Assembly: GCA_964016885.1 (NCBI GenBank)
Contig: OZ024744.1
Location: 46,190,001-46,254,000 of the forward strand
Source of the DNA: Eledone cirrhosa
Lineage: Eukaryota
Direction: 5' to 3'
DNA: 64,000 bases
The notes under the pieces are model-generated. The model did not search any database and was not told the origin of the DNA. It worked only from the letters and a program-made list of their open reading frames with translations. Positions within the stretch are counted from its first letter, which is position 1; each line of letters begins with the position of its first letter. Position numbers and translations under genes: made by a program. This document shows positions 1-64,000 of this stretch, one piece after another.

Positions 1-2205
1 ATAAACTTTTCTGGATGGGAAATGACAATGGGCTGGGTGGAGTAGGAATTATGTTAGCAGAGAAATGGGTAGATAAGGTAATTGCCATAAATAGAGTGAA
101 CGACAGAATAATTAAAATAAGACTTGTTCTAAATAGAACAACTGTGACAATAATATCCGCTTATGCACCCCAGTCTGGTCTACCTGATGTAATAAAAGAC
201 AGGTTCTATGATTTGCTAATTTTTACTTCCTCCCAAATAACAGACAGTGACTGCATAATTATTGCTGGTGACCTAAATTGTCACATTGGACAACATAGTG
301 ATGGCTATGATGGAATCTATGGAGGCTATGTGTTTGGTACTAGAAATGAGGAAGGCTCCAGAATCCTGGAATTTTGTGACGCTAATAACCTAACTATCTG
401 TAACACAAACTTCAAAAAACGAGACAATGACTTGGTCTCCTGTAGATCAGGGGAACATGCCAGCCAGATAGATTATATCCTTACTAGAAGGTGTGACAGT
501 GTCTGTTGTAAACACTAAATCCCTCCCCTTGAAAAATGCACCTCCCAACATAGCCTCGTAGTTAGGGACCTCATAGTCAGGACTAGACGTACTCGACGAC
601 AGAGGAGGACTACCTTGAGGAAAAGATGGAAGTTGAAGGACCTCACAGCCAGTAATAAATTTAAAAGCATATTAGTTAATGCTTTCGACAGTAAAGAGGT
701 GCAATTAAAGACATATAATATAGAGGAACAGTGGCAATTCTTGAAAGTTAAACTGCTGAAGGTGACAGATGGAATCTATTGCTGGAGCAGACCTATAGGT
801 AGGAGGAGGAGAGTAACTTGGAGGTGGAACACTAAGGTGGAGGAGTCAATCAAATCCAGAAAGCAGGCTTGGAAAGTATGGCGGAAGTAGAGAACACTAT
901 CAAGTGGCCAGGAGAGAAGCTAGGAGACAAGTGTACCTTGCACGGAGGGAAGCAGAGGATAGGAAGTTCAAGCATATTCTACAATGTGAGGACCAAAAAC
1001 GTGAGGTGTTCAGGATCGCAAAACAAAGTGTCAAGGAAAATCATGATTTTGTCAGGGAGAAGTGTGTCCGTAAAGATGATGGTGTACTTGCCCTCACTGA
1101 TACTGATAAGAAGGTAGCTTGGAAGTGTCACCTCGAGAGACTACTATGTGAGGAGAATAAATGGGAAAAAGATAGTCTGCCCAAATCGATCCAATAGAAG
1201 GAACAGCGGTGCAAGTTAATGGTAGTATAGTAAATAAGGCAATCAAAGATATGAAGACAGGCAAGGCAGCTGGGGCTTCGGAGATAGTTGTTGAGATATT
1301 GAAAGCATCTGGAATGGTGGGACATACTATGGACACCCAAATAGTAAACCAAATAATACAGAATGGGGTCATATCAGATGACTGGCGTAGCAGCATCATT
1401 GTTAACTGCTACAAGGGTAAAGGAGATACCCTAGATAGGGGAAACTATAGCGCCATTAAGGTAGTTGACCAGGTCATGAAGGTCAAAGAAAGAGTTATTG
1501 CACAACTAATCAGAGACCAAATTGATCTAGATGAAATGCAGTTTGGGTTCGTGCCAGGTAAAAGTACCACAGATGCTATTTTCCTTGTACAGCAACTAGT
1601 GGAGAAGTACCCAGTTAAAAGTAAACCCCTCTACTTAGCTTTTGTTGACTTGGAGAAAGCCTTTGACAGAGTCCCCCGCTCCATTATCTGGTAGGCCCTT
1701 AGAAATGGAGGAATAGATGAATGGCTTGTGAGAGCTATACAAGCCATGTACAAAGAAACAGTCAGCAAGGTTAGAATTAACAATGAATATAGTGAAGAAT
1801 TTAGCGTAAAAGTAGGTGTTCAGCAAGGCCCCATCCTTAGCTTCCTCCTCTTTATTATTGCCCTTCAGGTTATAACAGAGGGGTTTAAGACCAGCTGCCC
1901 ATGTGAACTTCTATATGCAGATGATCTAACTCTCCTAGCCTAATCTATGGCTGAACTAGAGAAGAAATTCCAAAATTGGAGGCATGGCTTTGAATCAAAA
2001 GACGCTAAAGTTAACTTGTCTAAGACTAAAGGTCTAGTATGTAGAAAAGAAAATAGGGCACTGGTGCCATGCTCAGTGTGTAGGAAAGGGGTAGGTAGAA
2101 ATTCCATTCTATGTCCCAAATGCAAACTATGGGTACATAAAAGATGTAGTGAGATCACAGGTAAGCTATCTAAGAATGTAGATTTTATATGTGGCCGATG
2201 CTCTG
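1..2205 (+). mobile_element. Decayed RTE-clade LINE (APE endonuclease + RT), frameshifted, 3' end deleted
   Basis: ORF 15-518 has APE motifs (ISAYAPQ, GDLN, SQIDYIL). ORFs 1209-1694 and 1728-1943 have RT motifs (QFGFVPGKSTTDA, FVDLEKAFD, LLYADDL). Several stops and frameshifts. Confidence 0.93.
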
Positions 2206-2264
2206 GACAACAGACTTTCCCTTGGACAACATGACATATAGTCTATATATACTGGACAGTATTA

Positions 2265-4655
2265 TCATCATCATCATCATCATCGTTTAACGTCCATTTT
2301 CCACGCTAGCATGGGTTTGGACGGGAATTTTCCCACTTGAGGCAAGATTGGTTGTCCTGCTCGTATAGGACTGTCTGGCGGGTTTTCTACGGCTGGATGC
2401 CCTTCATAACACCAACCACGTTTACAGTGTGGACTGGGAGGTTTTTACCGTGTTATCTACACAGCCACATTACAGGGTGGACTGTGTGTTTTTTTTTGTC
2501 GTGACACCTACAGGACCTCATTTGTTTCGGACTGGATGTTGTGGTACCAACATAACTTCACATTGAAGGGGGTGGTGTGGATGCGATGGGGGTATTGGGA
2601 CAGGGGTGTATTTTTGTTAGAGGTGCCTACTGACTGTAGGTTTCTCTTTCTACTTAGGCAAGGCGGGTCTTCTGTATTACTGTGTAGCGCCAAAGATCTC
2701 GGTCCAGTGACATTGTCTTAGAGAGGTGCAACTGTGTGAGGTCGGAATTTATCAAGTCGTCCCAGGTTTTTCTGGGTCTGCCTACTCCGTGGCTACCGTC
2801 TATTTTTATCGCCCGCCCTGCACTTTTTTATACAGCTGTCGTCTTTCATGCGCATCACGTGACCATACCAACGTAGTCTTCTCTCAAGTAAACAACATCT
2901 GATCCCTCTTATTCCTAATTTATCCCTTAGTTCGTTTATGCTTTGCCGTTCACGTATATTACTCTTACACATTCAGCGAAGCATGCAAGCTTCGTTTCTA
3001 TCCAGTCTGCGTATCACACAATGCCCAGGTCTCACTGCCATGTAACATTGCTGTTCGTATGCAGGCATCATACAGCCTGCCTTTCATTTTTAGAGAGAAC
3101 CCTTTAGCGGCCAATAGTGGTATAAGCTTTCTGAACTTTTCCATCCCGTTCTGACTCTAGCTACTGTACTTACAGAGCACCCTCCCCCACTGCTGATTTT
3201 GTCACCCAGGTAATGGAAGGTGTCCACTATTTCTATAGAACCATCTGTGCAATTGAATGAGCTAGTATTCTGTGGGCACTTGCTGCTACTTATTGCTCCA
3301 GAGCACCAGCCACATATAAAATCTATATTCTTAGTTAGCTTACCTGTGATCCCACTACATCTTTTATGCACCCATACTTTGCATTTGGGACATAAAATCG
3401 AGTTTCTGCCTACTCTTTTCCTACACACTGAGCATGGCCATTTCCCAGATGGGACCGGTTCCCTATTTTCCTTCCTACAAACTAGAACTTTAGTCTTAGA
3501 CAAGTTAACTTTAAGGCCTTTTGAATCTAGGCCATGCTTCCATGTTTGGAATTTCTTCTCTAGTTCAGCCATTGATTCAGCTATGAGCGTTAGATCATCT
3601 GCATATAGGAGTTCCCATGGGCAGCCGGTCTTGAACTCCTCTGTTATAGCCTGAAGGGCAATAATAAATAGCTGGGGGCTAAGAACGGATCCCTGTTGAA
3701 CACCAACATTTACTCTAAACTCTTCACTATATTCGATGTTAATTCTAACCTTTCTGACTGTTTCTTTATACATGGCTTGTATAGCTCTCACAAGCCATTC
3801 ATCAACACATAGTTTTCTAAGAGCCCACCAGATAATGGAGCGTGGGACTCTGTCAAAGGCTTTCTACAAGTCAACAAAAGCTAAGTATAGGGGTTTACTT
3901 TTAGCTAGGTACTTCTCCTGTAGTTGTCGTACAATGAAAAGAGCCTCTGGAGTACTTTTACCTGACACAAACCCGAACTGCATTTTATCTAGATCAATTC
4001 GCTCTCTGATTAATTGCGCTATTACTTTTTCTGTGACCTTCATGACCTGGTCGATTAATTTAATGCCTCTATAGTTACCCCTGTCTAGGGCATCTCCTTT
4101 AGCCTTGTAGCAGTTAATGATGATGCTGCTACGCCAGTCCTTCGGTACGACCCCATTCTATATGACATGGTTTACTATCCGGGTGACCATAGTGTCTCCC
4201 ACCGTTCCAGATGCTTTCAACTATTTCCGAAGGCCCAGCCGCCTAACCCGTCTTCATATCTTATTATACTTATTATACTACATTCAACTAGCAATGCTGG
4301 TCCCTCTTTTGGATCGATGTGGGGAGACTGTCTTTCTCCCAATTATTCTCCTCATTTAGTAGCCTTTCGTAGTGACACTTCCAAGCTACCTTCTTATCAG
4401 CGTCAGTGATAGCAAGCACACCATCATCATTAAGGACACACTTCTCCCCGACAATATCACAGTTTTCCTTGACACATTGCCTAGCAATCCTGAACACCTC
4501 ACGTTTTTGGTCCTCGCGTTGTAGAACATGCTTGAACTTTCTTTCCTCTGCTTCCCTTCTTGCGAAGTGCACTTGTCTCCTAGCTTCCCTCCTGGCCACT
4601 TGATAGTCTTCTCTACTTCCCCCATCCCGCCATACTTTCTAAGCCTGCTTTTTGA
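2265..4655 (-). mobile_element. 5'-truncated RTE LINE with 3' UTR and (GAT)n tail
   Basis: ORF 3090-3791 (QQGSVLSP, LLYADDL, FHYLG) and ORF 4288-4599. A (CAT)n tract at about 2265-2284 marks the minus-strand tail. Confidence 0.93.
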
Positions 4656-4659
4656 CTAC

Positions 4660-5945
4660 AAATTAATGCGTTATTGTTCTTAAGAAGCCATTTCTATATT
4701 TAATATGGCATATAATGTACTATTTTATTTGAATTAAAATTTCTAGTCCTTGAGAAGCCATTTCTGTATTAATTATTGCACATACATTAATATTTCCCTC
4801 AAATTAATGAGATTTAATCCTTTAGAAGCCATTTCCGTATTAAATATGGCATATAATCTACTAATACCCTTCAAATTAAAGAGTTCTACTGCTTTATAAG
4901 CCATTTCTTTATTAAATATGACATATATACTACTATTTCCCCTAATTATATTAGTTTTACTCCCTTAGAAGCCATTTCTTTATTAAATATTGCATATACT
5001 CTACTATCTCCTTCAAATTGAAGAGGTTTAGTCGTTTACAGACCATTTCTGTATTAATATTGCATATAATCTACTAATACCCTTCAAATTAAAGAGTTTC
5101 AGTCCCGTAGAAGCCATTCCTCTATTAAATATTGCTTATACACTACCATTTGATTTCAATTAATGAGTTCTAGCAGTGTAGAAGCTATTTATATATTAAA
5201 TATTGCATATAATCTAATAATACTCTTCAAATTAAAGTGTTTTAGTCCTGCAGAAGCCATTTCTGTATTAAATATTGCATACATACTACTATTTACTACG
5301 AATTAAATAGTTATTGTCCTTAAGAAGCCATTTCCATATTAAATATGGCCTATAATGTACTATTTCCTTCAAATTAAAAGTTGTAGTCATTTAGAAACCT
5401 TTTCTGTATTAAATATGGCATATAATCTACTAATATCCTTCGAATTAATGAGTTTTCGTCCTGTACAAGCCATTTCTGTATTAAATATGGCATATATACT
5501 ACTATTTCTCCTTTAAATCGGAGATTTATAGTCCTTTAAAAGCCATTTCTGTATTAAATATTGCATATAATGTACTATTTCCTTCGAATTAATGAGTTTT
5601 AGCCCTTTAGAAGCCATTTCTATATTAAATGTTGCATATTCTGTACTATTTCCTTCAAATTGAAGAGTTCTAGTCCTTTAGATGCCTTTAATGTATTAAA
5701 TATTACACATATACTACTATTTACTCAAAATATATTCGTTCTAGTCCTTTGACAGCCATTTCTGTATTAAATATTACACATACACTACTATTTACTTTGA
5801 ATTAATGAGCTTTACTCCTTTAGAAGCCATTACATGTAGCATATAATCTACTATTTCCTTCGAATTGGAGAGTTCTAGTCCTTTAGAGGCCATTTCCGTA
5901 TTAAATGTAGCATACTAATACCTTTCAAATTAATGAGTTTCAGTG
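4660..5945. repeat. Diverged ~71-bp tandem satellite, about 18 units
   Basis: AGAAGCCATTTCTGTATTAAATA recurs at 4683, 4753, 4824 ... 5822. A short inverted piece lies at about 20960-21122. Confidence 0.9.
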
Positions 5946-5969
5946 ACCTGAAACTAAGTAAAAAAATAT

Positions 5970-6810
5970 CTATTTAGGAAACCGAATGATTCTCGGCTTC
6001 AGAGTGTACGTGCCTGGATTTGCATACCCATGGCTGGTGTTTCCGCGTATGCATGTGTATGTACGTATATGGATGCGTGCATCTATATAATTAATTATTG
6101 TTGATTTCAATAACCTCTGTAATTTATTTACATTATTCTTAACTCTGAAGCCGAGAATCTTTCGGTTTCCTAAATAGAATTTTAGTCTATGACTTCAGTT
6201 ATACTATAGACGTGGTTTTGTCTTTGCGTGTAATTGTTCTCACCGATCCACATAATGACGTATTATCTTCGTTTTTTTCCATTCATTGCCAGAGAACGTC
6301 TCCACGAACCACCTAATAGAATATTAGTCTACGACTTCAGTTATACCATGAACGTGGTTTTGTCTTTGCGTGTAATTGTTTTCACCACTCGAAATAATTG
6401 TTTCTACTTTAGGCACAAGGCCAGCAATTACCCAGTGCATTACTGGTACTTTATTTTATCGACCCCGTAAGGATGAAATGCAAATTCAACCTCGGCGGGA
6501 TTTGAACTCATGACGTATTATCTTTGTTTTTCCGTTCTTTGCCAGGGAACGTCTCCACGAACCAAAGTTTCCTCTTCCTGTCTTCCTTCTGTTGCAATGT
6601 TTTTCGAGATATTTAATTCTGTGTTCACAGATTGATTTTTTTAGTTTCAGAAGATCCCGTTAAGGGTGAAAGCAGTTATTCTTTGCTTAAACTTTAATCT
6701 GTTATTTTAATAAATATTTGCTCTACAGTTCTTATATATTTGATATATATTTATCCTTATCGAGCCCTCTTTGGATTTTAGTCTTCAAATTTATTATTAT
6801 TACTATATAT
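5970..6810 (+). mobile_element. Non-coding PLE-like terminal-repeat element (CAGAAGA family), interrupted by a SINE fragment
   Basis: Homologous to about 22365-22890 and 54200-54695. Internal inverted repeat at 5970-6005 / 6142-6178. HHR-like motif at 6648-6676. Confidence 0.55.
6395..6510 (-). mobile_element. tRNA-derived SINE, 3' half
   Basis: Reverse complement of GAGTTCAAATCCCGCCGAGG...GGGGTCGATAAAATAAAGTACCAG, as in the full copy at 14531-14722. Confidence 0.85.
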
Positions 6811-7392
6811 ATCATCATCATCATCAGGCCGAGCTTGCTCCGCCTTTTTAGCTTTCAATAGCTGGATATACACTTGCGGTCGCTACTCCATACAAGTGAA
6901 AGCAGTACTCTGTGTTAGAGCAGTTGTGCCCCACCGAAACATCCAAACAATAGTTGATATGATCGCCTTGCCACTAGTAGTATGAACCAAATTCACAGTT
7001 ACTTGATCATTGCTTTATCTACTGATCCGACATCCTTCTTACCAGCGTCGTCGTTTAACCCAGTCAGGATTGGTTTGACAGATTGCCTATCAAGGCCAAA
7101 GAGCTCTGTCCGCTCTGGCTTTGAAATCAGAATGGTCTCTCTCCTAAACAGATTGCTGACCAAGGCTACCAAATATTCACTATATACACATTTACACAAT
7201 TTTTGGATGGCCGTTGACTCTTATTAGTTCTTCCGCCCTTTGTCAGGTTTTGTTTTTGTCCTGCAGGATGTCCTAAATCACCCTCCTCACCAAGTAAACT
7301 TGATGGGGTTGCCGATTTAGTCGCCGACGACCCGACTTGCGACAGGTTGTACTGGGTTACATGTTAACAGTAGCACTCGAGAGTGACTTGAC
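6810..7392 (-). mobile_element. Short (~580 bp) non-autonomous retroelement with (TGA)n tail
   Basis: (CAT)n at 6812-6825; no credible ORF. Near-identical copies at about 19997-20495 (+, partial) and 21305-21891 (-). Confidence 0.55.
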
Positions 7393-8034
7393 ATATATAT
7401 ATATACATATATATATATTTAATTTTGGTATGTTTATATACATTTTTTCTTCTAACTTTGATTTTATACCTAATTGTGTATGGTTGACGATATATTTAAT
7501 CGATTCCCACGTGCTGTTGGAAATGCTGGGTAAATATTCTATGGCTGTTTATCTATTATTTCTTCATAGGTGTCTTTTAATCTTATAGCCTGGTTTAATT
7601 GTTTTTTTTGTGTGGTTAATTATGTTGATTGGGAGAGGAAATGGTGTATATATTTTATCAAATGATTCTATGGACATACTTTATTATATATATATTTATA
7701 TATATTTATATTTATATAAAGTTATTTTTCGATGTTTAGATAATCTGCGGTCGTGAGTTCAATGTTCACCTCGGATTTTCAGACGTTAAAATAATTTTAT
7801 AGTTTTTTTTTTTATTATTGCTTCAGTTGCTCAATCGACAAAGGCCATGCTGGGGCAACATATCCAATATATTATTTTGTTAATATCGGCCCCAGTACAT
7901 TAAAGGATTTCTACTTTATATTAGTTTTACAAGACTCGGATTGTTTTTATATTAAAAGGGAACATAAACATATTTTAGATTGAGGAGGGGAATGGTGCAG
8001 AAAAGGTTGGGAACAACAGATATATATATATGGT

Positions 8035-8100
<66 letters not shown>

Positions 8101-8150
8101 TAGATAGACAGAAAAATATACACGGGTGTGTATGATTGTGTATAGAAGAT

Positions 8151-8308
8151 TATATTAATGAAAGGAATTCCAACTTTGTCTGATTTACTCGTTTTATTTA
8201 CAATCCTTTAAAATTTATAATATTTCATTCTAATACCATTATAAATTTTAAAGGATTGTAAATAAAACGAGTAAATCAGTCAAAGTTGGAATTCCTGTTA
8301 TTAATATA
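8151..8308. repeat. Fold-back element, ~70-bp arms with an 18-nt loop, next to (TA)n
   Basis: 8151-8220 is the near-perfect reverse complement of 8239-8308. Same sequence as the outer arms of 57585-57948. Confidence 0.9.
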
Positions 8309-8325
8309 TATATATATATATATAC

Positions 8326-8428
<103 letters not shown>

Positions 8429-9081
8429 ACATATATATATATATATAATATATATATATGCGTGTGTGCGTGCGCGCGCGTATATATATATATATATATA
8501 CACAAAGATGCACATATCCATAAATATATATATATATGTGTGTGTCCTTTCTGCATCATGCCCCTCCTCAATCTAAAATATGTTTATGTTCCACTTTAAT
8601 ATAAAGACAAACTCCAAAATCTAAACAAACTTCTCGTAGGTGCTGCCAGATACACGATAACATGTGTAGACGAAGTGTAACTGGAAGTTGGATAGTATTA
8701 TATCACTTTTAAATTGACCCCTATTATATTCAAATTAACCCAAGTTGGGAATCCCTGATATATAAATGTATGTGAATATGTTGCTATGGCTGCTATTTCT
8801 AGCAGGTTTACTGCTGTCTTGTAGAGGCACCGCACAAACCGGAAGTGGCAGCCATTAAAAAACTTTGGCTTAAAATCAGTGAAATTTTTTAAACAATAGA
8901 AAATTAAATGTAAACAAACCAGGGTGTTTTTGCTAGGGTGTCTTACTTAATCGCAAAAATCGAGACAAAAATGTTGCGGGTGTGCAGTTGATTTGGTCCT
9001 GGTTGTTGGTATTTGACTGCTATTTCTAGCATGTATGGACACTTTAGAAATAGCGGCGACAAACGGAAATAAGGACACTCA

Positions 9082-9149
<68 letters not shown>

Positions 9150-9155
<6 letters not shown>

Positions 9156-9742
9156 TGTATATATAGTGTATTTTGCAATACACTGTATGCTTAATTAAAA
9201 GCATTTCTAAGACCGTATGCTATTTTTTAGAGTAGTGACAGTCTCACTTACTTTAAATTTTCAGCAAACAGGGGAGATAAAGCTGACAGAGCTATGTTTC
9301 GTACTGATTGGTACTTATCAAACCCAAGTACTCCACCTGTTTGCTGAAAATCATGAATGTTTGATTCTTATAGAAATTCTAGTAATAATCAGTTCCTGAT
9401 TATTACTAGAATTTCTATAAGAATCAAACACTTATGATTTTCAGCAAACAGATGAATGTTTGATTCTTATAGAAATTCTAGTATAATCAGTTCCTGATTA
9501 TAACTAGAATTTCTATAAGAATCAAATATTCATGATCTTCAGCAAACAGATGGAGTACTTGGTTTTGATAAGTACCAATCAGTACGAAACATAACTCTGT
9601 CAGCTTTATCTCCCCTGTTTGCTGAAAACTTAAAGTAAGTGAGACTATCACTACTCTAAAAAATAGCATAAGGTCTTCGAAATGCTTTTAATTAAGCATA
9701 CATTGTATTACAACATACACTATATATACATTCATATATATA
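9150..9742. repeat. Fold-back element with a duplicated central hairpin and HHR-variant motifs on both arms
   Basis: About 9155-9355 is the reverse complement of about 9530-9740 (twin ORFs 9217+ and 9669-). The centre holds two copies of a ~75-bp hairpin. Confidence 0.88.
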
Positions 9743-9764
9743 TCGCTATTTCAGAGCGCCATTC

Positions 9765-9816
<52 letters not shown>

Positions 9817-9820
<4 letters not shown>

Positions 9821-9903
9821 AACAAGTAAGACCCCGACGGATGAGCTCAGAATTAGCCGTCGAAACGGCTTGAGCTCAGCCGTCGGGGTCTTACTTGTTC
9901 CTA
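9817..9903. repeat. Short GC-rich fold-back next to (TA)n; same family as 60277-61325
   Basis: TAGGAACAAGTAAGACCCCGACGG ... CCGTCGGGGTCTTACTTGTTCCTA. Confidence 0.85.
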
Positions 9904-9980
9904 TTACCCACTCTACTACATTAAGTATTGAGTACTTTGGTGCGTTATGGTCCATCTAGTTCCTTACCACATTTCCTTCG

Positions 9981-10039
<59 letters not shown>

Positions 10040-10178
10040 ATATATTAACAAATAGAAACTATATTTAGAAAACCATGTTTATTTCATTATACTATCCAGG
10101 AGATTCCAACCAGAATGGTTGCATTTTTGAAGGGTATGTCAATATATATTTATAAAACTAACCTATATTATATTTTAT

Positions 10179-10228
10179 CTGATGAAAGCGCACCATAGTT
10201 TGCTTTGGTGGCCCTTGAAATATGTATA
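10179..10228 (+). ncRNA. Type-I hammerhead-like motif in an AT-rich PLE-like tail
   Basis: CTGATGA-aagcgcacca...tggtggccctt-GAAA-tatgta. Homologues at 10691-10734 and 22268-22315 (the latter has GAAA>GTAA). Confidence 0.6.
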
Positions 10229-10274
10229 ATGAAATAAATATGGTTTTATAAATATAGTTTCCATTTGTTAATAT

Positions 10275-10339
<65 letters not shown>

Positions 10340-10452
10340 ATATAGGTGTGTGTCCTTCTTTCCGTATATTGACTCAAATAATTTGTTGAGTGCTTTATAT
10401 CAGTTATAAAATTATTTTGCTTGTTTTGTCCCAACAAATTAAATATAACCTC

Positions 10453-10508
<56 letters not shown>

Positions 10509-10734
10509 ATATATTAATAAATGGAAACTATATATATAAAACTATAATTATTTTATTATATATATTTCAAGGGCAACCAAGGCAAATTATGGTGCGCTTT
10601 CTTGTCCACTATCCAGGGAACTTCAACAGTTAAGGTTGTCTTTTTTCCGGGTATGTCAATATTTACTTATAAAACAAATCTGTATTTCATCTGATGAAAG
10701 CGCACCATAATTTGCCTTGGTTGCCCTTGAAATA

Positions 10735-12290
10735 TCTATATATATAAAACTGTGGTTGTCTGTCTGTCTATCGATTTTCGGCACACATCTCCTCTTAGAA
10801 TCTCTCACGGAATTGCACCGAAATTGCTATACTTGTACATTGAGCCCTAGCGAAGACATCGGAAAAAAGAAATTTCAAATTGACCCGCCCTATGTGACGA
10901 AATCGATTATAATGTATCGATTTTTGAGCGTAAGTGATCAGTTATTTCCCTTTGTTCTGTTTACATTGAGCGTCTGCGTGCAAAAATTAAAAAAATTACG
11001 CTGGCTTTCTCAGCGTTTAAAATGACATTAACACAATAATTTTTACTTGAAAACAAGTCTATTTAAAGACTACGTAAAACAAGCAAATATTTCGTAAAAA
11101 AAAGCAAAAATTATATAAGTTTATTTAAAATATATGTATCTGTAAATTTCGTTACGCGTGCAGTCAGTTTTATATATATAGATGATAAACAATAATATCC
11201 TCTATGAGGTCACTAAACCTGCTAGAAACAGCAGCTAACTCTCCCTCATATCACACCACTCCCTACTGTCTTAAATTTAGAAAACACATATCCTCTATGA
11301 GGTTACTAAACCTGCTAGAAACAGCAGCTAACTCTCCCTCATATCACATCACTCCCTACTGTCTTAAATTTAGAAAACACATATCCTCTATGAGGTTACT
11401 AAACCTGCTAGAAACAGCAGCTAACTCTCCCTCATATCACACCACTCCCTACTGTCTTAAATTTAGAAAACACATATCCTCTATGAGGTTACTAAACCTG
11501 CTAGAAACAGCAGCTAACTCTCCCCCATATCATACCCCTCCCTACTGTCTTAAATTTAGAAAACATATCTTCTATGAGGTCACTAAACCTGCTAGAAACA
11601 GCAGCTAACTCTCCCTCATATCACACCCCTCCCTACTGTCTTAAATTTAGAAAACATATCCTCTATGAGGTCACTAAACCTGCTAGAAACAGCAGCTAAC
11701 TCTCCCCCATATCATACCCCTCTCTACTGTCTTAAATTTAGAAAACATATCTTCTATGAGGTCACTAAACCTGCTAGAAACAGCAGCTAACTCTCCCTCA
11801 TATCACACCACTCCCTACTGTCTTAAATTTAGAAAACACATATCCTCTATGAGGTCACTAAACCTGCTAGAAACAGCAGCTAACTCTCCCTCATATCACA
11901 CCACTCCCTACTGTCTTAAATTTAGAAAACACATATCCTCTATGAGGTCACTAAACCTGCTAGAAACAACAGCTAACTCTCCCTCATATCACAACCCTCC
12001 CTACTGTCTTAAATTTAGAAAACACACAGACAACCATGCAGAACAACTCCATCGCAGCTCTGTTGTTCGGCTGGCATCGTCTACTCGCGTGTTGCGCAAG
12101 TACTGTGAAACAATAAATTTCAACACTTTTTTGTACAGAGATAATATCCATAGGCGAAACTACAATTGTCACTGCTGGCGCAGCTCATGCTTCCAGGTCT
12201 GCAATTCATTCACCCAGTGCCTGGCAGACAAAAAAGTGCTGCAACCTAACTTTGGTAATGACCCCGAGCAACGCCGGGCTTTAATGCTAG
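10735..12290 (+). mobile_element. Non-autonomous Helitron
   Basis: 5' TCTATATATATAAAAC; 3' hairpin CCCGAGCAACGCCGGG followed by CTAG; inserted between A and T without a TSD. The flanks rejoin to match the empty site at about 22300-22340. Confidence 0.85.
11195..12026. repeat. 91-93-bp tandem repeat, 9 near-identical copies, inside the Helitron
   Basis: ATATCCTCTATGAGGTCACTAAACCTGCTAGAAACAGCAGC... starts at 11195, 11288, 11381 and so on. Confidence 0.95.
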
Positions 12291-12434
12291 TATATAATAA
12301 AGTAATTATGGTTTTATAAATATAGTTTCCATCTATTAGTATATTGAATATTTACTCCACTAAATTGTTGAGTGCTTTATATCAATTATAAATTTTTTAA
12401 GCTTGTTGAATCCCAACAAATTAAATATAACCTG

Positions 12435-12492
<58 letters not shown>

Positions 12493-12496
<4 letters not shown>

Positions 12497-13316
12497 GGAC
12501 TTGACTCCTTCTTCCACACTTTCCGTTGCTTCACCATTTTGTCTGTTTACACTCGTGTCCCCTTTAATTACGTGTCCCAACGACTTTTTTTTAGCCGTTG
12601 CTCGCACCAACCGGAGGAATATGGTCTTTAAAGCGATGAAATACCAATGATGGTTGGAAGATCACTGATGAAGGACTAACTTTATTCATATGTAACCCAT
12701 TAGCAACCCGCAGCACGTTTTTGTCATATTTACACATTTTTTTCCCCGCTGTTACACGACTATTTCGTTCTTACTGCTTCCTGTTTCTCTGTATCTTTAC
12801 CCTCTCTAGCAGTCACTCTCTCTGTTAGCCTCTTCCTCACCCTTCACTCACTCATTCACTGTTACTACCTCTCCTCCTCCCCCTTCTTCCCGTTTGACCT
12901 GTGCGTAATTCTTTTCTTTCGCACCCTTGGTCTGGCAAGTCGCCTTTTTTTTCTCTCTCTCTCGTCTACGATTTCACAGAACTTACGTTCACCGAAATCA
13001 CAGACTAGATCCCTTCTTACTCCCGTTAGACCTGTACGGAATTCCTTCCTTGCTTACATTCCAACCAGGTTTGATGGTCTTTATTCTCTCTCGTTCACGA
13101 TTTCACCGAATTTAAATTCATAGAAATTTGGGACTTGAATCCTTCTTCCACACTTTCCGTTGCTTCACCATTTTGTTGTTTACACTCGTGTCCCCTTTAA
13201 TTACGTGTCCCAACGACTTTTTTTAGCCGTTGCTCGCACCAACCGGAGGTATATGGTCTTTAAAGCGATGAAATACCAATGATGGTTGGAAGATCACTGA
13301 TGAAGTACTAACTTTA

Positions 13317-13318
<2 letters not shown>
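12493..13318 (+). repeat. Element bounded by ~195-bp direct repeats and flanked by (TA)n (partial-tandem pLTR-like)
   Basis: About 12493-12687 matches about 13126-13318. Each repeat ends in CACTGATGAAG(G/T)ACTAACTTTATT. Confidence 0.7.
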
Positions 13319-13351
<33 letters not shown>

Positions 13352-13726
13352 TAAAAATACGAGAAATCAGTGATGCATCTGGACTCAGTTTATTGCGTGC
13401 TACAATTGTTTCGCCAGCAGATAGCTCGAGACATGATCACTGTATGGAACTGGCTGATTCTACGGCTGCAGGTTCCTTCGGACATATGCAATTCTTTCGG
13501 AGCAAATTTTCTCACTGGGGTGTCCTCATAAAAAAAATACCTTCAAAAAACATCTTCCACTCTTGTCATGCCATTTGTCTGTTGTTTTTCTATGTCATCA
13601 TAAATTCTGGTCACTATTTACTGCTACACTGGTCATCAGCCATTTTACGTCCGACTCACTTCAATGGAGCCACGCTGGGTTTGGTATCTCACACACACAA
13701 ATACACACACACACATATTCACACAC

Positions 13727-13815
<89 letters not shown>

Positions 13816-14055
13816 CATATATATATATACAGATATGTATATATAACATCCATACACACACACACCTATATGTAATATAGGTGTGTGTGTGTGTATGCAC
13901 GTACACACACACACACAAGTATATATATATCACGGATATACGCCCCACAGGGAACAATTGGTATATAATAGGTGTTAATTTGAAGCAGAAAATATTGGGG
14001 ACCATTGAAGACAACAAATCGTCCTTTTTATTTTATTACAATTATTATTATTACC

Positions 14056-14151
<96 letters not shown>

Positions 14152-14530
14152 ACACACACACACGCACACGCACACACACACACACACACACTTATATATA
14201 TATATATACACACACACAACTATATATATATATATATATACACACACAACTATATATATATATATACACAGTTCAAGAGTAACCAATCTTAAAGTGAGAG
14301 ATGGAGATAGGAGAGGAGATATTGGTGAATTAGTTAGAAGCCAAAGCGTAAAGGAATGTGCTGAATATGCAATATGCAGTAGAAAGCAGCTAGGTGGCTG
14401 GGTTCATGCAGAAGTTAGGTGCGCAGAGCTGGAAATATGCATTAGTTAAGCAAAACAAGACCACAAATTTCACAAGGAAGACATTATTAAAAGATTGTCA
14501 CAAGGAAGACATTATTAAAAGATTGATAGG

Positions 14531-14722
14531 GCGGTGGATTGGCAGTATCGGTAGAGGGTCGGACGCCATGCTTTGCAAGCACAGAGTTACGGTCCTTTAT
14601 GGACTGAGTTCAAATCCCGCCGAGGTTAACTTTGCCTTTCATCTTTACGGGGTCGATAAAATAAAGTACCAGTAATACACTGGGATAATTGCTGGCCTTG
14701 TGCCTAAAATAGAAACAATTAT
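14531..14722 (+). mobile_element. Full-length tRNA-derived SINE
   Basis: A box TGGCAGTATCGG and B box GAGTTCAAATCC. ATTATTAAAAGATTG occurs on both sides (TSD-like). Confidence 0.88.
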
Positions 14723-14942
14723 TAAAAGATTGTCAACATATTTTAGTTTGATGTAAGGAATGTAGAGAATAATAATAGTAATATTAATAATAATAATGTC
14801 CGTTTACAATTGTTTCGCTACTCCATATAATATTTCTGGATCAGATGACTATATATCATAATTGATCTGGTTCAGTTGAAAATAATTAACATATTTTAAA
14901 GACAGAGCGGCTCATTGGAACTTCAAAGGAATATAAATTAAA

Positions 14943-15130
14943 ATAATTGTTTCTACTTTAGGCACAAGGCCAGCAAATTATCCAGTACATTACTGGTACT
15001 TTATTTTATCGACCCCGTAAGGATGAAAGGCAAAGTTAACCACGGCGGGATTTGAACTCAAACTGTAAAGGGACGTAACTATGCTAGAAAGCATGGCGTC
15101 CGACTCTCTACCGATACTGCCAATTCACCA
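14943..15130 (-). mobile_element. tRNA-derived SINE, same family, opposite orientation
   Basis: Reverse complement of 14531-14722. Confidence 0.88.
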
Positions 15131-15572
15131 ATTAAAATAATGAGAGAATGTTACATAATATAATGTTCCATATATTGATTTTTCACTATGGTGTGTTGGT
15201 TGCATCAGTTGTCAGGCATAATCAAGCAGTACTCATCTGTCAAGGCTGCATTGCGTGAGATCTGCCTATGGGTAACAAGATGGCTGCCAAAGGACATATT
15301 TACCTTACTAATTAGAGGGTGGTTTCAGGGGAAGTAACTCCTCGAGAGATTAGAAATTGTGGGTATTTATAGTTAAGTGCTAATTTTTTAATTAGTATAA
15401 GACGGAGTATAAGACGGAAGGATGAGAGAGGAGGAGAAATGAGTGAGAGAGAGAGAGAGAGAGAGATAGCCTTTAATACTGAGAAACACTGTCTCACAGA
15501 GAATATTTAAAAAAACCGTTGTAAGATAATACATAATTTTAAAAAAAATCATTTCATGTCTCCCTAGTTTAT

Positions 15573-15628
15573 CTGATGAGAACGCAAATATCATCACATG
15601 ACGATATTTGTTTTTGAAATACGCATAA
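15573..15628 (+). ncRNA. Type-I hammerhead-like motif
   Basis: CTGATGA-gaac-GCAAATATC-atcacatgac-GATATTTGT-tttt-GAAA-tacgca, followed by a diverged copy of the same tail family as 10179 and 16049. Confidence 0.6.
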
Positions 15629-15782
15629 TAAAATACATGGAACTCTTTTAACCACCTTTTGATCTTATATTATTTATGCTCCAGTCCTATAAATTGTTGA
15701 GTGCTAATTATCCGATATTTGCATTGCTTTATTGTGTTACAATAAAACTCACCTCCTACATATATATATATATATATATATA

Positions 15783-16149
15783 TACGATATTAAATAAATG
15801 GAAACTATATTTATAAAACCATATTTATTTCATTATATATATTTCAGGGATATCATATTAACAATATGTTATGCCTTCTTCAGACAAAATACAATATAGA
15901 CAGTTTTATAGATAAATAGATTTGACATACCGTTCAACATCGACTTGTATTTGAAAAAGTTGATTTGGCAGTCTTTTTCAAATACAAGTCGATGTTGAAC
16001 GGTATGTCAAATCTATTTATCTATAAAACTGTCTATATTGTATTTTGTCTGAAGAAGGCATAACATATTGTTAATATGATATCCCTGAAATATATATAAT
16101 GAAATAAATATGGTTTTATAAATATAGTTTCCATTTATTTAATATCGTA
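15783..16149. mobile_element. Perfect fold-back element (177-bp arms, 13-nt loop) with a hammerhead-like motif on each strand
   Basis: 15783-15959 is the reverse complement of 15973-16149. CTGAAGA-AGG...CCT-GAAA-TATA-TA lies at 16049-16096 (+) and about 15836-15883 (-). Confidence 0.85.
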
Positions 16150-16235
16150 AATATACTCCAAATACTTGTTGAGTGCTTTTATATCAGTTATAAATATTTA
16201 CTAGTTGTAACCCAACAATTTAAATATAACTTTCC

Positions 16236-16266
<31 letters not shown>

Positions 16267-16943
16267 CACATACACACACTGACACACATATGTATATATA
16301 TGTGTGTGTGTGTGTGGACACTTTAGAAATAGCAACGATAAAAACAGAAAGGACACACACATATGTATATATATGTGTGTGTGTGTGTGTCCTTCCTTCT
16401 GTTTTTATCGCTGCTATTTCAAAGTGTCCATACATGCTAGAAATAGCAGTCAAATACCAACAACTAGGACCAAATCAACTGCACACCCGCAACATTTTTG
16501 TCTCGATTTTTGCGATTAAGTAAGACAAGAGTAACCTTTCTTGGCAAAAACACCCTGGTTTGTTTACATTAAATTTTCTATTGTTTAAAATATTTTTACT
16601 GATTTTAAGCCAAAGTTTTTTAATAGCTGCCACTTCCGGTTTGTGTTGTGCCTCTACAGGACAGAAGTAAACCTGCTAGAAATAGCACCCACAGCAACAC
16701 ATTCGCATATATTTATATATCAAGGATTCCCAACAAGGGGTGCACGCCCCACTGGGGTTAATTTGAATATAATAGGGGTCAATTTGAAAGTGATATAATA
16801 CGACCCAACATCCAGTTACACTTCGTCTACACATGTTATCGTGTATCTGGCAGCACCTACGAGAAGTTTGTTTAGATTTTGGAGGGGCATGGTGCAGAAA
16901 GGACACACACGTATATATATATATTTATGGATATGTGCATGAT

Positions 16944-16974
<31 letters not shown>

Positions 16975-16975
16975 C

Positions 16976-17034
16976 CTGATGATTTCTAATGAATGAAACA
17001 GTTCTAGTCCTGTAGAATCTCATCTATATTAAAA

Positions 17035-17036
<2 letters not shown>
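16976..17036 (+). ncRNA. 5'-truncated hammerhead core inserted in a (TA)n tract
   Basis: CTGATGA-tTTC-taat-GAAt-GAAAC-agttcta-GTC. The 5' strand of stem I is missing. Confidence 0.55.
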
Positions 17037-17085
<49 letters not shown>

Positions 17086-17870
17086 GCGTGCGCACACACA
17101 CGCATAAATATATATTATATATCTATATATATGTTATGTATATATATATATATATGGCATTTTCTAACATGAATGTAGTTTGACGCTTACACTTCACTTC
17201 TTTCTCCCTTTCTTTCTTCCCCTTCTTCTTTGACGGAGTGGTAGTACATGATACGCCTGCGCCCCTTACCAGATATTCACTGGTAGTTTTCAGTTGCCAA
17301 CACTTTGAGGGCGGCTGGCTGTGAAGCTAGTTGGTCAGCCGCCCTCTCTGTCTCTGGTTTCTCGGACCCATGGCTTTTTACATATTCCTTTGTTATATTC
17401 CAATACCTGATGATATCACCGAATTCATATGGAACCCGGTCTTTGAAATGATCATAGTATAATAAACCTTTCAAGGATTTACACCAGTCCAGCCTCCTGT
17501 TATTTCATTTACATATATATATATATATACACAACCATATATATATATATATCAGTTGTTCCCAACCTTTTCTGCACCATGCCCCTCCTCAATCTAAAAT
17601 ATGTTTATGTTCCCCTTTAATATAAAAACAATCCGAGTCTTGTAAAACTAATATAAAGTAGAAATCCTTTAATGTACTGGGGCCGGTATTAACAAAATAA
17701 TATATTGGATGTGTTGCCCCAGCATGGCCTTGCTCGATTGACCACCTAAAGCAATAACAAAAAAAAAATTTAAAATTATCTTAACGTCTGAGAATCCGTG
17801 GTGAAAATTGAACTTACGACCGCAGATTATCTAAACATCGAAAACAAACTTTATAGAAATATAAATATAT

Positions 17871-19695
17871 ATATTGTTATACTTTGGGAGGGTCATGTTG
17901 CCAATAAGAAACACACGCACCAGTTGCTTTCACTTCAATTTATTATAATAAATTTATAAATTTAGGAATTTATAAATTTCTGGTTGGTTGGTTAAGTTAG
18001 CTATGTCATAGCTAACTTATTCATGGTATGGTGGGACAGTTGACTTAAACTTAAACTTAAAGAACAATTAGAAGACCCCTTAACCCTGATAATGTACTCC
18101 CGCTAAGTTGATGATATAAACATCGTAGTTAAGACACCCCCACTAGAGAACAGTCAGGAACTAGAGAAAAACACAATGGAAAGCATCCAGCAAATAGCTA
18201 ACTCCATCCTCCAGAGTATTAGAGTTACTATAGACTACCCAAGTAAACACCCCAACCATCGATTACCTGTACTAGACACAGAGCTCTGGTTAGATACCAT
18301 TAATAACAAAAAACAAATCCTCCATTCCCATTATGCCAAACCCATGACTTCCAAACATCTGATCCACCGAAACTCGGCTGTTTCGGACCATACCAAAATC
18401 AACATACTGATTGCGGATTTGGTACGGGTGGTGAGAAACGTCTTCCGCATGTGCAACCCCGAAGAACTAGAGAGACACATACAACACTTCATCCACCGTA
18501 TGCAGTTCTCTGGTTACAATCAGAGAGATAAAATCAGAGTGTATAGAGGAGCCAGAACCAAATGGGGAAAAATGGTAAATAATGACACAAATGGGACCTG
18601 CCCCTTGCATAGGAGCAAATTTTGGAATAGAATAGAAAGAACTAGGAATAAGGCTAATAAAATAAACTCATGGTATGATAGCAGTAAATACCAGAGTGTA
18701 ATGTTCGTCGATACAACCCCTAGAGGTGAATTAGCTTACAAATTTAGAAGGGCCCTAGATAAACATAAACTCAATATTAAGATAGTAGAAAGACCATGTA
18801 CCTCCGTAAAATCACTTATTAGCAAGACATACCATTTTCAAAGACCACCTGTATAGATAAGAAATGTATAACCTGTAAAATAAGCCTCCATATTAACTGT
18901 AAAACTAGAAATGTAGTGTATAGCATAAGATGTACTGAAGGACAATGTAGAGACAAAAATATAGTGTACATAGGTGAGACAGCCCGTAGTGTAGGGGAAC
19001 GGATAAATGAACACTGGCGAGACCTTCAAGATAGTAAAGAATCATCTGTACTCTACCAACATGCTAAAATAGAACATAAGGGTAAATTAGAGAACATAGA
19101 AATAAAAATAGAATCTACACACAGAAAAGACGCAATGTTTAGACAAATCACAGAGGCAATAAACATAAAAGAAATACAACCAAAATTAAATAGAAACTAT
19201 GAGTGGAACAGCAACATCACAACTTATAATTAAGGACAAAATCAAAACACACACATAGAACAAACAACCAACCGGTAACATGTAAATAAACAAATAAATA
19301 AACAAATATAAACACACACAGACACTCGGATGTGGCACATGCGCAGACTGAGCACACAACACACACACAGAAACAAAATGGCGTAGGACAGAACAAAGGA
19401 GAGGCACAAAAACAAAGAAAATATTCCCCAGTCACTGATGAGGTCACAGAATGTGTGACGAAAGAACCTTGACAATATATAAACAACTATCTGGTTGTGG
19501 AACCAACCAACCAACCAGAAATTTATAAATCTATAAATTCCTAAATTTATAAATTTATTATAATAAATTGAAGTGAAATCAACTGGTGCGTGTGTTTCTT
19601 ATTGGCAACATGACCCTCCCAAAGTATAACAATATCGGTTTCAACACACAATTTCAGATAAAGAATGTTGCTAAACAAATTCAGAAATGAAATAA
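17871..19695 (+). mobile_element. 5'-truncated Penelope-like retroelement (RT C-terminal half + GIY-YIG) with inverted pLTR
   Basis: In-frame YSR*VDDI at 18095-18118; LPVLD and HYAKP in ORF 18176-18856; VYSIRC..VYIGETAR..RINEH in 18916-19233. 17871-17993 is the reverse complement of about 19505-19635. Confidence 0.92.
19421..19478 (+). ncRNA. Hammerhead-like motif in the PLE 3' pLTR
   Basis: ATATT-cccca-GTCA-CTGATGA-g-GTCACA-gaatg-TGTGAC-GAAA-gaacct-TGAC-AATAT. Stems I and II pair; the cleavage triplet is non-canonical. Confidence 0.7.
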
Positions 19696-22600
19696 ATATA
19701 TATAAATATATATATAATAAAGTATGTCCATAGAATTATTTGATAAAATATATACACCATTTCCTCTCCCAATCAGCATAATTAACCACACAAAAAACCC
19801 ATTAAACCAGGCTATAAGATTAAAAGACACCTATCAAGAAATAATAGATAAACAGCCATAGAATATTTACCCAGCATTTTCAACAGCACGTGGGAATCGA
19901 TTAAATATATCGTCAACCATACACAATTAGATATAAAATCAAAGTTAGAAGAAAAAATGTATATAAACATACCAAAATTATATATGTATAGATATATGTC
20001 AAGTCACTCTCGAGTGCTACTGTTAACATGTAACCCAGTACAACCTGTCGCATGGTCGGGTCGTCGGCGACTAAACCGGCAACCCCATCAAGTTTACTTG
20101 GTGATGAGGGTGATTTAGGACATCCTGCAGGACAAAAACAAAACCTGACAAAGGGCGGAAGAACTAATAAGAGTCAACGGCCATCCAAAAATTGTGTAAA
20201 TGAGTATATAGTGTATATTTGGTAGCTTTGGTCAGCAATCTGTTTAGGAGAGGGACCATTCTGATTTCAAAGCCAGGGCGGACAGAGCTCTTTGGCCTTG
20301 ATAGGCAATCTGTCAAACCGATCCTGACTAGGTTAAAGGACGATATTCGTAAGAGGGTGTTCGATCAGTAGATAAGGCAATGATCAAGTAACTGTGAATG
20401 TGGTTCATACTACTAGTGGCAAGGCGATCATATCAACTATTGTTTGGATATTTCGGTGAGACACAACCGCTCATACACAGAGTGGGGCTTTCACAACACG
20501 TCATTATTTTGAGCAGTGAAAACAATTACACGCAAAGACAAAACCACGTTTATGGTATAAATGAAGTCGTAGAGTAATATTCTATTAGGTGGTTCGTGGA
20601 GACCTTCCTTGGCAATGAACGGAAAAAAACGAAGATAATACGTCATTATGTGGTGCGTGGAGAACAATTACATGCAAAGACAAAACCACGTTTATGGTAT
20701 AACTGAAGTCATAGACTAAAATTCTATTTAGGAAACCGAATGATTCTCGGCTTCAGAGTTAAGAATAAAGTAAATAAATTACAGAGGTTATTGAAATCAA
20801 CAATATTTAATTATATAGATGCACGCATCCATATACGTACATACACATGCATACGCGGAAACACCCGCCATGGGTATGCAAATACAGGCACGTTTACTCT
20901 GAAGCCGAGAATCATTCGGTTTCCTAAATAGAATTTTTTTTACTTAGTTCCAGGTCACTGAAACTCATTAATTTGAAAGGTATTAGTAGATTATATGCTA
21001 CATTGAATACAGAAATTGCCTCTAAAGGACTAGAACTCTCCAATTCGAAGGAAATAGTAGATTATATGCCACATGTAATGGCTTCTAAAGTGGTAAAGCT
21101 CATTAATTCAAAGGAAATAGTACAGATTGATTTTTTTAGTTTCAGAAGATCCCGTTAATGGTGAAAGCAGTTATTCTTTGCTTAAACTTTAATCTGTTAT
21201 TATAATAAATATTTTCTCTAGGATTCTTATATATTTGATATATATTTATCCTTATTGAGCCGTCTTTGGATTTTAGTCTCCAAATTTATTATTATTACTA
21301 TATATATATCATCATCCTCATCAGGTCGAGCTTGCTGCGCCTTTTTAGCTTTCAATAGCTGGATATACACTTGCGGTCGCTACTCCATACAAGTGAAAGC
21401 AGTACTCTGTGTTAGAGCGGTTGTGCCTCACCGAAATATCCAAACAATAGTTGATATGATCGCCTTGCCACTAGTAGTATGAACCAAATTCACAGTTACT
21501 TGATCATTGCCTTATCTATTGATCCGACATTCTTCTTACCAATGTCGTCGTTTAACCCAGTCAGGATTGGTTTGATAGATTGCCTATCAAGGCCAAAGAG
21601 CTCTGTCCACCCTGGCTTTGAAATCAGAATGGTCTCTCTCCTAAACAGATTGCTGACCAAGGCTACCAAATATTCACTATATACACATTTACACAATTTT
21701 TGGATGGCCGTTGACTCTTATTAGTTCTTCCCCCCTTTGTCAGGTTTTGTTTTTGTCCTGCAGGATGTCCAAAATCACCCTCATCAACAAGTAAACTTGA
21801 TGGGGTTGCCGGTTTAGCCGCCGACGACCCGACTATGCGACAGGTTGTACTGGGTTACATGTTACCAGTAGCACTCGAGAGTGACCTGACATATATATAT
21901 ATACATATATATATATTTAATTTTGGTATGTTTATATACATTTTTTCTTATAACTTTGATTTTATACCTAATTGTGTATGGTTGACGATATATTTAATCG
22001 ATTCCCACGTGCTGTTGGAAATGCTGGGTAAATATTCTATGGCTGTTTATCTATTAATATATTGTATATATATATATATATATACAATATATTAATAAAT
22101 AGAAACTATATTTATAAAACCATAATTAATTTATTATATATATTTCAAGGGCAACCACGGCAAATTATGGTGCGCTTTCTTTTCCACTATCCAGGGAACT
22201 TCAACCGTTAAGGTTGTCTTTTTCCGGGTATGTCAATATTTATTTATAAAACAAATCTGCATTTTATCTGATGAAAGCGCACCATAATTTGCCTTGGTTG
22301 CCCTTGTAATATATATAATAAAGGAATTATGTTTATATAAATATTGTTTCCATCTATTAGTATACGGATTCGGGTATGTATTTATTTAATTTCAATTACC
22401 TCTGTATTGTATTTTATTTACTTTATTCTTTACTCTGAAGAGGATAATCATTCGGCTTGTTACAATTTTAGTCTACGACTTCAGCTATACCATTTACGTG
22501 GTTTTGTCTTTGCGTGCAATTGTTCTCCACGCGCCACATATGACGTATTATCTTCGTTTTTTCCGTTCATTGCCAGAGAACGTCTCTATGAACCACCTAA

Positions 22601-22895
22601 GAGAACATTAGTCTACGACTTCTTTTATACCATAAACGTGGTTCTGTCTTTGCGTGTAATTGTTTTTCGCCGCTCCAAATAATGACGTATTATATTCGTT
22701 TTTTCCCGTTCTGTGCCAGGGAACTTTTCCACGAACCAAAGTATCGTCTTCCTGTCTTCCTCCGGTTGCAACGTTTTTTGAAATATCCGCTTCTGCGTTT
22801 ACAGATTGACTTTGTTAGTTTCAGAAGATCCCGTTAAGGGTGAAAGCAGCGATTCTTTGCTTCAACTTTAATCTGTTATTTTAATAAATATATAA

Positions 22896-22926
<31 letters not shown>

Positions 22927-22957
22927 AAAGAATAGAGGTGTTACACACGAGTTATGA

Positions 22958-23758
22958 TATATTGGTAAAAGGAAAAGAAAATGCTGACAAATTGCTTCCA
23001 GTGAAAAATAGTTTAATTAGGAATAAGTAAAAATTAGTAATAGTATTGGTTAGTATTCAGTTTTGGTTTTAAGTTTTACCGGTTGCGCATTTCTAATGCT
23101 TTTCAAAAATAATTTTGAGATAGAGCGCCCGTGATGTTTGCTCTAATCTCATTTTAGAGATTAGAGCAAACATCACGGGCGCTATATCTCAAAATTATTT
23201 TTGAAAAGCATTAGAAATGCGCAACCGGTAAAACTTAAAACCAAAACTGAATACTAATCTAATCTAAGGCGGGTAAAATTCCCGAGATCCATGGACGAGT
23301 TCTCTCCAGCGGTCTCTGTCCCTCATTATCGCTGCCATGTCCTGCGTCTCCAACAGACCAGTGTCTGTCCTTAGGGCATCAACATACGTTAACCTTGGTC
23401 TTCCTCTTCTAGTGTGTCCATGTAAGGGCTCCCAAAGGAGCACTGAGTGCAATGTCGGTGGGCATGTCCAGCTAACGTCAGTGTTCTCTGTGTCACTTTT
23501 GAGCTGCCTTTTGGGATGCTCCCATACAGCTCTGATTTTTCCATCCTCAGTGTATAGTGATTAATGTTCAGAGCCATCCACAGCATTCTCGTGTAGCACC
23601 CATCCACCATCTGAGTGAGTTTCTTGGTCAGTGTCCAAGTCTCAGACCCATACAGCAGCACAGACTCCACTACAGCAATACTATTACTAATTTTTACTTA
23701 TTCCTAATTAAACTATTTTTCAATGGGAACAATTTGTCAGCATTTTCTTTTCCTTTTA

Positions 23759-23765
<7 letters not shown>
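22958..23765. mobile_element. Fold-back PLE pLTR element (~190-bp arms, 6-nt loop); right arm split by a LINE fragment
   Basis: About 22958-23150 pairs with 23157-23256 plus 23676-23765. The arm matches 54768-54970, downstream of the GIY-YIG ORF. Confidence 0.85.
23257..23674 (-). mobile_element. 3' fragment of an RTE-like LINE (different family)
   Basis: ESVLLYGSETWTLT and RRGRPRLTYVD. (TAGAT)n tail at about 23254-23267. Confidence 0.85.
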
Positions 23766-23821
<56 letters not shown>

Positions 23822-24272
23822 GTAATAATAATACATTTGAAGACTAAAATCCGAAGAGGGCTCGATAAAGATAAATATATATCAAATATATAAGAACCCT
23901 AGAGCAAATATTTATTAAAATAACAGATTAAAGTTTAAGCAAAAAATCAGAAGATCCCGTTAAGGGTGAAAGCATCGATTCTTTGCTTAGACTTTAATCT
24001 GTTATTTTAATAAATATATATGTATATATATAAACACATATAATATATATAACATCCAAACACACACACGCGCATATATCTACACACACGCAGATCTATG
24101 TAATATAGGTGTGTGTGTGTATGTATGCACGTACGCACACACACAAGTATATATATATCAGGGATATACGCCACACAGGGAGCAATTTGTATATAATAGG
24201 GACCAATTTGAAACAGAAAAGGTTGGGGACCACTGAAGACAACAAATCGTTCTTTTTATTGTATTACAATTA

Positions 24273-24390
24273 AGTTCAAATCCCGCCAAGGTTAACTTTG
24301 CCTTTCATCCTTACGGGGTCGATAAAATAAAGCACCAGTAATACACTGAGTAATTGCTGGCCTTGTGCCAAATGTAGAAACAATTATTAT
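24273..24390 (+). mobile_element. tRNA-derived SINE, 3' half
   Basis: GTTCAAATCCCGCC...GGGGTCGATAAAATAAAG. Confidence 0.85.
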
Positions 24391-24391
24391 T

Positions 24392-24438
<47 letters not shown>

Positions 24439-24440
<2 letters not shown>

Positions 24441-26578
24441 CGCTGATAAGAAGGTAGCTTGGAAGTGTCATTACGAAAGGCTACTAAATGAGGAGAATAA
24501 ATGGGAGAAAGACAGTCTCCCCACATCAATCCAATGGAGGGACCAGCAGTGTTAGTTGAAGGTAGTATAATAAGTAAGAGAATCAAAGAAATGAAGACGG
24601 GTAAGGCGGCTGGGCCTTCAGAAATAGTTGCTGAAATGCTGAAAGCATCTGGAACGGTGGGAGACACTATGGTCACCTGGATAGTAAACCAAGTCATACA
24701 GAATGGGGCCGTTGCGAAGGACTGGCGTAGCAGCATCATCATTAACTGCTACAAGGGTAAAGAAGATGCCCTAGATAGGGGTAACTATAGAGGCATTACA
24801 TTAATCGAACAGGTCATGAAGGTCACAGAAAAAGTAATAGCGCAACTAATCAGAGAACGAATTGATCTGGATGAAATGCAGTTCGGGTTTGTGTCAGGTA
24901 AAAGTACCACAGACGCTCTTTTCATTGTACGACAACTACAGGAGAAGTACCTAGCTAAAAGTAAACCCCTCTACTTAGCATTTGTTGACTTGGAGAAAGC
25001 CTTTGACAGAGTCCCCCACTCAATTATCTGGTGGGTTCTTAGAAAACTAGGTGTTGATGAATGGCTTGTGAGAGCTATACAAGCCATGTATAAAGAAACA
25101 GTGAGCAAGGTTAGAATTAACAACGAATATAGTGAAGAGTTTAGAGTAAAAGTTGGTGTTCATCAGGCCTTCGTTCTTAGCCCCCTACTATTTATTATTG
25201 CCCTTCAGGCTATAACAGGGGAGTTCAAGACCGGCTGCCCATGGGAACTTCTATATGCAGATGATCTAACGCTCATAGCTGAATCAATGGCTGAACTATA
25301 GAATAAATTCCAAACATGGAAGCATGGCCTAGATTCAAAAGGCCTTAAAGTTAACTTGTCTAAGACTAAAGTTCTAGTTTGTAGGAAGGAAAATAGGGCA
25401 CCGGTCCCATCTGGCAAATGGCCATGCTCAGTGTGTAGGAAAAGAGTAGGTAGAAACTCCATTTTATGTCCCAAATGCAAAGTATGGGTGCATAAAAAAT
25501 GTAGTGGGATCACAGGTATCTAACTAAGAACATAGATTTTATATGTGGCCGGTGCTCTGGTGCAATAAGTAGCAGCAAGTGCCCACAGAATACTAGCTCA
25601 TTCCATTGCACAGATGGTTCTATAAAAATAGTGGACACCTTCCGCTACCTGGGTGACAAAATCAGCAGTGGTGGAGGGTGCTCTGAAAGTACAGTAGCTA
25701 AAGTCAGAACTGGATGGAAAAAGTTCAGAAAGCTTATACCACTATTAGCCGCTAAAGGGTTCTCTCTAAAAATGAAAGGCAGGCTGTATGATACCTGCAT
25801 ACGAACAGCAATGTTACATGGCAGTGAGACCTGGGCATTGTGTGCAGAGGATATACGCAGACTGGAGAGGAACGAAGCTTGCATGCTCCGCTGGATGTGA
25901 ACGGCAAAGCATAAACGAACTAAAGAAACAATTAGAAATAAGGGGGATCAGATGTTGTTTACTCGAGAGAAGACTACGTTAGTATGGTCACGTGATGCGC
26001 ATGGAAGACGACAGCTGTATAAAAAAGTGCAGGGCAATAAAAATAGATGGCAGCCACAGAGTAGGCAGACCCAGAAAAACCTGGGACGACTTGATCAATT
26101 CCGACCTCACACACTTACACCTCTCCAAGACAATGTCACTGGACTGAGATCTTTGGCGCTACACAGTAATACAGAAGACCCGCCTTACCTAAGTACAAAG
26201 TGAAACCTACTACAGTCAGTAGGCACCTCTAACAAAATGCACCCCCGTCCCACTACCCCCACCCCATACACACCACCCTTTCAATGTAAAGTTATGTTGG
26301 TACCACAACATCCAGTCCGAAACAAATGAGGTCGTGTAGGTGTCACGATAAAACAACACACAGTCCACGCTGTAATGTGGCCGTGTAGGTAACACGGTAA
26401 AAACCTCCCAGTCCACACTGTAAACGTGGTTGGTGTTAGGAAGGGCATCCAGCCGTAGAAAACCCGCCAGACAGTCCTATGCGAGCAAGACAACCACTCT
26501 TGCCTCAAGTGGGAAAACTCCCGTCCAAACCCATGCAAGCGTGGAAGATGGACGTTAAACGATGATGATGATGATGAT
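24439..26578 (+). mobile_element. 5'-truncated RTE LINE (RT, PHD-like finger, 3' UTR, (GAT)n tail)
   Basis: ORF 24501-25301 (NYRGITL, FVDLEKAFD, LLYADDL) and 25631-25900 (FRYLG, LHGSETW). Tail GATGATGAT at 26561-26578. Confidence 0.93.
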
Positions 26579-27524
26579 ATATATATTTTATTATTTTTAT
26601 TTTTTTATACATTAATCAAAGGGAAGAAATATATTGACATATATCAAAGATTACCACAATAACTAGGTAGCGGAGGACAAGATATGCTGGACATTGCTAC
26701 TGAGGGTAGGATGAGCTGGTTATTGTTGTGGATACCTAAACATTGTAAGACCCTAGTGGGATGACTGAGATTGACCTACATAGATCAGATGTCTCAGGAT
26801 GTCCAGCGGGAGATTAATGATCTCAGCAATGCAATGGAAGATCGTGATATCTAAAAAAGAAGAGTAGAATTGTTCTGGCCAATCCACCTGACCTAATAAT
26901 TTTAAACTATAATAAAGTAAGGATTGCGGGACTGTGTACAGTTTATAATTTTTCATCCCATTAGTAAAATAAGTTGCATCACTTCGAATAAATAATAAAT
27001 GAATATTACATAATTTATCTACTAAATTTCGTGGCTGTTGATTAAATATATTTTGTTTATTTAAAGATTCACTTCTTTAAAATTTTCAAATGTCAACACT
27101 TGCGGTTGGCCATCGCTTAAATAAACATTCATATATTTCCATCACTAATTTTCTCCTAATGCAGTTTATATATAATATCGTCTTTTTTAATGTATCATGG
27201 ATTACGTTACTGATTAAATAAGACAGTGTAACGCAGTCTTCGTTCAATTTCTATGTATTATATATTGTCAACTAAGATTTTATTTCATGTATCATATCTA
27301 CATGTATATATACCTTCGTATAATATCAATATGCACACTACACATGCTAGCAGAAAATAATATTAATATATATTGATGAACATTTATTATGGTGAAATAG
27401 GTTGGAAATCATTCTCAGAGGTTTTGTATTGTAATTAACAAATACACCCTGTAGAAAGTACCCCTACATATTATTTGTCATTAGGGGCTATTACAGAGAC
27501 ACAATCTCATTTCATTGTTGAGAG

Positions 27525-27745
27525 TGGTGGATTTGCAGAATCAGTAGAGTGTCAGATGATATGCCTTGTGTCATAAAGTTACAGTCCTTTATGCTCTGGG
27601 TTTAAATCATGCCATGGTCAACTTTGACTTTCATCCATTCAAGGTTGATAAAAAACAGTAACAGTAATGCACTGGGTCTGATTTAATTGGCATTCCTCTT
27701 TCTCTTCAAATTGCTGACCTTGAGTCAAAGTAGAAACATTTATTT
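27525..27745 (+). mobile_element. Older diverged tRNA-SINE
   Basis: Degenerate A and B boxes plus TTTCATCC..GGTTGATAAA core. Similar old copies at about 33350-33840, 41280-41720, 46095-46400 (-) and 58915-59105 (-). Confidence 0.65.
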
Positions 27746-28814
27746 AAAGTCTATCACTTTCTCCCTCTTATTCTCTCTCCTTCTCTGGAAGAAATCAACT
27801 GTTCAAACCTGGAGAGTGAAGGGCTCCACCAAGCTTCAAGTGTCCAGTGACACCCCTATGACTACATCATTAAAAAAAAGACATTGATGTGTTTATGTGT
27901 TTATTTTGTAAACCTTAACCGGTTTATATTTATGACAAAATATCCATATGTGTAAATAAAAACAATTGCATAACTTTAATATTTGTTGGATGGTACTTTC
28001 ATGACAGTTGAAATTTTGACTTTTTAAAAAAATAATTCACATTTGAAAATAGTTTACAACTTTCTTCTCTTTTTCTTCACCCATTTATTTCTGAGGGGGT
28101 TGTAGGGGTAGAGTCCTCACACACCCCTTCTAGGTCCTATGTGTGTAACATTTCCTATTTACACTACACACACACAACAACACATCACCATGCACACACA
28201 CACACCACATCATACCACATACCACACCACAACATACACATACAAACCAGGTAGTTATACCAACCCAGTATCTTGACTTTAGTGATTGTTTTATAATAAA
28301 TCTCAACATCTCAGTTCTTACCAAGTGGAATGGAACTCATCAGATTGGACCAAGGAAACAATGTTTCCATTGGTCTTTCCAATTGATGATATTGAATCGG
28401 ATTAGAAAGAAAGAAAAAAAAAATAGAGAATATATTTATTTGCCGTTGTGTTGCCAAACGATGCCAAAAGCCTTTGACCTGCATCTTTGGTCAAGAAGGC
28501 CATTCAAGCATCACTCACAGAAGCTGATACAGCAGCCTGCTTGACAGCCGATATAGGCAGCACCAACAATTATCACTACCATTAACAAGAGGAAGGCAGC
28601 GACAATAACAACGACCCCGCATCTTCGGTTAAAGAAGGTGTTCGAGCCCCAGCAACCAGCCTGGCAGCCCGAATAGGTATCAGTTTCAACTACCACCATC
28701 ATCAACAAGAGGAAGGCAGCGACACCAGTGGTAACATTAACAACAACAACATGTGTATACACCAACAACTTACCAGCAAACACTACCACTACCATTAACT
28801 AATTGTCTCCATTG

Positions 28815-29325
28815 ATTTCAGTTGGTGGCAGCTTGTTGACATCCATGCCAGCTGATGTTGACTGTTTGTGGGTCATTTTGGAATGTGATCCACCAGGTCA
28901 TCTTCGGTCGGCTTCTTTTCCACTTGCCTTCAAGGGGAACCCATGTCATCGCTGTTTTGGACAGGTGATCTGGTAGGTGCAGTATGTGACCTGCAAAATG
29001 GAACCAACGTTCCATGATGATCTTCTGCTGTGTATGTGACCCTGCTCTCCACAGGATCTACCAGCTGACCTTTAGAATCTTATGCAGGCTCCTTTAATGG
29101 AAAGTGTTTAGATACCTATCCATCTTCACAGTGTGTTTCCATTTTTCACAGTCCGAGATGGGCTTAGGAAGTACAATGCTAATGTACAAGCGCAGCTTGA
29201 AATACAAGCTGATGGCTCTGTTTGACCAAATTGAGTGCATCCATTGGAACACCGCAGTCACCTTTACAACCCTGCAGTTGATGTCCAGCTCAAAGTTGCG
29301 GCTGTTGCTCAGGATACTGCCAAGT
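28815..29325 (-). mobile_element. Decayed RTE-like LINE 3' fragment
   Basis: RWFHFAGHILHLP...WVPLEGKWKRSRPKMTW resembles the RTE C-terminus. Confidence 0.7.
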
Positions 29326-29449
29326 ATGTATAGAAGATATATACATATATTGTATATATTAGTGTATCAATAGTTGATCGACTTTAGTGAAATCGGACCG
29401 AAAAAACAATGTTTCCATTGGACTTTCCAATTACTAATACTATCTATCG

Positions 29450-29582
29450 GTCGCAACTCCAGGTAGAAGGAGCAACGTGAAATAAAGTGTCTTGCTCAAG
29501 GAAATAACGCATCGCCCGGTCCCAGAATCAATCTCTCATCCTCACGATTGCGAATCCAATTCTCTAACCACTCAGCCACGCG
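29450..29582 (-). mobile_element. tRNA-headed SINE of a second family (5' part)
   Basis: The minus strand reads GTGGCTGAGTGGTTAGAG (A box) ... TCCTTGAGCAAGACACTT. Confidence 0.6.
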
Positions 29583-29678
29583 TCTGTATATAGGGTATAT
29601 ATCAGTTGTGATGACACTGGCAGCAAGTTATATCAGCTATTGACCTCACTTTGGATACCATCATATATTGTATGTAGA

Positions 29679-29745
<67 letters not shown>

Positions 29746-29749
<4 letters not shown>

Positions 29750-31312
29750 TAGAAATTCCAGAAAACAGAACCGAGATACTTCAGGGAAATGGCCTTGTCC
29801 AGTATGTAGGAAAGGCATTGGTAGACATTCCATCCTCTGCCCCATATGGAGAATATAGGTACACAAGAGATGTAGTGGGATCTCAGTAAGTTTAGCTAAG
29901 AATGTAGGCTTTACGTGTGGCAGATGCACTGGAACAGAAAGCAGCAAACGATCGCAAGATACAAGCGCTACCCAATTCTAAGAGGGCTCTGTAGAAACAG
30001 TAGATAGCTTCTGCTACTTAGGTGACTGAATGAGCAGCAATGTTGGATGTGCTGAAAGTACAGTAACCAGAGTAAGAACGAGATGAAGGAAGTTCAGGGA
30101 GCTACTGCCACTGCTGGCTCAAAAGTTTCTCCCTCAGAATGAAAGGCAGATGGTATTCGTATGTACAGCTATGTTACATGGTAGTGACACTTTGGTGCTG
30201 CATGCAGAATACTTGTGTAGATTGGAAAGAAATGAAGCCTGCAAGCTCCGGTGGATGTGTAATAGTAATATGCGAGAAAGTCGAAGCATAAATGAACTGA
30301 GAGAGAAACTAGGCATAAGAGAAATCAAATGCTGTGTGCAGGAGAGGAGATTGCATTGGTATGGACATGTGTTGCGTATGAAGGATGACAGCTGCATAAA
30401 AAAGTGCAGAGGGCTCAGTTGTTGGAAGCCTTGGAGTTGGGAGACCTTGGAAGACCTGAGGTGAGGTGATACAAGCCGACCTTGCCCAATTGTACCTCTC
30501 AGAGGCGATGACACATGACCGGGATCTCTGGCAATGTGCAGTAATACAGAAGACCCGACTTACCAGGAACACAAGCTGAAGCATATGTACAGCATGCCCC
30601 CCACCCTCCCAGCCCACATTGTAAAGTGGACATGTGAAAGACACAGCAAAAAGCACCCAGCCCACACTGTAAAGTGGACATGTGAAAGACACAGCAAAAA
30701 GCAGCCAGCCCATGCTGTGAAGTGGAACATATGTGAAAGACACAGCAAAAAGCAGCCAGCCCATGCTGTAAAGTGGACATGTGAAAGACACAGCAAAAAG
30801 CACCAAGCCCATGCTGTAAAGTGGACGTGTGAAAGACACAGCAAAAAGCACCCAGCCCACACTGTAAAGTGGACGTGTGAAAGACACCGAAAAAAAGCAC
30901 CCAGCCCATGCTGTAAAGTAGACATGTGAAAGACACAGCAAAAAGCACCCAACCCATGCTGTAAAGTGGACATGTGAAAGACACAGCAAAAAGCACCCAG
31001 CCCATGCTGTAAAGTGGACATGTGAAAGACATGGCAAAAAGCACCCAGCCCATGCTATAAAGTGGACATGTGAGAGACACAGCAAAAAGCACCCAGCCCA
31101 TGCTGTAAAATGGACATGTGAAAGACATGGTAAAAAGCACCCAACCCACACTGTCAATGTGGTTGGCATTAGGAAAGGAATCCAGCCATAGAAAACCAGC
31201 CAGAAACACCCCTATATGAGCTGTCACGGTCACCCGACACAACTTGCCTCAGAATAGGACCTGTGTAACCCATAGAAGATAGATGTTAATCAATGATTTT
31301 GATGATGATGAT
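29746..31312 (+). mobile_element. RTE LINE 3' fragment with an expanded 3'-UTR minisatellite
   Basis: GKWPCPVCRKGIG, LHGSDT and RRLHWYGHV; (GAT)n at about 31301-31312. Confidence 0.85.
30610..31155. repeat. 48-bp minisatellite, about 11 copies
   Basis: GTGAAAGACACAGCAAAAAGCACCCAGCCCATGCTGTAAAGTGGACAT repeated. Confidence 0.95.
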
Positions 31313-31424
31313 ATATATGTAGTGTATAGATAGTATGTATAGTGCATATATATATATATGATAAATGTTGGTGTCAAGCTGTTTCAGCCATTCCTCTGGA
31401 CATTATATATAGTGTATGTATGTA

Positions 31425-31476
<52 letters not shown>

Positions 31477-31499
31477 TATAAAAAAATTGTAATGTCATA

Positions 31500-31960
31500 T
31501 CCTCTTCCAGTCTTCACAATTTGAGTTAAGCTCTCACAATATTTGCCCCTGACTTTCTTGGTCATCCTCTACTGCAGCTTCCTTCCACTAGGATTTCCTC
31601 AGCTAGTCCAAGCTCTGTATTTCTCTCACATATACAGATCCAACAAAACATGGCTGCTTCATTTTTCTCCAGTCTAATCGCATCATCTGCAGTCACAGCC
31701 CATGTTTCTCTACCATGCAGTATTGTGCACTTCACACAGGCTTTATATACCCTTCCTTTTGTGGGAGAAACCTTATGTTATTAGCAGTAATAGTTCAATA
31801 AACTTCCATCCTATCCTTATTCAAGCCATCATACTCTTGGCACACCGTCCTCTGCTGCTGATTAGGTCACCTAGATAGCAGAAGCTATCAACCACATCTA
31901 TAGATCCTTCCTGTGACTGGAAACGATTAATAACAGTAGCACTCTTCCTCTCAATTTCTG
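31500..31960 (-). mobile_element. Old RTE fragment within a segmentally duplicated block
   Basis: SIDVVDSFCYLGD motif. Paralogues at about 44780-45330 (+) and 58060-58620 (+). Confidence 0.8.
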
Positions 31961-32340
31961 CTGTGCTGCCTAACCAACCACTTCCTCTCAGTCGCCACAC
32001 TGCTAATTTCCTTCTCAAACTTAGAAAGACAACAGCCCACTTGAAGAAGGAGTCCCATGAGGTGGAGTGGATGTTGCAGTGGGTGTCTCTGGCTATTCTT
32101 TGTGGTAACACCTTTGTCATTTTGTCTGTAGGGTGGGGCTGAATAACAGTTCAGACGGGAATATAGTGTCTGTCCCTCACCCTCTCCCATTATTTTCGTT
32201 GCTAGATACGTTTTCGTTACTATATAAAATATAATTAGATTAATTAAAGTTATAATTAAGATAGCAGGCCGTTGACAATGTTTCCCTTTCCGGTTTTTGA
32301 CCGGTGTCATACGTTAAAAGTCCCTAATATAATTTAAAAT

Positions 32341-32830
32341 ATAAATATATTGCCTGTACGTTGATAAACACACACTCTCTCATGTGTAATCGTTTCTTAT
32401 ATTATATATATGTATAAATATTTCGTATCTCCAAGGAAATACGGTTTTAGGAAGCCATAGCTATGCAAACACCAGGGGGCTAATGCCCTCTGGTGATGTC
32501 CAGCAGAATCAAGGGTGACAACCGTCTATGCCTTCCAGGCTTAACTGGCCTCCGTCAGGACGGTCCCACCCACCGCTTGCGACTTTAGTCGCACCAGTTA
32601 AGCCTGAAAGGCATAGAGGGTTGTCCCCCTTGTTTCTGTTGGACATTACCAGAGGGCGTTAACCCCACCGGTGTTTGCATAGCTACGGCTTCCTAAAACC
32701 GTATTTCCTTGGAGATACGAAATATTTTTACATATATATATATATTTATATATATATATATATATATAATATAAGAAACGATTACATACGAGAGTGTGTG
32801 TTTATCAACGTACAGGCAATATATTTATAT
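32341..32830. repeat. GC-rich fold-back element (~205-bp diverged arms, ~45-nt spacer)
   Basis: 32341-32548 is the reverse complement of about 32594-32830, with scattered mismatches and a (TA)n expansion. Confidence 0.85.
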
Positions 32831-34689
32831 TATATATATATATATACACACACACATATATATGCCATTATAGTTTATTGTCACAGCAGGAAAATCTCCA
32901 ATTATAAGTTTACTTGATCATACTAACCTGGGACTTTATTTAAGCCAGACGGTGTTGTCTCCCTTAGCACTAATCACTGAATTAATATCCAGTAACGTCT
33001 GGTTTTCTTCTAGGTTTAGTTAACCCTTTATCATTAACGTTACTCTATATTTACTATTATATTTTCGCAGTAAACATAATTATCTCATAAAATATTGAAT
33101 CTATGAGATTTTGAAATTATTTATTTTGGGAACAATACCTTAATATCAGCATGAGCGGCCTGTTGGGGCCAGTTGGAACAGAAAATGTAAGAGAATTCTG
33201 GCCGGATACGGACGGTTTAGATAAATGATTTAATAAATAACAGCTCTATTGAAACACTACTGTGTTGTTCTGAGATGATTTCAGTAGAATTTCAAATGGT
33301 AGAAGGACAAATATATTCTACATTTACTTTAATATAGATTTAAACAAAGATGGTAGAATGACAGAATTGGTAGAGTGTCAGATAACCTACCATTGCAGTA
33401 TTTTTCCTGGTTCTTAACATTCTGAGTTCAAATCCCACTGAGGTAAATTTTATATTTTATTCTTCTAGGCTAGATAAAATATATTATATGTACTACGGTT
33501 GACTTAATAAATTTTGCCCTTCCCCAAAAATTGGTGGTCTTGAGCCTAATTTACAAATCAATAGATATTTAACAAGTTTGTTGCTTCAAATTTCTCGAAA
33601 CACTTTTATTTAGTGTGACTAGTGCAGTAAATTGGCGTTAATCGGTAGAGCATCAGACAACAAGCTTTGCAACATATAATTATGTCCTGTTACATTCTGT
33701 GTTCAAATCATGCTGAGGGTAGCTTTACTTTTCATCCATACGGGGTTGATAAAATAAAGTACCAGAAATGCACTGAGGTTGATTTAACTTTTCCCACCCC
33801 CAATATTATTGGGCCTGTGCCTACATCAAATACCATTATTTACTGTGTCTAACAACACTCAGTAACCTATACTATCACTACCCCAATGATACCAGCCAAG
33901 ACAGTGTCTCAAAATTCTCACTGGCCTGCAGAAACCCAGGTACCATTTGCCTCATGCTCCTGGCTAAGGACAGAATGGAGAAAGGGTTAACCTGGAAGAT
34001 AGTGAGGGAGATGTGTTGAAGTAGCCATTAAAACCTCTGGGGCCTCACAAGTTTTAAAAACAACAACGTCCAATAGAATTTTAAACATTTCAAATACTAA
34101 TGAAGTGTTTGTGTTTGATTTATTCTAACTACTTTCAAGATATCATTACATATGGTGTTCTTAACAGATATTTAGCTGGGAAAATAACAAAAAGATGGAA
34201 TCACAGCCTGGACAAGTTCCTCAAATGTAACTACTTACTTAACAAAAATAGATTGAATTTCAGGAGATAAATATAATTTATTTAATATATTATGAAAATA
34301 ATTTACTCAAAAAAGAAAGAATAAAACCATGAAAAGACACATACATTACATCAATTACACACCACAAGAGGGAATGTTGGTGTTGACCTCTAACATATCA
34401 GAGACAAGACACAGCTTTACCTCAGATGATAGGTCCTCACTAATGCAATACAACAGGGAATTTTAGGTATTACCGAAAAAAAAGAAATTTTACATTTATA
34501 TCATTAAAAATGAATTTAGGAAGACAAAAGTTAGACATGCACAGAATTTTGATTCCAGTTAAAAATATATTTAAGAAATGGAGTCTGTAGAAATGTTATG
34601 GTTACATTTTTGATGTTGGTGGACAATAAGTTTAGACTGGTAAAAGGAAGGGTATCTCAGGGTTCACAGTTAAATAGTTTTATCCCCAG

Positions 34690-38228
<3,539 letters not shown>

Positions 38229-39086
38229 AGTAATTCTTGAAGAACTCTCAAAACTCGAGATATGTGAATGTACGAGTAACTTTGGGTAAGAAATTGTCTT
38301 CTATGTACTTATATATGATCGGGTGTGTATCGATGTATATGCAAGCAGTCCTAACAAACCCGGATTGTTTATCACGGAGTATAGAAAAGTACACAAAATC
38401 TGCTGTGTTAACAATACATATAATACGTACTTTATATTTCAAGTCCAAGTGTAAAGTCAAGAAAGACCAGGAAAGCTAATTGTTTAGATGTTGGTGATTT
38501 AAACCTATAGCAGGTATGTGGTGTTGACAATGTTTCCCCGCTCTTAAATAAAACCGGTGTCATACGTTAAAAGTCCCTGACATAATTTAATACCTTCAGC
38601 CAGACCTTCAGTTATATCAATTCACTCTATCAATTGTATCCAACCCAAGGTAAAAACAACAATGTCACCCAGTAAAATATTATAATAACATATCAACGAG
38701 GCATTGTCTTACCTTTCTACTTAACCTGTTAGAAATAGCAGCCAAATTACACTCTACTGTCTTAAAACAAAGGAGTTAAACATTCGGCAGTTTAGTCGTG
38801 TATAATTTCCTTAGGGCCTTGTGGTGTGTGGCTGATTGTCACATTCGGTGGTGAATTGTTGGTTGTTTTTGTTGGTAATTTCCTTTCCTCCCGCTTTCAC
38901 CATATATTTAACTGGCTATATATATTTTTTGTGATTTACATGTGTGAGGTTCCTAGCAATAATTAATTGTATTTATATCTGTTTATATTTTTATTTTCTA
39001 AGAACTATAAAAACAATTTGTAATGTTATTTATACAGTTGAATTATTGTATTTATATAGAATATCATACAGATCTACACATATATA

Positions 39087-39656
39087 CAGGGTGGTCGCTA
39101 GAAAAGCGGAAAATTTGTCAAACTGCGATTTACTTTTACAAAGACTGATGTTAAAAACATTACACACACAAATACTCAACATGTTGTCCATGCACTTCAT
39201 GACAGCGTCTTAACCTGGAAACCAAAGCTCAGGTGTTTCGTCCGAAATTCGTTTCTTTGGACCCGTCCCTTGTCAGCGAGCACTAGCTGTTTCATGTCCT
39301 TCACGTTTCAAAATTGCAACAACTTTATCAACCTGATGCCTTATGATCGTTGAAAAAAAAAATTCGGTAACACGGTTAAACATTTTGTCAGACCCCAAGA
39401 TGGCTTTTCAATTATGAACAGAACAATCACCTGCTTTGAAAGTCTGAAAGCTGCTTCCTACTGCTGCTTCCGTCCATGATGTGAGTACCAAAATCGAAAT
39501 CAAAGAAATGAATAAGCAAGACGTAATGAAATCAATGCTTCTTGTGATAGCACACCCATTCGACAACAAAAGAACCAATCAAAAGCCATCAATCATGGGT
39601 TTTATTGATGATCTAAGGTGACCTTCAGATTAGCCGCTTTTCCAGCGACCACCCTG
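39087..39656. mobile_element. Non-autonomous Tc1/mariner element (MITE)
   Basis: TIRs CAGGGTGGTCGCTAGAAAAGCGG / CCGCTTTTCCAGCGACCACCCTG, flanked by TA on both sides. Confidence 0.9.
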
Positions 39657-39663
39657 TATATAT

Positions 39664-39863
39664 ATTGAAATAACAGATGAAAGTTTAAGCAAAGAATAGC
39701 TGCTTTCACCCTTAATGTCATATTAAGGGTGAAAACAGCTATTCTTTGCTTAAAGTTTAATCTGTTATTTTAATAAATATTTGCTCTATGGTTCTTATAT
39801 ATTTGATATATGTTTATCCTTATCGAGCCGTCTTTGGATTTTAGTCTACACATTTATTATTAA

Positions 39864-39870
<7 letters not shown>
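39664..39870 (+). mobile_element. Short fold-back of the CAGAAGA-family tail
   Basis: 39664-39715 is the reverse complement of 39723-39774, then continues like 6710-6810. Confidence 0.75.
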
Positions 39871-39895
<25 letters not shown>

Positions 39896-39897
<2 letters not shown>

Positions 39898-40452
39898 GAA
39901 CGGCAAAGCATAAATGAATTGAGAGAGAGACTGAGCATAAGAGGAATCAAATGCTATGTGCAGGAGAGGCGGTTGCGTTAGTATGGACATGTGATGCGTA
40001 TGAAGGATGACAGCTGCATAAAAGGTACAGAGCACTAGAAGTCAATGGAAACCGCAGAGTGGAGAGACCCAAGAAGACCTGGGATGAGGTGATAAAAGCC
40101 GACTTTACCCAATTACACCTCTCAAAGGTGATGACACACGACCGTGACCTCTGGCATCATGCAGTAATACAGAGTACCCGACCTCCCATGGGTACAATCT
40201 GAAGCATATAGACAATATGCCCCCACCCCCTCCCACTGTAAAGTGGACGTGTAGATGCCACAGAAAAAAGCACCCAGCACTCACTGTAAATGAGGTTGGT
40301 GTTAGGAAGGGCATCCAGCTGTAGAAATCAAGCCAAAATCAGTTCCTGTATGAGCAAGGCATGGTCAGCCGACCAGACACTGCCCACAACAGGACAACCC
40401 GTCTAACCCATGCTAGCATGGAAGAACGGACGTAAAACGGTGATGATGATGA
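39896..40452 (+). mobile_element. RTE LINE 3' end
   Basis: ERQSINELRERL..QERRLR, the shared 3' UTR and a (GAT)n tail. Confidence 0.88.
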
Positions 40453-41089
40453 TATATATATATATGGACATTTAGCAGATAAGTCTTTAGCTAGATGTTG
40501 TTGGCAAGTGAAGTCGATCTCAGTGAGTTGAGAAAAGTTATGCCATAGTTAAGGAAACAAAAGATGTACTCACTTGTAGTGTGAAGGGATGAAATTAATT
40601 TTCCAATATCATGTCGGGGTCACCATTTTGGCAGAAATAGAAGTTATTTGGTTGAACCACTTTAGCAGATGAGATATTTAGTAGATAGAAAGATCATCTC
40701 TGAAGAATTTATTTTTTAAGATGTGTGAAGATTCAATGGAGGCAGAAATTATCAGAAGGCTGTTAAAGCATGATATAAAGGTTTATTTTCTTCTTAAAAT
40801 ATTACAATAAAATGCTAGATGCCGTTGTGGCATATATCTAGGTTGCTGGGCCCTTGCCGAGAGGGCCAAAGTTTCTTGTTTCGTGCTAGATGTAGCTAGT
40901 ATCGACTGGGAATGTAATTAGTTAGGTCGTGTCTCCTCGAAGTGAAAAAAAAGGCGAATTTGTTTTGTTGAGCGGAAATATGTACCTGATATTTCTACTC
41001 CGCCGACTTACCAAGCACAAGCCAATTGTTCCGCCTCAGTAAACAGTGCCTTTGCTTACTTCAGACATAGTATTTCCCACTTATTTAAC

Positions 41090-41262
41090 AGTGATAAGCT
41101 TTTTCTCCAGTATATGATGTTATGTCGGTCTTCAAATAAGTGTCTTTCTTGAAACATTATCCACACATTTCACAGTGACAGGAATCTTCTCCAGTGTCAC
41201 TATTTATGTCTTCTACAAGATGAGAATTATGTGACAGACTTACCACATATTTCACAGTGATA
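41090..41262 (-). pseudogene. Degenerate C2H2 finger remnant
   Basis: CACATATTTCACAGTGA and TTTTCTCCAGT (HCEIC / TGEK on the minus strand). Confidence 0.6.
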
Positions 41263-43209
41263 GATCTTTGGATAAAGTACCATTGCAGTATTTGTTCTTA
41301 ATATTCTGAGTTCAAATCCACTGAGGTAAATTTTATATTTTATTCTTCTAGGCTAGATAAAATATATTATATGTACTATGGTTGATTTAAAAAACTTTGC
41401 CCTTCCCCCAAAATTGGTGGTCTTGAGCCTAATTTACAAATCAATAGAGATTTAACAAGTTTGTTGCTTCAAATTTCTCAAAACACTTTTATTTCGTGTG
41501 ATTAGTGCAGTAAATTGGCACTAATCGGTAGAGCGTCAGACAACAAGTTTTGCATCATATAGTTATGTCCTGTTACGTTCTGAGTTCAAATCTTGTGGAG
41601 GGTAGCTTTCCCTTTCATCCATACGGGGTTGATAAAATAAAGTACCAGTAATGTACTGGGGTTGATTTAACTTTCCTCGCCCCCAATATTATTGGGCCTG
41701 TGCCTACATCAAATGCCATTATTTACTGTGTCTAAGAACACTCAGTAACCTATACTATCACTACCCCAATGATACCAGCCAAGACAGTGTCTCAGAATTC
41801 TCTCTCGCCTGCAGAAACCCAGGTACCAGTTGCCTCATGCTCCTGGCTAAGGACAGAATGGAGAAAGGGTTAACCTGGAAGATAGTGAGGGAGATGTGTT
41901 GAAGTAGCCATTAAAACCTTGGGGGGGGGGGGATTACAAGTTTTAAAAACAACAAAGTCCGATAGAATTTTAAACATTTCAAATACCAATGAAGTGTTTG
42001 TGTTTGATTTATTCTAACTACTTTCAAGATATCATTACATATGGTGTTCTTAACAGATGGGAAATTAACAAAAGTATGGAATCACAGACTGGACAAATTC
42101 CTCAAATGTAACTCTTTATTTAAAAAATAGATTGAATATCAGGAGATAAATATAGTTTATTTAATATGTTATGAAAACCTAATAAATGATTTACGCTCAA
42201 AAGAAAGAATATAAAAACCAGGAAAAGACATATACACTCCTTCAATTAAATGTGTAAGGTATTGAACTAGGAACAGTTATTTGTAAATTTCTATTTCAAC
42301 ACAATAAAGCACAATAAACTGAAGAAATGTTGAACTGAAGAACTGTTGAACTGGAAAAATGTCGAACTGTAGAACTGTAGAACTGTTGAACTGAAGAAAT
42401 GTTGAACTGTAGAACTGAAGAATTGTAACACTGAAGAACTGTTGAACTGGAGAAATGTTGAACTGTTGAGCTTGAGAACTGGAGAAATGTTGAACTGTAG
42501 AACTGAAGAAATGTTGAACTGTAGAACTAAAGTGAGGATATAACAACAACGCTGAATGTAATTCCATGGCAAAAGAAATAATAGTGCGCCTGGAGCTGTA
42601 AGGCTGTACTTCAAACCTGTTGGATAAAATTGTGTGCCCCAGTTTAGCTGAAGTATAATAGGCAAAAATATGAGCACACTTGAAACACATAATTGTGATA
42701 TGATTGGCTGTCATTAAATAATTGAACAATAATGCAGCACTTGTTAAATGACATACAATATGAGTTCAATATGTGATAAAGTTGGTGCTGCTTTCTAATA
42801 TTTCTGAGAGAAGACACTGACAGCATTAGTTCAGGTGACAGAGAGTCTCTCAATTACACACCACAACAGGGAATGTTGGTGTTGATCTCTAATATATCTG
42901 AGACAAGACACATCATTAGTTTAGGTGATAGATTAAAGTCACATCATTACCTCAGATGATAGAGGGTCCCTCTACCACACATTACAACAGGGAATTCTAG
43001 CTGTTGCAAATAAATAAAAAAAGAAAAAAAGAATTTTGCCTTTATATCATTAAAAATGAATCTAGGAAGACAAAAATTAAACATGCAAAGGATTTTGATT
43101 CCAGTTAAAAACATATTTAAGAAATTGTGTCTGTAGAAGTGTTATGGTTACATTTGTTATGTTGGTGGACAATAAGTTTAGACTAGTAAAAGGAAGAATA
43201 TCTCAGGGT

Positions 43210-44150
43210 TCACAGTTAAATAGTTTTATCACCAGTGTGTGCGTTTCTGTCTAAGTTACTGTTAGTCACAAAATATTTCCCACATGTTTCACAGGGGAAG
43301 GTCCTTTTTCTGCAGTCTGACTATGTGGCCAACCTGAGTAGAATTCTGAATAAAAGATGTCCAAGATGTTTCACACTGGAAGTTTCTTTCCTCTAGTCTG
43401 AATAAAAGATGTCCAACATGTTTCACACTGGGAGTTTCTTTCCTCCAGTCTCAATAAAAGATGTCCAACATGTTTCACACTGGAAGTTTCTTTCCTCCAG
43501 TCTCAATAAAAGATGTCCAGCATGTTTCACACTGGAAGTTTCTTTCCTCCAGTCTGAAGATATATATGTTTATTAAGTACCAAACTATCAGTAAATGATT
43601 TCTCACATTTTTCACAATGATAGGTTTTTCTCCAAAGTATTCTTTTGTGACTCTGTAACCATTTGTAACAAAATCTTTCCAACATATTTTAAAATAATAA
43701 GGTATTTCTCCAGTACGTGTTCTTTTGTGTAAATGACCATTTGTAACAAAATGTAAACCCCATATTTCTAAATGATATCGTTTTTCTCCAGTGTGTTCTT
43801 TCAAAAACACTGATTTCGGCATAACATTTCCCACATTTTTAACAGTGATATAATTTTTCTACAGTATGTGTTGATTTTTGTCTTCAAATGATTGTTTTTC
43901 ACGAAAGATTACCACACATTTCACAGTTGCAAATTTTTTTCCTCCCTGTTGAACAAAATTTTATCACCAGTGTGTGTGTTTCTAAGTTACTGTTAGTCAC
44001 AAAATATTTCCCACATATTTCACTGGGGAAGGTCCTTTTTCTGCAGTCTGAATATGTGGTCAACATGAGTAGAATTCTGAATAAAAGATGTCCAACATGT
44101 TTATTAAGTACCAAACTATCTGTAAAGGATTTCTCACATTTCTCACATGA
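43210..44150 (-). pseudogene. Paralogous decayed zinc-finger 3' region
   Basis: Colinear with 34680-35300. ORF 43475-43834 matches parts of ORFs 34962-35186 and 34825-35256. Confidence 0.8.
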
Positions 44151-46404
44151 AATGAAATATTTAATCATGTAGCTCACTCTATGTTATCTACAAAATTTTA
44201 ACTTTCACTTTAACATGAGATAATTACTACATAAAATATAATTAGATTAATTAAAGTTATAATTAAGATGGCAGGTACGTGGTGTCGTTGACTGTGTTTC
44301 CTTTTCCGGATGGTGACATGATTTAAAAGTCCCCTACATAATTTAATACATTCAGAAACAACTTCAGTTATATCAATTCACATATTCAATCAATATGCTA
44401 GTTCTTTATTAAGATTTGTGTAAATAACATTCAGAATTTTATATAACTGTTCATATTAAACCAAAATACATTATTAAAGGTAATAAAATATTTAGGAAAT
44501 GGAAATGTAAAGAAGGAAGACGAAAACGAATCAAGCAACGAAAACAATGGGTGAAGGTGAGAGACAGACAGTATATTCCAGTCTGAGTTGTGATTCAGCC
44601 CCACCCTACAGACAAAATGACAACGGTGTTACCACAAAGAATAGCCAGAGACACCCACTGCAACATCCACTCCACCTCATGGGACTCCTTCCTCAAGTGA
44701 GCTGTTGTCTTTCTAATTTTCAGAAGGAAATCAGCAGTGTGGGGACAGAGAGGATGTGGTTGGTTAGGCAGCACAGCAGAAATTGAGAGGAAGAGTGCTA
44801 CTGTTATAAACCGTTTCCAGTCACAGGAAGGATCTATAGATGTGGTTGATAGCTTCTACTATCTAGGTGACCTAATAAGCAGCAGAGGAGGGTGTGCCAA
44901 GAGTATGATGGCTTGAATAAGGATAGGATGGAAGTTTACTGAACCTCTCCTACTGCTGCTAACATAAGGTTTTTCCCTACACACAAAAGAAAGGGTATAT
45001 GAAGCCTGTGTGATGTGCACAATACTGCATGGTAGAGAAACATGGGCTGTGACTGCAGATGATGCGATTAACCTGGAGAAAAATGAAGCAGCCATGTTTT
45101 GTTGGATCTGCAACGTATATGTGAGAGTAATACAGAGCTTGGATTAGCTGAGGAAATCCTAGTGGAAGGAAGCTGCAGTAGAGGATGACCAAGAAAGTCA
45201 GGGCAAATATTTTGCGAGCTTAACTGGAATTGTGAAGACTGGAAGAGGAGATGACGAAGGAAGTGGAGAGATGTTGTGCTAAGAAGGACCTGTACAACCC
45301 ATGCAAGCTTGGAAAAGTAGATGTAATGATGATACACAAAATATACACTATATATATATATAGTGTACGTATATATGTATATAATGTACGTAGCACATAT
45401 ACACAATATATACACTATATATAAATACTGCATATATAGACTATATGCTACATATAGACAATATATAAAGTATATATATACTACATACACATTATATATA
45501 ATGTTGTCCAAGGGAATAGCTGAAACAGCTTGGCACCAATGACATCATAGATCATCATTTAATGATTACTTTCCCTGCTAGCAAGGGGGGTACAGGTCTT
45601 TACAAACCAGGGTGCAGTGGAAGACCACATCTCTCTTACATATGGTCCCACATTCTAGTGAGTGTATTTTATTGTGGCACCAGTACTAAAGAGGTTGTCA
45701 TGTCTTTGACAGAACTGAAGGGTCCTATCAAACCTTTGTTTGACAACAGAAGAAAATTGTAAAGTATTTTCAAATGTGAATTATTAAAAAAAAAAAGTCA
45801 TAATTTCAACTTTCATGAAAGTACCATCAACAAATATTAAAGTTATAAAATTGTTTTTATTTACACATACATGTGGATATTTTGTCATAAATATAAACAA
45901 AAACCAGATAGTGTTTGTAAAATAACACATATAAACACATGAATCTTGTTTTGTTTTTCTTGCACTGATGGAGACATAGGGGTGTCACTGTGGACATTTG
46001 AAGCTTGGTGGAGCCCTTCACTCACCAGGTTAGAACAGGAGATTTCTTCCAGAGAAGGAGAGAGAGGAAGTGAGAAAGAAATATAGAGAGGAAGAACAGA
46101 CCCCTGTGGTAGACAGGTACTTTTTTGTTATCAACCTTGAATGGTTGAAAGGCAAAGTTGACCTCAGCAGGATTTAAACTCAGAGAGCAGAGAACCAGAA
46201 CAAATATGGCAGAAAGCATTCCATCCATTGTTTTATAAACTGTAAATAAATGTTTCCACTTTTAAATCAACCCCAGAAATTGGAAGAGAAATAGGAATGC
46301 CAACTAAATCAAATCCAGTGCATTACTGGTACATTTTTAAACCCAGAACATAAAGGGCTGTAACTATATGGCACAAAGAATGTTGTCTGACGCTCTACAG
46401 ATTC

Positions 46405-47512
46405 ATTGAGAGGTACAACGAATTCCAGAGGCCCCTTGCCATAAGCTTCATCGATTTCTCCAAAGCATTCGATAGCATTCATCGGCCGTCACTCTGGAGC
46501 ATCATGCATGAGTATGGTCTGCCCCAGAAAGTTATTTCGGCAATCAAACAGATTTATGCAAATTCCAAGTGCTGAATACGGACAGAGGATGGTTACAGTG
46601 ACTGGTTTGAGGTGGTTACTCCTGTGCGTCAAGGTTGCTCGCTCTCTCCAATTCTCTTTGCCATAGCCATTGACTGGGTACTAAGAAGAGCGTCTAAAGA
46701 CCAGGGTATATCTTGGGTGGGAGAGCAAAAGTTGTCTGACCTGGACTTGCAGAGAGCACAGCTGACCTGCAAATCATTGTGAACAATATCAATGTCGAAG
46801 CAAGAAGCTCAGGTCTCAATATCAGTGCCAAGAAGACCAAAAGCATGTTATCTGGGACACACCCATCACCAACTAGTGTCTTCATTGAATAGGGGGAGGT
46901 GGAGATAGTGGACAACTTCACCTACATAGGAAAGCTCCATTAACAATGAGGGCACCATGGACAGTGAACTGCAATGTAGAATGGGAAAGGCTTCAGCAGC
47001 ATTTAACCAGCTTGACAAGATCTGAAAGAGCAGGAAGTTCACCCTCAAAACAAAGATGAGATTCTACAACAGCAACGTGCTGTCCACACTCTTGTACAGA
47101 AGTGAAACATGGCACCTTAAGACCAGCCAAGAGAAGAAGTTGGACGCATTCAATTCCAGGTGTCTGCGAAAGATTAAATTGAGTGACCATGTAACAAACC
47201 AGGAAGTCAGGAACCGCACCAACCAGCAGCTGGTCTCTTCTGCCATCTGCAGGCGACGCCTGGGCTGGTTTGGACACGCTTTGAGACTTCCCCCTGAGAG
47301 ACTGGCTAACCAAGTACTTAAATGGAGCCCGCAGGGAAGCAGACGGAGAGGGCGACCCAAAATGAACTGGCGCCAGGCAATTGAGAGGGACCTGCGAGCG
47401 ACAAACAGACAATGGCGGGACGCTGTGCAACTGGCTGCTGACCGAACGCGAAGGAACACAATGATTGCCTCATGCGTTGCAAGACGCGGGAGCTTCTGAG
47501 TCAGAGTCTGAG
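46405..47512 (+). mobile_element. 5'-truncated RTE-like LINE of another family, with a (CTGAGT)n tail
   Basis: FIDFSKAFDS at about 46447, VRQGC at about 46624, ORF 47056-47499 (LLYRSETW, RRRGRPK), tail CTGAGTCAGAGTCTGAGT. Confidence 0.88.
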
Positions 47513-47514
47513 TA

Positions 47515-47800
47515 TTCTTTTGTGTTGTACAACACTAGAACCTTAAGAAAAGGATTTCCCCCACATTTCACATGCAAAAGGTTTTTCTCCAACGTGTGTT
47601 CTTATATGCCTTTTTAAATCACTGTTCAAGACAAAAGACTTCCCACATATTTCACAGTGGAAGGGTTTTTCTCCAGTGTGTATTTTCTCGTGTGAGGATA
47701 GTTTCAATTTTGAAGAGAAAGTTTTCCTGCAAATCTCACAGCTATATTCAGACATATTTCTAGATACAGATCTTTACATAAAGGATTCTCACCACTGCTA
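47515..47800 (-). pseudogene. C2H2 zinc-finger gene 5' fragment (about 3 fingers), cut off at the LINE
   Basis: MSEYSCEICRKTFSS..HEKIHTGEKPFHCEICGK; first finger is paralogous to that of ORF 37533-38228. Confidence 0.8.
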
Positions 47801-49533
47801 CTGATACATTAGGAAATGAAGATATCGTTATGATGCTATGTAGTCTAATATACAAAGGATCCATAAAATACTGCAGAACTCCGCTTTCTTCTTCTACAAA
47901 GTTGTAATGTAGCATTACAACTTTGTAGAAGAAGAAAGAGCCATATGACAGCGTAAGACTGATCTTGGATGAAGAAAAAGCAAGTGCTTATATATATATA
48001 GGTGATTATTGTGTAGTATTCAACTATTATTTTTGCTAAGGTGAGAGCTCTATTCACAATAAAATCCTCAGCTCATAAAACAGACGAATAAGACTTCTAT
48101 AGTTAAGGTTCTTGTTATTGAGGACAGTTCAGGTGACAAGAGAATTAATATCCATAATTTCAAAAGACGAAGGTTAATATATATACATATATATATATAT
48201 ACAGACATACAGTGTGTAGGTATGAGAGAGAGAAATAAATAGCCGTGTGTGTGTAGAAATATGTGTGTAAGTGTTGTAATAAATCAAGATATTTCACTTC
48301 AGATAGAAAAGTTCACAATGTTTGTGTTGTGATGGAAAAAGAAATAATACGTACTTTAGTTTTCAAGACCAAATATAAAGTCAAGAAAAGTTAGTAAAAC
48401 TAAATGTTCACTGATTTCTGATTAAAATAATATTTTCCTGTCCTGTAAAATGTTGAACAACCACTTCAATATTTAATAATACAGGTGATAAAACAACAAC
48501 TATAAGGTAAATAAGTCACCTTATGTTATTTACAAACATTAACGTTCACCTTAATATGAAATAATCACCATAAAAGATAAAATTAGATGAGGTTTAAGTT
48601 GTAACAATGGAGCTGATATAAATGGTAATATTTCACTGTCTAGTTGACACCGGTGTCATCACTTAAAAGTCCCCTACATAATTTAATACATTCAGAAACA
48701 ACTTCCGTTATATTACTTCACACGTTCAATCTATATGTTAGTTCTTTATTCAGATTTGTATAAATAACATTATTAATTTTACATAGCTGTTCATATTAAA
48801 ACAAAACACATTATTAAAGGTAATAAAATATTTAAGAAATGGAAATGTAAAGTATTTTGTTAAACATAAATGTGGATATAAGTTGTAACGGTGGAGCCAT
48901 TGTAGATAACATTCCACTGTCTAGTTGACACTGGTGTCATGACTTAAAAGTCCCCTACATAATTTAATATATTCAGAAACAACTTCCGTTATATGAACTA
49001 GCAGAAAACTACCTTCGGGTGGTTTTCTGCAAGCATGTGTAGTGTGTATATTGATATTATACACACGTATATATATATATACATGTAGATATGATACATC
49101 AAATAAAATCGTAATTGACAATATATAATACACAGAAATTGAACGAAGACTGTGTTACACTGTCTTATGTAATCAGTAACGTAATCCATGATACATTAAA
49201 AAAGGCGATGTTATATATAAACTGCATTAGGAGAAAATTAGTATGTTTATTCAAGCGATGGCCAACCGGAAGTGTCGACATTTTAGAAATTTTAAAGAAG
49301 TGAATCTTTAAATAATGAAAATATATTTAATCAACAGCCACGAAATTTAGTAAATATATTATGTAATATTGATTCATTATTTATTCAATGTCATCCAACT
49401 TATTTTACTAATGGGATAACAAATTATAAACCGTACACAATCCTTAGCTCCTCCTTTTATTATAGTTTAGATTCATGCGTTCAATAGATATGCTAGTCTT
49501 TTATTCAGATTTGAATAAATAAGATTATTAATT

Positions 49534-49718
49534 TGGATTGGCAGTATCGGTAGAGGGTTGGGCGCCATGCTTTTCAGCATAGTTACGTCCCTTTACGATC
49601 TGAGTTCAAATCCCGCCGAGGTTGACTTTGCCTTTCATCCTTACGAGGTCGATAAAATAAAGTACCAGTAATGAACTGGGTAATTGCTGGCCTTGTGCCT
49701 AAAGTAGAAACAATTATT
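49534..49718 (+). mobile_element. Full-length tRNA-derived SINE
   Basis: TGGCAGTATCGGTAGAG ... GAGTTCAAATCCCGCCGAGG ... AGAAACAATTATT. Confidence 0.88.
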
Positions 49719-49814
49719 AATTTAATATAACTGTTCATATTAAACCAAAACACATTATTAAAGGTAATAAAATATTTAAGTAATGGAAAAAAAAACAACG
49801 AATCAACCAGCGAA

Positions 49815-50000
49815 AATAATTGTTTCTACTTTGCCACAAGGCCAGCACTTATCCAGTGTATTACTGGTACTTTATTTTATCGAGCTCGTAAGGATGAAAG
49901 GCAAAGTTAACCCTGGCGGGATTTGAACTCAGATCATAAAGGGAGGTAACTCTATGCGTCAAAGCATGGCGTCTGACGCTCTACCGATACTGCCAATCCA
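49815..50000 (-). mobile_element. Full-length tRNA-derived SINE (opposite orientation)
   Basis: Reverse complement of the same consensus. Confidence 0.88.
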
Positions 50001-50756
50001 ACGAAAATAACGGGAGAGGGACAGACTTTATATTTCAGTCTGAGCTGTGATTCAGCCCCACCCTACCGACAAAATGGCAAAGGTGTTACAACAGAGAATA
50101 GCCAGAGACCCCAACTGCAACATTCTTCCTCAAGTGGGCTGCTGTGTTTCTAATTTTGAGAAGGAAATCAGCAGTGTGGGGACAAAGAGGAATTGGTGAG
50201 TCAGGCCCCGGTATTTAACTATCTCCCTCTTCTCTCTATTGCAGATAGTAAAGACCGGGTTTGTGGCCGCAGGGAAAATGTTGGAGGCAGGGAATGATCC
50301 AACCCATGCTAAACCTCCAACTAATTCTGCTACTTGTCTTTTTCAGCTGTGGAGATTAGAGACATGTGGAATGATGTGTGTTGCTTAAGGACACAATGTA
50401 CCTCCCTAACTGACAATTGAAAACATGATATTACCATATGTTGTATGACTTCACTATACAATATATATGTGTTTGTATACCTATGTATAACTATATATTT
50501 GTGTATACATTGTCTCATTCCATGAGAGTAACTTGGTCAGCCTATGAACTCCTCATCCGACCCTTCTATATGTATATACATGTCTGTGAGTGTGTGTGTA
50601 CATATGTATATATAATATTGTCACAACTACTATATACACCACATATACACTATATATAATATTGTCCAATATATATAGACTATATGTCATGTTGTCCCAG
50701 GGAAAGGCTGATATAGATCAGCACGCGTGACATTACAACTATTATATACACAACAT

Positions 50757-52768
50757 ATCATCATCATCATTATCATTTAACATCTATCGTCCACGCTAGC
50801 ATGGGTTAGACAGAAATTCTCCCACTTGAGGCAGGATTGATCGGGTGACCGTGTCTCGCTCGTATAGGACTGTATCTGGCAGGTTTTCTATGGCTGGATG
50901 CCCTTCCTAACACCAACCACATTTCCAGTGTGGACTGGGAGTCTTTTCGTGATGACACCTACACGACCTCTTTAGTTTGGACTGGATGTTGTGGTACCAA
51001 TATAAAGTTACAGAGAGAGGTTGGTGTTGGTGGGAGTGGGAGGATGGAGTAGGGATTGTGTGTTGAGTGTATATTTGGTTGGGGGGGGGGGGGGGGCTAC
51101 TGACTGTAGGTTAACTTTGCACGTAGGGAAGGCAGTTCTTCTCTGTTACTGTGTGGCACCATAGATCTTGATCCAGTGACATTGTCTTAGAGAAGTGTAA
51201 GTGTGCAAGGTTGGATTTTATGTCGTCCCAGATTTTTCTGGGTCTAGCTACTCCGTAACTTCCATCAATTTTGATCTCCCTGCACTTTTTTATAAAGCTG
51301 TCATCTTTCATGTGCATCACATGACTATACCAACATAATCTTCTCTCAAGTAAACAGCATCTGATCCCTCTTATTCCTAATTTCTCACTTAGTTCGTTTA
51401 TGTCTTGCCGTTCGTGTATTACACATCCAACAGATCATGCATGCCTCATTCCGTTCCAATCTACGCAGGTCCTCTGCACACAATGCCCATGTCTCATTGC
51501 CATGTAACATTGCTGTTCGTATGCACGCATCATACAATGTGCCTTTCATTTTTAGAAAGAAACTTTTTGTGTCTAGCAGCAGTATTAGCTCTCTGAGCTT
51601 TTTCCATCCCGTTCTAACTCTGGCTACTACACTTTGAGAGCACCCTCCACCACTGCTGATTTTGTCACCCAAGCAATGGAAAGTGTCAACTATTTCTATA
51701 GGACCATCTGGACAGTAGAAGGTGCTAGTATCCTGTGGGTACTTGCTGCTTATTTCCCATGAGAATCGGCCACATATAAAATCTACATTCTTAGATAGCT
51801 TACCTGTGATCACACTACATCTTTTATGTACCTATAGTTTGCATTTGGGACATAGAATGGAATTTCTAACTACTCCTTTCCTACACTCTCAGTGCCCTAT
51901 TTTATTTTCTACATACTAGACATTTAGCCTTAGACAAGTTATCTTTAAGGCCATTTGATTCTAGGCCAGGCTTCCATGTTAGGAATTTCTTCTCTAGTTT
52001 AGCCATACATTCAGCTATGAGAGTTAGATCATCTGTATATAGAAGTTCCCATGGGCAGCCTGTCTTAAATACCTCTGTTATAGCGTGAAGGGCAATAATA
52101 AACAGGAGAAAGCTAAGGAATGGGCCTCACTGAACACCTACTTTTACGCTAAATTCTTCACTATATTCATTGTTAATTCTAACCTTGCTGACTGTTTCTT
52201 TGTACATGGCTTGAATACCTCTCACAAGCCATTCATCTACCCCTACTTTTCTAAGGGCCCACCAGATAATGGAGCGGGGGACTCTGTCAAAGGCTTTCTC
52301 CAAGTCAACGAAAGCTAAGTAGAGGGGGTTTACTTTTAGCTAGGTACTTCTCCTGTAGTTGTCGGACAAGGAAAAAAGCATCTGTGGTACTTTTACCTGA
52401 CACAAACCCAAACTGCATTTCATCTAGATCAATTCAGTCTCTAATTAGCTGTGCTATAACTCTTTCTGTGACCTTCATGACCTGGTCAACTAACTTAATG
52501 CCTCTATAGTTCCCGCCTAGCTAGAGCATTTCCTTTACTCTTGTAGCAGTTAACGATGATGCTGCTACGCCAGTCCTTTCGTATGACCCCATTCTGTATT
52601 ACTTGGTTAACTATACGGGGGACCATAGTATGTCCCACCATTCCAGATGCTTTCAACATCTCAACAACTATCTCCGAAGGCCCAGCTGCCTTGCCTGTCT
52701 TCATATCTTTGATTGCCTTACTTATTATACTACCATTAACTTGCACTGATGGTCCTTCTATTGGAGGG
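50757..52768 (-). mobile_element. 5'-truncated decayed RTE LINE
   Basis: ORFs 52504-52875, 51385-51813 and 51111-51320 match the other RTE copies. (CAT)n tail at 50755-50776. Confidence 0.92.
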
Positions 52769-53111
52769 ACGGAGGTTAAATTCCAGTCTGAGCTGTGCTC
52801 CACCCTACAAAATGGCAAAGGTGATACCACAGAGAATAGCCAGAGACACCCACTGCAACATCCACTCCACCTCATGGAACTCCTTCCTCAAGAGGGCTGC
52901 TGTCTTTCTGTTTTGAGGAGGAAATGAGCAGTGTGGGGACAAAGAGGAAGTGGTTTGTCAGGCCCCGGTATTTAACTATCTTCCTCTTCTCTCTATAGCA
53001 GGTAGTAAAGCCTGGGTTTGAGGCCGCAGTGAAAATGTTGGAGGCAGGGAATGATCCAACCCATGCTAAACCTCCAACTAAAGCTGATACTTGTCTTTTT
53101 CAGCTGTGGAG

Positions 53112-54767
<1,656 letters not shown>

Positions 54768-54772
<5 letters not shown>

Positions 54773-55123
54773 TAAACGGAATAGAAAATGCTGACAAATT
54801 GTTCACAGTTGAAAAATGGTTTAATTAGGAATAAAAGAGTATTAGTGATTGTATGGGTTAGTATTCAGTTGTGGTTTTAAGTTTTTAAGTTTTTACCGGT
54901 TGCGCATTTCTAAATGCTTTTCAAAAATAATTTTGAGGTAGACTGTCCGTGCTGTTTGCTCTGATCTGATTAGTTTTGGGAATTCTACCTGTTTTTATGT
55001 TAAAAAAGTGGCTCCAGCAAAATTCTTGTGGTCAAAACAATTTTGATTGGTGGGTAGAGGTCATGTGAATAAAAACTTGGTTTTGCGCCAAGATTGAGAA
55101 ATGACTCTTTCACAACAAATATG

Positions 55124-55203
<80 letters not shown>

Positions 55204-56510
55204 GCAGAGTAATTCGTGGTGGCAGGGATGGTCAGTAAGAATGTGTCTGAAAGTATTTTAGCATGTCAAAAGATATTTTTCAGCTTTTGTCTTATACGGA
55301 GAAGTGCGTGTGTGTGTGTGTGTGTATATATAAGTCTCTTTGTATGTTGATGTACGCGTGTGTATGTGTGTGTGTGTGGGTGGACCAGTATTTTTTTCCC
55401 CCTGGTAAAATGGTGTACATTATTCGATTTTTTCAGTAAAATCGGTTGTCTTAATAGAACATCAAAAATCTTAACAATAAAAGGTGTGAAATGATATTCA
55501 CTATATATATATACACATACATATATTCACTATATATATATATATACATATATACATATATATATGCACATATATTTTTTTGTGTTGCACCATAGAGCAT
55601 GTGTGTTTCCGTATGTCATTGTGTTTATATGTGGGTAGAGATGTGTGCTGATGTAGGTATGTATGTTGACGTGTGTATGTTGTGGGATCGTCTTAGGGAG
55701 AAGTGTTTAGACGGTGTCCGTATTTGTTAATGAAGTAAGATTCCTTGCTGATGCGCTGGGTGTGGGGGGCATTATCTTTAAATTTGTAGAGGAGAAAGAT
55801 TCTGAAGTTGGGATGATTTTGGACGGCACAGGTATCAATGTGTTCACTCAGTGGTATTTTCCTGTATTCCCGTATTTTGATTTGGGATCTATGGACAGTC
55901 ATGCGTTGGCGGAGGCTGTTTTTGGTCTGGCCTATGTATTGTTCTCGACAACCTGAACAAGTTAATACATATATTAGATTTTCCGATGCACATGTGAAAT
56001 TGTGTTTTACTATAAAACGTTGACCATCTTTGAAATAGAATTCCGAACCCTCTATTAGGTTGATGCAAATGCCACAGTTGGGTCTATCGCATTTTTTTAC
56101 TGTGGGTTTCGTTGTTGTGGTTGGCAGTACTTTGGAATCTGTTAAGATGTTTTTCATTGACTTGGATTGTCTTTTGCTCTTTATGATATCATGTGTTCGT
56201 AGAATTTGGTTCATTCTATGGTCCTTTTTCAATACAGGGATGTTCTGGAGGATGGTGTCAAAGGCCTCATTGTTGAGGGGGTTGTGTGTGGAGATGTATG
56301 GAAGAGCTTTTAGTTTTGGTTGATTTACTTTAGGGTGTCTAAGGTCCTGGGTACTGTGTTTTAGGGCACGTTGGATTCCATTGTCAATTAGTGATGCAGG
56401 GTAGTCCCTGCCTATGAGTGTGTCCTTTAGTTCTTGTAGCCGTAAGTAGCAGATGTTTTTATTGGAGACTATAGTACAGATTCTCTTGGCTAAGTTGTAG
56501 GGAATATTAA
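54768..56510 (-). mobile_element. 5'-truncated Penelope-like retroelement (linker + GIY-YIG endonuclease, 3' UTR, pLTR)
   Basis: ORF to 55693: NIPYNLAKRICTIVS, KCDRPNCGIC, NLIYVLTC..QYIGQT..LRQRMTVH. Open for about 270 codons. The pLTR at 54768-54970 ends in (TA)n. Confidence 0.9.
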
Positions 56511-56714
56511 TTTTAATATATATATATATATATATATCATCATCATCATCGTTCAACGTCTGCTTAAGGACACAATGTACCTGCCTAGCTGAGAATTGAA
56601 CACATAATAGGATGTATGACTTCCCTATATATATATATATGTGTGTTTGTATACACATTTATAAATATGTGTGTGAGTACATATGCATATCTATATATCT
56701 ATCTATATATATAC

Positions 56715-57112
56715 ATATCATCATCATTTAACGTCTATCTTCCATGCTAGGAAGGGTTAGACGGGAATTGTCCCACTTGTGGCAAGATTGATTGGGTGAC
56801 CGTGTCTCGCTTGTATAGGACTGTATCTGGCAGGTTTTCTATGGCTGGATGCCCTTCCCTACACCAACCACATTTACAGTATGGACTGGGAACCTTTTTA
56901 CAGTGTGGACTGGGTGTTTTTTTGTCATGACACCTGCATGACCACTTCAGTTTGGATGGGATGTTCTGCTACCAACATAGCTTTACAGAGAAAGGGTGGT
57001 GTTGGTGGTAGTGGGAGAATGGAGTAGGGGTAGTGTGTTGGGGTGTATATTTGGTTAAGAGGTGCTTACTGAGTGTAGGTTAGCTTTGTACGTAGGGAAG
57101 GAAGGTCTTTAC
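56715..57112 (-). mobile_element. RTE 3' UTR fragment
   Basis: Matches 50757-51135; (CAT)n tail. Confidence 0.85.
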
Positions 57113-57155
<43 letters not shown>

Positions 57156-57693
57156 CAGTTTACTACTTGTTTCTTTCAAAGTAGAGTTAAAATGGTATTT
57201 ATCAAGAAAACTTCATGAACTTCACTGGCTGGGTTGAGAGAGAGATTGGGTGAAAGAGAGAGAGTAAGAGTCACTGAGACCAAAGGGGGTCTGTGGAAAG
57301 CAATAGTTTACATGTTTACTCTATCAAGAAATGCTCCAAACTGCTTGGCCTGATCTAAGGCAGGCTATTTATCTATATCACGTCCTCTGTCTCTAGGGCT
57401 TGAGAAGAAAGGGCTGAATTTTTGAGGTCGCCCAATCTCAGACCTGTTGATGCCCAAAAGGAGATAACTCAGAAAATGACCGTTAAATGTGACCCAGAGA
57501 TCAACGTGTAGATAGATTTCGCTACACATATGCATATATATATATATAAATATACATGGGTGTGTATGATTGTCTATAGAAGATTATATTAATAAATGGA
57601 ATTCCAACTTTGTCAGTTTTTCTTGTTTTATTTACAATCCTTTAAAATTATTATGAAATAGTATGGTACAATATTAAATGTTAAGTGTTAATT

Positions 57694-57730
57694 GAACAAG
57701 TACTTTCATGCTTTCGCAATCTTCAGGTTC
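57694..57730 (-). ncRNA. Identical minimal hammerhead motif on the opposite strand
   Basis: Exact reverse complement of 57792-57828. Confidence 0.8.
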
Positions 57731-57791
57731 ATATTCTGTGGTGACAGTGAAGTTTGCGAAAATTGCACAACTGAATGTCACCACAGAATAT

Positions 57792-57828
57792 GAACCTGAA
57801 GATTGCGAAAGCATGAAAGTACTTGTTC
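57792..57828 (+). ncRNA. Minimal type-I hammerhead ribozyme motif
   Basis: GAAC-CTGAAGA-tTGC-gaaa-GCAt-GAAA-GTAC-TT-GTTC: stem I GAAC/GTTC, GNRA-capped stem II, palindromic stem III A-GTAC-T. Confidence 0.8.
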
Positions 57829-59271
57829 AATTAACACTTAACATTTAATATTCTTCCATACTATTTCATTATAATATCATTGTAATTTTAAAGGATTGTA
57901 AATGAAACGAGTAAATCAGTCAAAGTTGGAATTCCTTTTATTAATATATATATATATATATATATACATACGTATATATACAATATATATATATATATAG
58001 TACGCAAAAGATGTAATGAGTAGTCTAACAGGAAGGGAGAACTTTGCATGTAGACGAGGCATAGCAGAACTTGAAAGGAAGAGTGCTACTGTTATAAACC
58101 GTTTCCAGTCACAGGAAGGATCTATAGATGTGGTTGATAGCTTCTGCTATCTAGGTGACCTAATCAGCAGCAGAGGAGGGTGTGCCAAGAGTAGAGTGGC
58201 TTGAATAAGGATAGGATGGAAGTTTAGTGAACTACTACTGCTGATAACATAAGCTTTCTACCTACACACAAAAGGAAGGGTATATGAAGCCTGTGTAAAG
58301 TGCACAATACTGCATGGTAGAGAAACATGGGCTGTGACTGCAGATGATACGATTAGATTGGAGAAAAATGAAGCAACTATGTTTTATTGGATCTGCAACG
58401 TATATGTGAGAGAATAACAGAGCTTGGACTAAGTGAGGAAATCCTAGTGGAAGGAAGCTGCAGTAGAAGTTGGCCAAGAAAGCAAATGTTGTGAGAGCTT
58501 AACTCAAATCGTGAAGACTGGAAGAGGAGATGACGAAGGAATGCATCTAATGGAGAGATGTGCTAAGAAGGAGCCGTCCAACCCATGCAAGCATGGAAAC
58601 GTAGATATAATGATGATACACAAAATATACACTATATATATACATATAAATAATATGTATATAGTGTATGTAGCACATATACACAATATATACACTATAT
58701 ATAAATACTGCATATATAGAGTATATGCTACATATACACAATATATACACTACATATATATACTGCATATATAGAGTATATGCTACATATACACAATATA
58801 TAAACTATGTATATATAATACATACACATTATATATAATGTTGTCCAAGGGAATAGCTGAAACAGCTTGGCAAATATGGCAGAAAGCATTCCATCCATTG
58901 TTTTATAGACTTTAAATAACTGTTTCTACTTTTAAGTCAAGACCAGCAATTGGAACGGAAGGGGAAAGTTGATTAAATCAACCCCAGTGGATTACTGGTA
59001 CTTTATTTTACTAAAGCTGTGAAGGAAGAAAAGTAAAGTTAACCTCAGCAGGATTTTAACACAGAAAGAATGTTATCTGATGCTCTACCGATTCTGCCTA
59101 TCCACCATACCCAACAATGAAATGAGATTGTGTCTCTGTAAGAAGCCTTAAAGACAAATAATATGAAGTGGAACTTTCTAAAGGGTGTATTTGTGGATTA
59201 CAATACAAAACCTCTGAGAATGATTTCTAACATATTTCACCATAATTAATTTTTATTAATACATATTATTA

Positions 59272-59950
59272 CTAGCAGAATTACCCGGCGTTGCTCAGGT
59301 TACTGCTGTTCTTATTCAGATTAGAAAAAAATGAATATGAAGATATGTTTTTTTCTTTCTCCTAATTATTTCAAACTATCTATATTTTATTTAAAAAAAT
59401 CAAAATTGTAATGATAATAGAATTTAGAAATGAAAATCTGTCAATCTTGAAGCACCTAGGGTAAACAATATTCACTGTGTAATTTTTTGATGGTGTCCAA
59501 ATGAATAATTGTTGCTACACACATACGCTCTCATATACATATACTAAGACAGACACACAGAGACATACATTCACGCAAACACACGCATAGCATTCCACCA
59601 TATTTTTGTGACATTCACTACACCAAACAAAAATTACGACGCACACATACTGAGACAAACACACAGACATGCATTCACACACACCTGTCTGTCATCACAT
59701 ATGTATCTGTATGTGTAGATGTATGTGTGTGTTTATTTCTCTGAGGCCTAACGTATGCAACCAACTCACAAACGCACACACAGACACATACACACGCATA
59801 TACAATGTGACGTCATCGTCATGGTAGTTTACTATAGTTTACTATGGAAATATTATTTTAGATAAATTGTTTTAATCCAAAAGAAAATAAAAATTACATG
59901 TTGACACTCTTGGGGCCTAATACACACACACACATATATATATATATAAG
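59272..59950 (-). mobile_element. Helitron remnant (3' end clear, 5' end uncertain)
   Basis: A-CTAG at 59271-59275 followed by ACCCGGCGTTGCTCAGG, the reverse complement of the hairpin at 12262-12278. Confidence 0.55.
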
Positions 59951-60276
59951 AAAAACATAAATATTATATATATAAAAAAAACATAAATATTGTATATATA
60001 AAAATAAAAAGTTGGGAATACGACAAATAATAAATAATAAGTAGAAAAGGGTATAAATGTTTATAGCTGATTTAGAGCACTCAACAAGTTCCTGGAGCAA
60101 ATGATCAATGAAAATAAGCATTAAATAACTCTCTATGTAATTATGCATATACATACACATACATATACACATATATATATATATACATATATATACATAC
60201 ACACAAACACAACCACAGAAAAACACACACACATACATACACATACATGCATATACGCATATATATACACACACAT

Positions 60277-61402
<1,126 letters not shown>

Positions 61403-62456
61403 ATGTATGTGTGTGTATATATATATATATATGTGTGTGTGTGTATATATGTGTATGCGTATGTATGTGTATATAGTATTGTATATGTATGTGTATGTGT
61501 GAGAGTGTGTGTATGTATTTATTTTTAGGCTGTATGTGTACGTGCAATCGTGTGTATTGCTTACCACGTGTGTTTGTTCATTTATTTGTTGCCTGTATCG
61601 CTATCAACACTATAATAATTTTCATTTTTATTCTTATGTGACGGTATTTTTATTATAATATTTTTTCTTATAATTATTTGTGTGTGTGAGTATGTAGGTG
61701 TGTGTACATATGTCTATATTTGTGCATGCGTATGTATGCGTGTATATATGTGTGTATGTATGTACGTGTGTATATATGTATAATTGTGTGTATGTATGTG
61801 TAGGTATGTATATATATATATATATGTGTGTATATATATATATGTATGTATGTGTATATATATGTTTATATTATATATATATATGCATGTATATGTGTGT
61901 GTGTGTGTATGCATGTTTGTGTATTTGTATGTATGTGTATGTATGGATATGTTGATAATTATGTGTGTATGTATGTGTATGTATATATATACACACCTAT
62001 ATGTGTGTGTGTGTGTGTGTATGTATGTGTGTATGTATATATATATGTGTATGTATATAATTGTGTGTGTGGGTGTGCGTGTGCATGTGTGTTTATTTTT
62101 CCTTTCCTTCTTCCTTTTCCAGCTCCACTTTCATATAGATTATATTTTTGTTTTTAAAATCCAACGCCAATAAATACAGCAGGATTTTTTCATTCTGATG
62201 TTTGAAAGCAAAATTTGTTTGCTTTTAAGAAACCACTGGTAAATGGAATAATTGCCTTATGTTGTTTATTACATAATTATATATATATATATTCAGACTT
62301 CAACGAAATTCTACGGATTATACCATAACCTGTATTGTACTGTACTGTATTGACTAAATTCGATACCCTATACTTCAGGTCATGTGTAACTCACACTGAA
62401 TTCTCAGACTCGAACACACACTGATTCCATTTCCACATCTATATGCATTATCTGAC

Positions 62457-62920
62457 TGCAACTTGAACTATATTGTATCTCTCCTGTGTTTTGATCTCTC
62501 CATTTACTCCACCACCACTCGTTTGTTTATTTATATATTTATATCTTTCTACCTTTGCTGTATTAATGTTTTTTCCACGTATTCTACTTCTATACATCCA
62601 TGTACTTTTTACTTCTTTTATTCGGACTTTTACTCGCGTGTACCCATTAGCACACGACACTAGAATGTCTCCCCCTGGGAACATAAATACTGCAACCTGA
62701 ACTATATTGTATTTCTCCTATGTCTTGATTTCTCCATCTTACTCCACCACCACTCTTGTTGGTTTATTTATATATTTATACCTTTGCTTTATTAATGTGC
62801 TTTTCCACGTATTCTACTTCTATGTGTCCATGTATTTCTACTCCTCTTATTGGGACTTTTACTCACTTGTACCCATTAGCACATGGCACTAGAATGTCTC
62901 CCCCTGAGAACAAAAATAAA
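62457..62920. repeat. Two diverged ~234-bp tandem units
   Basis: TGCAAC(T/C)TGAACTATATTGTAT at 62457 and 62691; both end in CACTAGAATGTCTCCCCCTG. Confidence 0.85.
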
Positions 62921-64000
62921 TATTACCCGACTATATCCCTTACTCTACATCCCACTAGGATAACTTATAGAGGATCTATATAATACAATTAACGTTTCTT
63001 CATAAAAGACTCTCTTTAACTAAACCCCGCAACCCAAAACCTTAAAAAAGTTTGTTAAATGTTTAATTTTCAATTTTCTATTTGTTCAATTCTCAGTCTT
63101 CTTACTCTCTAATTTTATAATGTTATTCTGAATTCTTTCAACTTCATCCTATAAATCTAAACAATATTTTAACGTTCCAACTTTCTGTCGGACTGTTGGG
63201 TTGGTTTTCCTGGTGGCGGGACCGGCCCCCCTGGCGCATAGGCCTACCTTGAGTGCTTGGAAAAATAAATTCCCCCTTCTTTCGGTAAATGAAACTACTC
63301 GGAGTCGCTTGATTCGCCCCAGGGGCCCGGCGTGCAGCCGGTTTTTTGACCGCCATATAATACCTTTAAATTACAGATCAAATCAGAACTATTAGATGTA
63401 TCACGCCTCCCTCTACTTAAGCAAATCCCCCTCCTGGGTAAAGGAATAGTACTGGTTTTGTACAAGGATGGCCTAACAATGCGGGCTGACCTCCTGCTGG
63501 CGCACCTGAAGCCTGTTATACATTCCTAGAGTGCTCGGAAAAATCGATTTCCATATCTTTCGCTAGGCGATATCACTCGGAGTGATGGGCTGCCCAAGCT
63601 TGTAGTCGCCGCATGCTGTTTGACGGCTAAACAAAGACATAATCTTTACTCTATAATAAAATTTAAGTGTCTTCATAAAAGACTCTTTCTTTGCTTAAAT
63701 CTCGCAACCTTAATTTTATAATGTTAATATTAAATATTAATTGTTTAACTTCATCCTATAAGTCTAAACAAAAATGTAACGTTCCAATCTTCTGCTCACA
63801 CATTATAACATACTGACCCCACTATATTTACCTCTGCTAAGATACGGGTCCCTTTGAAAATATTTTTTTCGCGCCATTCCTTTCTTCCTCTTTCTTTCTA
63901 TCTTTCTTCTTGTAGCCATCAACCCTGACTTTTCTTCTTCCTTCTCTTCTCCCTTATTTCTGTCTTTCTCCTTGTGGCATAATATTAACGCTGACTTATC

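What the first reader, a model, noticed from the sequence alone, without database searches (positions are those of the whole stretch)
23077..23230. Hammerhead core variant with a compensatory U3-A8 swap and GCAA in place of GAAA
Seen: UUGAAAA-GCAU(uagaa)AUGC-GCAA-CCGG-UA at 23201-23230 (+), 23077-23106 (-), and again at 54894-54924 (-) in the pLTR of the GIY-YIG element. Established: HHR C3 and G8 form a Watson-Crick tertiary pair, and A-CCGG-U is a classic palindromic stem III. Inference: C3U plus G8A is a compensatory change, and its retention at two separate loci suggests a family-level variant rather than decay. The A13C change is unusual and standard CUGANGA/GAAA searches would miss this motif.
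Basis: partly seen in the sequence, partly recalled or inferred. Interest (0 to 1): 0.72.

Follow-up and report, generated by a model that had tools for sequence, protein, structure and literature searches.

The report
Penelope hammerhead with fixed core mutation
The motif is the end-repeat hammerhead of a Penelope-type jumping gene with over 11,000 copies in this genome; its U-A core pair is already published, but this family has also fixed a change at a normally invariant core base, which likely weakens self-cutting without having stopped the element from spreading.

Summary
The motif is at all three places, but two are mirror arms of one head-to-head insertion. It lies in the pseudo-LTR of an autonomous RT + GIY-YIG Penelope-like family ('A'). 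It is family-wide: 3,972 exact GCAA copies against 24 GAAA, and 11,389 with any loop and a non-A base at position 13. U3-A8 is published (Perreault 2011; Cervera 2014, same UUGAAAAA box) and is shared with a sister family ('B', about 14,000 copies, 49% protein identity) that keeps GAAA. A13C is therefore most simply a derived change in A; my searches did not find it in print (Lünse 2017 unreadable). A also has a weaker stem I (3 A-U pairs) and a predicted hairpin that buries U3-A6. Most copies of both families read through the cut site. The core stayed unchanged across A subfamilies (P about 0.03, weak). Best reading: an attenuated hammerhead in a family that amplifies from uncut RNA; cleavage is untested. 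The scan has noted other fixed core variants (U4A in this genome, position 6 elsewhere), not A13C.

The parts
23201..23230 (+). Minimal type I hammerhead-derived core, subfamily A1: U3-U4-G5-A6-A7-A8-A9 (23201-23207), stem II GCAU(U)/(A)AUGC, G12-C13-A14-A15.1 (23221-23224), palindromic CCGG, U16.1-A17; predicted cut after 23230
   Evidence: sequence; cut site inferred from hammerhead numbering
23077..23106 (-). Mirror copy of the same core on the other arm of the palindrome
23198..23233 (+). Stem I: UUU (23198-23200) with AAA (23231-23233), three A-U pairs only
23189..23204 (+). Predicted competing hairpin UCAAAA/UUUUGA that pairs the 5' strand of stem I and U3-A6
   Evidence: pairing probability 0.95 for U3-G5, 0.78 for A6
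23050..23257 (.). Near-perfect palindrome: two pLTR pieces joined head to head at their 5' ends, the usual PLE inverted arrangement
   Evidence: PMC8557442 passages
22916..23153 (-). Left copy: pLTR from the common 5' start point through the tail into (TA)n
   Evidence: 95% to L067
23158..23767 (+). Right copy: pLTR pieces 23158-23257 and 23676-23767, split by an unrelated ~420-bp repeat (23258-23675), ending in (TA)n
54894..54924 (-). Same core in subfamily A2 (extra U in loop 2)
54764..56516 (-). 5'-truncated family A copy: endonuclease end of the ORF, 3' UTR and pLTR
55693..56658 (-). Open frame whose family-derived part holds the CX4CxxC linker and GIY-YIG endonuclease
   Evidence: PF01541, E 9.6e-6

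Best explanation
This is the pseudo-LTR hammerhead motif of an autonomous Penelope-like family, of the published U3-A8 type, that has fixed A13C and likely cuts much more slowly than its GAAA sister, while the family likely amplifies from uncut RNA. Shown: position in both pLTRs of RT + GIY-YIG elements, fixation of C13 across subfamilies, a GAAA sister family, and that most genomic copies run through the cut site. Inferred: transcription starts about 44 nt upstream of the core (TATA-like box about 30 nt before a CAGAT at which many copies begin); the RT starts internally about 110 nt downstream of the cut site and copies back through the intact motif; two motifs would have to pair through A-CCGG-U to cut. 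The stretch is probably still under selection, for slow protein-assisted cleavage or for an overlapping role (promoter element, splice donor, protein binding).
For: Element anatomy. Fixation; no other letter at 2% or more is listed at position 13 in three public runs of one study. Sister family B has U3-A8 + GAAA, stem I CCUU/AAGG and stem II GCAG/CUGC; 48.9% amino-acid identity over 233 aa but 25 of 29 core letters identical, with double-sided changes in stem II pair 4 and stem I pair 3. Attenuation: A13 changes cost 10-100-fold (PMC4075628, passage citing Ruffner). Stem I pairing probability is 0.00 in A against about 0.55 in B1; the active-like fold lies 12.6-15.6 kcal/mol above the minimum in three A copies against 6.7-8.1 in two B copies. 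Dispensability: catalytic HHR mutants did not change insertion by an Anolis PLE in vitro, and unprocessed RNA was the main substrate (PMC11167929, passages). About 90 of the 100 listed A copies reach the core from a downstream anchor (by eye).
Against: No cleavage assay and no RNA data. Monomer folding says little about a dimeric, protein-assisted ribozyme, and subfamily B2 also has stem I probability 0.01. The core and stems have 0 of 15 lineage-level substitutions in 31 of 151 free positions (P=0.026), and the two lineage changes inside the motif fall in or next to loop 2, as expected for a working ribozyme. Readthrough copies dominate in GAAA family B too, so readthrough does not single out A. 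The 10-100-fold figure is second-hand and not specific to C or to a U3-A8 background. The direction of the change rests on one sister family plus the published consensus.
Confidence: 0.5

Rival explanations
1. A13C is a tolerated or tuning variant. The motif still self-cleaves at a biologically useful rate as a dimer with help from the element's protein, and the upstream hairpin acts as an off-state that the protein resolves.
For: Core and stems are unchanged across subfamilies whose majority sequences differ at 5-18 of about 188 sites. Lineage changes inside the motif are confined to loop 2 and its closing pair. A13 is among the milder core positions, and an insertion after A13 occurs in natural cores (PMC3088659 section 8). 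The Anolis PLE hammerhead cuts only when its protein is present. The stem III duplex energy is the same in A and B (-10.3 kcal/mol).
Against: Three weakening changes coincide in A (C13, loss of the C-G pairs of stem I, competing hairpin). All rows of the published PLE alignment keep a GAAA box. No clear excess of copies starting at the cut site.
Confidence: 0.3
2. The ribozyme is dead and neutral. A13C and the weak stem I hitch-hiked in a successful master element, and the apparent conservation is chance or a locally low mutation rate.
For: P is only 0.026, and private differences are also lower in the motif (6/677 against 38/2297), which points to a lower local mutation rate or to ascertainment. 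The invariant block extends about 13 nt upstream of stem I, so it is not specific to the ribozyme. Copies are young (median 1.0-3.2% from subfamily majority). Naiad PLEs thrive without canonical hammerheads (PMC8557442).
Against: 25 of 29 core letters are shared with a family at 49% protein identity, against 55 of 139 just downstream, so lineage A kept the motif through most of that divergence.
Confidence: 0.15
3. The motif is not hammerhead-derived at all; it is a chance look-alike kept only as a promoter or splice signal.
For: CCG|GTAAA inside stem III resembles a splice donor in both families, followed by branch-like and acceptor-like sequence (seen; motif knowledge recalled). Upstream pLTR sequence is also well conserved (33 of 43 and 30 of 45).
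Against: Family B fits the full minimal hammerhead descriptor with no mismatch, with covarying stems, in the position where PLE hammerheads are described.
Confidence: 0.05

Closest known systems
Minimal type I hammerheads of metazoan PLEs, U3-A8 variant of Schistosoma mansoni Cercyon (Cervera and de la Pena 2014, PMC4209133; parts 1-2 of 4 of the text and parts 1-2 of 3 of the supplement read)
   Same: pLTR location, UUGAAAA(A) first box (row S. mansoni(4)), G10.1-C11.1, short stem I, palindromic stem III for dimer formation (CGCG / GGCC rows in Aedes), mirror copies on opposite strands
   Different: GCAA in place of GAAA; no extra nucleotide between A9 and 10.1; shorter stem II; stem I of three A-U pairs; predicted competing hairpin
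Natural hammerhead core variants (Perreault et al. 2011, PMC3088659; section 8 and passages read)
   Same: U3-A8 covariation seen in nature; other natural core changes (A6C, U13a insertion, U15.1-A16.1) give low but detectable activity
   Different: The text names no A13C variant (figures not seen); those variants are rare cases, not fixed in thousands of copies
Poseidon PAc element of Anolis (Frangieh et al. 2024, PMC11167929; passages read)
   Same: PLE whose hammerhead sits upstream of an internal RT start and whose insertions come from uncut RNA
   Different: Canonical C3-G8 core with shown protein-assisted cleavage; a different PLE clade
Neptune / Nematis-type EN+ PLEs (Craig et al. 2021, PMC8557442; passages read)
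   Same: RT then C-terminal GIY-YIG, CX2-5CxxC linker, CCHH, GxKF and DKG motifs, (TA)n targets, tandem and inverted pLTRs
   Different: Clade not placed by a tree here; hammerhead core non-canonical

Membership tests
PLE minimal type I hammerhead | Lies in the pLTRs of a PLE | tested here: met
   Motif on both sides of RT-bearing ORF pieces in L066 and L067; downstream of the GIY-YIG frame in L071 and the window
PLE minimal type I hammerhead | First box CUGANGA or its U3-A8 covariant | tested here: met
   U3 and A8 in 22 of 22 anchor-picked copies
PLE minimal type I hammerhead | Second box GAAA | tested here: not met
   GCAA in 3,972 against GAAA in 24 exact matches; met in sister family B. 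Filed as a variant, not as a canonical member
PLE minimal type I hammerhead | Stem II opening with G10.1-C11.1 | tested here: met
   4-5 bp, pairing probability 0.6-0.98; G-C to U-A change against family B
PLE minimal type I hammerhead | Palindromic stem III allowing dimers, and H17 not G | tested here: met
   A-CCGG-U, duplex -10.3 kcal/mol; A17
PLE minimal type I hammerhead | Stem I closing the junction | tested here: inconclusive
   Three A-U pairs possible, predicted probability 0.00 because of a competing hairpin
PLE minimal type I hammerhead | Extra nucleotide between A9 and 10.1 (usual, not universal) | tested here: not met
   Absent in A and B; also absent in some published rows
PLE minimal type I hammerhead | Self-cleavage as a dimer | not testable with these tools
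   No assay possible; genomic cut-site test inconclusive
EN+ Penelope-like element (Neptune/Nematis type) | RT followed by C-terminal GIY-YIG in one ORF | tested here: met
   PF01541 E 2.4e-6; RVT_1 only E 0.0014, below its cut-off; order seen in broken copies L067, L071
EN+ Penelope-like element (Neptune/Nematis type) | CX2-5CxxC linker, CCHH, GxKF and DKG motifs | tested here: met
   Read by eye in the translations; motif definitions
EN+ Penelope-like element (Neptune/Nematis type) | Tandem or inverted pLTRs and (TA)n targets | tested here: met
EN+ Penelope-like element (Neptune/Nematis type) | Phylogenetic placement in Neptune or Nematis | not tested
   No reference proteins fetched
Hydra clade PLE | DKT and RWK motifs, no CCHH, CxCX5C linker | tested here: not met
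   Family A has DKG, GLKF, CCHH and CX4CxxC

The most novel reading that the evidence does not exclude
A natural, functional hammerhead with C at position 13 in a U3-A8 core, kept by selection in over 11,000 copies and switched by an upstream hairpin that the element's protein opens. It would widen the hammerhead core consensus, and with its GAAA sister family it would form a matched natural pair for asking what PLE hammerheads do.
Probability: 0.3. Interest if true: 0.62.

Novelty: new variant of a known kind. Interest (0 to 1): 0.42.

Why it matters
What hammerheads do for Penelope-like elements is open: they cut poorly, and in one in vitro system they were dispensable for insertion. Two sister families of similar copy number in one genome, one with a complete core and one with fixed A13C, make a cheap and direct test. 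If A cuts, descriptor searches have been missing whole families and position 13 is more tolerant than assumed. If A does not cut, a PLE family reached over 11,000 copies without cleavage, and the conserved stretch serves another role.

Tried and rejected
Cut-site ends as a genomic record of cleavage: inconclusive. Family B: 71 copies start exactly at the predicted cut. Of 240 junctions at -2 to +2, the 100 listed split by eye as 17, 15, 31, 12 and 16, plus 9 point mutants: about a 2-fold excess that TA-flank microhomology can explain. Family A: 18 matches with three A's and 126 in the wider window, many of them small duplications (100 listed); the A-run hides the exact junction. No RNA holder listed; four contig runs of unknown kind from one study, three of them laid, possibly not independent of this assembly; no joint with GT..AG ends was listed. 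A second, canonical hammerhead inside family A elements: none found by the descriptor in L066, L067, L071, L073. Other large GCAA families: none among the first 100 of 19,714 loose matches, apart from one tandem satellite (control 2,443); the remaining rows were not seen. A-B heterodimer rescue: rejected on paper, since B's 5' stem I strand forms only two pairs with A's 3' strand. The 24 GAAA copies as a surviving ancestral subfamily: not favoured; the 8 aligned fall in both A1a and A1b, L037 has GAAA on one arm and GCAA on the other, and 0.6% fits background mutation; a small GAAA lineage is not excluded (L073 has it on both arms). One search missed subfamily A2 and included GAAA-targeted loci; the motif statistics had an indexing bug; (P=0.017) included motif-selected loci, so only one search is used (22 of 30 anchor-picked loci; 8 dropped for not matching both flank anchors at the central copy). 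Literature: 'hammerhead ribozyme' + 'A13C' gave 0 papers; searches showed no A13C natural variant in their listings. PMC11014351, PMC9901934 and PMC6155905 (passages) gave nothing on A13; of bioRxiv 10.64898/2026.07.22.740005 only part 1 of 5 was read. Lünse et al. 2017, Ruffner et al. 1990 and Scott et al. 2013 were not read, so prior report of A13C is not excluded; figures and the supplements of Perreault 2011 and Craig 2021 were not seen.

Full report
Observation. The sequence is as described at all three places. The sites at 23077-23106 and 23201-23230 are the arms of one palindrome, 23050-23257. It is a head-to-head pair of pLTR pieces: the left runs 23153 to 22916, the right runs 23158-23257 and 23676-23767 around a later insertion, and both end in (TA)n. 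The 54.9-kb site is a different subfamily (A2) at the end of a 5'-truncated copy that holds the GIY-YIG frame. In the window alone the motif is barely above chance (3 descriptor hits against 0-2 in shuffles). Rfam lists no hammerhead among 108 matches.

The element. Longer copies (L066, L067, L071) show the motif in both end repeats around broken pieces of an RT ORF with a C-terminal GIY-YIG. The translations show GLKF, DKG, a CX4CxxC linker and CCHH, which fits the Neptune/Nematis type and not Hydra as defined in PMC8557442; no tree was built. Many copies begin at a CAGAT about 44 nt upstream of the core, about 30 nt after a TATA-like box, and end about 110 nt after the predicted cut site in (TA)n. 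I infer a transcription start and an internal RT start from this; neither was tested.

Family-level variant. The exact GCAA 30-mer occurs 3,972 times, the GAAA version 24 times, and the reversed controls 0 times. With any loop, 11,389 matches have a non-A base at position 13; of the 100 listed, 99 have C and 1 has G. Copies picked by a downstream anchor, blind to the core, have C13 in 21 of 22 and U3 and A8 in 22 of 22. Three contig runs from one study list no other letter at 2% or more at that position.

Sister family. The same first box with GAAA gives 14,038 matches, nearly all of the 100 listed from another family, B. B fits the minimal hammerhead descriptor with no mismatch: stem I CCUU/AAGG, stem II GCAG/CUGC, A-CCGG-U. 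A and B share 48.9% amino-acid identity over 233 aa and about 64% ORF DNA identity. They share 25 of 29 core letters, against 30 of 45 just upstream and 55 of 139 downstream. Stem II pair 4 (G-C against U-A) and stem I pair 3 (C-G against U-A) differ on both sides. So the motif is hammerhead-derived, U3-A8 is shared by both families, and A13C most simply arose in lineage A.

What is in print. U3-A8 covariation in nature is in Perreault 2011 (section 8). It is also in PLE pLTRs in Cervera and de la Pena 2014, with about 1,300 hits in S. mansoni and a UUGAAAAA row. Their alignment keeps a GAAA box throughout. A search for A13C found 0 papers and six further searches showed no such natural variant, but Lünse 2017 could not be read.

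Does it cut? Against: A13 changes cost 10-100-fold (second-hand). Stem I in A is three A-U pairs. A predicted hairpin pairs U3-G5 with probability 0.95-0.98 in three A copies and 0.03-0.13 in two B copies. About 90 of 100 listed A copies read through the cut site, and an Anolis PLE inserts equally well with a dead hammerhead in vitro. For: none of 15 lineage-level substitutions falls in the 31 structured positions (P=0.026), and the two lineage changes inside the motif are in or next to loop 2. The Anolis hammerhead needs its protein to cut, so monomer folding may mislead. That P value is weakened by a lower private mutation rate in the motif and by an invariant block that extends upstream. 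Readthrough copies also dominate in B. Counting copies that start at the cut site was inconclusive in both families. No RNA run was listed.

Verdict. A real, family-wide variant of a known kind. Half of the claimed novelty (U3-A8) is published. The other half (fixed A13C beside a GAAA sister family) I did not find in print, and it is cheap to test. I put 0.5 on an attenuated ribozyme in a family that spreads from uncut RNA, 0.3 on a working variant, 0.15 on a dead neutral relic and 0.05 on a non-hammerhead origin. Earlier notes of this scan report other fixed core changes in PLE hammerheads; I did not check them, but they make this case one of a series and not a lone oddity. Interest 0.42.

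Noticed in passing
window 23225-23232 (+); L067 1313-1415; L042: CCG|GTAAA inside stem III resembles a 5' splice site in both families, with TACTAAC and a pyrimidine tract ending in CAG (A) or TAG (B) about 100 nt downstream. PLE 5' UTR introns are known; splicing here would remove the cut site. No spliced joint was listed in the contigs laid.
   Followed up: partly
It did not pass my descriptor.
   Followed up: no
G000:C1, five mirror pairs in the listing (e.g. 21363531 and 21363642): A2 mirror pairs recur at the same 111-base spacing, so the inversion point is likely fixed near the putative transcription start.
   Followed up: no
L125, L117, L008: Family B subfamilies have also lost stem I pairs (CUACUU and CUACGU in place of CACCUU), so stem I is eroding in the GAAA lineage too.
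   Followed up: partly
window 35700-38300: Array of C2H2 zinc-finger repeats with 84-bp period; the frame 36706-37614 (-) matches zf-H2C2_2 at E 1e-70.
   Followed up: partly
window 24501-25301 (+), 1100-4400, 50750-52900: Several fragments of a LINE-type reverse transcriptase family (RVT_1, E 8e-25 for 24501-25301).
   Followed up: no
window 15777-16155, 9143-9743, 57534-57998: Other long near-perfect inverted repeats, possibly head-to-head insertions of other elements.
   Followed up: no
L067 about 1030-1060: A CUGAUGA...GAAA string about 250 nt upstream of the 5' motif, outside the family A boundary, probably a remnant of another element.
   Followed up: no
G000:C1:5363673-5371112: A 37-bp tandem satellite that matches the loose core pattern with GCAA; no stem II was evident.
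   Followed up: no
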